Shown one piece after another: positions 1 to 64,000 of a DNA stretch of 64,000 nucleotides. Below the pieces are notes generated by a model that saw nothing but the letters and a program-made list of their open reading frames with translations, was not told the DNA's origin and searched no databases. The stretch spans positions 124,001-188,000 of the IMG/VR virus record IMGVR_UViG_3300022839_000006; one strand, 5' to 3'. The first letter of the stretch is position 1, and every line of letters begins with the position of its first letter. The translations under genes were made by a program, and so were the position numbers.

Positions 1-1688
1 TTTGTAATTGTCGAAGCAGTATTATTGTTACTTTGTATTACAAGAACATCTCTTAGTGTTTCCGCATCAAACACTTCATCGACCGCTGGTTCTACTGTTA
101 TGGTACCAGCCGAAGAAGGTGCAACTTTACTTTTTCTAATGCTGAACGACATGTCTGAAAGTGATTTTACAAAAGATTTGTTTGCATCAAAGATTAGTTT
201 TGATTCGGACGAATTGATGATTTTTGGCGTTATCTGAATTTGCCCATTAGTAGAACCTTCTTTCACGTAGCCAACATTTTCAAATGCTTGACCTGTGTTC
301 ATACGAATGGCATATAGATATACCCTGTCTCTCGTGTAGTTTTTAACAATAGCGGAACCAATTGCAACAAGTGACGAGTTCAAAAGTGAAACGTTGGCCA
401 TGGTGCCTATCGTGACACTACCAGTTGCTGCTATGACTTTACAGAAGCCGCCGTAATTGAAGTTTACTGGTTGGCTGTTAATGTCGAATGTTACAGTATT
501 TGCATTTGGAACTTCGAATATTCTTTTTGAATCGTTTGCAATGCGATATCCTTTTGAATATGCGATTCCTTCGCCCATTTCAACAAAGAATGTGTCTGTT
601 GCATCGTTCTTTACAATTTCAAATTGAAATTTGTTCTTCGTAAAGTCACCGTTTGTTTCGTACGTTCTACGTGCAAGCTCTTTAGCAATCGAATTAAATT
701 CAGAGACGTTTCTTGTTTCGACTGCGTATCCATTTTCATATCTACGAAGAATGAAAAACTCAGCATCAGCTTCTGCTGCTACTGTATTCAGTGCAATCAA
801 TCTTGGGACGAGTAGCAATCTGTCCGCACCGGGGGCGTTCTCGTTCGCTGAGCCGTTTGCGTTATCAAGCAGTGAAGTGTCCTGTTGGGAGTTAACGATT
901 GACTCATCAACTGCGTAACCCACCGATGTGTTATTAGGCTGAATTGCAAAGGGGTCTTCTTCATCAACTTCAGACAAATATTTACTAACAATGACTGTTT
1001 GATCATCAACGAATAGGAAGTGCCCACGCTGGAACACAATACCTTCGGATGAGTTAAGACCGAACGACTTTCCGATTGGGCTAGAGAAACCTGCAACTGA
1101 AGTGCTTGCTACAATGCCGTTGTCTATAGTTGTTTCGCTCGATACGCCCTCGACAACTTGTGTTCTAAGGATGTATTCTCTTACTGAAAGTGAATCGTTA
1201 GGTTCATACACTTTCTTTTCAATGCCTTCTACTTCAACGGTGTTTAGATATACCATGAAGAACGTGTTAAGGTCTGGTGCTCTACTTTGAAAACCACTTG
1301 TTCCTTGAATAATAAGAGACTTGAGACCCGAACTGTCTTCTATCTCGAAGTAATATTCATCAACCGTGCCGTCAATCTGAACTACAGTACGCTCGATAAA
1401 ATCTTCTGGTCTTGCTCTTCCTCCACCACCAGCAAGTAGAATACTATCTACAACTTTTGCATATTGAAGGTTGCGAATCTCTGTGAATGTGCAGCCCTTA
1501 ATGATTGAACCTTCTTTATAGATATTCTCCCCAAACTGTTCAATTTGGTTTTGAAGCGTTGTTTGTAGCTGAGTCAATTCTCTCGCTTGAACCGCAAAGC
1601 CAGGCTTAAAAAGCACTCTATAATATTTGTTGGCAATATCATAGTCGTCAAAGTACGGTGCAATATTCAGATCTGTTTTGATACTCAT
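1..1688 (-). CDS. VrlC/DUF4815 virion structural protein (3' end runs off the window)
   Basis: Not in the ORF track. Read manually from ATG at 1688: MSIKTDLNIAPYFDDYDIANKYYRVLFKPGFAVQARELTQLQTTLQNQIEQFG, the typical VrlC/DUF4815 N-terminus of T4-like phages; lies downstream of gp8. Confidence 0.85.
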   Translation of the reverse strand, partial: MSIKTDLNIAPYFDDYDIANKYYRVLFKPGFAVQARELTQLQTTLQNQIEQFGENIYKEGSIIKGCTFTEIRNLQYAKVVDSILLAGGGGRARPEDFIERTVVQIDGTVDEYYFEIEDSSGLKSLIIQGTSGFQSRAPDLNTFFMVYLNTVEVEGIEKKVYEPNDSLSVREYILRTQVVEGVSSETTIDNGIVASTSVAGFSSPIGKSFGLNSSEGIVFQRGHFLFVDDQTVIVSKYLSEVDEEDPFAIQPNNTSVGYAVDESIVNSQQDTSLLDNANGSANENAPGADRLLLVPRLIALNTVAAEADAEFFILRRYENGYAVETRNVSEFNSIAKELARRTYETNGDFTKNKFQFEIVKNDATDTFFVEMGEGIAYSKGYRIANDSKRIFEVPNANTVTFDINSQPVNFNYGGFCKVIAATGSVTIGTMANVSLLNSSLVAIGSAIVKNYTRDRVYLYAIRMNTGQAFENVGYVKEGSTNGQIQITPKIINSSESKLIFDANKSFVKSLSDMSFSIRKSKVAPSSAGTITVEPAVDEVFDAETLRDVLVIQSNNNTASTIT

Positions 1689-1703
1689 GGTGTGCTTTTA
1701 TCC

Positions 1704-3302
1704 TTAGAAGTCTATGATTAAACGTATTTGCTCAGCTTTGTCTTCTGTTCTATCAATTGGTGTCGAATCCGCAATAAATAAAACATCTCCGCTATCACCA
1801 ACATACGGTGAATATTCAATAGTATTTATACCAAAACTTGTAGAGTTGATTGTTAGTGGAAGTGAATCCACAAAACTTTCAGAATAAGGGCCTTTGTAGT
1901 CCGAAAGATATATTGTATTTTCTGCTGCAATCACTTGATGCACGATGCCTTGAACCGGTTCTTGTGTTACAGTAGAACCAACATCTATGCCTACAGATCC
2001 AGATGCTGTAACTATTTTTACACGATTGTCAAACGTCACAGCATCTATATCATCTTCAAAGGTTGTCGAAAATCGTGGCTTTTTTACCAAGCCTATTTTA
2101 CTATAAGTACCGAACCCAGGTATACTTGAGCCATTCAATTCGGATATAGTTTTTGCAATTCCTATGTGCCGACATTTTAATTCTCTTAATATATTTGTGC
2201 CATGACCACCGTCAGGTGAAATAATAGGTCTTAGTATTGCCCTTACAGCTCCCTCTCCTGCGTTGAAGCCTTGAGCTGCATCAACAACTACAGCCGTTGC
2301 CCTTGTATAGCCAGTGCCATAATTAAGAATTCTGACTGATACAATTCTTTGTTCTACAAACACAGGCATCGCAGTAGCATCTTCACCATCGCCGGTAATT
2401 ATTATTGTAGGAGCTATTTGAACTGTGTCTCCCGACTCTATGAAAGAATTTGCTTCTACTATTAAAAATGGCTTTGAATTTTGTAGCCCAGACTCTACTA
2501 TTCTGAAAGAAGACGTTTCAAGAATAGGCGAAGATTCATTTTTTCGGACATACAGCGTTCTGCCAACATAGAAGTTGGGTGTCGCAAAGTCAAATGATTG
2601 GATGGTAGAAAAAGAATTGCTATTTGTGTTGTCTGACGAATCAAGTTTTACTGTCGCATTTAAGAATATTTTTGAAGTAACAACATCAAAACTTTCTACG
2701 ACTCCAGCTATCAATTCGTAATTTCTATTTAGATCCTGATTTTCAACGAGTATTGAATAGATTCCATCATTAGCAACATTTTCTACTTCAGCATTTCTTA
2801 CTACTGGCATAAATGTTCTGGCAGCAAATCTTCTATGTGTGTTATAAGGTGTTGACGACATATACTTCCAGATATAGCCATCAGGTAGTTCGTATATGCC
2901 ATCCTCAATGCTGCTTGTAAATTCTGGTTTATTGAGAGAAGGAGTACTTCTTGCGTTTGATATGCACTTAAACAGATTGTAGTTGCCTCCTTCAATGTCA
3001 GGCTCTACCACAACATAAAAAGTTTTTTCGGTTAGTATTGCCATATCATCAAACGGGGCATATGTGGTACCTTGCCTCCATACAATAACAGGTAGCATAA
3101 ACGAAATGTCTTTAGGTCCGATCTTTGTACCAAAGATAGTTTTACCTAAGAAGTCTCTGGCAGTAGACAAAGTGTTGAATGAGTTCGGCTTAACAGTATC
3201 GACCGAACTCGAACCGAATAACCAGAAGTCGTTGGCAATCAGATTTTTCAAATAATAGTTCTCGACCATATCATAGTCAAATTTATCAAATTTAGTTGTC
3301 AC
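1704..3302 (-). CDS. gp8: Baseplate wedge protein gp8-like
   Basis: Motifs W..GTTY..FDD, YNLFKCISN, DGYIWKYM, ISP.GGHG and C-terminal I.R.EDKAEQIRLIIDF; synteny. Confidence 0.85.
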   Translation of the reverse strand: MTTKFDKFDYDMVENYYLKNLIANDFWLFGSSSVDTVKPNSFNTLSTARDFLGKTIFGTKIGPKDISFMLPVIVWRQGTTYAPFDDMAILTEKTFYVVVEPDIEGGNYNLFKCISNARSTPSLNKPEFTSSIEDGIYELPDGYIWKYMSSTPYNTHRRFAARTFMPVVRNAEVENVANDGIYSILVENQDLNRNYELIAGVVESFDVVTSKIFLNATVKLDSSDNTNSNSFSTIQSFDFATPNFYVGRTLYVRKNESSPILETSSFRIVESGLQNSKPFLIVEANSFIESGDTVQIAPTIIITGDGEDATAMPVFVEQRIVSVRILNYGTGYTRATAVVVDAAQGFNAGEGAVRAILRPIISPDGGHGTNILRELKCRHIGIAKTISELNGSSIPGFGTYSKIGLVKKPRFSTTFEDDIDAVTFDNRVKIVTASGSVGIDVGSTVTQEPVQGIVHQVIAAENTIYLSDYKGPYSESFVDSLPLTINSTSFGINTIEYSPYVGDSGDVLFIADSTPIDRTEDKAEQIRLIIDF

Positions 3303-3320
3303 TGTTTAAACCTCGATGAG

Positions 3321-5891
3321 TTATGTAATTAGGTATTGAAAGCCGGTTTCGGCAAGCACGACTGCGTCATCTTCTATGTAATCAGCAGCAACATCTAGGC
3401 CAATGTCAGTAATTCTAGGTGCTGGTAATGTTATATTTATTTCGATTATGTCTGTTTTTCCAAATTTAGTGAATAGTTTAAGTCCTGCAGGATGCATTAA
3501 TTCTTTGTATTCTTCTTGATATACGTTGGTCGATACATCAGTATTTATTTCGTATGAATAGTCCTGATAGTAGAAACTATCTTGTATGACCTTGTTGCTG
3601 TTAAGATGTGAAAAGAAGCTTACCCAACGACCTTCGGTTAAACCTTGGCTTCTTGCCGAAGCAATTCCCTCAGCATCGGGACTAGAATCAAGCAAAATGA
3701 ACAAGTCAGTATTTTCCTGATACCAAGTCTCTTTGACTAGCTGAGGCACAATTATATTCTTCCATCTGTCAACGATACCTTCACTTGCAGTGCCATCTGC
3801 AATCTTTTCAAATTGAAGAACGTCTAGTGAACCAAAATGTTCATTCTCGTCAATGTCCCCGTATGCAAAGCCATCATAATATATTGTTCTTAGAAATAGA
3901 TCAAGTTCCACAGATTTAAGATTGCTATCTACCGCACATTTTAAAAGTTCTACTGCAAACGTTCCACCTTGAGAAGCTGGTTTTGGTCGAATTGGTATTA
4001 CATTTTCTCTGTCTCTTTTTGTAATGTTATACAACCGAACAGTGGCATCGTCTCGATAAGCAAAGCCACTATCAATTATATCTAATTTTTCTATTTTGCC
4101 AGTAACTGTTTCAACAATCCCGTTTATTTTTGCATTGAGACCCATTGGTTGTGAATCGAGGTCTCTTGATATTGTGCTAATAGATATTGGTATTGAACCG
4201 TTTTCTTTAAATAGTGGTTGTGTTTGTACAAACGATTCAAAGGTAAGCTGAGTAACGTATATATTATTTCCCTCAACTTTTACTACTCTGCCTTTTACTT
4301 CAACTGTTGTGTTTATGCCATCAAAACTTTGTATTACTTTTGATTGTACGAGAGTGTCGTCTTCAAAAATAACAACACCAGCAACAGGAAGTGTCCGTAT
4401 AATTTGATCACGCAGATTAAATCTGCGTATGATATTCTCTCTAGCAACAACGAAGGTATCGCTGAAATATTCTGTCCCTGGATTAATATTTGCCAAAGCA
4501 GCGAGAACACCTATCGTAAACGTCTCTGGTACGAAAGCTACATTTAAACGTGTGCTCAACTTAGGGACTATGGAATTTACTCTAGTTCCACTCATTTCAA
4601 GCAGTGCGGGTGGTATCTGCGAATAATTTGACGAATTTATTGGAACGTCTAAATAATTTTCAATTGTGTCCACAATAACAGTAATGGTTTCGGTATCACT
4701 TATCGACCCTATATCAGCACTTGCAGAACTGTTAGTATCTGTAACGAATACAGGTTCTACCGTGATGTTGTCTATTCTGTCTAGAGTCGAAACATCATAA
4801 CCGCCTTCTAAGAAATACGTGGTCGGGTCTGCAATAGCTTCTGATGTTGTTGTGTCAAGTCTTAGTCCCACTGAAATGTTATTTTGTCCGATTATCGATG
4901 CTGTAACAGTTGTTCCATAGCTGTTAATTTGTTGAACATTTTCGCCTACAATAAATTTTATATCGACCGCGGCAGCTAATGGATCTGGATCTGCAAAAAA
5001 CAGAGATTGAGTGGAAATTTCGACGTCTGTATCTGAAGTAGTATAACCATAGCCGCCAGATACAATATCAAATACAATCTCGCCTGTAAGTTCGTCTGAA
5101 ACTTTTGTAACTCTGCCCTTTGCTCCATAACCAGTAGACGATTCTATTTCTATAATATCGCCAATTTGGTTATTGCTTCTAGGTGCATTAGTCACATCAA
5201 CAGTTTTAAGCGAACCATATACCCTGCCGTAAGTTGCATCGGGGTCGGCACTGTATATAACATCAAACCCTTTAAATTCGCCTCTTACATCACTCAAGAA
5301 AATGATGGGTATAATAGAATTTTGAATATTTACGAAGTAGACACTATCGACAAATGCTTCTGCTTGCGATTTATCTCCAAGTATTCTTTTGTTGACAATG
5401 TCGTTAAACGGAATGATACTATCAACTGCATGAAGTTGAATAAACGTACCTACCTTCCACTTGGATGATGACAGCCTCAGCATATCTTCTGAAGGATAAT
5501 AAATCTCTACTTCAGCGTCAAAAAACAACTTGAAGAACAGCTCTATGCCTTCTTTCGACCCTTTTCTGCGATATAGATCAAGTATGTTCTTTACAATAAA
5601 TCTTGTGTCTTCTTCAAAAAACAAACCGCTCAGAAACTTGTTCTTGAAGTATATAAGCATCCTTTCAAGAGTCGTATCAATGTTGCGATACTCATACATT
5701 CTTCGAGCATTGTATATCGATTGATTTTCTTCCGATTCAAGAAATTCATAATAGCCTTTGACGAGCTCTACGAGTTCTTTGCCTTCTTCTCTGTAGATTG
5801 CAGGAAACTGATTTTCTATGAGGTATGATATCTTTTTTGGTTCAGCAAATACGTAATCTGAAAGACGAATATCGTTTAGGTTTTCTGTCAT
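3321..5891 (-). CDS. gp7: Baseplate wedge initiator gp7-like
   Basis: N-terminal LYRRKGSKEGIELFFKLFF; C-terminal IQDSFYYQDYSYEI...HPAGLKLF; lies between gp6 and gp8. Confidence 0.8.
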   Translation of the reverse strand: MTENLNDIRLSDYVFAEPKKISYLIENQFPAIYREEGKELVELVKGYYEFLESEENQSIYNARRMYEYRNIDTTLERMLIYFKNKFLSGLFFEEDTRFIVKNILDLYRRKGSKEGIELFFKLFFDAEVEIYYPSEDMLRLSSSKWKVGTFIQLHAVDSIIPFNDIVNKRILGDKSQAEAFVDSVYFVNIQNSIIPIIFLSDVRGEFKGFDVIYSADPDATYGRVYGSLKTVDVTNAPRSNNQIGDIIEIESSTGYGAKGRVTKVSDELTGEIVFDIVSGGYGYTTSDTDVEISTQSLFFADPDPLAAAVDIKFIVGENVQQINSYGTTVTASIIGQNNISVGLRLDTTTSEAIADPTTYFLEGGYDVSTLDRIDNITVEPVFVTDTNSSASADIGSISDTETITVIVDTIENYLDVPINSSNYSQIPPALLEMSGTRVNSIVPKLSTRLNVAFVPETFTIGVLAALANINPGTEYFSDTFVVARENIIRRFNLRDQIIRTLPVAGVVIFEDDTLVQSKVIQSFDGINTTVEVKGRVVKVEGNNIYVTQLTFESFVQTQPLFKENGSIPISISTISRDLDSQPMGLNAKINGIVETVTGKIEKLDIIDSGFAYRDDATVRLYNITKRDRENVIPIRPKPASQGGTFAVELLKCAVDSNLKSVELDLFLRTIYYDGFAYGDIDENEHFGSLDVLQFEKIADGTASEGIVDRWKNIIVPQLVKETWYQENTDLFILLDSSPDAEGIASARSQGLTEGRWVSFFSHLNSNKVIQDSFYYQDYSYEINTDVSTNVYQEEYKELMHPAGLKLFTKFGKTDIIEINITLPAPRITDIGLDVAADYIEDDAVVLAETGFQYLIT

Positions 5892-7672
5892 CTGATTTCT
5901 ACTACATTAATTGTTACATCTTCGTCCTTGAGCACCAACACTCTTCCTTTAGGTGACGAGACGTTCTTCTCTTGTGTATTTGCTGATACCCTTATTCCGG
6001 CACCAGCGTATGAATCGACCACGAAGTCAGACAGCCTTGCAATACCGTTCTTGTAGTCAACAGTACCGACATTTCGTCTTATTATATCGAAGATTCCTTC
6101 ATTTCTTCGGGCTTCGTTGATGATATTAATAATACCCAAGCCGTCATCTTCAAAGATTGCATTAATACCATCATACACAAAAACACTACTACGAACAAAC
6201 GTATTATAACTTAGAGTATTATTAGATTGTAAGAATATTCCCTGACTTGCCAGTGAAGTGCCAAAATCAAATTTCGGATTGTCGCTTTTCTTAAACTCTG
6301 GAGAATAGAGAATATACGGTAGTGCATCGAGCGTGTTACTTGTGATGGAAGCATTGCTATTATCTATTAGTGTCGACGCTCTTGATACTTCAAATACAGC
6401 ACCAAACTTTTCAAGTGATGTGATGTTGTACTGAGTCAACACTTCTCTTACTGCCTGCTCCAAATCAGACTTTGATTGAGATGTCTGCTTAGGTGAATAG
6501 AATAGATTTATGCTCAGGGTGACATAAAGGAATTCAGGCGGCAAGAATATAGGCTGAATTGCAACAGGTGTCTTATCTCTTAGATACACTTCATAATTTC
6601 TAGCCGCAGCTTCTGACAGACCACCGTCAAGATTGACAGATATAGCAACTTTGCCATAACGTGGCGGGTCCAATTCGTCGCCGCCGTAAACAGAAATGTC
6701 TCTTATTTCATTGAATCTCTGCTTCAGCAATACTTCGTAGTCTCTTTCAGTTACTGCTCTTTCCTGTATCTGAATTGACCGGGGTGCAAAAAACTTCGTG
6801 TCTTCAATTGTCTCTTTTTCTGCTCCGCCCGCTGCGTGCGTAACTGTAGTAACCGTGACATTGCTTTTGAACGCAGTAGAAAATCTGCAAGCTCCGTTTG
6901 CTTCTGTACCGCTTGAGAGCCTGTAAATAACTCTTATCTGCTCGTTTGCCGCTGGAGTTCTACCAAATCTGTTGTTACCGAATATGATTTCATATGTGCT
7001 ATCGAAGCTTGGCTCAATATAAAAAACAGGATCATCCGCTGCGACACCAAAGATGTCCCCTCGGTATACATATTCAATTCTATCGAGTGGCTCATCGAAA
7101 GACTCAAATACCTTGATGCTTGATGTGTCAATATTTTGATTTAAAAGCCTAATTGTGTTTCTTGTTCCTGTAACAAAGAATGCTTCATCAACAATTTCTC
7201 CCTCGAAGATGTCAACACCTTCAACTACATACTTGCCACTTGTTGTATCTTTTCTGGCGATGTACGTCTCGTTTGTAAAGAAGTTATACCTATCACCTGC
7301 ATGAGTGGTTGTAAACCTAGTATTTTCTGGTATTACAATGGTTGAGCTAGTACTATTAGTGTCAGATATTGAGATGTTAACGGAAGACACCGCAGATGTT
7401 GAAGACCTAGGTAGATAGTTTAACTCTTTCGCGTGCGATACAACTGAATTTTCCATCTGTGCAGTATCAAGAAACATCTCAGATATTGCCATATTAGTAT
7501 AAAAGTTGTTCTGATATGTGTTGTATGCCAACACATCAAGTAATACTGACATGTTAGAACCTTCAAAGTCAAAATCTTTGAAGCGGTCAGCGGGGTCCGC
7601 TCTTAGATATTCTTTAAGTTGATTTTTAACTCGAAAGAAGTCTAGCTCTGTGATGGGTGTCTTCAATGACAT
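5888..7672 (-). CDS. gp6: Baseplate wedge subunit gp6
   Basis: FKDFDFEGSNMSVLLDVLAYNT, QERAVTERDY, GGDELDPPRYGKV motifs. Confidence 0.93.
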   Translation of the reverse strand: MSLKTPITELDFFRVKNQLKEYLRADPADRFKDFDFEGSNMSVLLDVLAYNTYQNNFYTNMAISEMFLDTAQMENSVVSHAKELNYLPRSSTSAVSSVNISISDTNSTSSTIVIPENTRFTTTHAGDRYNFFTNETYIARKDTTSGKYVVEGVDIFEGEIVDEAFFVTGTRNTIRLLNQNIDTSSIKVFESFDEPLDRIEYVYRGDIFGVAADDPVFYIEPSFDSTYEIIFGNNRFGRTPAANEQIRVIYRLSSGTEANGACRFSTAFKSNVTVTTVTHAAGGAEKETIEDTKFFAPRSIQIQERAVTERDYEVLLKQRFNEIRDISVYGGDELDPPRYGKVAISVNLDGGLSEAAARNYEVYLRDKTPVAIQPIFLPPEFLYVTLSINLFYSPKQTSQSKSDLEQAVREVLTQYNITSLEKFGAVFEVSRASTLIDNSNASITSNTLDALPYILYSPEFKKSDNPKFDFGTSLASQGIFLQSNNTLSYNTFVRSSVFVYDGINAIFEDDGLGIINIINEARRNEGIFDIIRRNVGTVDYKNGIARLSDFVVDSYAGAGIRVSANTQEKNVSSPKGRVLVLKDEDVTINVVEIR

Positions 7673-7676
7673 TTGA

Positions 7677-8117
7677 TTACCTTACTCGTTCTATAAATAC
7701 AGTTACAGATATCGGATCTTCGCTACTCTTCACGTAAAAATAAATTATTACTTTTACTTTGTTGTCACCGTAAAGAGAAGTGACATCAACGTCAATCAGA
7801 GACACTCTCGGTTCAAAGTTATTTATAACATCTTTTACACGTTCTTCTAGAATTTTAAGAGTAACGGGCGTTGCGTTCTCAAATAATGATGCTCTTACGT
7901 CAGAGCCGAGATTGGGTTGAAACAATCGTTCTCCACGGTCAGTTAGAATTAAGTTCTTTAGAGATTCTTTGATGGATTCCTCATTGCTTTTTAGTGCCAA
8001 ATCCAAAGACAGTGGATTTATTGTCAGATCTTTATGAAAGTCTGTGTATATTACCCGCTTCTTCCGTAGTGGCGAAACTCTAGGTATTGGGCTGAGTGGA
8101 TCGTTTAATGTGGTCAT
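7677..8117 (-). CDS. gp25: Baseplate wedge subunit gp25
   Basis: LKNLILTDRGERLFQPNLGS and FEPRV motifs of the GPW/gp25 family. Confidence 0.93.
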   Translation of the reverse strand: MTTLNDPLSPIPRVSPLRKKRVIYTDFHKDLTINPLSLDLALKSNEESIKESLKNLILTDRGERLFQPNLGSDVRASLFENATPVTLKILEERVKDVINNFEPRVSLIDVDVTSLYGDNKVKVIIYFYVKSSEDPISVTVFIERVR

Positions 8118-8120
8118 ATC

Positions 8121-10262
8121 TTATGCTCCTTTTGCTCCTGATGGACCTGATAGTTGGTAATACTGAAAATAACCCCAATCCCTTGAATCTGATGTATCAA
8201 TGTGAGTAAAAGTGCTGTATGACCCAAACCCTCTAAAACCAACCTGATATGCAAGGTTCATAAATTTTATCTGGTTGGCCTGACCGCTGATATTACAATC
8301 AAACGCTTTTCCTGCTAGGTGCAAAGATCCGCGAGCACCTCCTGCTGATGCGTTTGCTTGAGGATTTCTAAACGCACTGACTACATTGAAAGGCGAACCC
8401 CAACGCTGAACTAGTTTGTATAGCTTATACATTGCCTCTGTATCTACTCCGCCTCCGATGGAAATTGGAGTAAACCCCGCTTTGCCTGATATCTTCGACG
8501 AAGGCCCAGGAGTGTAGGTAATACCGCCCATGCCCTTCAGAGCCTCTTCGTACGATGGAAACTCGTAACCCTCTGAGGTATTTGGCGTTGGTCCAAAGCC
8601 GTCGTATGGTAGTGTGCCCTGTGGCAAATTCACGATGCTGCCCGACGACACGGTAGTAGCTGGAATTAATCCTGCCTGAGTAAATGCCGACACTCTTGCG
8701 CTTGTATCGAATCTGGTTGCTCCTGCCTGCATTGTACTCAAGGTTCTTCTATTGCCAGCAGCAGACAAAACCCTATCTGCTTCTCTGTATTGGTTATGCA
8801 ACTCTTCTAGTGGCTTTGAAGTCCCATCATATATCCTTTGAATTTCTGCATTGAGATTGCTAAAGCGAAGAACGACAAAATCAACTTCTTCCTTTTTTGA
8901 TTCTCTGTATTTTTGAGACGCAATGGCAATTTGTCCTTTTACCACATCCTTCATCTGATTAGTTGTGTCGTCAGTTGACGCTTTTTGGGCGTCCGCCAGT
9001 AAGCCTGCGTTCTTTGCATAAACAGCACCCATATTGAAATTGAAACTGTTATTCAATGATTTTGAGTTGAAGAAGTGTATCTTAGATTTAAGTTGAGATA
9101 CTGCAGTGTCAATGCTGTTTGATAGCTGTTCGTGTAGATTATCTAGCACGCCCACAGCTGCATATGATCTTGAAAGTTCTCTCAATCTGTCTGATTCTAC
9201 TTCAAGCGACAGTCCCGTATCTTTTGATGCTTTGCCCAAGGAAGAAAATGATGATGAAAGGTTGCCATTTAATGCACTCTTGATTAAATTGCTTATCTCT
9301 AATGTTCTGGCCGGATCTGTGACAGAAACTTGTTCTGCTTCAACATAAAGACCTTTTGCCAAAGTATCAATTGTGCTTGTCACAGCAACAAAATCACTGT
9401 ACATTTTAAAATTTAACTCGCCTGTCAAAACTGACAGTGTCGACAAATAAGACAACAGTGAATCTATGCTGACCTTTGATATTGGGCAGGTAAGTTCGTT
9501 GTTCGCATCTTTAATGCTATCTATGAATGAAACAACGTTGCGTATTAGAGATATTAACGCTAGTGCCTCTGTAATGCCAAAATTAGAAGCAAAGATGTTA
9601 CCCAGTGACACAGTAGTTATCTGTGTCACTGCTACCATGTTAGCAACCAATTCTTGAATAGTCTGAACGAGCGATAAAAGTTTGTCGGTTATGCTTATTA
9701 GTTCATCAAGCTTCGCGCCAATTGAATTGACTAAGCTGTTAAATTCGTCAATAAATGAGTATAGGTTCCCAAAAGGATCCTTTGTTGGAGGTATGGCTGC
9801 ATATACGTTTCTTACTGCAAAGCACGGGCTGATTATATCGATTCTTGTGCCAAGGCTTTCAAGATACTTTTCAGTAAGATCAATGAATCTAGTAGGTTTT
9901 GATGCTACTTGCAAACTCAGTAAAACTGGATCGATTCCATTTATTTCGATTATTTGATTTACTTCTGCTGATGACAAATCGTTTATGATGAACTGAGAGT
10001 TTGTAGTAGTTGCCGTTGAAGCACCTAAAGTAATTCTTTTCTCTAGTATAGGATACTCGTCAGAAAATAATCTAGATGTGATAGCCAGAGAGTTTCTTGT
10101 ATTGCGATACTTTTTTATCTCTGAGTTTATCAAGTCGGTGTTGCTATTTAATAGCGACACGTTGAGATTTTCAATCCCCATTGAAGTAGAAAACAGATCC
10201 TCGGATGCTGCCTGCAACATATTAACTAAATCTTCTGAGTAACTACAATCTTTAATGTTCAT
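8121..10262 (-). CDS. Baseplate-associated protein with C-terminal M15-type (LAS) Zn peptidase
   Basis: C-terminal SAFRNPQAN..GGARGSLHLAGKAFD...FTHID (H-x6-D and HxD ligands of Peptidase_M15_3); long helical N-terminus. Confidence 0.8.
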   Translation of the reverse strand: MNIKDCSYSEDLVNMLQAASEDLFSTSMGIENLNVSLLNSNTDLINSEIKKYRNTRNSLAITSRLFSDEYPILEKRITLGASTATTTNSQFIINDLSSAEVNQIIEINGIDPVLLSLQVASKPTRFIDLTEKYLESLGTRIDIISPCFAVRNVYAAIPPTKDPFGNLYSFIDEFNSLVNSIGAKLDELISITDKLLSLVQTIQELVANMVAVTQITTVSLGNIFASNFGITEALALISLIRNVVSFIDSIKDANNELTCPISKVSIDSLLSYLSTLSVLTGELNFKMYSDFVAVTSTIDTLAKGLYVEAEQVSVTDPARTLEISNLIKSALNGNLSSSFSSLGKASKDTGLSLEVESDRLRELSRSYAAVGVLDNLHEQLSNSIDTAVSQLKSKIHFFNSKSLNNSFNFNMGAVYAKNAGLLADAQKASTDDTTNQMKDVVKGQIAIASQKYRESKKEEVDFVVLRFSNLNAEIQRIYDGTSKPLEELHNQYREADRVLSAAGNRRTLSTMQAGATRFDTSARVSAFTQAGLIPATTVSSGSIVNLPQGTLPYDGFGPTPNTSEGYEFPSYEEALKGMGGITYTPGPSSKISGKAGFTPISIGGGVDTEAMYKLYKLVQRWGSPFNVVSAFRNPQANASAGGARGSLHLAGKAFDCNISGQANQIKFMNLAYQVGFRGFGSYSTFTHIDTSDSRDWGYFQYYQLSGPSGAKGA

Positions 10263-10272
10263 ATATTACCTT

Positions 10273-12498
10273 TTATGCAAAGCCTGTTTGGTCTGGCGTG
10301 ATAACCGATCTTGTGGGCGGAATGTCAATCCCGTCTTGCTCAGTTGTTGTTGCTTCTGTTGGCTGTTCAGCTGTGTCAGCCTGTTCGCCCGCAGCAGTTG
10401 GGTCGTAGTTAAAGTCTGGCGCATCAAGTTGTTGCTTTACAAGAGCAGGGTCAGAGTTCCCACCCGCCAAATCTATGATATCGTCTATGTAAACAGTAGG
10501 ACCGCTTATATGCACGTTCCCTGCACCTGTCACACGCACTTCTGAGCCTGCATTCGCATGGATTGATCCAGAACCACCATCAAGATAAAGCGTAGAAGAT
10601 TTCAGAGAAACCAGTCCGCTCGAATTGATGTTGGTAGTTGCATTTGATTCGAGCATCATATTAGCTTCAGATTTGATACTCATAAAGCTTTCTGACTTCA
10701 TGACTATTGCAGCACCTGAATTTATTCTCAGATTGCCAGTTGCTTGCAAGGATATGGTCCCTTCCCCAGAATTTAAATATAGATTCTGTGTAGGGTTAAG
10801 GAAAACATTGCCTTTTGCTTTCATGTGTAAACTATCATTGGACTCCAGATACACACCTTTTTCGCCAGTGACACTTGTCCAATCACCGCCAAGGCGCATA
10901 TTCTTCGATTTGGTATTAAACGATTCAACAGATTGCATTATAATATTCTTTTTAGCGCGAACTTGGAAGTTTTCTATATTTGCCTCGATGCCTATCGATG
11001 CGCTTCGAATGTCGGTTCTGTCTGCTGCGTTCAGTTCAAGCTTGCCAGCGCCGCCGATCATTATATTTCCATGAACTATTTGCTTGTAGTCACCTTGAAT
11101 TTCCTCAACTTTATTTCCCTTAATAAGCATGTGGCAATCACCGTCAATTGTTACAAGGTTATTCCCCTTGATATAGACGTGGTGGTTTCGATCGTGGATA
11201 TCGTAGCTGTCGCCTGTATTTTTGTTTGTTGTAGACGTTGCTGCAATTTGGATATAAGATCCGTTTTTGTGCCAGATCATAATACGTTCTGCATTTGGAG
11301 TATCGTCAAGCTCGATCGAGTGACCAGATGCAGTTTCGATGACTCTATTATAAGGGTACTGTGCTGCGTATGCTGATGCTGGTTCTTCCCACGAAGTGGT
11401 CTCGACTGTTTCTGTTGAAGAACTATCCATATATCCGCTATATGTATTATTGGTCCCTGCTTGACCTGTGCTCGCAACGTCGAACTTGGTTTCGTCACCA
11501 AAATTAATTGTTGCTAATCTTTGTGCTTCTGCTATTCTTTTTCCCATATTGGGAATTCCTGGGCGTAGATTTTGCTCAGAGAAAATACGTGCCGCCTGTA
11601 CTGGATCATTGGCGGCTGCAAGCGATCTTCCTGATCTTGCTTCTGTGGTGTTGAGTTCTTCCACTAAAAAGTCTAATTGAAAATCTACATTCGAAACAGG
11701 GACACCACGTGCACGCGCGGCAGTCTCTAATGCTACTCTGCGCGGCCCTGTCCACTGAATTAAGCCAAGGCCGCCTCTACTGCCTGCAACGGTAGGCGAT
11801 ATTTCATTTATTCCAGCATCTAATCCACTTTCAGCAACCATATTAGCAATGACACCTCTCGAGGCAGCATCTGACAGTCCTCTGCGGCGCAATCCATTAT
11901 AAACAGATTCTTCATTTGCACCGGGAGTCCCAGTTCTGCTTGTCGGTGCTTGCCCCGTCTCGCTAATATCAATTCCCCAAGCATTTCCATTTCCGATGCT
12001 GGTGTGATTTTTAATCTTACCACCGCCAATGGGGACATTCTTAACACGGTTTGTTTCAAGCGTCTCGTTATATGTCTCATTTAAAAACTCACCAGTCGCA
12101 AGTTTCGACATCGGAGATAAGCCTAAATCTCTTGGTCTTGAACCCTGTGCTTGTCTATCATAATTTTCTACTGGTATTGCTCCCCAGCCCGTCGCTGATG
12201 GGTCAATGACAGAAGTAACTTGGGTAGGTATCAAACCAAGAACCATTGGCTGCTGTGCATCTCTGCCATCTATAAAGAAACCAAATATCCAAGCATTGAG
12301 TGGAGGTATTGTAAAGTTTACATCATGACTGCCAATAATAAGTGTTGCCCAAGGAAGGTCTTCTGTTGGCACGTCTTGGTTTGACCCATGCACGCCAAAA
12401 GCTCTTACTTGCACTCTACCTTCTGCACGAGGATCTTCTCGGTTTTCAACTACGCCAATAAAGAAAAGAGGTTGAATAAAGCCAAGACCAGTGTCCAT
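10273..12498 (-). CDS. gp5: Baseplate hub/tail spike gp5 with phage tail lysozyme domain
   Basis: N-terminal OB fold (GVVENREDP..GRVQVR..G.H); central GVIANMVAESG...GLIQWTG lysozyme; YPYN...SGH.IELDDTP followed by beta-helix repeats. Confidence 0.92.
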   Translation of the reverse strand: MDTGLGFIQPLFFIGVVENREDPRAEGRVQVRAFGVHGSNQDVPTEDLPWATLIIGSHDVNFTIPPLNAWIFGFFIDGRDAQQPMVLGLIPTQVTSVIDPSATGWGAIPVENYDRQAQGSRPRDLGLSPMSKLATGEFLNETYNETLETNRVKNVPIGGGKIKNHTSIGNGNAWGIDISETGQAPTSRTGTPGANEESVYNGLRRRGLSDAASRGVIANMVAESGLDAGINEISPTVAGSRGGLGLIQWTGPRRVALETAARARGVPVSNVDFQLDFLVEELNTTEARSGRSLAAANDPVQAARIFSEQNLRPGIPNMGKRIAEAQRLATINFGDETKFDVASTGQAGTNNTYSGYMDSSSTETVETTSWEEPASAYAAQYPYNRVIETASGHSIELDDTPNAERIMIWHKNGSYIQIAATSTTNKNTGDSYDIHDRNHHVYIKGNNLVTIDGDCHMLIKGNKVEEIQGDYKQIVHGNIMIGGAGKLELNAADRTDIRSASIGIEANIENFQVRAKKNIIMQSVESFNTKSKNMRLGGDWTSVTGEKGVYLESNDSLHMKAKGNVFLNPTQNLYLNSGEGTISLQATGNLRINSGAAIVMKSESFMSIKSEANMMLESNATTNINSSGLVSLKSSTLYLDGGSGSIHANAGSEVRVTGAGNVHISGPTVYIDDIIDLAGGNSDPALVKQQLDAPDFNYDPTAAGEQADTAEQPTEATTTEQDGIDIPPTRSVITPDQTGFA

Positions 12499-13991
12499 TA
12501 CAATCCACCTACAAGTGCGCCACCAGCACTGATTCTCAAATCAGTGCTGCTCCAGTCCTTTTTCACCATGACATAGTAATTTTTCATCTCATCTTGTTCC
12601 ATTCTGTGATTTACCGATCTTACTATATACTTGCCACTTAGGTGTTTATTTCTTTCTGGAGAACTTCTGCTTGTACCATCTGCTTGTTGAAACTTCTTGA
12701 CGTCCAAATCGATAATGTCTCCAGCAGTAATGTCGAGTCGACCAGGCCCTATAGCAGATACAGTAACACTTTCAATGTGCTTTTCATATGCTTGTCTATT
12801 TGAAATTATTTCTGCATAGTAATTTTCCGAATTTAGAGAATTTGCATCACTCGACGCGTCGCCATTCTTATCATAATTTACAACCACAATGAATTTCTTC
12901 TGAATATCTTCATCGCGGCCAGTGGCTTGCAAACTTCGATGGGAAGCATCTACAAATTTGTTTGTGTGTTTATCTTGTAGCTTTTGATAACTTTCAATAT
13001 TGAAATACTTGTCACGCTCTTGGAAATAGTTATACTGGCCGTCATCATTTAGAAGATTTGTTTGTCTTCTGAGAATGTCCAATTCAATCACTTTGTTTCT
13101 ATATGCGCCGTTGTAAAGATCATCAAGACTGTTTATTCTGTGGGTATTTTCGATAGTCTCTAAGTTGTTTAGCTGAGCATCAAAAAAGTCAAGCGTATTT
13201 GGTATCGCATCATAATACGTAAAATTGAACAATCTTGTTTCATCATAGTCAGGCGTTTTTATGTCTTCCGCAAGTCGAAATAGATGTTCGTCAGTAACAA
13301 AATGGTAACCACGAGAAGACTCGAAGAATCTATATGTGCACGAGGGGCTGTTGTCAGCTGAATAGGCTCTCTTGGTAAGAAATTCCATTGCTTCTTCTGC
13401 TCTCATAGCAGGAATTATACAACGTGTTCTTCCACTTGTTTCTTCGACGATAAGATCTTTGTTGTCATACGATCTTCTGTTTAATGACTTTGAAAATGCA
13501 TCAGCACTGTTATCAAAGTAATCAGCAAAAACAATTTTTGCCATTTCTGAAATAGGGACATCGCGAAACGGGCGTGTTATTTTATAGGTGCCAGCTTTGT
13601 ATGATTGGTACGAGATGAAGTGTAGGTCGTAGTAGATGCCATCGTTTGTGTCTTTTACAGTTACATTGTCAATCTTATAGATGAAGCCAATAAATCTAAA
13701 TGGCTCAGCAACCGCACCTGTTTGAACACCACCATTCTCGTTTATGATTTTTGAATCAGCAAGTTCAAAAACAATCTGCTCTTCGCCTCTCAGCGGAGTT
13801 TCTTCAAGCAATCCAACAGAATCGATTATACGGACTGTGCCGTGCATAGTTTCACTGTTAGTAGATGAATTTAAACTAATCGAAGGGATCAAGGCTGTTA
13901 TGTCAAGATCGCGTTGACTATCATCAAATTCAAATCTAATAGTAGCTTTTTGAAGATTGTAATATGTTGGGTTGACAAACGAATCGCTCAT
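12498..13991 (-). CDS. Baseplate hub protein (gp27-like)
   Basis: Immediately upstream of gp5; YRFFES..GYHF and LSGKYIV..V.H hub motifs. Confidence 0.7.
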   Translation of the reverse strand: MSDSFVNPTYYNLQKATIRFEFDDSQRDLDITALIPSISLNSSTNSETMHGTVRIIDSVGLLEETPLRGEEQIVFELADSKIINENGGVQTGAVAEPFRFIGFIYKIDNVTVKDTNDGIYYDLHFISYQSYKAGTYKITRPFRDVPISEMAKIVFADYFDNSADAFSKSLNRRSYDNKDLIVEETSGRTRCIIPAMRAEEAMEFLTKRAYSADNSPSCTYRFFESSRGYHFVTDEHLFRLAEDIKTPDYDETRLFNFTYYDAIPNTLDFFDAQLNNLETIENTHRINSLDDLYNGAYRNKVIELDILRRQTNLLNDDGQYNYFQERDKYFNIESYQKLQDKHTNKFVDASHRSLQATGRDEDIQKKFIVVVNYDKNGDASSDANSLNSENYYAEIISNRQAYEKHIESVTVSAIGPGRLDITAGDIIDLDVKKFQQADGTSRSSPERNKHLSGKYIVRSVNHRMEQDEMKNYYVMVKKDWSSTDLRISAGGALVGGL

Positions 13992-14239
13992 TCACGAAGA
14001 GACCTTCTAAATTCTTCGACAATTTGATTGCGATATACTTTATCAATCAAAATAATCTCGCGTTTGTTCTCGTTCATCTGCCTTTCAAAATCATACAACC
14101 GGATTGGCTTCCACTCATCTGGTATAATCTGCCGAATGGTTATTCTTCTACCTTCTTCAGTCAGAAGAACAACTTCATCCTCTTTTCGCAAGAAAAGTGT
14201 TCTAAACGATTCGGGGCTAATTCTTACAACATCTGTCAT
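13988..14239 (-). CDS. gp53 C-terminal part (separate ORF)
   Basis: LYDFERQMNENKREIILID matches the usual gp53 C-terminus; ATGA overlap with the upstream part; AAGGA SD. Confidence 0.65.
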   Translation of the reverse strand: MTDVVRISPESFRTLFLRKEDEVVLLTEEGRRITIRQIIPDEWKPIRLYDFERQMNENKREIILIDKVYRNQIVEEFRRSLRE

Positions 14240-14625
14240 TTTACTACATCCTTATAGTAGTATACAATATTATCAGTTCTTTCTTCGTCCTGAGCCCACG
14301 ATATAACATCATACGTGCCACCAGTAGTTCTTGATATATCTGCGTATTTATTGGCAAAGTATTGATTGAATTCTCTTTCGTCCATTACCCATTTTGTATA
14401 GGGATCTGTAATGCCATTCGAAAGCATTACTAACCAAGTATCATCTACTGACCCGTAATAATTTTGAGCAATGTCTTCTGGTTTCTCTCCTTCCCTCACT
14501 GTGTATGGCAAAAAGATGTAGGGATCTTTTAGTAAATCATCAATGATTTTGCTGCGCCTTGTTATGTCTGTAATTGTTTTACCGTCATATTGTATCAGGG
14601 GAAAATTTGCAAAGTATTTTGACAT
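14236..14625 (-). CDS. gp53: Baseplate wedge gp53, N-terminal (LysM-like) part
   Basis: MSKYFANFP...YTVREGEKPEDIAQNYYGS...WLVMLSN.I.DP. Confidence 0.85.
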   Translation of the reverse strand: MSKYFANFPLIQYDGKTITDITRRSKIIDDLLKDPYIFLPYTVREGEKPEDIAQNYYGSVDDTWLVMLSNGITDPYTKWVMDEREFNQYFANKYADISRTTGGTYDVISWAQDEERTDNIVYYYKDVVK

Positions 14626-15581
14626 TAAGTGGATCCTACTCGTCCAGGGAACGTTGGATTGTTGCCAGATGAATTTACATTCGTGCTTGTTGCACCGTAA
14701 TCTTCCGCCGTGTGGATGTCTGATTCGATTACAGTCATTTGCATTTGAACAGCAGCAGGTCTTCCACCACGCAACACAGCATTTCCGTTTGGTGTGAAGT
14801 TTGAGGAAAACGTTTGAACCATTGCTGTTTTAAAATAGAAATAGTGTCCTGGGTCGATGCCGACAAAGAACATATCAACCATCGCAGGATATTTAAACAT
14901 TGCTCTTTGAACTACAGAAGTATTTACGTATTGAGGCAGCATATTCTTTTTAATTGTATCTGATATTTGTTGCAAATTAAAAGATTCCTCAGCGCTTTTG
15001 GGTGCAAGAGTCCAATCAAAACTGTGGGTTTTCATTTCCACGCCATCGAATGACAGCGCAGCTTTTGGGTTTACGAATGTCCCGGTTCCAGCATCTATAT
15101 TCCTACCTTGATTTGAAAACACTCCGTCAATGCCCTTTCTTGCAAGGAAAGCAATGTCCTTAGATAAATTGCCAGCAATTTCCTGCAAATTGTTACCCTG
15201 AATGCCGGGAATGTTCTTGAGAGCACCTTTTACTATTGCGCCCGATAGGTTACCAAGGCCTAGATCTTCCACATCGATTTCTGACAGAAGGCTCGAAACG
15301 ACGTCTCCAGCGGTGCCTTGGTCAAATCTCTGAATGCGGACGTTAAATGTATCTGATATATTTGCGGGTAGTGGCAAGAAGATTGTATCAGTAGATCTTG
15401 TACCGGCGCTTACCAATTGAGAAAACCCTCTTTCAGAAGACGTCCGATATTGATATTCTCTGAACATAAGTAGAATACCATAATCATTATCTTCGATCGG
15501 AAAGTTAAGATTTTTAGGTGCGTTTTTTGCTGCCCTAAATAATTCTTCTTTTATCGGTTTAAAATTTGAACCGTTAGGCAT
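14625..15581 (-). CDS. gp48: Baseplate tail-tube cap gp48
   Basis: IFLPLP, NP....F.GV..KTHSFDW.LAPKS..ES, F.YP motifs; synteny. Confidence 0.85.
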   Translation of the reverse strand: MPNGSNFKPIKEELFRAAKNAPKNLNFPIEDNDYGILLMFREYQYRTSSERGFSQLVSAGTRSTDTIFLPLPANISDTFNVRIQRFDQGTAGDVVSSLLSEIDVEDLGLGNLSGAIVKGALKNIPGIQGNNLQEIAGNLSKDIAFLARKGIDGVFSNQGRNIDAGTGTFVNPKAALSFDGVEMKTHSFDWTLAPKSAEESFNLQQISDTIKKNMLPQYVNTSVVQRAMFKYPAMVDMFFVGIDPGHYFYFKTAMVQTFSSNFTPNGNAVLRGGRPAAVQMQMTVIESDIHTAEDYGATSTNVNSSGNNPTFPGRVGST

Positions 15582-15595
15582 TTTGTTCCCATCGT

Positions 15596-15626
15596 TATAA
15601 ATAACTATTGACTAGTTCTATTTATA
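15596..15626. promoter_or_regulatory. Two oppositely oriented T4-type late promoters
   Basis: TATAAATA at 15596-15603 (+, toward gp4) and TATAAATA on the minus strand at 15619-15626 (toward gp48). Confidence 0.85.
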
Positions 15627-15641
15627 CAGAAAGATAAAAAT

Positions 15642-16106
15642 TTGGCATATAGTGGAAGGTTTCGCCCGAAAAATCCTGGCAAATACAAGGGCGATCCAAC
15701 AAAGATTACTTATCGATCTTTGTGGGAATTAAAGGTATTTCGCAGATGTGATGAACATCCTGATATAGTTGAATGGCAATCTGAAGAGATTGCCATACCA
15801 TATATGAATCCGGTCAAAGGCAAAACAAGTAGATATTTTCCAGACATCGTGATTAAGAAGCGCGTATCTGCGGATAAATACCATATGATAATGATTGAAA
15901 TAAAACCTAAGAGCCAGACTAAACCGCCAGATCCTTCTGGAAGAAACAAGACAGCAACAGGTAGAGTATCACGGCGGTACATAAACGAAGCTGCAACTTA
16001 TGCGGTCAATGAAGCAAAATGGAACGCAGCGGAAAGATATTGTAGAGAACGCAATTGGACTTTTCATATTATGACAGAAGATGAAATTAAACCACTAGGG
16101 AAGTAA
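15642..16106 (+). CDS. gp4: Head completion nuclease gp4
   Basis: AYSGRFRPKNP.KY.GD...I.YRS.WE and RYFPD...IEIKP (PD-ExK); TTG start. Confidence 0.93.
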   Translation: MAYSGRFRPKNPGKYKGDPTKITYRSLWELKVFRRCDEHPDIVEWQSEEIAIPYMNPVKGKTSRYFPDIVIKKRVSADKYHMIMIEIKPKSQTKPPDPSGRNKTATGRVSRRYINEAATYAVNEAKWNAAERYCRERNWTFHIMTEDEIKPLGK

Positions 16107-16108
16107 AA

Positions 16109-16705
16109 ATGGCAGCATCACTATTCGATGACATTCTATTAAAAGGACTTCGGTCAGGTCAAGTGCCTGCTCGGTCGGAGTCAGCGCGTACTTGGTTTAG
16201 AGACAAAGCAAAATCCATGGGTAAAGTATCAGAAACAAAAATTCTGAGAGATGATACTTCAAGATTGAAAAATCGTTCTGCTATAGGTAAAATGTATTTC
16301 TTCATGTATGACGCAAAGCATAAGAAAACACTTCCTTACTATGATGCGTTTCCGCTTATTTTTCCAGTTGATAGAGTCGAAGGCGGATTTTACGGACTTA
16401 ACATGCATTACCTGCCTCTGAAATTAAGAGCACAGCTAATGGACGCGCTGTACGACATAGCAAGTAATAGCAGATATGATCAAAGTACAAAGCTAAAACT
16501 CTCATACAGTGTTCTAAAAGGCGCTGAAAAATTTAAGATATTTCAGCCTACATTCAAACGATATTTGAGCAGTAACGTAAGAAGTAGATTCGTAGAAGTA
16601 GAGTCTGCAGAGTGGGACATTGCACTATTTCTCGGTTCGGAGCAATTCGTCGGCGCATCGAAAACAAAAGTCTGGGCAGATTCTAGAAAAATAATAAAAG
16701 GTTAA
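16109..16705 (+). CDS. gp2: DNA end protector gp2
   Basis: YDAKHK.TLPYYD.FPL and GLN.HYLP motifs. Confidence 0.93.
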   Translation: MAASLFDDILLKGLRSGQVPARSESARTWFRDKAKSMGKVSETKILRDDTSRLKNRSAIGKMYFFMYDAKHKKTLPYYDAFPLIFPVDRVEGGFYGLNMHYLPLKLRAQLMDALYDIASNSRYDQSTKLKLSYSVLKGAEKFKIFQPTFKRYLSSNVRSRFVEVESAEWDIALFLGSEQFVGASKTKVWADSRKIIKG

Positions 16706-16710
16706 TATAG

Positions 16711-17421
16711 ATGTTCAACATCTCAGAGTTTAAAGCAAGAATAGACCGTCACGGCGGTCCTGCTCGCACGAGTTTGTTTGAGGTGGCTATATCACCAACG
16801 AATAGACGCGGGGAACTAATCGTCCCTGGAGTTATTTCGACGGATGACCTTCGTTTCTTTTGTCAGACTGTATCCATGCCAGGCATCAACCTAGAGGTAA
16901 TGCCGTATAGACCAAATGGCTTGGGTTTTACCGAATCAATGCCAATGAACTCGTCTCCCGACCAATTAAATGCGGTATTCATGCTTGATAGTAATCAGCG
17001 TGTTATGACTTATTTTCATCGTTGGATAGCATCAGTTGTAAACGTGAATGGGAACAGAGGAGACAGTGTAACAGGACTTGCACCTAAGCTCATTGAATAT
17101 AAAGATACATATGCTGCATCTGAATTGACCATTAGACACTATTCCACGCATAACCCGTTTGAATATTATGAATGTCGCTACGAGGGTGTGTTTCCTACTC
17201 AAGTCGGCGCACTTGAGTTAAGTTGGGCTGGCGACGGCGCAGCAACAATAACCGTAAATTTCACATACAACAGAATGGTGTATTCTGGGTTTACAGAGTC
17301 GAATGTTGACGTGTCGTCCAGTTTTGTTGGGACACAAGGCTCTACAATAAGAGGCAATAACTTGGCTCAGACAATACAAGACTTCAACACGAGATCGGTT
17401 GATTTACTTACAACAGTATAA
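16711..17421 (+). CDS. Tail tube initiator (gp54/gp19-like)
   Basis: Tube-fold motifs C...MPG and FP..VG.L.L.W; follows gp2. Confidence 0.75.
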   Translation: MFNISEFKARIDRHGGPARTSLFEVAISPTNRRGELIVPGVISTDDLRFFCQTVSMPGINLEVMPYRPNGLGFTESMPMNSSPDQLNAVFMLDSNQRVMTYFHRWIASVVNVNGNRGDSVTGLAPKLIEYKDTYAASELTIRHYSTHNPFEYYECRYEGVFPTQVGALELSWAGDGAATITVNFTYNRMVYSGFTESNVDVSSSFVGTQGSTIRGNNLAQTIQDFNTRSVDLLTTV

Positions 17422-17447
17422 TTACAACATAAAGGATACTACATATT

Positions 17448-18149
17448 ATGGCACTACCTAAAATTGAGCTTCCAGTCTACCAATGTGAATTACCATCAAC
17501 AGGCAAGAAGGTCAAATTCCGCCCATTTACCGTTAAGGAGGAAAAGATACTGTTGACTGCTCAAGAGTCAAAGGAAACTGAGCAAATATTACTGTCTATT
17601 AAACAGATTCTGACTAACTGTATTGTTGATAAAGACGTGGCCGAGCTTGCTATTTTTGACGTTGAATATTTGCTTATTCAACTTAGATCAAAATCAGTCG
17701 ACAACAGAGTTGAATTTGAGATAACAGATCCTGCAACAGAAGAAAAGATTAAACTTGAACTTGACCTAGGAACAGTAAAGGTAGAGCACAACAAAGAGCA
17801 TACGGATAAGATTGTGATTTCCGAACAATATACACTGTTTCTAAAGTATCCAACCATTGACGACTTTGAAACACTGATGTCGAAAGAAGAGCCAACTGCG
17901 GAAGATAGCTACCAGTTAATGATTTCTTGCCTTGACAAACTTGCATCAGAAGATGAAGTTTTTAACTTTAAAGATTTTCCCAAAGAGGAAATTGACGAAT
18001 TCGTTGAAAGTCTGCACAGTGATACGATCAAAAAAATAAAGACATTCTTTGATACAATGCCTAAAGTCCGCCACGAAATAAAATATAAAAACTCTAAGGG
18101 CGACTCGAACATATTTGTGATGGAAGGAACCCAAACTTTTTTTATCTGA
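17448..18149 (+). CDS. gp26: Baseplate hub assembly protein gp26
   Basis: MALPKI..P.Y...LPSTGK.VKFRPF.VKEEK.LL. Confidence 0.92.
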   Translation: MALPKIELPVYQCELPSTGKKVKFRPFTVKEEKILLTAQESKETEQILLSIKQILTNCIVDKDVAELAIFDVEYLLIQLRSKSVDNRVEFEITDPATEEKIKLELDLGTVKVEHNKEHTDKIVISEQYTLFLKYPTIDDFETLMSKEEPTAEDSYQLMISCLDKLASEDEVFNFKDFPKEEIDEFVESLHSDTIKKIKTFFDTMPKVRHEIKYKNSKGDSNIFVMEGTQTFFI

Positions 18150-18325
18150 TGTTGAGCCATACAAGTTTGTCGATATATTACCAAAAAATATTTTCCATGG
18201 CTCAACACCATAAATATAGTATTACAGAATTAGAGGCAATGTTACCGTACGAGAGGGACATTTATTTTGAATTGTTAATTGATTTCATAGAAAAACAAAG
18301 AGAAGAACAAAGGAATCGAAGCTAA
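18149..18325 (+). CDS. gp51: Baseplate hub assembly catalyst gp51 (58 aa, below the ORF-track cutoff)
   Basis: Manual translation MLSHTSLSIYYQKIFSMAQHHKYSITELEAMLPYERDIYFELLIDFIEKQREEQRNRS; overlaps the gp26 stop and the next start. Confidence 0.9.
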   Translation: MLSHTSLSIYYQKIFSMAQHHKYSITELEAMLPYERDIYFELLIDFIEKQREEQRNRS

Positions 18326-20103
18326 TGGCGGAAGCAACTCTACAGAATGTCATTCAACATATGAAGGTAGAAGGTCAGCTGGTGCGAAACACTGGCACAA
18401 ATTCTATCAGATCGGTAAAAATTGAACTGCAGAGTATCTACAAAACTGTGTTCGAACAGACCGCAATTCTGCAACAGATGTTGGACCTTACGAAAGTTGA
18501 TTCAGAGGCGGCAGAGCGACGCAGGCAGACTGCACAGGCAGATACGTCTAATGTTGTACCACAAATGGTTGCACCTCCTGTGGTACAACCTGTCACTTCT
18601 TCTATGTCAAGCGACTCTGCGCTCATGTCAGCAATATCCAGTCTTAAAGGCGTAGGTATTCTTGCGGGCTCGATGGCACTAGGTCTGGGAACTGCATTAG
18701 GCTTGGTCTCAGGACAATTAAAGGCAATAAGAATCTTAATTCCCGGTCTTAATTCTACAATTGCTTCTATATCAAAATTCTTTTCTGATTTTAAAGCAAA
18801 CCTTACAAGTAAAATTACAAGCATTACAACTATCACTGGAAAGATATTTGACGGCGCATTGTCATTCATAAAGAACACTTTTTCATTAGGCGACAATTCA
18901 GGTATAGCTAAGGTTCTTGTGCCAATAAAAAATTATTTAAGCGACGCTGTAAAAATGTTTACAGGTATAGGTAAAACACTGGGCAGCATTTTTAGTTTTG
19001 TGGGCAAATGGTCAATTACATTTAAAGCGCTAAAAGGCAGTTTTGGCCTGATAGGATCAGCAATAGGGTCCATCGGAAAGGTAGCAGGAAAACTATTTGC
19101 TCCTATAGCTATAATCACAACAGCATTCGACACGATAAAAGGCGCACTTGACGGCTTTGCTTCTGGTGGTATTCTTGGAGGTATACAAGGCGCAATCACT
19201 GGGTTTGTAACATCATTAATTACAGTTCCGTTAGATTTGATAAAGAATGCTGTGGCATGGGTATTAGGCAAATTTGGCTTCGAAGGTGCATCAGAGGTTC
19301 TAAAAGGTTTTAGTTTTACAGACCTATATAAAGAATTAATAGGCTCGATATTCTCTGGCGTAGAAGGTGTGATAAATTTTGTTAAGGATCTGTTTACAAG
19401 TCTTATTGACGGCGCATTTTCTGGTATTAATATGGCAATAGATTTTGTAAAAGGTATCTTTGGATTTGATACGAGTGAAGAACCATTCAAACTTCAAGAC
19501 TGGATTATGTCTAAGGCAACAGAAATTTTTGAATGGATAGGTAAACTCTTCTCATTCCTTCCTTCAGTAGAGGAAATAAAGAATACTCTCATGTCTTATC
19601 TGCCCGAGTGGATGCAACCAGATTCTATTAATGCGCAACGAGACTCAATCTCCAATCAAATTTCCCAGCAAAGAGCATACATGTCAAGTGGCGATATGCG
19701 TGACTGGAAAGGCAAAAGCAGAGAAAATATAGTACAGGAGCTAGAAGATCAGAAGTCCCTATTGCCAGGATATAGCACAGGCACTCGAGGATTTGTCGAT
19801 TTTGGTGTCGGTTCTCCTGCTATGCTTCACGGCATAGAGGCTGTGGTTCCTAGAAACACTGCTGCGGGCTTGTTTCTTGCCAACAACTTTGATAAGAACT
19901 ATGCTCCGATTTCAAAGAACATTGCAAACGTATCAACTGCTGCAATACAGGCGTCTGGCGCTGCACCGATTGTAATTGCAAATGCGCCAACCATTGCCCC
20001 AGTGACCAATAACGTGCGAGGAGCAACTAACTATAGCAACCAACGGATAACTGCTATGGGCAGTGGTTCTAGTGGTTCTGGCCTAGGCAGGTTTGCAAAT
20101 TAA
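18325..20103 (+). CDS. Tape measure protein (gp29-like)
   Basis: 592 aa of Gly/Ala/Phe-rich amphipathic helical repeats, directly after gp51. Confidence 0.75.
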   Translation: MAEATLQNVIQHMKVEGQLVRNTGTNSIRSVKIELQSIYKTVFEQTAILQQMLDLTKVDSEAAERRRQTAQADTSNVVPQMVAPPVVQPVTSSMSSDSALMSAISSLKGVGILAGSMALGLGTALGLVSGQLKAIRILIPGLNSTIASISKFFSDFKANLTSKITSITTITGKIFDGALSFIKNTFSLGDNSGIAKVLVPIKNYLSDAVKMFTGIGKTLGSIFSFVGKWSITFKALKGSFGLIGSAIGSIGKVAGKLFAPIAIITTAFDTIKGALDGFASGGILGGIQGAITGFVTSLITVPLDLIKNAVAWVLGKFGFEGASEVLKGFSFTDLYKELIGSIFSGVEGVINFVKDLFTSLIDGAFSGINMAIDFVKGIFGFDTSEEPFKLQDWIMSKATEIFEWIGKLFSFLPSVEEIKNTLMSYLPEWMQPDSINAQRDSISNQISQQRAYMSSGDMRDWKGKSRENIVQELEDQKSLLPGYSTGTRGFVDFGVGSPAMLHGIEAVVPRNTAAGLFLANNFDKNYAPISKNIANVSTAAIQASGAAPIVIANAPTIAPVTNNVRGATNYSNQRITAMGSGSSGSGLGRFAN

Positions 20104-20133
20104 AAAAGGAGCCTTCAGAAGGCTCCTTTTGTT
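20103..20133. terminator. Bidirectional intrinsic terminator
   Basis: AAAAGGAGCCTTC-A-GAAGGCTCCTTTT inverted repeat with A/T tails between convergent genes. Confidence 0.9.
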
Positions 20134-20154
20134 TCGATTGCGTTGAGATAGGTG

Positions 20155-20670
20155 TTATTCTACTCCCGTCGAACCCAAACCGCCTTCGCGGTCAGTCTTT
20201 TGAGTCGGACGTGACAAACGCTCTGTGAGTTTGCACTTATCCCTATCGATCTTCTGCAACTGTGCTTGGGCAATTCTATCGCCTGCATATATTGTAATCG
20301 GCGTATCGCTTGCATTGTAGACCATTACGTATGTAGGATCAATGTAGTCCGAATCGATAACACCAACACCGTTTGCAAGCATCAGTCCATATTTTAGAGC
20401 CATGCTTGAACGAATGTAGATCTTCATCTCGTGATATTTGGGGATATCAAATATCAAACCTGTAGGGACAAGAGTTCTGAACGATGCGTGAAGCTGAATA
20501 GAAGGTTTGCCACCTGCAATTCTAACTGGTAGTTGCATAGTTTTGTTGTGAGGATTGTATGCTGTAACTTTGTCTTCCAGATCAAAACATGCACGAAGAT
20601 CAAAACATGCTGACCCTTCTGTTGCAAATTCGGGGATTACAGCTGACTCTTTATCACGAAATATTCTCAT
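20155..20670 (-). CDS. dut: Trimeric dUTPase
   Basis: ACFDL, IRSS, GVIDSDY, DRIAQ, R.GG.GSTG motifs; likely start MRIFRDK at 20670. Confidence 0.93.
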   Translation of the reverse strand: MRIFRDKESAVIPEFATEGSACFDLRACFDLEDKVTAYNPHNKTMQLPVRIAGGKPSIQLHASFRTLVPTGLIFDIPKYHEMKIYIRSSMALKYGLMLANGVGVIDSDYIDPTYVMVYNASDTPITIYAGDRIAQAQLQKIDRDKCKLTERLSRPTQKTDREGGLGSTGVE

Positions 20671-21103
20671 TGTATGTTCTTCCTCTTTTGGTGCCAACTG
20701 TGTACTTGCTCTCTAACGACCAATTACTTTTTTCTTTGAAGGCAATGATTTTAATTTTGTTTAACTCCGCCACGGGCGTATCAGATTGATCAGGGTACAC
20801 AATTTCTAACAGTCCCCATTCTTCAAGAAGAATGGCTGTGGTGTTTCTACGTGCAATGTCTTCTTCGTCTAGGGTATTATGCTTTCCATCAAGAATAAAC
20901 AACTCTTTGAAATGCATAATAGCGTACCGACTTGCATCTGTACTTTTGTCTTTTTTGTGTAGTATGTGACAGGACTGGTACAAGATGCGTTCTCTCCGTG
21001 ACGCAATTCCTATTCGTGTTAGTGTCTCTTTTATCTTTAGGAAATTGTCTGGGGTGATTAGCTCGATTTCTACACCGTGTCCTCTAAATAGGTTCTGATA
21101 CAT
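20654..21103 (-). CDS. regA: Translational repressor RegA
   Basis: DNFLKIKETLTRIGIAS, LYQSCHILHK, HFKELF.LDG. Confidence 0.95.
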   Translation of the reverse strand: MYQNLFRGHGVEIELITPDNFLKIKETLTRIGIASRRERILYQSCHILHKKDKSTDASRYAIMHFKELFILDGKHNTLDEEDIARRNTTAILLEEWGLLEIVYPDQSDTPVAELNKIKIIAFKEKSNWSLESKYTVGTKRGRTYNENIS

Positions 21104-21184
21104 GTTATGTTCACTCTCATTTCTTGTTATTATCTACGACGAGTTCATTGTGAATGTTCGCATGTTTATTTATCATTTTTATTT

Positions 21185-21664
21185 TTATTTTTTTGTGGGC
21201 TTCTGCTCTCCTGTTTCTGATAATGTACGTAGATCGCTGAGATTTTGCTCTGTAAGTAGTTTCAGGTATTGTTTTGCTATTTCAGGACGAACACCATACA
21301 ACTTTTGAACCATCACAATGTCATCGTTCTTTTCTAGTTTGTGCCACTTTGAAAATCTCTTTCGCTTTCTGAGCGAACCCATGTAATAGTAGAACTGTGC
21401 TGTATCTGGTATACACGAATGTATATTCATCTCATTGGCGTGCAAGACCGTATCAGGGAAAAACCCAAACCCACGATTGATGATATACGCTACATAGTCT
21501 TTTGCAACCTCAGGCTCCTGTGCAATCATGTCTTTTTTGGTTTCAGATACAGCTGTCATGAACTCGAACGGACTTTTCTTCAACGTCTTCGTAACGACTT
21601 GTTCCTCAGCACAACCTTCATATGGCTTTATCACATCACACGCGTCAATTTCTACCAAACTCAT
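21185..21664 (-). CDS. gp62: Clamp loader small subunit gp62
   Basis: Y.AYIINRG...D....ANEMN and KRKRFSKW; start uncertain. Confidence 0.9.
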   Translation of the reverse strand: MSLVEIDACDVIKPYEGCAEEQVVTKTLKKSPFEFMTAVSETKKDMIAQEPEVAKDYVAYIINRGFGFFPDTVLHANEMNIHSCIPDTAQFYYYMGSLRKRKRFSKWHKLEKNDDIVMVQKLYGVRPEIAKQYLKLLTEQNLSDLRTLSETGEQKPTKK

Positions 21665-21831
21665 AAATCCTTCCCACTGACCATTTTTTGCATCGTATCA
21701 GCACACTCTAAACACACAACAAGTACATGATCGCCGTCCGCCGTATTGATATGTAGACTGAACTTCTCTTTTTCACTGACCATCGCTGGACATAGCTTAC
21801 ACTTGACTTTCTTGGCTTTGAATATGCTCAC
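21661..21831 (-). CDS. Small putative Zn-binding protein (56 aa)
   Basis: Manual: GTG start overlapping the gp44 stop; MSIFKAKKVKCKLCPA...VCLECAD (two CxxC); stop overlaps gp62. Confidence 0.65.
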   Translation of the reverse strand: MSIFKAKKVKCKLCPAMVSEKEKFSLHINTADGDHVLVVCLECADTMQKMVSGKDL

Positions 21832-22772
21832 AAATCACACGATGCCATTATTTCTGTCAAACATGCAACCAAATTCAACTCGTGATCAGGAACGGAAGTG
21901 TGTTGAAACTGGTATTTTCCAAGAAGAACAACAAAGTCAGCCATAGAGTTAAGGGGAACAACAGTAAGTCCTGTATCAAACAACTTGCGAAAGATGTTCG
22001 CGAAATCTTGGTCAGTATTAGAAGCGACCCACTTACGCATTTCTGTGAAGTTCTTGTCTTTCAAAAACACAAACAATCCGTCAACAGACTCTTGTTTGAA
22101 GTTAACAAATATCCCCTCGTCAATTCTACCCGAAGAAGCGTATTTTTGCAATTCGTTAAGGGTCCGACGGAAATCAGGGAAATGCTTTTCAACAACTTTC
22201 GCTACTACTTTTGTGTCAAAGTCCACACCTTCCTCTTTAAGGATCGAAAGTACTCGTTTGAAGAACTGCGCGGCTATTACAGGCTTCTCAGATTTGTCGA
22301 TGGAAAATTCTACAAGAGAAAAACGTGAGTGAAGAGGCTCAATGATACGGTTTTTAAAGTTGCATGTGAAAATGAATCCACAGTTGCGGCTAAACTCTTC
22401 AGAGAACGATCGAAGTGCATATTGTGTGTTTGGAGTGAGGTAATCAGCCTCGTCAATTATCACATACTTGCGACCGCCCGCAAACGATACAGAGGACGCA
22501 AAATTTGAGATCTCATAGCGGAGAGTGTCGATGCCACCATTCAACGATCCGTTGATAATGATGTAGTCGCAGCTAAGCTCTTTGAGCATTGCGACTGCAG
22601 CAGTCGTTTTACCTGTTCCAGGCGTTCCAGAAAGTAGTAGGTTGGGGATGTTTTTATCGTCTACAAACTTTTGAAAAGACTTCGTTGTCTTTTCTGGTAG
22701 GATGATATCAGAAACTTTTTGAGGTCTGTACTTCTGGCACCACAGCATTTCAGCAGCAATTGAATCGAGCAT
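21828..22772 (-). CDS. gp44: Clamp loader large subunit gp44
   Basis: LW.QKYRP, Walker A GTPGTGKT, IIDEAD, SRF, FPDFRR. Confidence 0.95.
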   Translation of the reverse strand: MLDSIAAEMLWCQKYRPQKVSDIILPEKTTKSFQKFVDDKNIPNLLLSGTPGTGKTTAAVAMLKELSCDYIIINGSLNGGIDTLRYEISNFASSVSFAGGRKYVIIDEADYLTPNTQYALRSFSEEFSRNCGFIFTCNFKNRIIEPLHSRFSLVEFSIDKSEKPVIAAQFFKRVLSILKEEGVDFDTKVVAKVVEKHFPDFRRTLNELQKYASSGRIDEGIFVNFKQESVDGLFVFLKDKNFTEMRKWVASNTDQDFANIFRKLFDTGLTVVPLNSMADFVVLLGKYQFQHTSVPDHELNLVACLTEIMASCDL

Positions 22773-22823
22773 AATATAATACCTTTGTGTGTGTTAATCA
22801 AATAGGGTGGATGGTGATGGTCT

Positions 22824-23039
22824 TTAAAGACCATCACCATCCACTTCGTGATCCATTTCGCCATCCACTTCGGTGGCTTCAGCTGAGTGGCTCTCTATAA
22901 ACACAACAAACCTCTCGCGTACAGTTCCCACTGCAACTAACTCACTTCCTTTGAACGAGCCACGCTCTGTACAGGCATCAATGATGTTGACCACCATTCC
23001 AAGATCGTTTAGTGTCAGGCTGTTTTGTAGGTCAGTCAT
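22824..23039 (-). CDS. Small conserved T4-like phage protein
   Basis: LTLNDL...IID.C..RG.FKG.EL..VG motif; ATG at 23039 with SD. Confidence 0.6.
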   Translation of the reverse strand: MTDLQNSLTLNDLGMVVNIIDACTERGSFKGSELVAVGTVRERFVVFIESHSAEATEVDGEMDHEVDGDGL

Positions 23040-23706
23040 GTCGTTGCCCCTTTTTATATGTTGATTTTGATTCGATTGCAATGAAGTATGTAACTTTAGA
23101 TGAACAGAATTTTGATATCCCTTTTGAGGACAGTTCAACTTCATAGTCGCCTGAGAGAAGAGGTAGATTCTCCGTTTTAATAATCAGCGAAAAAGTATCA
23201 TCTGTATTGCCCAATTCGAACCCATACGAGTCAGCAGACGGGTTTGCACTGTCAATTGCTTGTAGATAACACTTGCCCTCAGCGCCCACAAACGCAATCT
23301 CAGGCAACTGAAAGACACTCGACGCCTTCAACACCTTTGATAGATCATCTGCAGAAAGTGAAACAGACACGTCAACAGATGGCAGCTTAATTTCTTTCTC
23401 TGGGGGCGAAATTATCATGGACGGATCAGCATAAACATACTTCGCCTTGCTCTTTCCTTCAACGATTGTGATAAAGCTGCTACCAAAGTCAAGATCAGGA
23501 TCTGAATATAGGCTACATACAGACAAGAAGCGTGGAAGGTTGTATATTCCTGCTGTTCGTGGAAACTCGTCAGGAACAGTGGCAATTGCCATGATAGTTT
23601 TTAGCGGACTGATCGTTTTGAGTGTGTTGCCTTCTTTAAGAAGGATGGATTGGTTGATTCCTGCAAAATTCTTTAGTACTGTCATCGTTTCACTTGATAG
23701 CTTCAT
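23032..23706 (-). CDS. gp45: Sliding clamp gp45
   Basis: MKLS.ET..VLKNFA.INQS and IY.L..FL motifs; synteny. Confidence 0.95.
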   Translation of the reverse strand: MKLSSETMTVLKNFAGINQSILLKEGNTLKTISPLKTIMAIATVPDEFPRTAGIYNLPRFLSVCSLYSDPDLDFGSSFITIVEGKSKAKYVYADPSMIISPPEKEIKLPSVDVSVSLSADDLSKVLKASSVFQLPEIAFVGAEGKCYLQAIDSANPSADSYGFELGNTDDTFSLIIKTENLPLLSGDYEVELSSKGISKFCSSKVTYFIAIESKSTYKKGQRHD

Positions 23707-23738
23707 AGTATATCCTTTGTATGTGTTGGAGTGTTATA

Positions 23739-23767
23739 ATTATAACAGATCTTGGCGTCGAAGTCAA
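23739..23767 (-). promoter_or_regulatory. Sigma70-type promoter for gp45
   Basis: TTGACT-N17-TATAAT on the minus strand, preceded by hairpin GGGACCGCT...AGCGGTCCC. Confidence 0.85.
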
Positions 23768-23917
23768 TGGGGGACCGCTCTTCAATAGCGGTCCCGTTCT
23801 ATGACAGACGCTGATTTTCCTCGATAGCTGGGGCTGTATTCCAGACACAATCTACTGATCATTTCCTCACGAGTAGTTGTCATTTGTCACGCTCCATTTT
23901 TTGTAGAAGGGCGATTG

Positions 23918-24562
23918 TTATCTGTCGACGTTTTCCATGTCGAGCTCTGCACGCATAATTGCTTGCATACGAAGAATATTAGCCATAACGTCGATGCTCG
24001 AGTCTGCTTTTACATGAATGCTTTTCCAATATTCTTCATCGTTAATTGGCGCCATGTCAAGCTTGGGAAGATTGAACTCAAACTTCGAATCTATAAACGT
24101 TGACATGTCGCGGGACTTGTGACGAGGAAGGTGTTCGCGGATCACACCTTCTTTCGTTGATTCACAGAACAGACGCCACAAGATTGCTGCATCATCCATG
24201 CTGTTCCAAGACCACCAAAGATCGATTTTACCGTACGGTGCTAGGTAATTTACGAATTCTTTCGTAAATTCGTCTACTGTAAGATCTTTAGAATGTGGCT
24301 TCAACGTCCTTTCAATAATCGCTTTGGGCTGAGATGTCCAAAACTCAACACCGTCTGACAGTGCCACACGTCCACGCGCTTTTTGGTCAGCAATGCTAAA
24401 CTTGAATCGTCTTATCTTTGAATAGGCTGATTTTGTAGTGTACGGAGTAGAGGATACCATTGTTTTTGTGTCGACTACAGCAACAGAGCAGTCCAAGACA
24501 ATACAGCTTTCAGGGTGGTAACCAAGCATTGAGAAGTCTATGAACAGAAACTTATCCTTCAT
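23918..24562 (-). CDS. dexA: DexA-like DEDDh exonuclease homolog, catalytic residues degenerate
   Basis: IDF..LG, F.....Q, W..Q, D..IL, RD..T.I pattern of DexA; ExoI reads DFS rather than DFE. Confidence 0.7.
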   Translation of the reverse strand: MKDKFLFIDFSMLGYHPESCIVLDCSVAVVDTKTMVSSTPYTTKSAYSKIRRFKFSIADQKARGRVALSDGVEFWTSQPKAIIERTLKPHSKDLTVDEFTKEFVNYLAPYGKIDLWWSWNSMDDAAILWRLFCESTKEGVIREHLPRHKSRDMSTFIDSKFEFNLPKLDMAPINDEEYWKSIHVKADSSIDVMANILRMQAIMRAELDMENVDR

Positions 24563-25085
24563 TACACGTTCCCGCTTTATACAAATTAAGTTCCATTTGC
24601 TTGGTTGTACCGTCCGTTGCACGTCCATAGTCACCGTCATACGTCTTCAATGCTTCTGCTTCAAACAACACAAATTGAGCAATTCGAGTGCCTTGTTTGA
24701 CTCTGACAGGCCCTGTTGTAACATGCAGTGCACCACCAACATTCCCACTGTATCCTGTATCATAAACACCCGACGTGATGAACACTCCATTACGATTAAA
24801 CGAGGAGCGAATTACCAGCCATCCAGCCTCACTCTCCCCGACCGAGACATCGCTACCCATTACAACATCATAAACACCAACGTCTAAGTTAAAATATCCG
24901 TCGGCATCAACCTCGACATTGGTGCGATCGCGGTGCTGTTTTTTATCGTCATCAATCTCAAAAAGCGCAGATGAAATGGCGAATACTCTGTCCAATCGTA
25001 CATCTATCGCGTTGGAGCTTACCATGTCCTTATCGACGTTGGTCGCTGTACTGTTGCTCTGTTCACTGGCGATGTGTTTCATCAT
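24552..25085 (-). CDS. Second trimeric dUTPase/dCTP-deaminase-fold protein
   Basis: NAIDVRL, IRSSFNRNG, YDTGYSG, G.RIAQ, YDGDYG. Confidence 0.8.
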   Translation of the reverse strand: MMKHIASEQSNSTATNVDKDMVSSNAIDVRLDRVFAISSALFEIDDDKKQHRDRTNVEVDADGYFNLDVGVYDVVMGSDVSVGESEAGWLVIRSSFNRNGVFITSGVYDTGYSGNVGGALHVTTGPVRVKQGTRIAQFVLFEAEALKTYDGDYGRATDGTTKQMELNLYKAGTCNEG

Positions 25086-25420
25086 GTTTCCCGACGCTCC
25101 TTGTCCGTAAAATGTGTCAGAAGGATGATGTAATGCATCGACTTGAGAAGGTCCTTCCGGTTGATACCTTCTTTACGTCCAAGTCTCATGAGATATTTGA
25201 TGGCTGTCCCTTGACACATTTCACTGGCAATGTCGAGTGATTCCCACACGTCTATTGTTTGAATCTCTTCCTTGCCGACGTAGTGTTGAGAATAAGTACT
25301 TCCGATGTACTCTCCTACGTCGCGGAGTATTTCTTGCTCACTAAACTTGTATTTAATTGGAGGCAAGTAGTGGTCGTCTGTCGTTTCTTTATGTTGGGGT
25401 TCGTCTAATTCATCTTGCAA
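25082..25420 (-). CDS. DUF3310-like protein
   Basis: TY.QHY...IQTID...G.AIKYL.R.G.K....DL.K..HY; TTG start with GGAGA SD. Confidence 0.75.
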   Translation of the reverse strand: MQDELDEPQHKETTDDHYLPPIKYKFSEQEILRDVGEYIGSTYSQHYVGKEEIQTIDVWESLDIASEMCQGTAIKYLMRLGRKEGINRKDLLKSMHYIILLTHFTDKERRET

Positions 25421-26267
25421 GGTCAGTCTCCATGTTAATAAGGTTGTCGATATAATCACAATTGGTCCTGGCAAGGTTGATCAAGGCTGAATCGGTACAT
25501 ACCATGTCAAAATCAACCTCGTGCTCATACTTGCCGTTCACTAAGCCTGAAGGACTATTGTCGAATCTGACGTTGTTCAATCCTGCCCACACAGCAGCAG
25601 AACTGTCCCACGTGTTAATATACCCAAGGTGATCTTTGACCAGAGATATTTCATTGGGACCGTCGACCATTCCAAGCATGTGAACACGCTTGTTGTTGTC
25701 CTGGATCTTTTGTACAATCCCACGATCAACGAGGGCGTTCAGAAAGTGCCATCTGGAAAGAAACCGTTGAAGTTTGTTGTCTTGCTCTACGCCATATGCA
25801 TTCGGTATAGCAAGAATGGACACGCCAATGTAATCTACGTGTTTGGAATCAGCTGCCCATGCAAAACCATCGATTAGATCTTCGATGTCACCAATATTCG
25901 ACTGTGGGACAAAGAATGTCCCAAACCCACCATCCCTGATTTCTCGGCTAGTTTCAACAGCTTTGTCGATTGTTTTTTGACCTGGCTCAGCAGGATAATC
26001 AGACATTACAATGTAATCGGCACCTACTGTTGTGCCCATCTCGACAAGCTTTGATGAAGGATACATAGGTAACCCTTGCTTGAACATCTCAAACCCGCCG
26101 TTATCAAGAATTGTGATGTTATCAGGGTTTTCAAAATTTTCGTCGCTATACCACTGTGCATAACGTTGATCTGTTTCAACAAGATGTGCCAACACAAGAT
26201 GTGTCTTTCTTCCTTTAGCAAAGTCGTCAAGGTGGGGGGTGGGCGCAATGTGACAAAAGTCTGTCAT
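25410..26267 (-). CDS. TGT-fold (DpdA-like) 7-deazaguanine transglycosylase
   Basis: ILDNGGFE (cf. TGT DSGGF), HMLG and WDSS motifs; inside the folE/queD/queE cluster. Confidence 0.7.
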   Translation of the reverse strand: MTDFCHIAPTPHLDDFAKGRKTHLVLAHLVETDQRYAQWYSDENFENPDNITILDNGGFEMFKQGLPMYPSSKLVEMGTTVGADYIVMSDYPAEPGQKTIDKAVETSREIRDGGFGTFFVPQSNIGDIEDLIDGFAWAADSKHVDYIGVSILAIPNAYGVEQDNKLQRFLSRWHFLNALVDRGIVQKIQDNNKRVHMLGMVDGPNEISLVKDHLGYINTWDSSAAVWAGLNNVRFDNSPSGLVNGKYEHEVDFDMVCTDSALINLARTNCDYIDNLINMETDLAR

Positions 26268-26290
26268 GTAGTTCTCCATACTATAAATGC

Positions 26291-26322
26291 AAAGAAGTGG
26301 AGGGCATTGGTGCCCTCCACTT
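26291..26322 (-). terminator. Intrinsic terminator-like hairpin
   Basis: 12-bp stem AAGTGGAGGGCA/TGCCCTCCACTT, 4-nt loop, short U tract on the minus strand. Confidence 0.7.
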
Positions 26323-26333
26323 ATTAGTTCTGG

Positions 26334-26714
26334 TTATTGGTAGATTGAAGTGGAGCCGTTCTCACCATCTTCAGATATTTCGATGTGAATGCCACGATCG
26401 GGATATCGCGCTGATATCTTCTCTGCAAGATCATCTGAAATCATCTCACAGCTTTTGTAGTCTAGCTGCAGGGTACCGTCACCATACAACGATTCAAGCC
26501 AACGCTTGAATTGAATAAATTCAATGTCACGGTCGTCGTGAAAGACGTCAATGGCCACTTTGATGTGAAAGATGTGACGATGTGGATAACCCAAAAAGCT
26601 GACATCATACTCGTCACCTGTAGCGAGTTCCGGATCAGTCAGGGCAGCGGGATATTTGTGAATCCCCTCTCGCTGAAACTTGACCCAAATACGGTTTGTA
26701 ATTTTATTTAGCAT
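26334..26714 (-). CDS. QueD-paralog T-fold protein (DpdL-like, putative CDG decarboxylase)
   Basis: LGYPHRHIF (LxxxHRHxF), SCEM, EDGENG; second QueD-fold gene in the cluster. Confidence 0.7.
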   Translation of the reverse strand: MLNKITNRIWVKFQREGIHKYPAALTDPELATGDEYDVSFLGYPHRHIFHIKVAIDVFHDDRDIEFIQFKRWLESLYGDGTLQLDYKSCEMISDDLAEKISARYPDRGIHIEISEDGENGSTSIYQ

Positions 26715-26734
26715 TATACGTCTCCATTATATAG

Positions 26735-26766
26735 AAAATGATGTAGGACAGAACCTACACCATTTT
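26735..26766 (-). terminator. 13-bp hairpin, terminator-like
   Basis: Minus strand AAAATGGTGTAGG-TTCTGT-CCTACATCATTTT. Confidence 0.6.
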
Positions 26767-26789
26767 GATTGTTGTTCGTCGGTTCGTCA

Positions 26790-27056
26790 TTAGTCGATTT
26801 GCGTAACAGGAACCATCGTCATTCCTCCTTTGTTATCAACTTCAACTTTTGCATAAGATCTGCCGCCGCGATTCTCAAGACCTTTATATCGTCCAGTTGT
26901 CTTCACACCCTTGGTGTTTGTAAAGGATACAGGATCGCCTTTTTTCATCTTTTGTACGCGCTTTTTGGCTTTGTCATATTCTGCATCGCGTGATGCAGGC
27001 ATGTCCTCGGAAAGCTTAGCTTTAATTGATTCTTCGATTAGTTGTTTGATTGACAT
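26790..27056 (-). CDS. Small basic late protein, possible internal head protein
   Basis: SD AGGAG; late promoter CATAAATA at 27097-27104; N-terminus MSIKQLIEE. Confidence 0.6.
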   Translation of the reverse strand: MSIKQLIEESIKAKLSEDMPASRDAEYDKAKKRVQKMKKGDPVSFTNTKGVKTTGRYKGLENRGGRSYAKVEVDNKGGMTMVPVTQID

Positions 27057-27116
27057 GTGCAATTCTCCTGTTATTGACTTGATTAGCATTGTCGTCTATT
27101 TATGTGAAAACGAAAA

Positions 27117-27347
27117 CTACACAACGCGGTTATCTGGAAATAATGCAAGCTGGGCTGCAATTCGGTCAAGTTCATTGGGCGTAGAGGCTTTGCGAATCGT
27201 CGACTGAAAGCGTTTGACGTTTTGGCTATTCTCGCCTTTAGCGACGAATTCTTTCACAGCTTTCAAGAGAATCTGTTGTTTTTCGTCTGCTGATTGTGCT
27301 GCCCATACTTTTTTTGCTACGTCGCTATAATCATTCAGAGTTTTCAT
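27117..27347 (-). CDS. Hypothetical protein
   Basis: 76-aa ORF with AAGGA SD, tightly packed. Confidence 0.6.
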   Translation of the reverse strand: MKTLNDYSDVAKKVWAAQSADEKQQILLKAVKEFVAKGENSQNVKRFQSTIRKASTPNELDRIAAQLALFPDNRVV

Positions 27348-27352
27348 TTGAT

Positions 27353-27751
27353 CTATCCTTTTATTGACGCCTTATGATACGATTTAGAGCGACGGGAGTC
27401 AACACTGGTACTCATGAATGTAGGAGGACCGTCGCAATAAATTGTCCTATCGCCTCCTCTTTTGAGATGGTCTTTTAAGATTTTTGTGTCACACCATGCC
27501 ATCTGTTGGTTTGAATTGTCAACAAAGAACATCCGATGTGTCTTGACAGACTCGATTAATTTGTCATTAAGCATGAGGTGTCCTCTTGAATTGAATGGAA
27601 CGACAGTGCCTGTATATCCATTTGACCACTTAGGGTTCTTGAATCTTATCGTGTTGTTACCTGTTCTGTTGCATTCCCATCTCCATTTGACGATTGTATA
27701 GACTGCAGTCTTTACCGCACCATCTACTTGTAGATCAACAAATTCTTCCAC
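27353..27751 (-). CDS. Hypothetical protein
   Basis: 132-aa ORF, GTG start with AAGGA SD. Confidence 0.6.
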   Translation of the reverse strand: MEEFVDLQVDGAVKTAVYTIVKWRWECNRTGNNTIRFKNPKWSNGYTGTVVPFNSRGHLMLNDKLIESVKTHRMFFVDNSNQQMAWCDTKILKDHLKRGGDRTIYCDGPPTFMSTSVDSRRSKSYHKASIKG

Positions 27752-27767
27752 AATTACGTTCCTTCGA

Positions 27768-29480
27768 TTATTTTGTATACTTCAACTTTCCACAATCATA
27801 CACTTTTAAAAACCCGTGATTTAGTGCGTTCTGGTGCTCTGTCAATTCGGGACAAAAAGTGTCAGGATACTTTGCTTGGAGTTTGGCTCTTGTCATTTGC
27901 CTCCGAGGGATTCTCCTCTTTGTAGCTCTACAGTAGTAAGTGTAATCTGGTTTTGTCTGATGGGTCAGACTCATCCCCGACTTTTGATATATGTTGTTTT
28001 CAAAATCAGTCCACAACAAATCAGCATACGTGTAGACGTTGGTAACCTTTGACATTATTTTTGACAGTCCACCTACAACAGGGAGTTTTGACGCAAATCT
28101 TGTAAGATCGTGACTGTCACCATACCGCTTAAATGTCGCAACAGAAACCAACAGACCCTCATGCTCGAGGCCTATGTTGAAAGAGTGATTGACATTCCCT
28201 TGAATGTGATGATGCTCGAGAAACTCCTTACAATCAACATCATATACTACTTTTGTCTTTCTTGCCCCTATAGATATATCTGATGGCTCCAAAAGAGACA
28301 TGATTTTTCGTCGGATTAGATCTGGACCATCTCTTAGATCATCTTCAAACAGGTGGATCAATCTTATACCATTATGTGCAGCATCTTTCTTTTTGTCTAA
28401 ATGATAATTTGTAGGTTTGAATTTCTCGGAGTGCCAATAACAACCATTTATTTCAAACCCTATGTTATAATCAGGGAGAAAGATGTCAATCTCCTTACGG
28501 TCACTCAACAATGTTCTATCATTGAATATAGGAGAATAATCAGCTAGCCATCTACCAACCATGTGCTCGTAGGATGAAGGCTGTCCAATTCCCTTTCTCA
28601 GAATGTCGAAACTATCAAGCATCTCTGCTACAATAGGGTGGCTGCATCCTAGAAATTCGCCCATTTGCTCGAGTGACATCGTTTTATAAAGTTCCTCCAA
28701 CAGAACTTTGTCGTAAAGACCTTCAATGTTTTCTCTTGGTGTTCCTTTTGTAAACACACCCAGTTTGTGTATTTGTGTGTTGATTATGTGATTCTTGACC
28801 TTATATTTTTTCGCAATCTGTGGTATCGTATATTGCTCTCTTAGTTTACGTAGAGTATCAGCACTCTGTATGTCTATATGAATCTCTACATGTGTGTTTC
28901 TTTTTGTGTCTTCTCCAGACTGTTTAATAATATCTGATGCTGTCTGAACACTACAGCCAATTTCTTTTGAACATTGTGTGACATTAGAACCGCTATGCCA
29001 TTGTTTTAATATCTGTGTTTTCACACTCTCTACATCGAACTTAAACTTGTCAAACTTTTTGTACTTTTTGGCCCACTTGGTTACAGTAGAGGGTGCATGT
29101 CCTGTAATTGCTGATATTCCAACAATTGTCTCGCACGAATCGAATAGGATAGGATCGAAGGGGATTGATTTAATCACAACAATCTTGCTAATTCTCACAA
29201 ATCTTCGAACAGAATCTACTGGAACCTCTAACCTGTCTGCAATGACTCTGCAATTGATATTTCCGCTAATATAATCATCCTGAAACTCACAGAACCTACG
29301 CGCGACAATATCATAGAACGTCTCCCTCAATACTACGCCCCAACGATCTGCAAGTTCCTGCACCGACGAAGACGATACGCCGTACGTATTTGCAATGGAA
29401 GAGAAGCTCTCTCCCGAATCGATTAGATCCTGAAAAGAGCTTCTATTAAGAACAGACGTAAGTGTTCCTCTTTTAGACAC
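27768..29480 (-). mobile_element. Hef-like (Vsr/DUF559-type) free-standing homing endonuclease with HTH repeats
   Basis: SSYE...EIDIFLPDYNIGFEINGCYWHS...GIRLIHLFEDD; multiple N-terminal HTH-like repeats; GTG start overlaps the folE stop. Confidence 0.75.
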
Positions 29481-30187
29481 TATGCGCGATTACCTGCAAA
29501 CTGCTGCTGCATTTTCACATTGTCAAAGAACTCTTGCTTGACACTTTGGTTGAAGAATTGTCCCCTAAGTTCTGTTGTTTGAGTCAAAGAGCTGTTTGCC
29601 ATCACTCCTCGTGTGGAACAACATCCGTGTGTAGCTTGGATGTAGACAGCAACATCACGCGTTTCTGTCGCCTTGCTGATCTCGTTAGCAATGTCCATCG
29701 TCAACTGCTCTTGGAGTGTTCCACGACGTGCTGCATGTTGAGCAATTCGAATGTACTTCGAGAGCCCGATCACACTTGATGATGGCAAAACTCCGATATA
29801 TGCGACACCTTGAACGTCCTTGTGGTGGTGACTACACATTGAGTGGATCTCTGCACGTACAACAATCATTCCGCTATACCGTGTATCAGGATCAGTGTTT
29901 GGGAATGAAGTTACAGGTGGAGGTGGCGTGTAGCGACCTCGCATCGTTTCGTTGATGTACATCTTTGCAAGACGCTTTGCTGTTCCCATTGAGTTTGGAT
30001 CTGTATTGCGATCGATAATTAGAGAGTCGAGTACACCTTCAAACTTAATTGCCAATTCATCGATCAGCATATCCGTTTCGCCCTCTTCAATGAATGGCGA
30101 TATGTTGTCATTTGCCCAGAAACGGCTATTACTGTCTTGTATCCGCGCACGTATTGTCTCGGAGATTGTTTTGTTTTCTTTCGTCAT
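29480..30187 (-). CDS. folE: GTP cyclohydrolase I
   Basis: SMCSHH, IGLSKY.R, R..LQE.LT, HGC...RGV; start MTKENK. Confidence 0.95.
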   Translation of the reverse strand: MTKENKTISETIRARIQDSNSRFWANDNISPFIEEGETDMLIDELAIKFEGVLDSLIIDRNTDPNSMGTAKRLAKMYINETMRGRYTPPPPVTSFPNTDPDTRYSGMIVVRAEIHSMCSHHHKDVQGVAYIGVLPSSSVIGLSKYIRIAQHAARRGTLQEQLTMDIANEISKATETRDVAVYIQATHGCCSTRGVMANSSLTQTTELRGQFFNQSVKQEFFDNVKMQQQFAGNRA

Positions 30188-30285
30188 GTTTGTAGTGCCT
30201 TTCAGATTGTGTTTTATGTCAGTGGAAAGGAGCGAGGACTGACACACTCGGCCAACAGAAAACCTTACGGTGCAACCTGTTGGAA
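30188..30285 (-). promoter_or_regulatory. Candidate riboswitch (SD-occluding pseudoknot) in the folE leader
   Basis: Hairpin CCAACAG/CUGUUGG, then stem UGUCAGU/ACUGACA whose loop CCUUUC is complementary to the SD GAAAGG. Confidence 0.5.
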
Positions 30286-30299
30286 AGTCTTGTTGCTTT

Positions 30300-30740
30300 C
30301 TATTGTTGTTCCCAGGGAAATGTGACCCAGGGCGCATCGGCTGGGATCAACATGGCTGTCACATCACTGTTGAATATGCTATCTACTTTTGTAACAAGTG
30401 ATGCGTATACGACGTTGTCTGTGCCGCCATACACATTGTTTATTGAGTTAAAAGTATGACCAGTATCATTGATGTCGTCAACAAATACAACTCTTTTACC
30501 TGATTTTATACCTTCTTTGAGTTCAGAGTTGTGCTCACACTTCTGAACATCGCGTGTTTGCCACACAATAGTTTGGAGCGGCAACTCAAGATGGTGTGAT
30601 AGGTAAAGAGCAGGAAGAAGCCCCCCTCTTGTAATTCCTACAATAATGTCAGGACTATGTGTTTCGACGTGCGTCCTGAGGTGTTTACACATGAGATCAA
30701 TATCATTGTAGCTGATATGCATTTTAGCGACTGTGCTCAT
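30300..30740 (-). CDS. Type I purine phosphoribosyltransferase (Gpt-like)
   Basis: GITRGGL, PRPP-binding VFVDDINDTGHT, W..FPWE. Confidence 0.9.
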   Translation of the reverse strand: MSTVAKMHISYNDIDLMCKHLRTHVETHSPDIIVGITRGGLLPALYLSHHLELPLQTIVWQTRDVQKCEHNSELKEGIKSGKRVVFVDDINDTGHTFNSINNVYGGTDNVVYASLVTKVDSIFNSDVTAMLIPADAPWVTFPWEQQ

Positions 30741-30897
30741 TTACGTGCTCCTATTGTAGGCGGAATGAACGACAGATCTGCTTCATTCAATCAGATCTGT
30801 CGTTTGTATGTTAGGTTACGATTTGGTTTTCAAATCGATACACGTGAACTCTTGCAGCTACGTTGGGTGTGGGCACAAGAGGCTCACCACCTTGATG

Positions 30898-31782
30898 TTA
30901 CGCTAAACTGGCATAGAGGTGAATCTGAAGATTGAGAACGTAACCGTGTTCGATGCAGTATTGTGCTGCATATTCATGATTACGTTGATTTGCATCCATA
31001 TCCAACAATCCAGGTTCCCAGAAGCTAATTACCTCATCGACTGTAGATCTTTCTCCGATCTCAATTCTATTTGCTCCACTGTTCCGCAACTCCTTACTCT
31101 TTATTGGCTCGTCGTTGTATACGTTCATTGGACTGATGTAGATTGGCTTGTTTGTCTTTTCGTGCCATTCTTGTGCCCACTCTGGAATTGAGCTGTATGG
31201 GCTGTCCGGATCCGCTTCCATCACGAACTTCAAACAATCCGCATCGATCATGTTGTCTTTGTGTGGTTTGATGTACTTGCCCATCATTCCACCCTTCTCG
31301 ATGCACTTTGGACTCATAACCAAAACCGTTGTTTTCGGAATACTCGATTGATGAACGATCCCATTGGATTCGATTTGAGTATTCTTAAATACCTTATTCA
31401 TCCGTTCCAACAGCGGTCCAATATTCTTCTGTAAGAGGGGTTCACCACCCGTCATTACAAGAACCACTTGCTTTTTAATTCCCGTCAACGGATCATGCAA
31501 AGTCCAATCAGGACGATTCATCCCCTTGTCTGAATAGAATTTGTCTATTGCTGTTTCGATGTTCGCATCGACCTCGTCGAACGTCATCCAATCGCCATCA
31601 TCAAAGAATGTGTCACAAAAACTACAAGCCAGATTACATTTTGCTAATCTAATAAAGAAAGCTGGTTCGCCCCGGAATGGCCCTTCCCCTTGTAAGGTCA
31701 TGAACATCGAAGTGACGAACAACTTGTCTTCTTCTGCGTCCTTAAAATATTTTTGTCCTACTATTTCGTTTTTTCCAAACAT
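30898..31782 (-). CDS. queE: 7-carboxy-7-deazaguanine synthase (radical SAM)
   Basis: TLQGEG...FIRL..CNLACSFCDT, TGGEPLLQ, IESNG, SPK, LQ.H. Confidence 0.93.
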   Translation of the reverse strand: MFGKNEIVGQKYFKDAEEDKLFVTSMFMTLQGEGPFRGEPAFFIRLAKCNLACSFCDTFFDDGDWMTFDEVDANIETAIDKFYSDKGMNRPDWTLHDPLTGIKKQVVLVMTGGEPLLQKNIGPLLERMNKVFKNTQIESNGIVHQSSIPKTTVLVMSPKCIEKGGMMGKYIKPHKDNMIDADCLKFVMEADPDSPYSSIPEWAQEWHEKTNKPIYISPMNVYNDEPIKSKELRNSGANRIEIGERSTVDEVISFWEPGLLDMDANQRNHEYAAQYCIEHGYVLNLQIHLYASLA

Positions 31783-31846
31783 TACATGTCCTTATTTCTT
31801 GAGTGTTGAAATTTCATTGATCAGTTGAAACTGTGTGTCGTTCACT

Positions 31847-32491
31847 TTACGGTGTGCCACAAGAGCATTCATGATCTCCTTGCTCGATTTTTGTTAGATG
31901 TGACCAGGATCCAAGACGCTCAATCGCATCGATTGGCGCTTCCCAATCCCATCGTGATTTGATAGGAAGAGTTTCGTGACCGCCATCAATCTTACTATTT
32001 GCATCAGCAAAGGCTGTTTGTTTATCTACTTCGCACATTGCATCGTTGCGGTTGTGCTCATATACACGTACACGTTCTACATAACAGCGTCCGTCCGTTA
32101 CCTTATACACGTAATGGTTGACGTGCTCCCAGATAAACAGCGAGCTCATTTCCATAGATACACCACTTGGCAATACACGCAACGTGCCAAGTATGCCACC
32201 AGGCGCTGTCAGTTCGGACGTGATTTGTCCAAGTCTCGGATCGTCAGCAGGAAGTACTGTGACGTGATCGAAGTAATATTCGAGGAAGTGTTTCACAGGA
32301 CCGAGTTCACCAAACGGAACAATCCATCCATGTGGATCAATCTCTCCTGCAAATGTAAACTCAACTTCACGATCGTATCCGTGAACGCTTGCACAATCAC
32401 CTGGCGTGCCGTCAGGATTCTTGTCAAAATGTTGTGCATGGCCACACGGAAGGTACTTGAACACCTTCGTTGCCTTAATTTGTATTGCCAT
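31847..32491 (-). CDS. queD: 6-carboxytetrahydropterin synthase
   Basis: CGHAQ...CASVHGY, FDH, S.E, V.E...N motifs of the QueD/PTPS family; adjacent to queE. Confidence 0.85.
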   Translation of the reverse strand: MAIQIKATKVFKYLPCGHAQHFDKNPDGTPGDCASVHGYDREVEFTFAGEIDPHGWIVPFGELGPVKHFLEYYFDHVTVLPADDPRLGQITSELTAPGGILGTLRVLPSGVSMEMSSLFIWEHVNHYVYKVTDGRCYVERVRVYEHNRNDAMCEVDKQTAFADANSKIDGGHETLPIKSRWDWEAPIDAIERLGSWSHLTKIEQGDHECSCGTP

Positions 32492-32551
32492 TGTAAATAC
32501 TCCTTTGATTATCGGTCGGAGTGTTTAGAGAGGGTCGATCCGTAGTCCTCT
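32492..32551 (-). promoter_or_regulatory. Candidate preQ1-I-like pseudoknot riboswitch in the queD leader
   Basis: AGAGG-ACUACGGAUCGAC-CCUCU-CUAAACAC-UCCG: 5-bp P1, loop CGGA pairs with 3' UCCG; the same 3' strand can instead pair with the SD. Confidence 0.55.
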
Positions 32552-32559
32552 TGCTTAAT

Positions 32560-33021
32560 CTATTGTACGGCATTTCCATAGTTGACGTCAACAAAATTGT
32601 CGCTTATAGACGTGCCGTAATATCTGTACCAACTAGGTTTAGATCGGATTCGCTCGACGACTCTTGCTACATTCACAGCGAGATCTACACTGTTGGGGAC
32701 CCAATCTTGCCACAGACCCTCAGCTCGTTGAAACACTGTCCAATCTATCACCCTTTCTTCTGGTTTCATGTTATAACCACGCATACGCAACTCAGCGATT
32801 AGGCTATGGTACCTGTTTAAGAGATACAGGCCCTTGTCGTAGTGAAAGGTTACGTGTCCCTTATTTAGCGTATAATTCTTAGGGATCCGTCCTTTGACTA
32901 GTCCACTTTTTGAGTCTAATGTGCGTCTCAGAGATGCGTTGACCATAGGCAATTCCCTATATTCAGCCATTGCATGTTGATCTGTGAGTTTCGATGGAGG
33001 AATCACGTTAATTCTAGTCAT
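32560..33021 (-). CDS. denV: Pyrimidine-dimer glycosylase, endonuclease V
   Basis: MTRIN...L.DQH.MAEYRELP and L..GHV.F.YDK. Confidence 0.95.
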   Translation of the reverse strand: MTRINVIPPSKLTDQHAMAEYRELPMVNASLRRTLDSKSGLVKGRIPKNYTLNKGHVTFHYDKGLYLLNRYHSLIAELRMRGYNMKPEERVIDWTVFQRAEGLWQDWVPNSVDLAVNVARVVERIRSKPSWYRYYGTSISDNFVDVNYGNAVQ

Positions 33022-33022
33022 A

Positions 33023-33208
33023 TTAGCAATTCCAAAGGTAAGTAGTGTCTGTCTCTGGATTGTCTAGGATGTCTTCTGACATTCCAACGATCATTTCCGC
33101 TTCTTCTTCTACGTCGCCTTCAAGCTGTACAGTGTTGATGTAATGCTCCATCGCTTTTTTGATAATTTCAAGTTGGTCAGAGTTCATCTCAATGCTAATT
33201 TTACTCAT
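33023..33208 (-). CDS. Small acidic hypothetical protein
   Basis: GAGGA SD then MSKISIEMN. Confidence 0.55.
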   Translation of the reverse strand: MSKISIEMNSDQLEIIKKAMEHYINTVQLEGDVEEEAEMIVGMSEDILDNPETDTTYLWNC

Positions 33209-33263
33209 TGCGTGTTCCTCAATGTTACTTATACAAATAACGTACACTTCATATGAGGCAGCG

Positions 33264-34976
33264 TCAAGCGAAAAAGTCTTCCAACGTGTCAACCTTTGTG
33301 GCAGACCACCCCAATGAGTCGAGAATGTTTTGAATTGGATCTAGGAACACTTTTGAGAACTGCTTCTCTCTGTCAACGTAATTGTCTATTTCCATTTCAG
33401 CAGGAGGACTCTCAATGAACGATATTATATTTTCGCGAAGAGGATTCGGCAGCTTCAAGTACACGAACTTGATTTTGTCTCCTGACTGTATAAGAGGATA
33501 ACGATTGACGAGGTCATTGTCTACAGTCCACTTGTTTGATAGAAGACAACCACGGATGTGAATTGGACAGGCCTTTTTGTATATCGTCCTTGGATCAGCA
33601 TAGCCATCCACGTCGTTGGTCCCAGAGACCTTAGCTATGTGTTGAACAGACAAACCAAAAAACTCCTCCTTGAAGTCTCTTATAAATTCCTGTGTCTCAG
33701 ACTCGCCTTGCGTAACAATGATCTTAAACGCTTCAAAAAACTTCTTTCTACATATTTCTGGTGTAGAGCTTCTTGCCGCATCAATTCCCGTGACAGACAC
33801 CTTTGGCTCATCATAGTGAACACCCTCACTATTAAGAACATTTAATATGTATCGCTTCTTTGCAACAAAGATGGCCTTGTCTGCAATCTTTTCACGTTTC
33901 ATTTTCATTGCATTACGATATGCACCCATTCTTTCAGCTAAATCATCATACGCATCGTCAAGCAACGGCTCAATCTTTTCTTTGCACACTTTGTCAATAA
34001 AAGACTCGCCTTGCTCGCGCGTAACATTGACGGTTCCAAACACCTTTTCGACGAGTGGACCAAGATTGACATACACACTGTCTGTGTCGCAATACACACA
34101 ATAATCAACATCTGTCGTTTTGAGCACTTTGTTTACGTACATGTTAATTGCCTGTGCGGCCCACTTGGTGGAAAGCTGTCCTGACGTTGTAATGCCCTCA
34201 GCCATGTCACTAATGTAGTAGATAAAAAATGCGTTGGCTGTACTTCCATAAAGTCCGTTCATTAGAATCTTGATGGACATTTGGCTGTTGTGTAGCTGGG
34301 TTATCAGCTTTTTCAACCGTACAATTTCATCCTTCGTTGTTGCTATCTCAAGCTCAGACTCTGCCATGAGCATCTTTACTTTGATCTCTGCACGTTCGTC
34401 GTAGTATCCTTGAATGATCTGAGGAATGATCCCCTCACGTTCTTTAGAGAAGCAAGCTCCATTTGCTGCTACTGCATACTTGGTCGTGTTTTTGTAGTTG
34501 CCGTCTAGTACAATCTGTTGTGACACGTCCTCTTTTACGTTGTGTTGATATGTTTCTGGTGACATGTTGTATTGCATCATTAAGTGCGGATAAAGGCTGT
34601 TAAGGTCAAAGGACACAACCCAATCTTTCATTCCCTTTTGTGGGTCCTTTACATATCCACCAACGATGCCCCTTGCACTTTCCTCTGATGCAGATTTGAT
34701 GAATGGTACGCGTCCTTGATCCATTAGGGCTCTGAATATAGTGGTATCCCACAGTCCCACAGTTCCAAACGCCTCGTTAAAATTGACACCACTCTTGTAT
34801 GCAACAGTAAACGACAGTGCAAGAAGAGCTACTTGCTCTTCAAACATCTCAACAAGCCTCGTGTCATACAAGTTGTAATCCAATCCAAGCTGATAATATT
34901 CACGATCGGCAAGGTCGGAATACTTGCGATGCATTTCAAGCAACTGCTTGTCCGTTAGGTCCTTCATATCTTCCAT
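33264..34976 (-). CDS. gp43: Family B DNA polymerase gp43, C-terminal subunit (ExoIII + polymerase)
   Basis: YNLYD (ExoIII), DLNSLYP, K..MNGLYG, YCDTDS, KKRY, clamp-binding tail LEDFF; own GGAGA SD. Confidence 0.93.
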   Translation of the reverse strand: MEDMKDLTDKQLLEMHRKYSDLADREYYQLGLDYNLYDTRLVEMFEEQVALLALSFTVAYKSGVNFNEAFGTVGLWDTTIFRALMDQGRVPFIKSASEESARGIVGGYVKDPQKGMKDWVVSFDLNSLYPHLMMQYNMSPETYQHNVKEDVSQQIVLDGNYKNTTKYAVAANGACFSKEREGIIPQIIQGYYDERAEIKVKMLMAESELEIATTKDEIVRLKKLITQLHNSQMSIKILMNGLYGSTANAFFIYYISDMAEGITTSGQLSTKWAAQAINMYVNKVLKTTDVDYCVYCDTDSVYVNLGPLVEKVFGTVNVTREQGESFIDKVCKEKIEPLLDDAYDDLAERMGAYRNAMKMKREKIADKAIFVAKKRYILNVLNSEGVHYDEPKVSVTGIDAARSSTPEICRKKFFEAFKIIVTQGESETQEFIRDFKEEFFGLSVQHIAKVSGTNDVDGYADPRTIYKKACPIHIRGCLLSNKWTVDNDLVNRYPLIQSGDKIKFVYLKLPNPLRENIISFIESPPAEMEIDNYVDREKQFSKVFLDPIQNILDSLGWSATKVDTLEDFFA

Positions 34977-35070
34977 AGAGTCTCCGAGATTGGTTATTTT
35001 TCAAAAAGAGGATTCATAGTACAACGAAACATTAATTCTGATGCTTAACAGAAATAGTAATGGACACAAG

Positions 35071-36117
35071 CTAGACAGAAAGTCCTCTACGCTGGATTTC
35101 TTCCAGCAAAACGTCCCTTCGTTTTACACACATTTCTCCATGTGTCAGTACATCATCGGGAAGGTCGCGCGATATTTTTACGTCCTTGGCTCCATCAGAA
35201 ATGAATCGGTGAGTATCAACTTTGTTTCCGTGCGCCTCATAAGAAAGCTTCTTTGTGCCAAGTACAATCGTAGCGACGTTATCAAGCTTGTATGACTGCA
35301 TCGTGCCGTACTTGTATCCGAACTTCTTAAATGCATTCATGTAATCGACAATGCTGATACCGCTAATTACGTATGTTTTTTGCATCTTATTGAACATCTC
35401 GAACGACCGTTCGCGAACATGTCCCCACGGCGAAAGTCGTTTGACAGCAGCCATTCCAAGTATGTTTTCAATTCTCTTTACAATATACGTGATGTCAAAC
35501 AGCTCGACGTTCCACCCCGTGACAACATCTGGATAGTCACTACACCACAAATCGACAAACCTGTTCAGCATGTCATACTCTGATTGACACTTGTGGTACT
35601 TGATCAATGAGGGATCAATTCCTGTTATAGTCTTTTCTGGATCGTAGTCTTTTGTACCAAACATGTAGTAATTAGACGATTTAGACGATTTAATTGCGAC
35701 AGACGTAATCTCGTTGTCTGCAGTCTCCATGTCAGGCTTCTTCTTGCTGATATCTACCTCGATGTCAAAGGTAAAGATGTTAATCAGCGAAGGATCAAAA
35801 TCAATGGTACCAGGATACATGTCATATGTGAAAGACGCGACGTAATTGGTATTCCCACACATGACCATGTTCTGAACGTCTTTGTACCTCTCCACAAATT
35901 CTGTTGCACGCTTCATGTCATCACACTGGATCGACTTCAATGGCCTGTCACCTATTAACGACACGTGCGATGGCTTTTGGTCCTCATTCTGACGATCCTC
36001 TACGTAGAATGTAGGCTGATACTTGACCTTCTTGTAGAACCGTTTGCCGTTGTCATATCCTGTCCATAGGATATCATTTCCATAACGTTCGATCTTTGTG
36101 TACATCGTGTTGTTCAT
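35071..36117 (-). CDS. gp43: DNA polymerase gp43, N-terminal subunit (NTD + ExoI/II)
   Basis: FDIEV (ExoI), TGWNVELFDITY (ExoII), SYKLD.VA...LG..KL.Y, then a ~50-aa non-polymerase tail. Confidence 0.92.
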   Translation of the reverse strand: MNNTMYTKIERYGNDILWTGYDNGKRFYKKVKYQPTFYVEDRQNEDQKPSHVSLIGDRPLKSIQCDDMKRATEFVERYKDVQNMVMCGNTNYVASFTYDMYPGTIDFDPSLINIFTFDIEVDISKKKPDMETADNEITSVAIKSSKSSNYYMFGTKDYDPEKTITGIDPSLIKYHKCQSEYDMLNRFVDLWCSDYPDVVTGWNVELFDITYIVKRIENILGMAAVKRLSPWGHVRERSFEMFNKMQKTYVISGISIVDYMNAFKKFGYKYGTMQSYKLDNVATIVLGTKKLSYEAHGNKVDTHRFISDGAKDVKISRDLPDDVLTHGEMCVKRRDVLLEEIQRRGLSV

Positions 36118-36175
36118 TGATTGTCCTTATATGATCTGCGTGGATTCTTCATTATGCATCAAAACGTACGAAACA

Positions 36176-37906
36176 TCAATTGTCATCATCTGCTGATTCA
36201 GCCACTTGGGTGAAATTCTTCACCTTCTCGAACTTGAGGTGGCGATCAAATCGCTCAGTGAAAGCATCACCACGGTGGGTAATGACAAAGATGTTGTCGT
36301 TTGCATTTAGCTTTTTGAGGATCTCAAGGAGCGAATCTACTCCTTGTGCATCGCTACCGCTGTCGAGTATCTCGTCCAGAATTAACAGGTTGGTCGAGAC
36401 ACTGTTTCTTAGTTTTGATAACGCTCTCCATGAGAACAGCAGGCTCAGGTTGATTCGCATCTTTTCGCCCTCTGAAAATGAGCCGAACGAAAACGTATCA
36501 CGGAATCTGCTTTTTATCACTTCGTTGAAATTCTCGTCAAGATTAAAGTCTACAAACAACTCGAACCCTGAAAGATATTGATTAATTAGCGTGTTCATTA
36601 TTGGAATGTAGGTCCTGACAATACTCGTCTTGATTCCTCCATCCTTTAACATTGTTGCCACAACACCAAGAGTCTCTCTTTGTTCGTACAAATCTGTCTG
36701 AACGCCTTCTAAGTCTGTCAAACTCGCCGCATATTCAACAATTCTACTTTGATCGATCTCCCGGACGTCCTTTTCAGCAGATTGTAGTTCTTCCTTGATG
36801 TTGTTTAGTTGATTGATGGTCATCTTGACTGACAAACGACATTCACTCGCCTTGGTGTGCAATTTCTGAATGTCGTCTTCTACGACAGATATTTCTTCCA
36901 GTCGTTGTTCCAGTGCAGTTTTTTTGTTTTGAAGTTGGACAATGCCATTTCCAAGCTCGACGCCTCTGCTTGTTTTCTCCTCAACAACAGCCTGTTTGAA
37001 TTCGTGTTCAATTCCCTGCTTGCAGGTAGGACAGTTGTCATGTACAGAGTAAAAGTCAATCTCTTTTTCAAACGTTTTTTGTTTTGTGTCGAGATCGTAA
37101 ATCAATTCTTTGACTTTTTCGTGTGATGTCTTCTGCTTGGATTTATCACGGATCGTCGTTGCTAGTTCTGTAATATTCGTCTCGTATCCTTCTATCTCAA
37201 CTTTGTCACGCTCTACTGTAGTAAGATGCTCCGATATTCTTAGTTTGAGTTTATCAACCTCTGTTAGTTTGAGTTTTCGGATCTCTACATTGTGTTCTTT
37301 AGCGGACGTGATTTTCATCTTCAGCAAATCAACAGAATGGTTGTTGTCCGATATAAGCGTCTTGTTTGAGGATATCCGATCCTTTAGCAACGTGTTCATC
37401 GTACTGAACACTTGAATGTCGAGGAGATCTTCGATTATTTCCCTTCGTTGGCCTGTAGGAAGGTCCATGAACGGGACGTACGTTGCACTTCCCAAGATTA
37501 CAATTTGTGTAAATGACTTGTAGGTCATTTTAAGAATAGACTGTTCCAAATAATCCTGATAGTCTTTTGAGGCTGCATCCTTGTTGAGTATTACACCGTC
37601 CTTGAGGACCTCAAATATGTTTGGTTTGATTCCTCTGCGAATTGTGTAGTCACTCGACCCTATTGAGAATTCAACTTCGACGAGCATGTCCTTTTGGTTG
37701 ACAGAATTGACAAGCTGTGGCTTGTTTATTTTTCTGAAACTACGACCATACAACACAAAAACAATTGCCTCAATCATCGTTGACTTGCCTGCACCATTAC
37801 TGCCTGATAGCAACGTGGTCTTCACGTCCGTGAAGTTAATTTCGACAAATTGATTTCCGACAGAAAGGATGTTTTTATATCTAATGTTCTTAAAGTGAAT
37901 ATGCAT
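36176..37906 (-). CDS. gp46: Recombination endonuclease subunit gp46 (Rad50-like)
   Basis: G.NGAGKST, CPTC hook, FSEGEK, LILDE. Confidence 0.95.
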   Translation of the reverse strand: MHIHFKNIRYKNILSVGNQFVEINFTDVKTTLLSGSNGAGKSTMIEAIVFVLYGRSFRKINKPQLVNSVNQKDMLVEVEFSIGSSDYTIRRGIKPNIFEVLKDGVILNKDAASKDYQDYLEQSILKMTYKSFTQIVILGSATYVPFMDLPTGQRREIIEDLLDIQVFSTMNTLLKDRISSNKTLISDNNHSVDLLKMKITSAKEHNVEIRKLKLTEVDKLKLRISEHLTTVERDKVEIEGYETNITELATTIRDKSKQKTSHEKVKELIYDLDTKQKTFEKEIDFYSVHDNCPTCKQGIEHEFKQAVVEEKTSRGVELGNGIVQLQNKKTALEQRLEEISVVEDDIQKLHTKASECRLSVKMTINQLNNIKEELQSAEKDVREIDQSRIVEYAASLTDLEGVQTDLYEQRETLGVVATMLKDGGIKTSIVRTYIPIMNTLINQYLSGFELFVDFNLDENFNEVIKSRFRDTFSFGSFSEGEKMRINLSLLFSWRALSKLRNSVSTNLLILDEILDSGSDAQGVDSLLEILKKLNANDNIFVITHRGDAFTERFDRHLKFEKVKNFTQVAESADDDN

Positions 37907-38967
37907 TACAGATTCAAAGCCTCCTGATAGAGATCGTCGACCACGGTCTTGATCTTTATTTTGTTAATTTTTGTGTCAACCAGATCTATGTATGTGTGCA
38001 TCACGTCTTTGGTATCTTTTGCTCCATCCATCACAACATCAACGCCAACATCAGAAAGATTTAAGACATCCTCTACAGCTTTAACATCTGCAGCATTGCT
38101 GTCATTGAGACGGTTCATGAACATATCATACAAGTAAGGATTGGTGCGGTTCTTTACCATTACCTTGACATAACAACCATCTAACATTGACAGATCAAGA
38201 GATGTAATCTCATCAATTGTCAAGTCCGAATCATCGTACTCTAGCTTGTGGTGTATTGTCGACTGATTAGCAACAAATGTCAACTCTCTTGTTTCACAAT
38301 CAAGTAAGTAGAATCCGCGCTGTGAGTTGTAATCAGACCAGCTCATTTCGTATTGAGCGCCGAGATAACGTACATTACCGTATTGGGAAGGGTGATGAAA
38401 ATGTCCTGAAAACACAGATTCAAAGTGGCTAAACTTTTTGTGATCGTCACCGTGATCACTGACAAACCCCTTCATCATCTCAAAGCCTTTTAGCTCGAAA
38501 TGTCCCATCAAAATGTGAGCTGTTGATTGTTGAACAGTGCTCATCGAATCAGCATAGTTTTCCTTTACGAGCCACGGACACATCATTATCCGCGTCTGAT
38601 CAAACTGAAGTTCGACAGGATCCTTCTCATAAACATGAATATTTTTGTACTCTTTTAACAGTAAAGACGATGAATTCACATCGTTTGTTGTTGTATATGT
38701 GGTATCGTGGTTACCGAGTATTGTGTGCATGGTAATATTCTGATCGCGTAGCACATCGAAAAAGAATTCTTTGCTACGCTTCAGTGTTCCAAAGCTGATA
38801 TATTTTCTACGGTCAAACACGTCACCAAGATGTAGGACCGTGTCCACTCCGTGTTTAGCCAATGTTGGGAAAAACGTATCTGTGAAGAATTTAGATTGGT
38901 GATCAAGGAAGATCTTCGAATCGTTTCTTACGCCAAAGTGCGTATCGTTAAGTAGCGCTACCTTCAT
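37906..38967 (-). CDS. gp47: Recombination endonuclease subunit gp47 (Mre11-like)
   Basis: DTHFG, LGD.FD, GNHD, SGHFH. Confidence 0.95.
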   Translation of the reverse strand: MKVALLNDTHFGVRNDSKIFLDHQSKFFTDTFFPTLAKHGVDTVLHLGDVFDRRKYISFGTLKRSKEFFFDVLRDQNITMHTILGNHDTTYTTTNDVNSSSLLLKEYKNIHVYEKDPVELQFDQTRIMMCPWLVKENYADSMSTVQQSTAHILMGHFELKGFEMMKGFVSDHGDDHKKFSHFESVFSGHFHHPSQYGNVRYLGAQYEMSWSDYNSQRGFYLLDCETRELTFVANQSTIHHKLEYDDSDLTIDEITSLDLSMLDGCYVKVMVKNRTNPYLYDMFMNRLNDSNAADVKAVEDVLNLSDVGVDVVMDGAKDTKDVMHTYIDLVDTKINKIKIKTVVDDLYQEALNL

Positions 38968-38970
38968 ACA

Positions 38971-39489
38971 TTACTCCTCGCGCTTTTTAGCTTTTGCCTT
39001 GTCTCTTGCAAGTTTGTCTTCAAAGTCGCCAATGAAGGTGTCGATATAGTCTGCATCAAGACTAAGGTTCAATCCTATCTCACTGCCACCGACGTGCGTT
39101 TCGCCCATTGCAAGTAGCGCCTGTGAGGACTTGAGTTTTGTGTAGAGGAACTTCTTCTCTTTTGCAATCCGGCGCAAGAAAGCGAACCAAATGATCTGAG
39201 TGAAATATGCAAACGGATTGCTCGATTTAGCTGCATCGAAATTCTCGATGTACAGCAGCGAGTTTTCTATTCCATCCATAACCATGTCCTCTCTGAAGGA
39301 ATATCCTGAGAAGTTAGGCTTTGATGATAGTCGATTAGAAATGTGGTAAATACACTCTCCAAGATAATTAGGAACAACGGGAAGCTGTTTACTTGCATCT
39401 CTCGCATCTTGACAGTTCTTCTTGTGCAGGATTAGCGCTTCGAGAAAGTCAGGATTGTTCACGTAGTTTCTCTTTTTTCTCTTTTGCAT
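38971..39489 (-). CDS. gp55: Late sigma factor gp55
   Basis: YVNN..F, NF.GY....DM..DG.EN, NPFAYFTQI...AF.RRI.KEK. Confidence 0.95.
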   Translation of the reverse strand: MQKRKKRNYVNNPDFLEALILHKKNCQDARDASKQLPVVPNYLGECIYHISNRLSSKPNFSGYSFREDMVMDGIENSLLYIENFDAAKSSNPFAYFTQIIWFAFLRRIAKEKKFLYTKLKSSQALLAMGETHVGGSEIGLNLSLDADYIDTFIGDFEDKLARDKAKAKKREE

Positions 39490-39561
39490 TTTGTACCCTC
39501 TGATGGTTTTACAGCGGTGCGGACGTTACATCCGCACCGCTGTATTTGTTAATTGTATATT

Positions 39562-42500
39562 TTAGGTTGTTGTCAACATCTTCTCTTTGAGATACGCTAC
39601 GAACCGTTCCGCATAAAGAACCAGTCCATCACCTACTAAAAGATGAGCATATCGCTCGTCGTACACTTCACTCATTGTTGCGCTTGGAAACACGACTGCA
39701 GGTCCTTGACTTGTTATGTCATAAAGCTCTTCGGGCAGTTTACCTTGTTGTAGAGCCTCTTGAAAATCGACATATTCAATTTCATTCGTTTCCACATCTA
39801 CAATAGGGATCATTCCGTCCCTGAATATAAATGTGGTTGTTGGCGCAAAGTTGTCCATTAACTGTTCCGTAATGTAATTTTTGAAGGTAGATACCTTGTT
39901 ATTATTACAGTATACACCCTCAGCCAAGTGTTTGTCAACGTTTTGTTTTGTGGCTAACTCAACTTCGTACACTTGCTGAATGCGCAACTGCGCAGGCGGA
40001 TTGAACACGCACCATTCAGGCGATCTGATACCACCACCTGCTCCAGGGACACCTGCAACCTGATAGTCTGTTCTTTTTTCCCCAAGGTTGACGTCCATCG
40101 AGAACAAATAGCCCTTTTGGCCTGCACGTCTTGAGTAACCGCCGTTAGAAACATATTGTAGCGCTTTGTCGACCTTGTTGCTGAAATATATACCGTCACC
40201 AAGCATTCTACCAACAACGCCTGAATCAGAAGGCTTGATGACTCTGAACCCATATCTCAATATCATTGATGCTGCAACACCACCTGTACCATGGTAAGCA
40301 GGTTCTACTGTTCCATCACCAAACTTGTTTTTGCGGAAGTCGTCAAACAGAGGGTTGTCTGTTGTTCCGTCATATACGTTTAGAATCTTAGGAAACACAT
40401 CGCCATGCTTTCCTGCATGATCTCTTTGAATAATGGTTTTGTTCAGCGCATTAACGTTTATAGTATCGTTTTTTGCAATCTCCGGTTCGGGAAGAATTGT
40501 CCCTTTCCGAGCAATTGTAGCTTTTGCGCGTGCAAAGAACTGTGTATACGTCTCGCCCTTCTTTTTCTTTGATACTGCGCCTGATACAATTGCAGACAAA
40601 TCAATGTCGTTGTATAAAAACAGCTGCTTTAATCTATTGTTATCGATTTTATCGAACGGTTTAATCTCTCCGCTAGAAATTTCATCTATCAAAACTTGCG
40701 AGCCGACAAGTGACATTCTAATCTTCTGTACAACATGAGGTGCGAGCCCATCGATGATGTCATTGACATAATCTTCGACATCTGTGCCAATAGTGTCAAG
40801 AATGATTCCTGTTAACACTTCAACATATTTACCTTTCTCGTCTTTGCGGATGCTTTTATACAGTCCTACACTCATAATGTATTTCTTCTGTGAGGATTTT
40901 GCGAATCTCATCCACTCTAATACTGTCTCTGATGTTGCACTTGAAAGAAGGTTCATGATAGTATCGCCACCCTTTGACGTATCAAAATCAAAACCGGTGT
41001 CTTTCTTTGCAACGATCAGTGACGCTTTGGCCAAAGCGTCACTGATCTTGTCTTTATCACCAGGCGCATATTTTGCGACACTTAGATTGCTGTAGAAACT
41101 GTTTCTTGATTCAAGGAAGTCTACTAACACTTGTGTATCAAGATCCCCAACGCCGTCACGTCGAACCTTCACTCCCACTAGTGCCTCATCGTTGGGGAAT
41201 TTAGCCATCATTTGATCAAGATCAATGTTAAGCACTCTAACAACTTTGACAGTTTTATCTACATTATATATACTATTTGAACCTATTAATTTGCCTATCA
41301 ACGACTTTTCAAAACCTACATCTACAAGGTCCGCTGCATAGCGGTCGTGCAGCAGCTCAAAGAGCATGCCGCCGTTTTGAGGAGCCTGTGTATCATACAC
41401 CTCTCCCTTTCTGAATTCTTCAAACAATTTTGGAACGATAGAAGCCTCATAGGTAGAAAACAAATCAGCTTGAATGAAGTGTTGAGCCATCTTCTCAATA
41501 CGGTCCATCGTTGACTGTTTAAGTCTCGTAGTTACATCGGTAACTTTTGATCTACTGTCTCCTGATACTATAAGCAATTCTATAAAATTTGCCTGCGACG
41601 CTCCAACAGTCACTGTATCGTTGTACACAGTTGATAAGAAATCTATCGGCTGTGCAGCAACAAATTCCACCAGCATCTGGTCATAATATCTTCCATATTG
41701 GATATCACCACTAGGATACGATCGCGTTAAGCCATTAAATGTGTTTTGAATAAGCATTTTGCTTGAGATTTCCGGATCAGAAACAATGAACGATATCAAT
41801 CTTTGTTTTTGTTTTTCCTGAACAGTGTTTTTGTATACATCTGATAGAAGAGAACTATAAAATTCACCTATATTGATTATACGCTTTATTAGTGGATCTT
41901 TTGCCTCTATTTCAAGTGCAGCGTTTATAAACGCTGCAACAGATGATTTGCGATAGGACGCCATTTTACCACTACTGTATATCTGATCGACGAACATTTC
42001 AAGAAAACCAATTGGCGTATATTTAGTCTTCCGTACAGCATTAGCTTGTTTAAGCACTGGTGTAAAATCTTGGGAGGTGTCACGATCTCTAAAAGCTTCA
42101 ATATAATTTTCAACGTTAGTCACAGTTTTATATATTGCTTCAAATGCTTGGCGAGGTGCATCAGGTAAATTATCAGCATAAATCAAGGTATCTGCAAGAT
42201 TGTATTTTGTTTTAACAAATTTAAGGGCCGCTGCTGCAAGTGCATCACTTTGATACATACCGTCCACGTGTATATCTACAAGGAGCTTTATGCCCTCATC
42301 AATCAATTGATCTATGTCGATGTTACTTGCAACTAATGTCTGCGCTGCCTCTCTTTCCTTCTGATCAATAGCAGCCTGAGCATCACGTGCCTTCTGATCA
42401 ATAGCAGCCTGAGCATCAATCGCTTGTTGTGCTTGTTGTGCTTGTTGTGCAGCAGCTTGTTTAATCTGTTTTTGACGTTGATAATAACCCAGCTTCGGTG

Positions 42501-43281
42501 CTGTAGGCGCAGGAACAGCAGGGTCAACAGGCGCACCTGTCAGTGCCGCAAGCTTCTTCAGTTTTTGACGTTGATAATAGTTCATTGGTGGTGCAACAGC
42601 AGGTGTTGTAGTGACCTGAGCTGACGGATCAACAATTGGTGTTGGCACTGTAGGAGCTGCAGGTACCGCAGCTGTGGCCATAGGAGACACTCCAGCAGGC
42701 TGCGGTGTTATTTCTGTCAATCCAAAGAATCTCTTGGCATATTTTTGATAGTCACCACCACCATCAACTGTATTGACTCTCTTCTTCAATTGAACAGCAA
42801 ATCTGGAAACATCAACAGCCGTTCCGCCACCACCTACGAAATCATCAAATACTTGACGCATCTTTGCATCTTTAATATTCAATCGGAAACTTGGAACCAT
42901 CCCTCTAAGCCATCCTGCAACAACGTTCGAGTCAATAGAATCGATTTGGCCTGATTTCAACTTGAAAAGGAATTTTGTTATTTCGTTTGCTGTGATGTCC
43001 TGCTTGAAGAATCCTGCCTCATGAGCCAACTTCACGGACAATGAAATGTCATGGTTATCATCGCCGATTGATCCAAGACGTACCTGTTTGTCTTTGCGCA
43101 AGAACTTGATAATTGTTCCACGTTGGGTAGGGCTCGTTGCGTTAATCATCCCCAGCATTCCGAGAAAGTTAAACATGAAAGCAGCAGCAACTCGATCTTT
43201 ATCTGCGAGTAACGCAGCTCTTTCTGCATCGTTAGAGTAAAGAGAATTTTCCCCAAGAAAAGATTTGAAGTTTTTGGTCAT
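39562..43281 (-). CDS. Large putative virion-packaged protein with PARP-like (H-Y-E) ADP-ribosyltransferase domain
   Basis: YHGT...GF...G.MLGDGIYFS...KALQY...V.LG...EWCVF; late promoter GATAAATA at 43320-43327; start MTKNFKSFLGE. Confidence 0.8.
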   Translation of the reverse strand: MTKNFKSFLGENSLYSNDAERAALLADKDRVAAAFMFNFLGMLGMINATSPTQRGTIIKFLRKDKQVRLGSIGDDNHDISLSVKLAHEAGFFKQDITANEITKFLFKLKSGQIDSIDSNVVAGWLRGMVPSFRLNIKDAKMRQVFDDFVGGGGTAVDVSRFAVQLKKRVNTVDGGGDYQKYAKRFFGLTEITPQPAGVSPMATAAVPAAPTVPTPIVDPSAQVTTTPAVAPPMNYYQRQKLKKLAALTGAPVDPAVPAPTAPKLGYYQRQKQIKQAAAQQAQQAQQAIDAQAAIDQKARDAQAAIDQKEREAAQTLVASNIDIDQLIDEGIKLLVDIHVDGMYQSDALAAAALKFVKTKYNLADTLIYADNLPDAPRQAFEAIYKTVTNVENYIEAFRDRDTSQDFTPVLKQANAVRKTKYTPIGFLEMFVDQIYSSGKMASYRKSSVAAFINAALEIEAKDPLIKRIINIGEFYSSLLSDVYKNTVQEKQKQRLISFIVSDPEISSKMLIQNTFNGLTRSYPSGDIQYGRYYDQMLVEFVAAQPIDFLSTVYNDTVTVGASQANFIELLIVSGDSRSKVTDVTTRLKQSTMDRIEKMAQHFIQADLFSTYEASIVPKLFEEFRKGEVYDTQAPQNGGMLFELLHDRYAADLVDVGFEKSLIGKLIGSNSIYNVDKTVKVVRVLNIDLDQMMAKFPNDEALVGVKVRRDGVGDLDTQVLVDFLESRNSFYSNLSVAKYAPGDKDKISDALAKASLIVAKKDTGFDFDTSKGGDTIMNLLSSATSETVLEWMRFAKSSQKKYIMSVGLYKSIRKDEKGKYVEVLTGIILDTIGTDVEDYVNDIIDGLAPHVVQKIRMSLVGSQVLIDEISSGEIKPFDKIDNNRLKQLFLYNDIDLSAIVSGAVSKKKKGETYTQFFARAKATIARKGTILPEPEIAKNDTINVNALNKTIIQRDHAGKHGDVFPKILNVYDGTTDNPLFDDFRKNKFGDGTVEPAYHGTGGVAASMILRYGFRVIKPSDSGVVGRMLGDGIYFSNKVDKALQYVSNGGYSRRAGQKGYLFSMDVNLGEKRTDYQVAGVPGAGGGIRSPEWCVFNPPAQLRIQQVYEVELATKQNVDKHLAEGVYCNNNKVSTFKNYITEQLMDNFAPTTTFIFRDGMIPIVDVETNEIEYVDFQEALQQGKLPEELYDITSQGPAVVFPSATMSEVYDERYAHLLVGDGLVLYAERFVAYLKEKMLTTT
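42358..42418. repeat. 28-bp direct repeat (33-nt period) in the ART gene linker
   Basis: CTTCTGATCAATAGCAGCCTGAGCATCA occurs twice, encoding DAQAAIDQK twice. Confidence 0.85.
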
Positions 43282-43350
43282 TGTGCACGGTATCCTTGTG
43301 AAAGCTGGTGTGTCTTGCTTATTTATCAAAACACTCCAGCTTCGACTCTT

Positions 43351-43668
43351 TCACGTAAATTTTACAGACGTGTGCCAATATTCAACTTGTTCAGATGTCA
43401 CGATCATTTCAGGATTATCATCAATCCACACATCAACCTTGATGTTGTTGTCTTCCGCAAACGTCTTCTTATAACTGCCGCCTGTCGGCCTACAATTGTG
43501 TACTCCAATAGTCACGCCAAGTGTATCATACACTTTCTGCATCTCGTCGTGTCGTCTGAACGTGATGCACAGAACTGTATGTCCCCTCTCCATAGCTGAT
43601 TTGGCCCACAACGTCCAAAGGTCAGGATCTGCCGTATAAGTCCCATCAAAATCCAAAGCAAAAATCAT
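43351..43668 (-). CDS. Small HAD-superfamily hydrolase
   Basis: ALDFDGT, IT.R, K, WIDD.P motifs; start uncertain. Confidence 0.85.
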   Translation of the reverse strand: MIFALDFDGTYTADPDLWTLWAKSAMERGHTVLCITFRRHDEMQKVYDTLGVTIGVHNCRPTGGSYKKTFAEDNNIKVDVWIDDNPEMIVTSEQVEYWHTSVKFT

Positions 43669-43729
43669 GTCTTTATCTATCCCTGACATACAAAAATTAG
43701 CACCCCAAATCACAAGGATGCTATTTTTA

Positions 43730-44056
43730 TTACATTGTGCGTGCTACACTCGAAAGCTTCTGGTAGTATGTTGCTGCTGTGCCGCGTGACACGCCTTGCT
43801 TGACTGCAAGGTCGATCACGTCTTTGCGACGAAGCAAACCGTAGTTTGCTTGAAAGATTTGACGAAATTCAGCAACAGGAGATACAATCGAGGACGATAC
43901 AGGTGAATCTTTTTTTGTCTTTGCTTTTGCAGGAAGTGTGACAAGAATTTTACCGCCATCGCGTTTGGTGAAAATGGGCTGTACCAAGCCTGCGCGAACT
44001 GCACCGCGCTTTGCACTTGACATTGAGGTGTATGTTTTTTCAAAGTTCTTAGTCAT
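43730..44056 (-). CDS. Basic hypothetical protein, possibly DNA-binding
   Basis: C-terminal RKDVI..AV..GV...TA.TYYQ HTH-like segment. Confidence 0.55.
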   Translation of the reverse strand: MTKNFEKTYTSMSSAKRGAVRAGLVQPIFTKRDGGKILVTLPAKAKTKKDSPVSSSIVSPVAEFRQIFQANYGLLRRKDVIDLAVKQGVSRGTAATYYQKLSSVARTM

Positions 44057-44145
44057 TTTTATGTTCCGTTTATTTGTTGCTGTTTGCTTACCTTTATAAG
44101 CTAGCGCCAAGCAAATAGAATGGCAACAATGTTTTTGGAACATTC

Positions 44146-44643
44146 TTAACTAATTTCTACCAGACTGACTTTTATCTGTTTTTCACCTCTGAGTTGAGCA
44201 GCGACGACAGCATGGTGCCCATCACTTATGAAGAACCTCCCAGCATACTTAACAACATGGATGTGGTTAGGGTTTGTGTTTGTGATCTTGTCGCGTAGCT
44301 TTTCAACGTCGTTTGTCATGACGTATGGCTGTGTGGCAACCAACTGACTGATGTTCAATGTGGTCTGTTTGTTCATCTTGTCGTACTGACGCTGGCCTTC
44401 ATCTCTCACCTTCTTATCTACGTCTTCCATTCCCAACTCCATCTGCAAGTCATATAGTGCCTCTGCTGCCTGACTTGAAAGTTTTTCATCGAAGGACGTA
44501 AGGGGGATGTGACCTCCCTTTGGGACCTTCTCCCATGTGCCAAAGCTTGAACGTGTGCCGTATCTACGTGATGCACGCTGCGCGAGCCTTACAGGGTCCA
44601 CCTTACGTTCAAATAATTGACAAAATTGTGTAAAAAGTATCAT
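44146..44643 (-). CDS. ParB/Srx-like domain protein
   Basis: I..L.ATQ and I.VV...G..FI.DGHH...A. Confidence 0.7.
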   Translation of the reverse strand: MILFTQFCQLFERKVDPVRLAQRASRRYGTRSSFGTWEKVPKGGHIPLTSFDEKLSSQAAEALYDLQMELGMEDVDKKVRDEGQRQYDKMNKQTTLNISQLVATQPYVMTNDVEKLRDKITNTNPNHIHVVKYAGRFFISDGHHAVVAAQLRGEKQIKVSLVEIS

Positions 44644-44726
44644 TTTGTTGTTGACCTGCTTGTGAAAATAGGGATAATAGAGTTATGGCTCTGGATATAA
44701 GAGGCTATAGTAGGTGCTGAGGTGGT

Positions 44727-45060
44727 TTAGTTTAGGTCGATGTTGAACACTTTGAATGGAAATTGTTCAGAAGAATATATCTCAATTCGCTTCTTAAAGT
44801 GGTCTAATGTATAGTTAGTGTATGCGCCATGGGTGATATCATCAGCAATGTCATACAGTGTAGCTTCGTCAGCATTGTTACCCTTTCTTAGCACTCTACC
44901 AATGGATTGAAGAATACGAACTTCTGATTTTGATCCTGAGGCGAGAATTAGATTATCAAGCCGCTTGATCGACACACCTGTGGAGAAATGTTCCATACGA
45001 AGCAAGTATATTGTGATTCTTAACAGCGTATGACCTCCGTTCTATTTTAGTCGGTTTCAT
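44727..45060 (-). CDS. uvsW: UvsW helicase C-terminal part (contains a +1 frame discontinuity at 44985-44988)
   Basis: ATG at 45060 with GAGGA SD gives MKPTKIERRSYAVKNHNILASYGTF; the +1 frame continues STGVSIKRLDN...LQSIGRVLRK. Confidence 0.8.
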
Positions 45061-46201
45061 TTATAATTTCCTCTATTTTATGTTCATATCCATTTAACAT
45101 ACCGTATCTTTCACAATATATCTTTATGATGTTGTGTAAATTTTCAATCGAAGTTCTATACCACCCTCTATCTGTAAGAGGATCCTTGCTAACTTTATTT
45201 TTTAGTTTATACGCTTTAATAATTTTTATTTCTATACGTTTTGCAAGTTCTGTATTTGGAGTTTTAGTATTTAATTTTCTGGAGTATTTTCCGTATGTTT
45301 TTATTATTTCATCATCAGCTAAATCTTCTAATAGATGTATCATGTCACTTGGTATTTTATTTCTTATATGACTTATTTTTCTGCTTTTTAGTGTTCTTTC
45401 TTTGTAATTTGGATCTTTCCAAAGTTCTGAAATGGCAGATCCATCAGAACCTCTGTATTTCCTATTTTTCATTTTTTCTATAAAGACTTCATCATTTTTC
45501 CAAAGACTTTTTAATTTTTTAGAAGCTTGTTCTTTTTTCTCTTTTGATCCATTTATTTTTTTCATAGTATTTTTGAAATTGTTAAAATCGCTTTCGGACA
45601 TTTCAGAATATCTCTTATTCAGCGCATCTGAATATCTTTGTGTACCATTTATTATATTATACTCTATCATGTCTTTTGATTTTTGCTCTCGTCTTTCAGG
45701 TATCCACCACCTTTTTAATTGCTCTGATTTTTTAACACGATTTTCTGGAGAATTGCCAATGGCAGACATATTTTTAGAATGCCCATTGAGCATTTGTGCT
45801 CTGGCAATGTTTCTTCTTTTTTCTCTCCAGTCTTCATATTTTGGAGACTTTTTAAATTCTATCCACGCATTTTTTGTCGCCGTTGATATTATTTTTCTAT
45901 ATTCTTTTGATTCTCTGGTAGTTTTAGGAAGCATAAAGTTTAATGGTCTCGTAAATCTCCTTATTGGATACGCTTTTGACAATAGAAAATGTGCTTCCAC
46001 GTGATCGGTATATGTTAAAGCATATACTAAATCATTTGCGTATATACATCGTGGAATTATATGGTGATCTTCACAATATAATTCTGATGAAATCTTGTCT
46101 GTTTTATTTTCAAGAACAAAATCTATATATTTTTCTAGTGTAGACTCGTCTGATGGATCACCCAAAAGTTCAACAAATTTATCAAATATGATCTTTTCCA
46201 A
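45047..46201 (-). mobile_element. HNH (MobE-like) homing endonuclease inserted in uvsW
   Basis: HHIIPRC...LT..DH..AH.LL.K.Y; Lys-rich C-terminus; visibly AT-rich; own late promoter GATAAATA (46223-46230) and AAGGAG SD. Confidence 0.85.
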
Positions 46202-46242
46202 TATAATACTCCTTATAGGTATTATTTATCAAAGATGACATT

Positions 46243-47595
46243 TCAACCGCCATTAGCTTTATTTTTTATCCAATTTTCGGAAATGTCAGAATTTTCGGTT
46301 ATATTTTTTCCTAAACAGACAGATCCGTCAGTAAGAATTACTTGTTCATCTTCTTCTATTTCAAGTTTATGTTCACCGAAAAAAAGAACTACCATTGTTT
46401 TGTTATCATTTTCGATTAAATGTCGAATTCGTTCTCGTTCTTCTCCTTTGGTATCTCCGTAGATGAAGTGAAGATTTGTATCTGGGCTTTCAAGCATTGG
46501 AGCAAGAACCTTACCATGCTTCTCTACAAGTTCAAACAAAATAAGATTGTTCTGACCTTTGAGTGACCATACGAGATTGCGTATGAATGTGTTTCTCTTA
46601 CTGCTATTTATGATGAACTCGCGCTCTGCATGGTAACGCTCTTCTTTTTTCAGCTTCTTAATTGCCTTTGAGAACGTTGACCGTGTCTGTGCAGGATGTT
46701 TGAGAACAATTGCTTTGACATTAAATGTTGCAACTGTACCACTATCAATTAGGTCCTTTGTCGATACATATCTCTTAACATTTCCAAATAGTCCTGTCAA
46801 GATTAAAACGTGTGTTTTAGAATCAGAGGAGATGGTACCAGTAAAGCCAAATCTGTAGGGAGCTTCAGTGCATTTTTCCATGATCTGGGTAAGCGACTTG
46901 CCTGTAAACAAATGTGCCTCATCACCCATCACAACGCGGAATTGGTCAAACCACTCCTTTTGTAACGGTCCTAACGACTGCCATGTTGATATTACAATTT
47001 GTGCCGAGGTGTTTTTATCAACACCCCCTTGGATCTTGTATATCAAACTTGGATCACAGCCATAATCGATGAAGTCTCCTGCCATCTGATGTACAAGGGA
47101 AATTGTTGGGACAATTATTAGAACACGGTGTTGAAAGGCAGAAATGTAGTGGTGAGATATTAAATACTGCATGAACGATTTGCCACTAGAAGTTGGCGAA
47201 AGAGATAGGGTTCTCTTTTTACGAATGGCATTAACAATGTAGTCGTTTTGATACTCACGAAGCTCGAGCTTCGTCCCTGTTTCTTTTGCTAGTTGGTATC
47301 CGTAGTCATCAGGAACATTTGGTTCGTCGCATATTTCTTTGTCTACAATCAGATCATACGATCTGATTTCACAAAATTGTCGAAGCTGATCGATTAGACC
47401 TATGTGGAGATAAGGCTTGAATGGGGTGATCAGGCGAATGTACCCATCCCAAACCTTCGCCTTGTACTTCGGTGAGAATTGATAGTTTGCAGGTTGGAAG
47501 GCAAAGAATTCCATCAACTCTTGCATTATGCTCACATCAGCGATTACCTTCATGTGAACTTCGTTCATTTTCTCAACTCGAATTGTATCAGTCAC
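46243..47595 (-). CDS. uvsW: UvsW helicase N-terminal part
   Basis: LREYQ, SPTSSGKS, DEAH, GFTGT; ends with a ~53-aa foreign extension after ...IEND. Confidence 0.93.
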   Translation of the reverse strand: MTDTIRVEKMNEVHMKVIADVSIMQELMEFFAFQPANYQFSPKYKAKVWDGYIRLITPFKPYLHIGLIDQLRQFCEIRSYDLIVDKEICDEPNVPDDYGYQLAKETGTKLELREYQNDYIVNAIRKKRTLSLSPTSSGKSFMQYLISHHYISAFQHRVLIIVPTISLVHQMAGDFIDYGCDPSLIYKIQGGVDKNTSAQIVISTWQSLGPLQKEWFDQFRVVMGDEAHLFTGKSLTQIMEKCTEAPYRFGFTGTISSDSKTHVLILTGLFGNVKRYVSTKDLIDSGTVATFNVKAIVLKHPAQTRSTFSKAIKKLKKEERYHAEREFIINSSKRNTFIRNLVWSLKGQNNLILFELVEKHGKVLAPMLESPDTNLHFIYGDTKGEERERIRHLIENDNKTMVVLFFGEHKLEIEEDEQVILTDGSVCLGKNITENSDISENWIKNKANGG

Positions 47596-47601
47596 GGTAT
47601 A

Positions 47602-48039
47602 TTAATAGCCTCCGTTTTGGAATTTCTGAAAGTCGATCATGTTCTTTATGATGAAGTTTCTGTTATTTATCTGCTTGATTACATCTTCAAGAAACTTAGC
47701 CATTCCTGTATAGTAATCGATCTGTAGGGACAATTTAATTACCTCCTTGTCAGAGTGAATATATTTATCCATGTCGCTCCGAAGTATTTTCAAAGGGTTT
47801 GGCTTCCACCCACGCTCCTTCAAATCTTCCATGGCCATCGTACCGTTGTAATATTCTATCTTGTCCTTCTCAAGGACCTTTAGGTCCGCTTTAAGTTTAT
47901 TAGCTTTCATTACAGCACGGTAGTATATTTTATAGTATTTTGCGTGTAGTCCAGGGATCTTCCCCGACTCTTGCGACAAGTTAGTTTCGTTTATTGTTGC
48001 GTCTTGGGCCCACATCTCTTCATATTTTTCAATGTCCAT
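47602..48039 (-). CDS. uvsY: Recombination mediator UvsY
   Basis: W..D..I, LH.KY, YY.G, R.F.IKN.I...KF..G. Confidence 0.92.
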   Translation of the reverse strand: MDIEKYEEMWAQDATINETNLSQESGKIPGLHAKYYKIYYRAVMKANKLKADLKVLEKDKIEYYNGTMAMEDLKERGWKPNPLKILRSDMDKYIHSDKEVIKLSLQIDYYTGMAKFLEDVIKQINNRNFIIKNMIDFQKFQNGGY

Positions 48040-48057
48040 AAATTCAATCCTATCATA

Positions 48058-48558
48058 TTATTTTGGTATCTTTTCAATTGTGAACGAGTCGTATTGAAAC
48101 GTCGCCGTCGCTTGAGGGTATGTGACGTCTGAATCAGTTACATTTAACGAGACATCGCTCAGCGACGTTGGAAAGCAATTTATATATTTCACAAGAATGT
48201 TTGAGTTCTTCTTGCTGTTCATTACTGTAATTGTAATGTCCGAAAACAGTCTTTGTACAGTATTCTGTATTTTCTCATATTGACTGTGGTTGCTTGGAAA
48301 TGCTGAACCGACAATCCAATCAAAAATCTCCACGTAGTTGTTCATGTCTTCATCGATTATAAAAACAAGATCTAGATTTGAGTATGTTACGTTGCTAGGA
48401 GTCTGAAATACGGGGTTGAATCGTGTAGGCTGCACAATTGGTGATGTGCTGATGCTTGGGATCGAGGACTGTTGCGCGAAGAACTCAACATTAGGTAGCC
48501 TCTTTATTGCTACTCTAAATTCAATTGGTGAAAAATAGTTCGGTACTATTGTTGACAT
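48058..48558 (-). CDS. gp3: Tail tube terminator gp3
   Basis: F...I..LP.VEFF.Q...IP and L.FIIDED..NY.EI..W; late promoter CATAAATA at 48606-48613. Confidence 0.88.
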   Translation of the reverse strand: MSTIVPNYFSPIEFRVAIKRLPNVEFFAQQSSIPSISTSPIVQPTRFNPVFQTPSNVTYSNLDLVFIIDEDMNNYVEIFDWIVGSAFPSNHSQYEKIQNTVQRLFSDITITVMNSKKNSNILVKYINCFPTSLSDVSLNVTDSDVTYPQATATFQYDSFTIEKIPK

Positions 48559-48620
48559 GATATCCTGTTCCCTGTTGACTAAGCAATTTCAGACGACTAC
48601 AGTGTTATTTATGTTTAAAG

Positions 48621-48881
48621 ATGAAGGACGACCTGATGAAACAGAAGCGACACGACTTTCATATAATCAGCGGAGACAGAGTCGAAGATGCTCGAGGAAA
48701 TGTGTACTTGATTACAAGCATTACGGAGCCTGTCGGATATCGATGGTGTGAACCGTATGTAGGTAGGACGGTCAATTTGGTTTGTGTGTCAGGACCAAAT
48801 ACTACAAGCACTCGTGCTATTGAACACAAAGTGTTGGATGGCATGTCACAGAGCTCTAAACTGTGGAAGTGTAACACCTAA
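48621..48881 (+). CDS. Hypothetical protein
   Basis: ORF at the strand switch; start may be 48636. Confidence 0.45.
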   Translation: MKDDLMKQKRHDFHIISGDRVEDARGNVYLITSITEPVGYRWCEPYVGRTVNLVCVSGPNTTSTRAIEHKVLDGMSQSSKLWKCNT

Positions 48882-48910
48882 CATACCACAATTTCAAGAA
48901 AAAACAACCG

Positions 48911-48939
48911 TTGACCACGTGTTCTATAACATGTATATA
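48911..48939 (+). promoter_or_regulatory. Early sigma70-like promoter
   Basis: GTTGACC-N17-TATATA; similar GTTGAC promoters at 51122, 55094, 55754, 63826 and elsewhere. Confidence 0.6.
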
Positions 48940-48970
48940 AAACTTATAACAAACGTGAAAGAAAACCAAA

Positions 48971-49165
48971 ATGAAATGTGCAATCATCACTTCCGTCCTG
49001 CTTCTATCAGCTTGTTCTTCGCCATCGATTACAGACCTCGATAAACGCCTTCGTGCCGAGGAAGATTTCCGCTCACACCAAATGTATCTCGAAGAACTGT
49101 ACACTAAACATGACCCTGAGTTTGTAGATGACTGCATCTACCACAATCTCAGTTGTGAGTTTTGA
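48971..49165 (+). CDS. Small lipoprotein
   Basis: Signal peptide with lipobox LLSA-C. Confidence 0.65.
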   Translation: MKCAIITSVLLLSACSSPSITDLDKRLRAEEDFRSHQMYLEELYTKHDPEFVDDCIYHNLSCEF

Positions 49166-49223
49166 AACGACACGTGCTAGAAATAACAGCAAAAGAAGAC
49201 ATATTACAAAAGAGGGCGTGGAA

Positions 49224-50465
49224 ATGAAAAAATATCTTGTAGGTGGTGCAGTTCGCGACATGCAAATGGGTATTGAGCCTAAAGATCTAGATTATGTTGT
49301 AGTAGGTGCTACACATGAACAAATGATTGCTAGTGGGTTCGAGCACGTTGGTGCCGATTTCCCCGTGTTTCTACATCCTGTTACGAGTGATGAGTATGCG
49401 CTGGCACGACGTGAAAAGAAGACAGGCGTAGGATACGTCGGATTCACGTCTGAATTTGGTGTGGGTGTGACCCTGGAGGAGGATCTAGGGAGGAGAGACA
49501 TTACTGTTAACAGCATGGCATATGACATTGATGAAGGACTAATCGATCCGTTCAACGGTCAAGACGATGTTGCTAACAAAGTTCTTCGTCATACCGGCAC
49601 TGCCTTTGTTGAAGATCCTGTTCGTGTTCTCCGGATCGCACGACTTCGCGCACGATTTGGCTCGGAGTGGACAGTTGCACCTGAGACAAAGGTTCTAATT
49701 TATCGTATGGCCAAATCGGGCATTCTCAATGAGCTGCAAGCAGATCGTGTGTGGAAAGAAATGAGCCGTGCACTGATGGAGCCAAATCCACAGCTTTTCT
49801 TTGACACACTACTTGAGTGTGATGCGCTTCATGTTATATTTCCTGAAATCTACAAACTGCTGACCGCACTGGAAAGTAACCGTTGGCACCCAGAGAAAAC
49901 AGCGCTAGCACATACAATGCTTGTGCTCGAGCAATCTGCAAGGTTTGATTTTCCTCTTGATGTACGCTTTGCGTGTCTCGTTCATGACATTGGAAAGGGA
50001 CTCACACGTTTTGAGAATCTTCCAAGTCACTTTGGCCATGATGTCAATGGGGTGGCTCTTGTAGAAGCGTTTGCAAACCGAATTTCAGTTCCTGCAAAAA
50101 TTCGTGACCACGCGAAGAAGGCAACACGCTACCATATGAGCATGCATAAACTCAGTACGTTGAACGACAAGACGTTTGTTAAGATGTTTGATGCTATGAG
50201 TGTTAAGAACGACCCACGCAGCGTAGAGGTTTTACTTTGCGTTGGTATTTGCGACGAGAGAGGACGTCTTGGCTCTGAAAACAATTCTATTGACCACCTC
50301 AACGATCTGACCACGTTGTTTGAAGCATATGACAGCGTGAAGTTTACTAATGTTTTCCCAAACGGTCAAACAAACGTCAACAAGATCAAAGACGGAATGT
50401 TCAAGGCGAGAATCCAAGCGATTAAATCAGCCAGAGCCTCTATCCGATCTGATTGTAAATTATAA
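49224..50465 (+). CDS. cca: Multifunctional CCA-adding tRNA nucleotidyltransferase with HD domain
   Basis: YLVGGAVRD..D.D, ALAR.E.K, EEDL.RRD.T.N, EDP.R.LR.AR, HPE...H, HDIGKG. Confidence 0.95.
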   Translation: MKKYLVGGAVRDMQMGIEPKDLDYVVVGATHEQMIASGFEHVGADFPVFLHPVTSDEYALARREKKTGVGYVGFTSEFGVGVTLEEDLGRRDITVNSMAYDIDEGLIDPFNGQDDVANKVLRHTGTAFVEDPVRVLRIARLRARFGSEWTVAPETKVLIYRMAKSGILNELQADRVWKEMSRALMEPNPQLFFDTLLECDALHVIFPEIYKLLTALESNRWHPEKTALAHTMLVLEQSARFDFPLDVRFACLVHDIGKGLTRFENLPSHFGHDVNGVALVEAFANRISVPAKIRDHAKKATRYHMSMHKLSTLNDKTFVKMFDAMSVKNDPRSVEVLLCVGICDERGRLGSENNSIDHLNDLTTLFEAYDSVKFTNVFPNGQTNVNKIKDGMFKARIQAIKSARASIRSDCKL

Positions 50466-50498
50466 ATAAAGCACATACTTTACAAGAGGCTTACTCCA

Positions 50499-51119
50499 AT
50501 GATGTCATTTAAACAGCACGTGAATGAAAACTATAAGAATTTTATAGGACCTGTAGAAACAAGAATTCAACGTGAGAAGTGGATTGATCGGGTGTGGGAC
50601 ATCGTACAGAAGTCTTACGCACCGATTGGTGGAATTCAAGGTAGCGGTTTTGGCTCTAAAAAAGATATGATCGAAAAGATCCCCTTTTGGAAATTGTACA
50701 CAAAAGGGGATAACCTTGTGGCTGCAGCCTTCTATAAAGATAAAGGCGGCAGAAAGTCAGTGGCAATTGCCACTGACGGGTCCGATCTTGGTAAGAAAGT
50801 TGTTGGAGATATTTTTAAGGCGTCTCTTGGTGTTTCATATGGTGAAAAGTCAGGACCTTCTCTTGCAATGATGATAAAAACAGTCCCGTGGGACGTGTTG
50901 CAGAACTTCATGCTTACACCAAAGCAAATATCAAAAATTAGTAGCGTGGACGTAATGACAGTGGCAGAGTTTGGTGTAGAACAATTGAACACGAAAGACA
51001 AATTAACGTACGACAAATTTCCTCAATTACGTCCTTTCTTCTACATCAGATCACTTGGCGGTGAGATGCATCTGAAAGCTGCTATGGGAACTCCAAATCT
51101 TGGTATAATGTCAAAATAG
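50499..51119 (+). CDS. Late protein with capsid-targeting-like N-terminus
   Basis: TATAAATA at 50461; N-terminus MMSFKQHVNE. Confidence 0.65.
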   Translation: MMSFKQHVNENYKNFIGPVETRIQREKWIDRVWDIVQKSYAPIGGIQGSGFGSKKDMIEKIPFWKLYTKGDNLVAAAFYKDKGGRKSVAIATDGSDLGKKVVGDIFKASLGVSYGEKSGPSLAMMIKTVPWDVLQNFMLTPKQISKISSVDVMTVAEFGVEQLNTKDKLTYDKFPQLRPFFYIRSLGGEMHLKAAMGTPNLGIMSK

Positions 51120-51171
51120 CGTTGACGTCTGTCTGTATTCAGCTTATAGATACACACAAGGAGACCGCACA

Positions 51172-51756
51172 ATGTATTACATTTACTTACACGGCTTTAA
51201 TTCGGCATACGGATCAGATTCGCAGAAGGTTGTAGATCTATCTACAATTGGTGAAGTCTCGGGTATTACGTACGACACCTTTGATACGTTCTCGAACATA
51301 TTTAAGTACATCGTCAGCCAAGTTCCTGATTCCTCAGACGTTGTGTTTGTTGGAACGTCACTCGGTGGTTTCTGGGCTGCGCAGATGGGTCACTACTTTG
51401 GTGTTCCGTCTATCATAATTAATCCGTGTACTGACCCGTTTACAATGCTTCGTAAGTATGTAGGAATGCCGCAAGTGAACTACCAGACGGGCGAAGAGCA
51501 GGTTTTAACGGACCGTGACGTAGATACCTATTACACAGCTCCGTTGAAGAGTTGTAAAAAAACGTTTGGTGTACTTCCTCTAGTGTTACTTGATATGGGT
51601 GATGCAGTCATCGCTTCGCGCGAAACGGTGGTCACTCTTGAAGGGTTCCCAACCAATACATGGGAAGGTGGGAGTCACCGGTTTGAACACATGAAGGAAG
51701 CACTCGAACACATCGCTGCGTATGTCAATCACGCCTCATACGTCTGTAACACATAA
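51172..51756 (+). CDS. YqiA/YcfP-like alpha/beta hydrolase
   Basis: YLHGFNS, GTSLGG, INP, D..I, GG.H.F. Confidence 0.9.
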   Translation: MYYIYLHGFNSAYGSDSQKVVDLSTIGEVSGITYDTFDTFSNIFKYIVSQVPDSSDVVFVGTSLGGFWAAQMGHYFGVPSIIINPCTDPFTMLRKYVGMPQVNYQTGEEQVLTDRDVDTYYTAPLKSCKKTFGVLPLVLLDMGDAVIASRETVVTLEGFPTNTWEGGSHRFEHMKEALEHIAAYVNHASYVCNT

Positions 51757-51947
51757 CACACATGTAGTACAGATAAGGCAAGAAAAATGTTTGAGGCTGC
51801 TTGCATGATATTCTGTAAAGAAAAGACTGTTGATGGAATAATGAGTATCTATAACATCATTGAAGAGGAAGCAGTTGCTCTTGTTGAAGCATGCAAGTAA
51901 CATCAACACCAACCCACGTTCCCCACACAATGAAAGCGAATATAACA

Positions 51948-52132
51948 TGTATAGTGTCTTTTTTACTCGGCCATACTCTAACAAACCGCAATCTGCCAAG
52001 TGTCGCACGTATGCGCGTGCTCTGGATCGTCTTGACGAGGAACTGTCAAACGGCTCTGTCAAGTGCCAAATGGTTTATCGAGACACAGACGAGTCTCTTG
52101 AGCGTGAGGAACAATTCCTCTACGAAGATTGA
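51948..52132 (+). CDS. Hypothetical protein
   Basis: MYSVFFTR... internal ATG of track ORF 51860..52132. Confidence 0.45.
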
Positions 52133-52191
52133 AAGTGTTGATCCCCATGAGTTAAACAAGTATCTATGTTTTAAGCGATGAAAGGCTTCAA

Positions 52192-52368
52192 ATGCAAAAA
52201 GAAACACGAGCTCTGATTCATACAATCAACAACAATTATTTCACACCTATCAGTTTGTATTCTAAAACTGATAGGGTGGTGGCGAAACTCTGTCCCAAAA
52301 TTGGGAACACAGAAGGTAAAAAGTACATCCGCATTTCTTTAAACGGATCTGCGTGGACGGGAGCTTGA
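52192..52368 (+). CDS. Small hypothetical protein (58 aa)
   Basis: Manual ORF MQKETRALIH...; its stop overlaps the TTG start of tilS. Confidence 0.45.
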   Translation: MQKETRALIHTINNNYFTPISLYSKTDRVVAKLCPKIGNTEGKKYIRISLNGSAWTGA

Positions 52369-52973
52369 TTAAAATTCAAGGGAAAATTGACCGTGAAGTA
52401 AACGTTGCCTGCTCAGGTGGAATCGACTCCATGGCTGTTGTCGACTTCCTGATGCAAAACCACAAAGTGAATTTGTTGTTTTTTGATCATGGCACAGAGA
52501 CATCAACAGATGCAAGAAACTTCATCACAGAAAAATTCACACAAAGAGAGTTTTCTGATGATACGCGTGTCGAATTTGGCAACGTCCAAAACACAAAATC
52601 GAAATCAGAATCGTGGGAAGAGTACTGGAGGAATGAACGGTATGCGTGGTTCCACTCATTTGACAGCCCTGTTATTACCTGCCACCATCTTGACGATTGT
52701 GTTGAAACGTGGCTGTGGTCATCCATTCACGGGAATGGTAAGATTATCCCATATGCAAACCTAAACGTCATCCGTCCGTTCCGCCAGAACAGAAAAGCAG
52801 AATTTGCCAACTGGGCAAGACGTAAAGATGTGTCATGGATCGAAGACGTGTCCAATCAAGATGTGAAATATATGAGAAACTTCATTCGTCGTGATCTGAT
52901 GCCAAAAGCATTGGTTGTCAACCCTGGACTGCACAAAGTTGTGGAAAAGAAGGTTGGGGCAGATGCACCCTAA
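52365..52973 (+). CDS. tilS: tRNA(Ile)-lysidine synthetase, catalytic domain only
   Basis: PP-loop SGGIDS, E...R..RY, HHLDD..ET, IRP, W.ED.SN...RN.IR. Confidence 0.88.
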   Translation: MIKIQGKIDREVNVACSGGIDSMAVVDFLMQNHKVNLLFFDHGTETSTDARNFITEKFTQREFSDDTRVEFGNVQNTKSKSESWEEYWRNERYAWFHSFDSPVITCHHLDDCVETWLWSSIHGNGKIIPYANLNVIRPFRQNRKAEFANWARRKDVSWIEDVSNQDVKYMRNFIRRDLMPKALVVNPGLHKVVEKKVGADAP

Positions 52974-53133
52974 CGACGACGAGTATCAACAGTTCAAGCA
53001 ATCTTTTTGGTTGTGGTTTGATGGGATGTCGATTGGAGAGAAAGAAAAGTTTTGGAGTTATAAAGATGACATGTCCGAAACGAACTACTACTTCTCTATG
53101 TGGTCAAAAATTAACAAGGACAACTACAAATGA
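52963..53133 (+). CDS. Hypothetical protein
   Basis: Aromatic-rich 56-aa ORF overlapping both neighbours. Confidence 0.55.
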   Translation: MHPNDDEYQQFKQSFWLWFDGMSIGEKEKFWSYKDDMSETNYYFSMWSKINKDNYK

Positions 53134-53492
53134 AACCTCTAATTCACGCGCGGAACTCAGTTAAGCGATACGGCGGAACAGTTGAAGATTATCTCGAAGT
53201 TCACAACTGGCTCGACAGTACAAAAGCGTCCACAGCAAATTTTTACCATCGAGCAATTCTCCACAATACGTTTGGAATCTTCCTTTGTGAGCAGTTGTTT
53301 GGCGTGTACGTTACTAATACAGATGGCAAGCAAGTATCTGTACGGGACGTTGCCGAGGATCATGTCAAAGAAGATTGTCAAGGTAGGATCCCTACCATCG
53401 ATCAGTGGCTTGGGGACTTGCCACCACAAGATTGGATGGTCGGCAAAGGTTTGCGAAAGCACATAATGAGTATAGGAATGGAGGCTGATTAA
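53130..53492 (+). CDS. His-rich conserved phage protein (DUF6915-like)
   Basis: P..HA..S...YGG..EDY...H.W.D..K...HRA..H...E.HV.ED. Confidence 0.7.
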   Translation: MKPLIHARNSVKRYGGTVEDYLEVHNWLDSTKASTANFYHRAILHNTFGIFLCEQLFGVYVTNTDGKQVSVRDVAEDHVKEDCQGRIPTIDQWLGDLPPQDWMVGKGLRKHIMSIGMEAD

Positions 53493-53779
53493 TGGAAAGA
53501 CAAGAGTTTAACGAGATTGTAGATGGTGACGGCGAAGACTATTTGCACGTCAATAGTGTAACCATTGAAGATCAGAGTCGGTGGTCGATCTATAAGAGTG
53601 TTGTAGTGCAGCAGTTTTCGACAGGGAAATTCTTCAAGTGTTATTGGGGTGAAGGCGCCACAGAGATACAAGATGGCCAAGACGAGATGTGGTCCATCAA
53701 TGAGGTCGAATCCTACACTGTTTCTGAAACAAAATGGAGACCCGTCAAAGATGGGATTTTAATTGAAGGGAGTTGCTGA
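53492..53779 (+). CDS. Hypothetical phage protein
   Basis: SRW....GATE.QD motif; coupled start. Confidence 0.65.
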   Translation: MERQEFNEIVDGDGEDYLHVNSVTIEDQSRWSIYKSVVVQQFSTGKFFKCYWGEGATEIQDGQDEMWSINEVESYTVSETKWRPVKDGILIEGSC

Positions 53780-53781
53780 AA

Positions 53782-54456
53782 ATGGACACAAAAACACTCA
53801 AACTGCTGAAATTTGAATGTGGTGAGCTTAACAACCAGATAGAAGCACTAAAGACGAAGGCGCAAGCGAAGTCGCGTGACCTGATGGCAGAAGGGTTCAA
53901 AGAGTTTTTTACGTGTCATGGGGAGCTTGTTGAAAACCTGTTTTGGACTCAATATACCCCACATTTCAACGACGGAGAGGAATGTTCGTTTGGTGTCAAC
54001 GAGGTCTGTATATTGCTCAAGGGCGACGAAGAAGCGTGCGAGTGTGAAGGGTCGCTACTGTATGACCAAGAGAGAATTGTTGAAATTGAAAATGACATTG
54101 CCACAACTATCGCATGGCAAAAAGATCCTATTGGCGTAGCACAGAAGTACGCAGATGATTATTTCGCAAAGTATAAGAGGGATCTGTTCCAAGCAAATAT
54201 TTGGGACAGAGAAACTGTTCAACAAAAAATGAAAAAATGGACACCGTGTCGTCAGAGCATCGTCGAACTTAATAGTGAGCTACTGTTTGCTACGCAGTTT
54301 GTTTCGAAAAGCAAGAATCTCAAAAAAGACTTCAAACAGATCAAGAGGACAGTTGAATCAATGGACGACGATATGATGAAAATGGTGTTTGGTAATCATG
54401 TCAAAGTGATTGTTTCTAGGGACAGTATTGACGTGGAAGAATATCATCACGACTGA
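53782..54456 (+). CDS. Conserved hypothetical phage protein
   Basis: W.QYTP.FNDGE.C.F and FG.H..V...EY.HD. Confidence 0.7.
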   Translation: MDTKTLKLLKFECGELNNQIEALKTKAQAKSRDLMAEGFKEFFTCHGELVENLFWTQYTPHFNDGEECSFGVNEVCILLKGDEEACECEGSLLYDQERIVEIENDIATTIAWQKDPIGVAQKYADDYFAKYKRDLFQANIWDRETVQQKMKKWTPCRQSIVELNSELLFATQFVSKSKNLKKDFKQIKRTVESMDDDMMKMVFGNHVKVIVSRDSIDVEEYHHD

Positions 54457-54485
54457 TGCTTATTGAAAAATGAAAGGAATCCACC

Positions 54486-54737
54486 ATGTTTGAAGTTATA
54501 ATTATGATTTGTGCTAGTTCTTTTGCACTTGAGGTCGATTTTGACAATTGCATATACATAAAGGATGCGTGGGGTCCGTATAAGACAGAACACTACTGTG
54601 AGATAAGGTCAGATCAATTGTCAGAAGAACTACTTGTTGGTGAGCTTAATAGGCACTTTACAGTAATGTTAGACTATCCTGAGATGTTGTCTGCAATGGG
54701 ACATTGTCGAAAAGTGGACGGCGATGAAATGACATAA
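54486..54737 (+). CDS. Small Cys-containing, possibly exported protein
   Basis: Hydrophobic N-terminus; GPY....C motif. Confidence 0.55.
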   Translation: MFEVIIMICASSFALEVDFDNCIYIKDAWGPYKTEHYCEIRSDQLSEELLVGELNRHFTVMLDYPEMLSAMGHCRKVDGDEMT

Positions 54738-54765
54738 ATAACTGTAACCTCTAAATAGGAAGCAG

Positions 54766-55077
54766 TTGATGAATACGTTTAAGGAATATATCGTTGAGTC
54801 AGAAGCACAGCTCAAAGCAGCAGGTGTTTCAAAATACAATGAACCAAAAAGAACACCCTCACATGCAACAAAATCGCACGTGGTTGTCGCCAAAGAGGGT
54901 GGTAAAATTAAACTGATTCGGTTTGGTGAGCAAGGTGCTGAAACTGCTGGTGAGCCCAAAAAAGGCGAATCTGATAGAATGATAGCCAAGCGCAAATCGT
55001 TCAAAGCGCGACACGGTGAAGACATCGCTCGCGGCAAAATGAGTGCAGCATATTGGTCCGACAAAGAAAAGTGGTAA
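54766..55077 (+). CDS. Small basic late protein with capsid-targeting-like N-terminus
   Basis: CATAAATA at 54733; MNTFKEYIVE; K.IRFG.QG, SF.ARH, SA.YW...W. Confidence 0.7.
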   Translation: MMNTFKEYIVESEAQLKAAGVSKYNEPKRTPSHATKSHVVVAKEGGKIKLIRFGEQGAETAGEPKKGESDRMIAKRKSFKARHGEDIARGKMSAAYWSDKEKW

Positions 55078-55158
55078 TTGACAATGACTACCGTTGACTA
55101 AAAAGGTAGTCATTGTATACTACGGATCTGTGTATAACCTACAAATGGAAGATTTATT

Positions 55159-55602
55159 ATGAAAATTGAGTATCGTCGCGGCGATGTGTTAACCACAGAC
55201 ATCGCCCACATTATCCACGGCTGTAATAGTCACGGAGTGATGGGCTCTGGCGTTGCTAAGATGGTCAGATCAAAATATCCCCCAGCATATCAAAGATACG
55301 TAGATGAGTATAACCGTGTCGGTCTTGAACTGGGCACGGTCATCCCTTCTATCCAACGTGACGACAAAGTGATTTACAACGCCATCACGCAGCAAAACTA
55401 CGGCAACAATAAAAATGTAGTGTATGTGTCATATTGGGCCATTGCTGAAGCTTTCAGATACATTGACTCGGCCGTCAACATTAAACAGATTGCGCTGCCG
55501 ATGATTGGTGCAGGATTAGCAAATGGAAATTGGGACGTAATCTCCGCAATTATAGAAAACACCCTGACACGAACATTGCCTGTGGTATACGTCTATGGGT
55601 GA
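55159..55602 (+). CDS. Macrodomain (ADP-ribose processing) protein
   Basis: GDV...I.HGCN..G.MGSGVA and P.IGAGLA.G.W. Confidence 0.9.
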   Translation: MKIEYRRGDVLTTDIAHIIHGCNSHGVMGSGVAKMVRSKYPPAYQRYVDEYNRVGLELGTVIPSIQRDDKVIYNAITQQNYGNNKNVVYVSYWAIAEAFRYIDSAVNIKQIALPMIGAGLANGNWDVISAIIENTLTRTLPVVYVYG

Positions 55603-55824
55603 TTTGTGGTCTTCGTGTCACGTTGAACAAACACTAAAAGGTTGGACGATTTTATATCCTGACAACACAAGCGCTTGGTCTCAATCTTTCAAAACGAGGG
55701 GTTGGGCTACAAGAACGCTTAATTGGCTCAACAAACAGTAGTAATTACGATAGTTGACATTGTGTAATTCCGCATATATAAATAGTCTTACGTGTGCGAA
55801 GTTTTAACAAAGAAAGCAAATCCA

Positions 55825-55992
55825 ATGAAGCAAAAGAAGAAAAAGGGCCTGCCCAAACAAAGAAACGAATTTGTTGTGCAGCTGATTCAAAGAGCAGGAG
55901 CAGGTGCAGGAAGCCATCAGAAGTCGAAAAAGGCTTCGAGACGTAACGATAAAATGAAACTGAACAAGGAATGGTCAATCAAGGTCACTTAA
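55825..55992 (+). CDS. ArfA-like small basic protein
   Basis: 55 aa, K/R-rich, RN..V..L...GAG.H.KSKK..RR; stop codon in the loop of a long hairpin (55966-56020); overlapping TTGACA-N17-TATAAA and TATAAATA promoters. Confidence 0.55.
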   Translation: MKQKKKKGLPKQRNEFVVQLIQRAGAGAGSHQKSKKASRRNDKMKLNKEWSIKVT

Positions 55993-56083
55993 TCACAGTG
56001 TCTTTCATTGACTGTTCCTTTTAATGTTTTATACATTGTAACTGTCAGAACCCCCCAATTACCCCAAACAGGAGGCTTGAACT

Positions 56084-56281
56084 GTGTTTCAGCTTAATAG
56101 ACGCGACCAGAGATTTACTCAGGAAGAACGTGACATGATCGATGCAGCAGTTAAAGCAGGTAATGTAAGCATCGTTGAATTAGGGAGTGTAGGCTATGTT
56201 GATAAGTTTCAACAGAAGAGGGATGATGCACGTAAAGAGCGTGCAAGATTGCGAGCGATTGAAAAGAAGGCTGAAGAGTAA
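56084..56281 (+). CDS. Hypothetical protein
   Basis: AGGAGG SD, GTG start. Confidence 0.55.
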   Translation: MFQLNRRDQRFTQEERDMIDAAVKAGNVSIVELGSVGYVDKFQQKRDDARKERARLRAIEKKAEE

Positions 56282-56283
56282 TC

Positions 56284-58113
56284 ATGACTGAAAAATTTGA
56301 AATACTGACACCACGTCAACATGTAAGGCTAAAAACAGGGATGTGGCTTGGATCGACATCTATTGAGGAGATTGATAGGTTTGTTGTGGGCAAGTGGGAT
56401 AGAGTGTCCTATGTGCCAGCATTGTCAAAAATGATCGACGAGATTGTTGATAATAGCATCGACGAAGCAATCAGAACAGACTTCAAGCATGCCAATAAAA
56501 TAGGGGTCTCCGTTGACGGTGATACTGTCACCATCGTTGATAATGGTAGAGGGATCCCACAGGATGATATCCTAGACGTGTCCACCAACGAAATGATTTC
56601 AAGACCTGTTGCAGCGTGGACAAGAAACAATTCTGGTACGAGCTTTTCAAGTGAAAGAACGTCTATTGGCTCGCACGGACTCGGAGCAGCACTTGTAAAT
56701 TATATGTCAACAAGTTTTGTTGGACACACGTGGCAGAATGGTAAATGCATTGAGGTAAATTGCCTCAATGGTGCTGAAACAATTGAGGCAAAAACCAAGA
56801 AGAAAGAAGGGCATGGCACATCTGTATCCTTTACTCCTGATTTCAGTCTTTTGGAAGTTAGTGGAGTATTAGAGCTTGATACTGTTGCTTTGGTTGAAGA
56901 TAGGTTGACGTCTCTACAATTAGCATTTCCTGAAATTCAGTTCTCGTTCAATGGAAGCAAGATTAAGGTAACTGACCTCAAAAAGTATGCGGCGTTGTTT
57001 ACTCCGCAAGATGCGTCCATCGTCGTTGAAAAGACAGACGACTTGTCGTTCTTCTTTGTAGCGTCTGATGACGGATTTCGTTCAAACAGCTTTGTCAACG
57101 GAGTGAATACACGCCAGGGCGGCGTCTATGTTGATTATATTGTCAACAATGTAATGGACGAACTCGGCGGAATGATTAAAAAGAAATACAAAATTGAAGT
57201 TGCTAAATCTACGCTGAAGAACGGAATTACCTTTGTAATGTTTGCGCGTGGTTTCACAAACCCAAAGTTTGACAGTCAGACCAAAGAGAGGTTGACCAAT
57301 CCACTTGTAGATGTTCGGGAGCATTTTGAGAAATCAGGAGCGAAGCCTTTTCAACATATAGCTAAGAGACTGTTTGCAGCACACGACATTATCGAGCCAA
57401 TCATTGCTGCTCAGATTGCAAAGAAAGAGCAGCAGGATCGACGTGAGGCACTTCAAGCACAGAAGAAACTCAAGAAGGTTAAAGTTGCAAAGCACATCTC
57501 TGCTTCTTCGCCTGACGCGACACTCTTCTTGACTGAAGGCCAATCTGCATCAGGTTTCTGCATCAAAGTTCGCGATCCGAAAATGCACGGAATGTATCCT
57601 TTGCGTGGTAAGGTAATGAACATCTGGGACATGAAGGCCTCAGACGTTTTGAAAAACAAAGAACTTAGTGAACTTGTTGCTGTCCTCGGACTAAACATTA
57701 ACGATCCGAGTAGCGCTCAATTTGCTCACTATAAGAACATTGCGATCCTCGCTGATGCTGATAAAGACGGTGGACACATTGCTGCTCTTCTGGTAACATT
57801 CTTCTACAAGTTTTGGCCAAAACTGTTGGCTGATGGTCGGATCAGAATCACGCGAACACCTATTATGATCTCCACAAAGGGCAAGGAGACGTCATGGTTC
57901 TACACGTATAAGGAAGCTGAGGAATTCAAAAAGGATGTTACTAATGGATATGCACACCGATTCATAAAAGGTCTTGGATCTCTCGAAGAGAGTGAATATT
58001 CTGTGATTCTGAACGACCCAACAATGGATCAGGTTACTGTTGATGATGAAGGACTGTTTGAGGTGATGTTTGGCAATGACTCGAGCCTCCGTAAAAAGTT
58101 CATGTTGACATGA
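56284..58113 (+). CDS. gp39: Type II topoisomerase large subunit (gp39+gp60 in one ORF)
   Basis: EIVDNS.DE, DNGRGIP, TEG.SA, PLRGK, DAD.DG.HI, KGLG. Confidence 0.95.
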   Translation: MTEKFEILTPRQHVRLKTGMWLGSTSIEEIDRFVVGKWDRVSYVPALSKMIDEIVDNSIDEAIRTDFKHANKIGVSVDGDTVTIVDNGRGIPQDDILDVSTNEMISRPVAAWTRNNSGTSFSSERTSIGSHGLGAALVNYMSTSFVGHTWQNGKCIEVNCLNGAETIEAKTKKKEGHGTSVSFTPDFSLLEVSGVLELDTVALVEDRLTSLQLAFPEIQFSFNGSKIKVTDLKKYAALFTPQDASIVVEKTDDLSFFFVASDDGFRSNSFVNGVNTRQGGVYVDYIVNNVMDELGGMIKKKYKIEVAKSTLKNGITFVMFARGFTNPKFDSQTKERLTNPLVDVREHFEKSGAKPFQHIAKRLFAAHDIIEPIIAAQIAKKEQQDRREALQAQKKLKKVKVAKHISASSPDATLFLTEGQSASGFCIKVRDPKMHGMYPLRGKVMNIWDMKASDVLKNKELSELVAVLGLNINDPSSAQFAHYKNIAILADADKDGGHIAALLVTFFYKFWPKLLADGRIRITRTPIMISTKGKETSWFYTYKEAEEFKKDVTNGYAHRFIKGLGSLEESEYSVILNDPTMDQVTVDDEGLFEVMFGNDSSLRKKFMLT

Positions 58114-59510
58114 ATAACCAACTGACAGACTTCTTTGAACAAGATGAACAAACACAGCGAAAGGATACTCCTCAAGTGTCAAAATCCACCGTTAAACCGT
58201 ATCCTCTTTCCGCACTTGCCAGCAACGAGTGGAAAGATTACGCAATGTACACCATCGAGTCGCGCGCAATCCCAAACATGATCGATGGCATGAAGCCTGT
58301 CAATCGGTTTTATCTTTATTCGTCCATCAAAAATTCTAAGAAGGAATTTAAGAAGGTGTCTGCCGTATCAGGTGTGGTCTCGGGATATGGCTACAACCAC
58401 GGCGAGACGTCTGCTGCTGCAGCGGGTCAGTTAATGGCAGCTGATTGGGCAAACAACATTTGTTTGATTCAAGGACGTGGTTCCTTTGGAACACGACTGG
58501 TTAATGATGCTGCTGCTCCACGATACACATATACGAAATTACACGACAACTTCGAGAAGTATATCAAGGATATCGACATTGCTCCTGTTCACAGTGACCC
58601 TGAGCACGAGCCTCCTGCATTCTACGTTCCGTCGATTCCTCTTGTTCTTGTAAATGGCATCAAGGGAATTGGTACGGGGTTCGCGACAAACATTCTACCA
58701 CGCGATCCTATTGAGCTCGCACGCGCATGTGAAGAATATATCAATACAGGTGACATTGTTAATAAGGTCAATCTGAAGTTTCCTGATTTTCGAGGAACAG
58801 TGTCATATGACGTTGAGAATGATCGTTATGTCAGTCGTGGTATTTTTGAACGTAAGGGCAAGACCATCGTCACGATTACTGAAGTTCCCTACGGTTACGA
58901 CAGAGAAAATTACGTGAAGATTCTTGATGTTCTTGAAGATAGGGACCTCATCGTTTCATACGACGATCTATGCGACAAGGACGGATTCAAATTTGAGGTC
59001 AAGCTCAAGCAAAGCACCTCATCAGGATGGAGCGATGAAAAGATTCTCACACAGTTTAAACTTGAGAAGATGTTCACAGAGAATCTTGTTGTGATCGATC
59101 ATGATGGAAAGTTGCGCGAGTATAAAGACGAGCGACAGTTGATTAAGGACTTTTGTGACTATCGCAACACTGTAATCGAAAAAAGAATTGCAAAAAGGAT
59201 CGAGGAGTGTGTTGAAGACACGAGATGGCTCAATGCTAAAATGCAATTTATTCAGGCGGTAATCGACAACAAGATCACGTTCAAGAATATGAAAAAAGAC
59301 CGTGTGGCAAAACAAATTGTTGACAACACGTCTGCCAAAGACGAAGATGTTGACAAGCTACTAAGAGTTAATATGATGAGTCTTACTGATGAGATGGTCA
59401 AACAGCTCGATAAAGAATGTCAAGACGCAGAAGTTCAATTGAAGTTTTGGTCCAAGACAACCATCAAGAAGCAGTTTCTCAACGACCTAAATCAATTACA
59501 AACAAATTAG
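58110..59510 (+). CDS. gp52: Type II topoisomerase medium subunit gp52
   Basis: RAIP..IDG.KP..R, Y.HGE, G.FG.R, catalytic AAPRY. Confidence 0.95.
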   Translation: MNNQLTDFFEQDEQTQRKDTPQVSKSTVKPYPLSALASNEWKDYAMYTIESRAIPNMIDGMKPVNRFYLYSSIKNSKKEFKKVSAVSGVVSGYGYNHGETSAAAAGQLMAADWANNICLIQGRGSFGTRLVNDAAAPRYTYTKLHDNFEKYIKDIDIAPVHSDPEHEPPAFYVPSIPLVLVNGIKGIGTGFATNILPRDPIELARACEEYINTGDIVNKVNLKFPDFRGTVSYDVENDRYVSRGIFERKGKTIVTITEVPYGYDRENYVKILDVLEDRDLIVSYDDLCDKDGFKFEVKLKQSTSSGWSDEKILTQFKLEKMFTENLVVIDHDGKLREYKDERQLIKDFCDYRNTVIEKRIAKRIEECVEDTRWLNAKMQFIQAVIDNKITFKNMKKDRVAKQIVDNTSAKDEDVDKLLRVNMMSLTDEMVKQLDKECQDAEVQLKFWSKTTIKKQFLNDLNQLQTN

Positions 59511-59522
59511 AGGAATTATAAA

Positions 59523-59942
59523 ATGGTAACTGTAGAACTAACGTGCGATCAAGCAGATGGCATCATACTAGCAGATCTAAAATCTGTTGTTAGAGGGATT
59601 CTTGACGATCCGTGGGAATGTCACCACAACCTTGATGAGACATCTAGCTGTGTGGATGGATTTCTGAAAGTGATTGAGTACTACACAGTGTCGAAGGAGT
59701 ATGAATATTTTGTTGAAACGTTGGATTTTAAAAAACTCAAAACAGTTTCGTCTTCGTCTGATAAAGTGGTAGGACGCGCAGAGGTTGTTGACATCACTGA
59801 AATGGAAGACGGTTCTGCAGTGGTAAATTTCAACGTCGATGTTGAAAATCAAGCGACGTTGATCGGAGAGGGATTCAAGTTCTTGATGATCAAAGCGGCA
59901 CTTGGCAAAACAGATGACGAGATCATGAAGGCGTTCGATTGA
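59523..59942 (+). CDS. Hypothetical protein
   Basis: 139-aa ORF with GAGG SD. Confidence 0.6.
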   Translation: MVTVELTCDQADGIILADLKSVVRGILDDPWECHHNLDETSSCVDGFLKVIEYYTVSKEYEYFVETLDFKKLKTVSSSSDKVVGRAEVVDITEMEDGSAVVNFNVDVENQATLIGEGFKFLMIKAALGKTDDEIMKAFD

Positions 59943-60352
59943 TTTACGAGGTTTACAACAAGCCTAAACGGATCGAGATTGCTTTCCTCGACAAAGCAAT
60001 CTCGTTTGCGTGCGATTACCTGCATGTTGATGTTGATGTTGTGTTAGAATTTAAAAAACTTAAAAAGCACGTCTACGGTTTTTGCGATTACGAACAGGAC
60101 GAAGTGGTCATTACTCTATCACAGCGACTGAACACAAATGACGTGGCGAGGACACTGTTCCACGAAATGGTTCACGTCAAACAGCACCATGATGGAAGGC
60201 TTGTACACGGACGTCCTAACACGTGGATGGGCGTTCCACACACAGAAATTTACGAGAATCTTCCATGGGAATTAGAGGCGTTCGACATCGAGAACAAAAT
60301 GGTAGAGTTGTTTAGTGTTGATAATTGCACACCACTGTTGTCAACCACATAA
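59939..60352 (+). CDS. Small zincin (HExxH) metalloprotease-like protein
   Basis: TLFHEMVHVKQ...Y...PWE.EA. Confidence 0.8.
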   Translation: MIYEVYNKPKRIEIAFLDKAISFACDYLHVDVDVVLEFKKLKKHVYGFCDYEQDEVVITLSQRLNTNDVARTLFHEMVHVKQHHDGRLVHGRPNTWMGVPHTEIYENLPWELEAFDIENKMVELFSVDNCTPLLSTT

Positions 60353-60364
60353 AGGAGAACGTAT

Positions 60365-61255
60365 ATGTCGTCCCGTGCACAGCTTATGAAGCAAAAAGGA
60401 TTGATCAGTCCTCCAAAATGGTTGACACCAAACATCCACTATGAAACCATTGCAGGCTCACAATCATATGGAATCAACTCAGACGATTCAGACATGGATA
60501 TTGTCGGTTTTTGTATTCCTCCCAAAGAGGATGTGTTTCCTCACCTCGCAGGCATTATCCCAGGGTTTGGAACACAAAGAGACAAGTTCAATGTGTGGCA
60601 ACAACATCATGTAACAGACAAAGAAACACGACAGGAATACGATTTTGCGATCTACTCTATTGTGTCCTATATGTCACTTGCAATGGACAACAATCCGAAC
60701 ATTCTCGATTCGCTGTTCACGCCTCAACGGTGTGTGCTGTTCTGTACCACTGTCGCACAGCTTGTTCGTGACAATAGAAAATCGTTCTTGCATAAAGGAA
60801 GCTATCAGAAGTTTAGAGGATATATGTTCAGCCAACTGCACAAAATTGGCACAAAGGCAAACTCTGCTAATGAGAAAAGAGCAGCAAACATTGCCAAGTT
60901 TGGTTTTTGTACAAAATTTGCAACACATACAATACGTCTCGGACTGCAATGCGAACAGATTCTTGTCGAGCACGATTTGGACATTGAATGTAATCGAGAA
61001 GTGCTTAAATCTGTTCGTCGTGGCGAATGGTCTTATGAAAGAATCAAAGAGTGGGCAACGCAGAAGGAACGACACCTTGATGACTTATATCAGAAGTCGA
61101 CACTTCAGCAGGGCCCAGACGAGCAAGCAATCAAAGAATTGTTGATGAGCTGTCTCGAGCAACATTATGGCTCTCTTAGCACAGCGGTCAAGCGTGAAGT
61201 CCCTTTAGATCGCATGGTCAACGAGCTTCAAGCGGTCATCGACAAGTATAGTTAA
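60365..61255 (+). CDS. Pol-beta superfamily nucleotidyltransferase (PF10127/NrdC.11-like)
   Basis: GS.SYG....SD.D..G, NPN.L..L, K.A.H..RL, .R.G. Confidence 0.85.
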   Translation: MSSRAQLMKQKGLISPPKWLTPNIHYETIAGSQSYGINSDDSDMDIVGFCIPPKEDVFPHLAGIIPGFGTQRDKFNVWQQHHVTDKETRQEYDFAIYSIVSYMSLAMDNNPNILDSLFTPQRCVLFCTTVAQLVRDNRKSFLHKGSYQKFRGYMFSQLHKIGTKANSANEKRAANIAKFGFCTKFATHTIRLGLQCEQILVEHDLDIECNREVLKSVRRGEWSYERIKEWATQKERHLDDLYQKSTLQQGPDEQAIKELLMSCLEQHYGSLSTAVKREVPLDRMVNELQAVIDKYS

Positions 61256-61545
61256 ATTTTATACTTGAGCATCGGATCGTGAGCCCATGTTATATCTGCA
61301 AATGTCAGATAACTGATAGCATCTAACTTTGTCATGTCAAACCATTCACCTTTCAACCGCTTGTAGCCAATGTCCTTGTGCAAGAATTTCTCTAATATGC
61401 GGACATTGTCCTCAGACACCTGTATAGTGTGATGCAAGTGTAGTGTTTCAGAGTTCCCTGTTTGCAATTGCTTCAGCCTTGCCTTAGGATTTTTGCTGAA
61501 CCCTATTTTTTGCTTCGTCTCAGTCCCAATCGCGTAGATTTCCAT
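61252..61545 (-). CDS. T5orf172/GIY-YIG domain protein
   Basis: IY.I...KIG.S.NP..RL.QLQTGN...E..LH....GEWF. Confidence 0.85.
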   Translation of the reverse strand: MEIYAIGTETKQKIGFSKNPKARLKQLQTGNSETLHLHHTIQVSEDNVRILEKFLHKDIGYKRLKGEWFDMTKLDAISYLTFADITWAHDPMLKYKI

Positions 61546-61636
61546 CACATTCTCCAATAAAACAATATTTATTAGAGTTGACTTTTGATTGTAACCGTTT
61601 TATGTTGTGTAGGAACCGTAGAGGATACGTCAACGC

Positions 61637-61876
61637 ATGACCTACACAAAAAAAACTTGCTCTGTATGTGGCCTTCGTTGTAACCAGTCTACAATGCGAA
61701 ACGAAAAGGTTTATGTCGAGACAGGAAAGTCCAAACAAGGCCTTTCATGGGCAACGTGGATTGGAGCGATACTCGGAAATCAAAAGAGTCGCCGAGCAGT
61801 ATGGACATGGATTTTTAATTCAGGCCAGAGAACCTATAGCAGAAAGAGAACTGTTTGGTTCTGCCAAAACTGCTAG
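61637..61876 (+). CDS. Small Zn-ribbon protein
   Basis: CSVC and CQNC; GAGGA SD; upstream TTGACT promoter. Confidence 0.55.
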   Translation: MTYTKKTCSVCGLRCNQSTMRNEKVYVETGKSKQGLSWATWIGAILGNQKSRRAVWTWIFNSGQRTYSRKRTVWFCQNC

Positions 61877-61963
61877 AGCATGTATAACAACCTCGTTGAC
61901 AAACATCCGCAGTCGAGGTAATAACAAGCATATAAAACAACATAGACGTGGAGTCGAAAAACA

Positions 61964-62188
61964 ATGGTTGTAGTAGCTTCTATTAAATTACTGAAGGTTG
62001 GTGAACCTGATTCTGTGATTATGGCCAACACAATCACAGATGAAATTCGAGGCGTTGTAGACGTTGTTCACACCGCAAACCATGTAATTTTCAAATTCAC
62101 AGATGTTAGACACGGCGGAACTTCTGAAGTTGCTTTCCGTGCTGATAGAGTGTTATCATACTACACCTTCTTCGAAGAGGAAGTATAA
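61964..62188 (+). CDS. Hypothetical protein
   Basis: GGAG SD; upstream TTGACA promoter. Confidence 0.55.
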   Translation: MVVVASIKLLKVGEPDSVIMANTITDEIRGVVDVVHTANHVIFKFTDVRHGGTSEVAFRADRVLSYYTFFEEEV

Positions 62189-62192
62189 ACAC

Positions 62193-62573
62193 ATGAAAAT
62201 CGAACTCACGTCCGATTTTGATACAAACGTTGTTGAGAGGTTTGTCACCTTTTTGTGTTCAGAATTGGACATTGTACCACGAGAGCTGACGATCGCAACA
62301 TATCGCATGTCTGATGCTGTAGGGATGTGCATTGATACGTCTCCAGACGAGTTTATCATTCTTGTTAATGAGGAAGAGAGACAACCGATTGACATTTTTG
62401 TCACAATTGCTCATGAGATGGTTCACGTGAAGCAGTACATGAAAGAGAATCTGGGGTGGTTTCTCGACAACCGATCTGATATTCCTTACATGAAACGGTG
62501 GTGGGAGGTGGAGGCTTACAAAGACTCTGTCACGTTGGTTGAAAAGTTTATACACACCATCCAAAAAAATTAA
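62193..62573 (+). CDS. Second HExxH metalloprotease-like protein (paralog of 59939..60352)
   Basis: TIAHEMVHVKQY...Y...WWE.EA. Confidence 0.8.
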   Translation: MKIELTSDFDTNVVERFVTFLCSELDIVPRELTIATYRMSDAVGMCIDTSPDEFIILVNEEERQPIDIFVTIAHEMVHVKQYMKENLGWFLDNRSDIPYMKRWWEVEAYKDSVTLVEKFIHTIQKN

Positions 62574-62616
62574 ATTGAAAAATTCCAAGTTTATTTGTCG
62601 AACTTGGAATTTTTGT

Positions 62617-62827
62617 TATAAATAAGCTTATAATTCCATTAGAGAGAAGAAAATGAACATTCTACGAACATCGACATCACTGCAGTATGGGAGACCGAAT
62701 AGTATCAATTCAGGTCGCATTCCATCCGTGAGTAATATAGCGAAGGCTGATTTAGAATAATAGAGTTTTTTATAAACATTTTTATTCTAAATCAGCCCTG
62801 ATATTGTTATCAGGGTTTTTTTGTTTT
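62617..62827 (+). promoter_or_regulatory. Leader-peptide transcription attenuator
   Basis: TATAAATA promoter; 35-codon uORF 62653-62760; 16-bp antiterminator 62745-62760/62782-62797 overlapping terminator CCCTGATA-TTGT-TATCAGGG-T7. Confidence 0.7.
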
Positions 62828-62931
62828 AACGGTTGATGAAAAGGATCGTTGAGTATACTATGAACACTACGGACATCCAAAAAAAGAAGTTTGAAACAAC
62901 ACTACGACTTGGTATTTTTTAGAAATACCAA

Positions 62932-62943
62932 CGCTCTTTAAAT
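62932..62943 (+). promoter_or_regulatory. boxA-like antitermination motif
   Basis: CGCTCTTTAAAT (cf. rrn boxA TGCTCTTTAACA), preceded by a hairpin and promoter TTGATG-N17-TACTAT (62833-62861). Confidence 0.55.
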
Positions 62944-62944
62944 C

Positions 62945-63225
62945 TAACTGTATCCTATGATCTTAGAGAATTTTCTCGATGATAGATTGAAAGCAAAGTT
63001 TTTGAATATACACTGTTCAAAAACTTTGCGTGAGGCAATAATTGGTGCACTGCTCTTCAGATTGTGTGGTGGTTGTTGCCTTCTGCTTTCACCTACATTG
63101 TCTCTAATCAACAAACAACGTAACTGAAAACAGAAGAACTCGTGGTACTGCATACTGCAGCTAAGTCGCCACACTTGTGGTCGAGCCTACCCCGTTGGTA
63201 GACAGTCTCTTTGGCTGTATACGAA
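62945..63225 (+). ncRNA. Putative structured non-coding RNA
   Basis: No + strand ORF in the track; stems 62993-63006/63016-63029 (14 bp), 63033-63042/63072-63081, 62988-62995/63084-63091. Confidence 0.45.
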
Positions 63226-63226
63226 T

Positions 63227-63307
63227 AGCATGACGCCAGATGTAGCTACCTGGAAGTGGACTATATAGTCAGTGACAATTAAACACGTTCGATTCGTGGT
63301 CATGCTC
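63227..63307 (+). ncRNA. tRNA-like RNA / degenerate tRNA
   Basis: Acceptor AGCATGAC/GTCATGCT, T-arm CACG-TTCGATT-CGTG, D-like stem CCAG/CTGG; anticodon arm irregular; no encoded CCA. Confidence 0.5.
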
Positions 63308-63393
63308 ACTTATTTCCTGACGCTTAGCGTTGACGTGCTAGGCGTCATAGTGTAAAAAGATGTAGCAATCAAAAAAGGTAAAGGAACTAGACA

Positions 63394-63609
63394 ATGATTC
63401 GGAACAAAATTGAAAAACGTGAAATCGTTTTGGACCTTACAGGGCCTGATGGCAATGCATATGCTCTAATGGGATATGCGAGAGACTTGGCAAAACAACT
63501 AGGGTTTGATCATGAGCTGATCATAAATGAAATGAAAAGTGGTGATTACGATAATCTCGTACTTACCTTTGATAGATACTTCGGACGTATCGTAACTTTG
63601 GAGCGTTAA
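63394..63609 (+). CDS. Conserved hypothetical phage protein
   Basis: DLTGPDGNAY.LMG...EM.SGDY..L...F motif. Confidence 0.7.
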   Translation: MIRNKIEKREIVLDLTGPDGNAYALMGYARDLAKQLGFDHELIINEMKSGDYDNLVLTFDRYFGRIVTLER

Positions 63610-63610
63610 T

Positions 63611-63775
63611 ATGGACGTTTATGAAACTAACGGCTTTGCGAATCGCGAAGAATATCTCGACACACTTGCAGAAGAGCATGGCCACATTGCTTTTGAACTT
63701 GCAGATCTTCTAGGTCCAACCGAAGACTTCGATGGGTTGGTCACGTCACTAGAAGATGTTGGTGACATGTGGTGA
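63611..63775 (+). CDS. Small acidic hypothetical protein (54 aa)
   Basis: Manual ORF MDVYETNGFANREEYLDTLAEE...LLGPTEDFDGLVTSLED. Confidence 0.6.
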   Translation: MDVYETNGFANREEYLDTLAEEHGHIAFELADLLGPTEDFDGLVTSLEDVGDMW

Positions 63776-63825
63776 TGTACTTTATTGTCAGTAGCGGAAC
63801 AACTAAGAAAAATAAAATGTAGTCG

Positions 63826-63886
63826 TTGACAAAGCTGTACAAATAAGTTACAATGAACGTATCAGATAATAACACACTCTTTGAAA
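63826..63886 (+). promoter_or_regulatory. Strong sigma70 promoter plus second boxA-like motif
   Basis: TTGACA-N17-TACAAT, then CACTCTTTGAAA at 63875-63886. Confidence 0.65.
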
Positions 63887-64000
63887 CCAACTACAAACGT
63901 TGTTAGGTTGAAAGATGATTAAGTATGGATAGTATCCTGTAAACCTTAATTGAAATTCTTTCTGTTCTCTACTGCATGTTAGGTATAGTCTACTTGAAAG

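Follow-up and report, generated by a model that had tools for sequence, protein, structure and literature searches.

Only two protein families, ArfA and BrfA, are known to be made from deliberately stop-less messages, and both are bacterial backup ribosome-rescue factors. ArfA (alternative ribosome-rescue factor A, PF03889; E. coli yhdL) is a small basic protein that recruits RF2 to non-stop ribosomes. The 3' part of its ORF forms a hairpin of about 21 bp, and cleavage or termination there leaves a message without a stop, such that the protein is made only when tmRNA is limiting. BrfA of Bacillus subtilis, a small, two-helix basic protein, depends on a release factor and reaches the same outcome through a rho-independent terminator inside its coding region, as shown experimentally (PMC6881298). 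ArfT of Francisella tularensis, a small basic factor unrelated in sequence to ArfA, shows that such factors have arisen repeatedly, although it is reported not to be regulated through a truncated message (PMC6299226). The authors of the BrfA and ArfT papers predicted that more of these factors are yet to be discovered. ArfA, BrfA, ArfB and SmpB all use basic tails or helices in the empty mRNA channel. Two further arrangements are relevant. RNase III processing hairpins of phage early transcripts (T7 R1.1 type) lie between genes and, when cut once on the 3' side, leave the upstream stop intact. In mitochondria, excision of a tRNA defines the 3' end of the upstream coding RNA and removes or truncates its stop, which is then completed by polyadenylation; no such repair is known in bacteria.

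The DNA analysed here is a 64-kb window (64,000 nucleotides) from a large T4-like phage known only from salt-lake metagenomes. The first-pass annotation had described a short, very basic ORF in this window, driven by overlapping early and late promoters and ending with its UAA in the loop of an RNase III-type hairpin, and had proposed it as an ArfA-like, phage-encoded backup rescue factor that senses host trans-translation capacity. The observation itself was confirmed. Its interpretation was supported only in part, since the resemblance to ArfA is not real whereas the idea of a message that loses its stop codon gained strong comparative support from relatives.

A self-contained unit ending in a hairpin

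The unit lies between a macro-domain gene (55159-55602) and a 65-codon ORF that precedes the gp39 topoisomerase subunit gene (56284-58113). The gp39 product is about 47% identical to those of KVP40-like vibriophages, a megablast search of 55000-57000 against cultured phages found no match, and the same locus occurs on JGI contigs of 208 and 264 kb. All features of the unit are on the + strand:

55754-55759 (+), -35-like hexamer TTGACA of the gene's own promoter-like site
55777-55784 (+), TATAAATA, the T4-type late-promoter consensus, overlapping a -10-like TATAAA placed 17 nt after the -35
55825-55992 (+), ORF of 55 codons plus UAA; residues 1-50 are the conserved domain (a basic N-terminus, an R-N motif, a short helix, a Gly-rich loop with His31, and a long basic helix ending K-E-W) and residues 51-55 are encoded by the hairpin arm
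55966-56020 (+), hairpin of 22 bp with arms at 55966-55989 and 55997-56020 and loop at 55990-55996, the 5' arm starting at the K48-E49-W50 codons
55990-55992 (+), stop codon UAA, the first three bases of the loop
55954-56032 (+), extended structure in which an outer 7-bp helix (55954-55960 with 56026-56032) surrounds the main hairpin
56021-56034 (+), U-rich stretch directly after the hairpin (UU AAUG UUUU AU, preceded by the UU that closes the stem), a possible weak intrinsic-terminator tail
56008-56037 (+), promoter-like site (TTGACT, 18 nt, TACATT) for the next transcription unit, overlapping the 3' arm of the hairpin

The ORF runs from ATG 55825 to TAA 55990-55992 and encodes 55 residues, 13 of them Lys, in agreement with the protein sequence first given for it. 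A GTG-extended reading of 66 residues from 55792 exists, but family alignments support the ATG start. The hairpin has two 24-nt arms, a 7-nt loop (UAAUCAC) and 22 pairs (14+4+4) separated by two 1x1 mismatches; the earlier figure of more than 20 bp is therefore right, although only one of the two mismatches had been noted. Since the stop lies 3' of the whole 5' arm, a cut in that arm would leave a stop-less message. Folding of 55950-56040 gives -29.6 kcal/mol against -13.7 +/- 2.7 for 200 shuffles (z = -5.96, with 0 of 200 shuffles as good), and the outer helix appears in both the minimum-free-energy and the centroid folds. The hairpin is among the three longest simple hairpins on the + strand of the window. 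Elsewhere in the window, three ORFs that abut long hairpins stop before the stem or at its base. An Rfam search returned nothing in the region or in the whole window.

The promoter motifs claimed for the gene are real, though their function was not tested. Both boxes are kept in L015, a 98%-identical relative (the L numbers denote loci of homologues examined as DNA), while the spacer differs. Similar TTGACA boxes lie 35-60 nt upstream of homologues in L019, L023, L044, L051, L066 and L067, and L016 also has TATAAATA upstream. Within the window TATAAATA occurs 8 times against 2.6 expected. The -10 lacks the invariant final T, its last base being A, and for this reason a sigma-70 scan did not list the site. 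A TTGACA box directly after the hairpin recurs in L016, L041, L049 and L067. Whether the window hairpin could itself be an intrinsic terminator is left undecided by what was observed: a terminator scan did not call it, the stem is 22 bp and A+U-rich rather than short and G+C-rich, and only about four U's follow it directly. In any event the UAA precedes the U-rich tail, so termination there would keep the stop, in contrast to the internal terminator of brfA.

An undescribed protein family without detectable similarity to ArfA

The similarity to ArfA had been judged by eye, and the profile searches against ArfA, ArfT and BrfA that were suggested in advance as its test came out against it. Pfam and NCBIfam gave no hit for the protein at E <= 10, and PF03889 and NCBIfam gave none at E <= 1 for any of 95 relatives; PHROGs gave no ArfA hit. 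BLASTP against E. coli ArfA, taken from MG1655, gave E = 0.36 on an irrelevant segment. An hhalign comparison of the 95-member family alignment with an ArfA alignment gave a probability of 0.15%, and the family HMM does not hit E. coli ArfA even with filters off. The KGKGS motif of ArfA's basic C-terminal tail is absent; in its place the protein has a Gly-rich loop (G-A-G-A-G-S-H) followed by a basic helix, which does not align to ArfA, and occupancy of the mRNA channel was not examined. No ArfT-like or KGG-type family appears among the Pfam or NCBIfam hits of the 95 members. For BrfA, a profile search of all PDB chain sequences, which should include the published BrfA-ribosome complex (PMC6881298), was empty at E <= 10. 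AlphaFold2 predicts a short helix (15-23), a Gly-rich loop and a long basic helix (35-54) at a mean pLDDT of 83, a layout that differs from that of ArfA; Foldseek on this model found no match in the PDB. The empty PDB sequence-profile and Foldseek searches are uninformative for a 55-residue helical peptide.

The protein does belong to a family of its own, one of small basic proteins of about 45-55 functional residues built as helix, Gly-rich loop and long basic helix. While a word-indexed search found only one relative, an exhaustive HMM search seeded from this protein found 95 clusters at E <= 1e-3 among 1.8 billion representative proteins, with lengths of 39-99 residues plus one 261-residue fusion. 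Two long cluster members (RecJ-like and MurG-like) are clustering artefacts and were ignored. The window ORF scores 83 bits against the family HMM, the match covering the R-N motif, the short helix, the G-x-G-x-H loop and the K-S-K-K-A-x-R-R basic helix. After a basic N-terminus the consensus reads P-K-x-R-N, a hydrophobic short helix, R-x-G-x-G-x-H, then K-S-x-K-A-x-R-R-x-x-K-x-x-L-x-K-(D/E)-(W/Y), followed by a tail of variable length and sequence. Near-invariant residues are R13, N14, G29, H31, K33, K36 and R39, and amino-acid conservation holds family-wide at 35-60% identity. All named members are annotated as hypothetical proteins, and no paper was found that describes this family or any phage-borne analogue.

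The family is carried mainly by phages. Contexts are mostly phage-like, and a few are bacterial or mobile-element-like, including one in Caballeronia peredens; a scan of GTDB found only this Caballeronia copy. A tblastn search with several members against cultured phages found only a gene of Synechococcus phage BUCT-ZZ01 and a motif inside a 590-residue protein of Sinorhizobium phage Phosso, which has no Pfam domain and gave no functional clue. Neighbours in ESM-Atlas are viral hypothetical proteins, and one bacterial cluster carries Pfam DUF7230 (PF23876, unknown function) in 18% of its members. Two of the 95 members hit DUF7230 weakly (best E = 9e-4), but the window protein and the other 93 do not, and DUF7230 is probably a partly overlapping or related set of small proteins. 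Protein-level selection on the ORF is evident. Among 15 unique DNA versions of one subgroup, variable columns fall 8, 8 and 25 by codon position, synonymous codon differences outnumber non-synonymous ones 916 to 443, and the invariant Arg uses AGA, CGA, CGT and CGC.

RNA elements at the 3' ends of the family ORFs

DNA was collected for 46 unique family loci in the first sets and for further loci later, and the 3' end of each ORF was inspected. Most of the 95 clusters were not examined at the DNA level, and an attempt to classify them from their protein tails alone was uninformative. Where DNA was seen, the ORF end is almost always embedded in one of three RNA elements that begin 17-22 codons after the conserved His, a distance that holds in all three classes (17 codons after His31 in the window).

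In the tRNA class, comprising 23 of the 46 unique loci, the last 9-23 nt of the ORF, including the stop, lie inside a tRNA-Lys(UUU) gene, in three different reading frames. Four further metagenome loci show the same. The overlap is specific, since 24 of 30 unique tRNA-Lys(UUU) genes but only 19 of 291 other tRNAs in the same DNA have an ORF of at least 40 residues running into them (80% against 6.5%). The tRNA 5' end must be cut by RNase P for the tRNA to function, and the upstream RNA then has no stop. The window copy is not next to any tRNA; the phage's complete contig (208-264 kb) was not checked for tRNA-Lys. The cultured example, CDS UTS52149.1 of phage BUCT-ZZ01 (ON615601.1), belongs here: it is 48 residues long, scores 38.6 bits against the family HMM, and has its last 21 nt inside tRNA-Lys(UUU).

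In the hairpin class, to which the window belongs, 14 of the 23 unique loci without a tRNA overlap have a simple hairpin of at least 15 bp spanning the stop, against 13 of 586 control ORF stops (2%) in the same DNA (Fisher p = 1.4e-15). This result rests on a strict single-hairpin metric, as a count of enclosing base pairs did not discriminate; two more loci have hairpins that the simple finder missed. Among 17 clear hairpin loci, the stop is in the loop in 6 (including the window), at the loop edge in 1, in the 3' arm in 6 and downstream of the hairpin in 4. It lies in the 5' arm only in L018, a frameshifted copy, and in L022, whose 14-bp hairpin is below the 15-bp cut. The hairpins are homologous and covary: in an alignment of 15 loci, which were selected for having a hairpin, 97.8% of cells are paired against 75% after shuffling and 40-52% after sliding, 12 of 15 pairs show changes on both sides, and 0 of 500 shuffles reach the observed values. 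Most of these hairpins lack a U tract and in this respect do not look like ordinary terminators. No consistent loop motif was found across relatives when mimicry of the tRNA-Lys anticodon loop was considered. Three loci carry the hairpin and tRNA-Lys in tandem, with the ORF reading through both.

In the terminator class, four members (L008, L077, L087 and L088) have a canonical intrinsic terminator that starts at the conserved D-W codons (GGACUGG, a loop, CCAGUC, then 6-8 U) and lies 30-100 nt before the annotated stop. The conserved S-F-F in their tails is simply the translated U tract. This is the arrangement shown for brfA (PMC6881298). A minority of family members (L054, L057, L068 and L070) have an ordinary stop right after the domain with no clear element, and three members in bacterial-looking contexts (L071, L073 and L075) could not be assigned clearly.

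A possible analogue of ArfA and BrfA

The analysis itself demonstrates a conserved protein, a conserved RNA element at a fixed position, and stop codons placed beyond the point where the RNA is expected to be cut or to end. The remainder of the model is inference. In this view the element truncates the message, with RNase III cutting the hairpin, RNase P cutting at the tRNA 5' end, or termination acting at the internal terminator, and ribosomes run to the 3' end without meeting a stop. While tmRNA-SmpB is available the product would be tagged and degraded, and when trans-translation is saturated it would accumulate, which is the regulatory logic of arfA and brfA. By analogy alone, the protein may bind stalled ribosomes with its long basic helix in the vacant mRNA channel and promote their release, which would keep ribosomes available during infection. 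The best reading, held tentatively at a probability of about 0.45, is a functional analogue of ArfA and BrfA that is unrelated to them in sequence. The narrower claim that the stop-less design is functional is considered more likely than not. The evidence is at the sequence level only: searches for sequencing runs found only DNA runs from salt-lake metagenomes, there are no transcript-end, tagging or ribosome-binding data for any member, and RNase III cleavage in vivo, RF2 recruitment and synthetic lethality with ssrA were not measured. A hairpin with 1x1 mismatches can be cut by RNase III on one arm only, as in T7 R1.1-type sites, or the window hairpin could act as a weak terminator given the U's that follow it, and in both cases the loop UAA would stay in the message.

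Set beside the described systems, the window gene shares with arfA a small basic product, a 3' hairpin of similar size (22 against about 21 bp) placed so that expected cleavage or termination would remove the stop, and a poorly conserved tail encoded by the hairpin arm. It differs in that the stop is in the hairpin loop rather than downstream of the hairpin, in its carriage by phages, and in relatives that use a tRNA gene in place of the hairpin. The brfA arrangement is found in the four terminator-class relatives and not in the window. Like the T7 R1.1 type sites and 3' stabiliser hairpins, the window stem is about 20 bp with small internal mismatches, located at the end of a short early transcription unit and followed by a new promoter-like site, but here the ORF penetrates the stem. 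The tRNA-linked relatives recall the tRNA punctuation of mitochondrial transcripts, except that without stop repair the product would be a true non-stop message.

Several alternatives were weighed against this reading. It is possible, though unlikely, that the stop-less design is real but the protein is not a rescue factor. It could be any effector that the phage wants made only when trans-translation is saturated or disabled, such as a modulator or inhibitor of tmRNA-SmpB or a ribosome- or tRNA-binding factor linked to tRNA-Lys (for instance in the context of host nucleases that cut tRNA-Lys), or an abundant non-stop message could itself titrate tmRNA. The same architectural evidence applies, no known rescue factor is similar, and the specific linkage to tRNA-Lys(UUU), which a pure rescue model does not explain, suggests a function connected with that tRNA. 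On the other hand, the only proteins known to be made from programmed non-stop messages are ArfA and BrfA, the size, charge and predicted long basic helix fit mRNA-channel binders, the window copy is not beside a tRNA, and a pure RNA sponge would not need the observed protein-level conservation. Also unlikely, though slightly less so, is an ordinary small basic phage protein, for example a nucleic-acid-binding protein, translated from a normal message, with the hairpin serving as a 3' stabiliser, an RNase III site cut only on its 3' side, or a weak terminator of a one-gene transcription unit into which the ORF runs because phage genomes are compact. The promoter-like sites flanking the unit here and in several relatives, the U's after the hairpin in the window, L016 and L067, the members with a plain stop, and the other long hairpins in this phage are in keeping with it. 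Compaction does not, however, explain the constant codon distance, the rarity of stops that precede the loop, the low control rates for hairpins and other tRNAs, or terminators sitting 30-100 nt upstream of the stop in a whole subgroup. Moreover, RNase P maturation of a functional tRNA-Lys necessarily separates the stop from the ORF, yet no lineage has acquired an upstream stop.

Two other possibilities are very unlikely. A divergent true homologue of ArfA would fit the similar size, the Gly-rich segment followed by a basic tail and the hairpin length, but is effectively refuted at the sequence level by the searches above. A fortuitous ORF over an RNA leader or promoter region of tRNA arrays might be suspected because the ORFs are short and often sit next to such arrays, where spurious ORFs are commonly called, yet this is contradicted by the dominance of third-position variation, the roughly 2 to 1 excess of synonymous changes, the four Arg codons, the family-wide conservation and the absence of an Rfam match. 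A more speculative extension of the main reading, also unlikely but not excluded, is a phage-borne, sequence-novel class of rescue factor gated by trans-translation in which, in many phages, RNase P maturation of a co-transcribed tRNA-Lys(UUU) creates the non-stop message. Fresh tRNA-Lys and a rescue factor would then be delivered as one unit, possibly as a countermeasure to host nucleases that cut tRNA-Lys and stall ribosomes; co-occurrence with host defence systems that target tRNA-Lys was not tested.

Small basic factors made from programmed non-stop messages are already known; what would be new here is the viral carriage and the use of a tRNA gene as the stop-removing device. The signature of a small basic ORF whose end is buried in a hairpin, tRNA or terminator at a fixed distance offers a purely sequence-based way to find further trans-translation-gated genes, and the member in phage BUCT-ZZ01, which infects the tractable S. 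elongatus PCC 7942, makes the idea directly testable. If the reading is correct, this family would be the first such factor carried by viruses, would add a third way of removing the stop, namely a tRNA gene processed by RNase P, and would link phage tRNA arrays to ribosome quality control.

The 3' ends of the family ORFs

The conserved (D/E)-(W/Y) pair at the end of the domain (window 55969-55974 and the equivalent codons in relatives) coincides with the first bases of the RNA element in all three classes, that is, the hairpin, tRNA and terminator classes. In the terminator class, GAC UGG forms the 5' side of the terminator stem. In the tRNA class, the GG of UGG is tRNA positions 1-2; therefore, in that class the Trp would not even be translated after RNase P cutting. 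Whether this residue is conserved for the protein or for the RNA is unclear. The tRNA fused to the ORF is almost always tRNA-Lys(UUU) and is usually the first gene of a phage tRNA array, as seen in the family loci L021, L023-L040, L047, L053, L055-L058, L064-L066, L078, L080-L082 and L084. While the reason for this specificity is unexplained, a link to host nucleases that cut tRNA-Lys could be imagined, though this is only a guess. The proteins of the family are themselves about 20-25% Lys.

The family domain, or part of it, is also found within longer proteins. In the jumbo phage Phosso of Sinorhizobium (PV764938.1; locus L085:841-1080), the N-terminal half of the family motif (L-P-K-Q-R-N-P-F ... 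G-G-G-A-H) occurs in the middle of a 590-aa hypothetical protein, CDS XYS97611.1, which scores 28.7 bits against the family HMM and has no Pfam domains. In a second protein of 261 aa (P0036), the domain is followed by a long acidic extension.

Other inverted repeats and hairpins in the window

Three further regions of the window contain long inverted repeats or hairpins:
22807-22844: a perfect palindrome of 19+19 nt with no loop
55074-55123: an inverted repeat with 22-nt arms (82% complementary)
62740-63360: a cluster of five or six long hairpins (17-25 pairs, on both strands)

The palindrome has a folding energy of about -31 to -34 kcal/mol, and its centre, TTTAAA, supplies the TAA stop of a 106-aa ORF on the minus strand (23144..22824). 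Aside from the gene studied, this is the only ORF in the window whose stop sits at the centre of a long inverted repeat. The 22-nt-arm repeat lies between a 103-aa ORF and the macro-domain gene and overlaps a promoter-like TTGACT-16-TATACT site. The stop of the 103-aa ORF (55075-55077) is at the base of the stem, and the repeat serves as a contrast case in which the stop precedes the stem. Turning to the hairpin cluster, it lies in a stretch with no ORF ends nearby, together with a TATAAATA at 62617 and a good terminator at 62794-62817. No Rfam match was found for this region, which may be a regulatory or non-coding RNA region.

Genes neighboring the hairpin locus

The gene studied is flanked by two ORFs:
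55159-55602 (+): a 147-aa macro domain, encoded just upstream
56084-56281 (+): a 65-codon ORF, immediately before gp39

The 65-codon ORF has a GTG start and a strong AGGAGG ribosome-binding site, and it abuts the start of gp39 (stop at 56279-56281, gp39 ATG at 56284). It has no family match, and one metagenome annotation called only a 48-aa version. Further upstream, an insertion polymorphism was observed about 1.4 kb from the gene studied when two metagenome versions of the same phage locus were compared. In one version, from JGI sample 3300037321, a TnpB/IS605 OrfB gene (L001:315-1562 (-); 415 aa, Cas12f-like) sits where the other version (L002), which has the same arrangement as the window, has ordinary small phage genes.

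The macro domain is most similar to the N-terminal ADP-ribosyl glycohydrolase part of antitoxin DarG (NCBIfam E = 1.3e-15; Pfam Macro E = 4.6e-9; PHROG 335). For the phage, it is a candidate counter-defence enzyme against ADP-ribosylating host systems.
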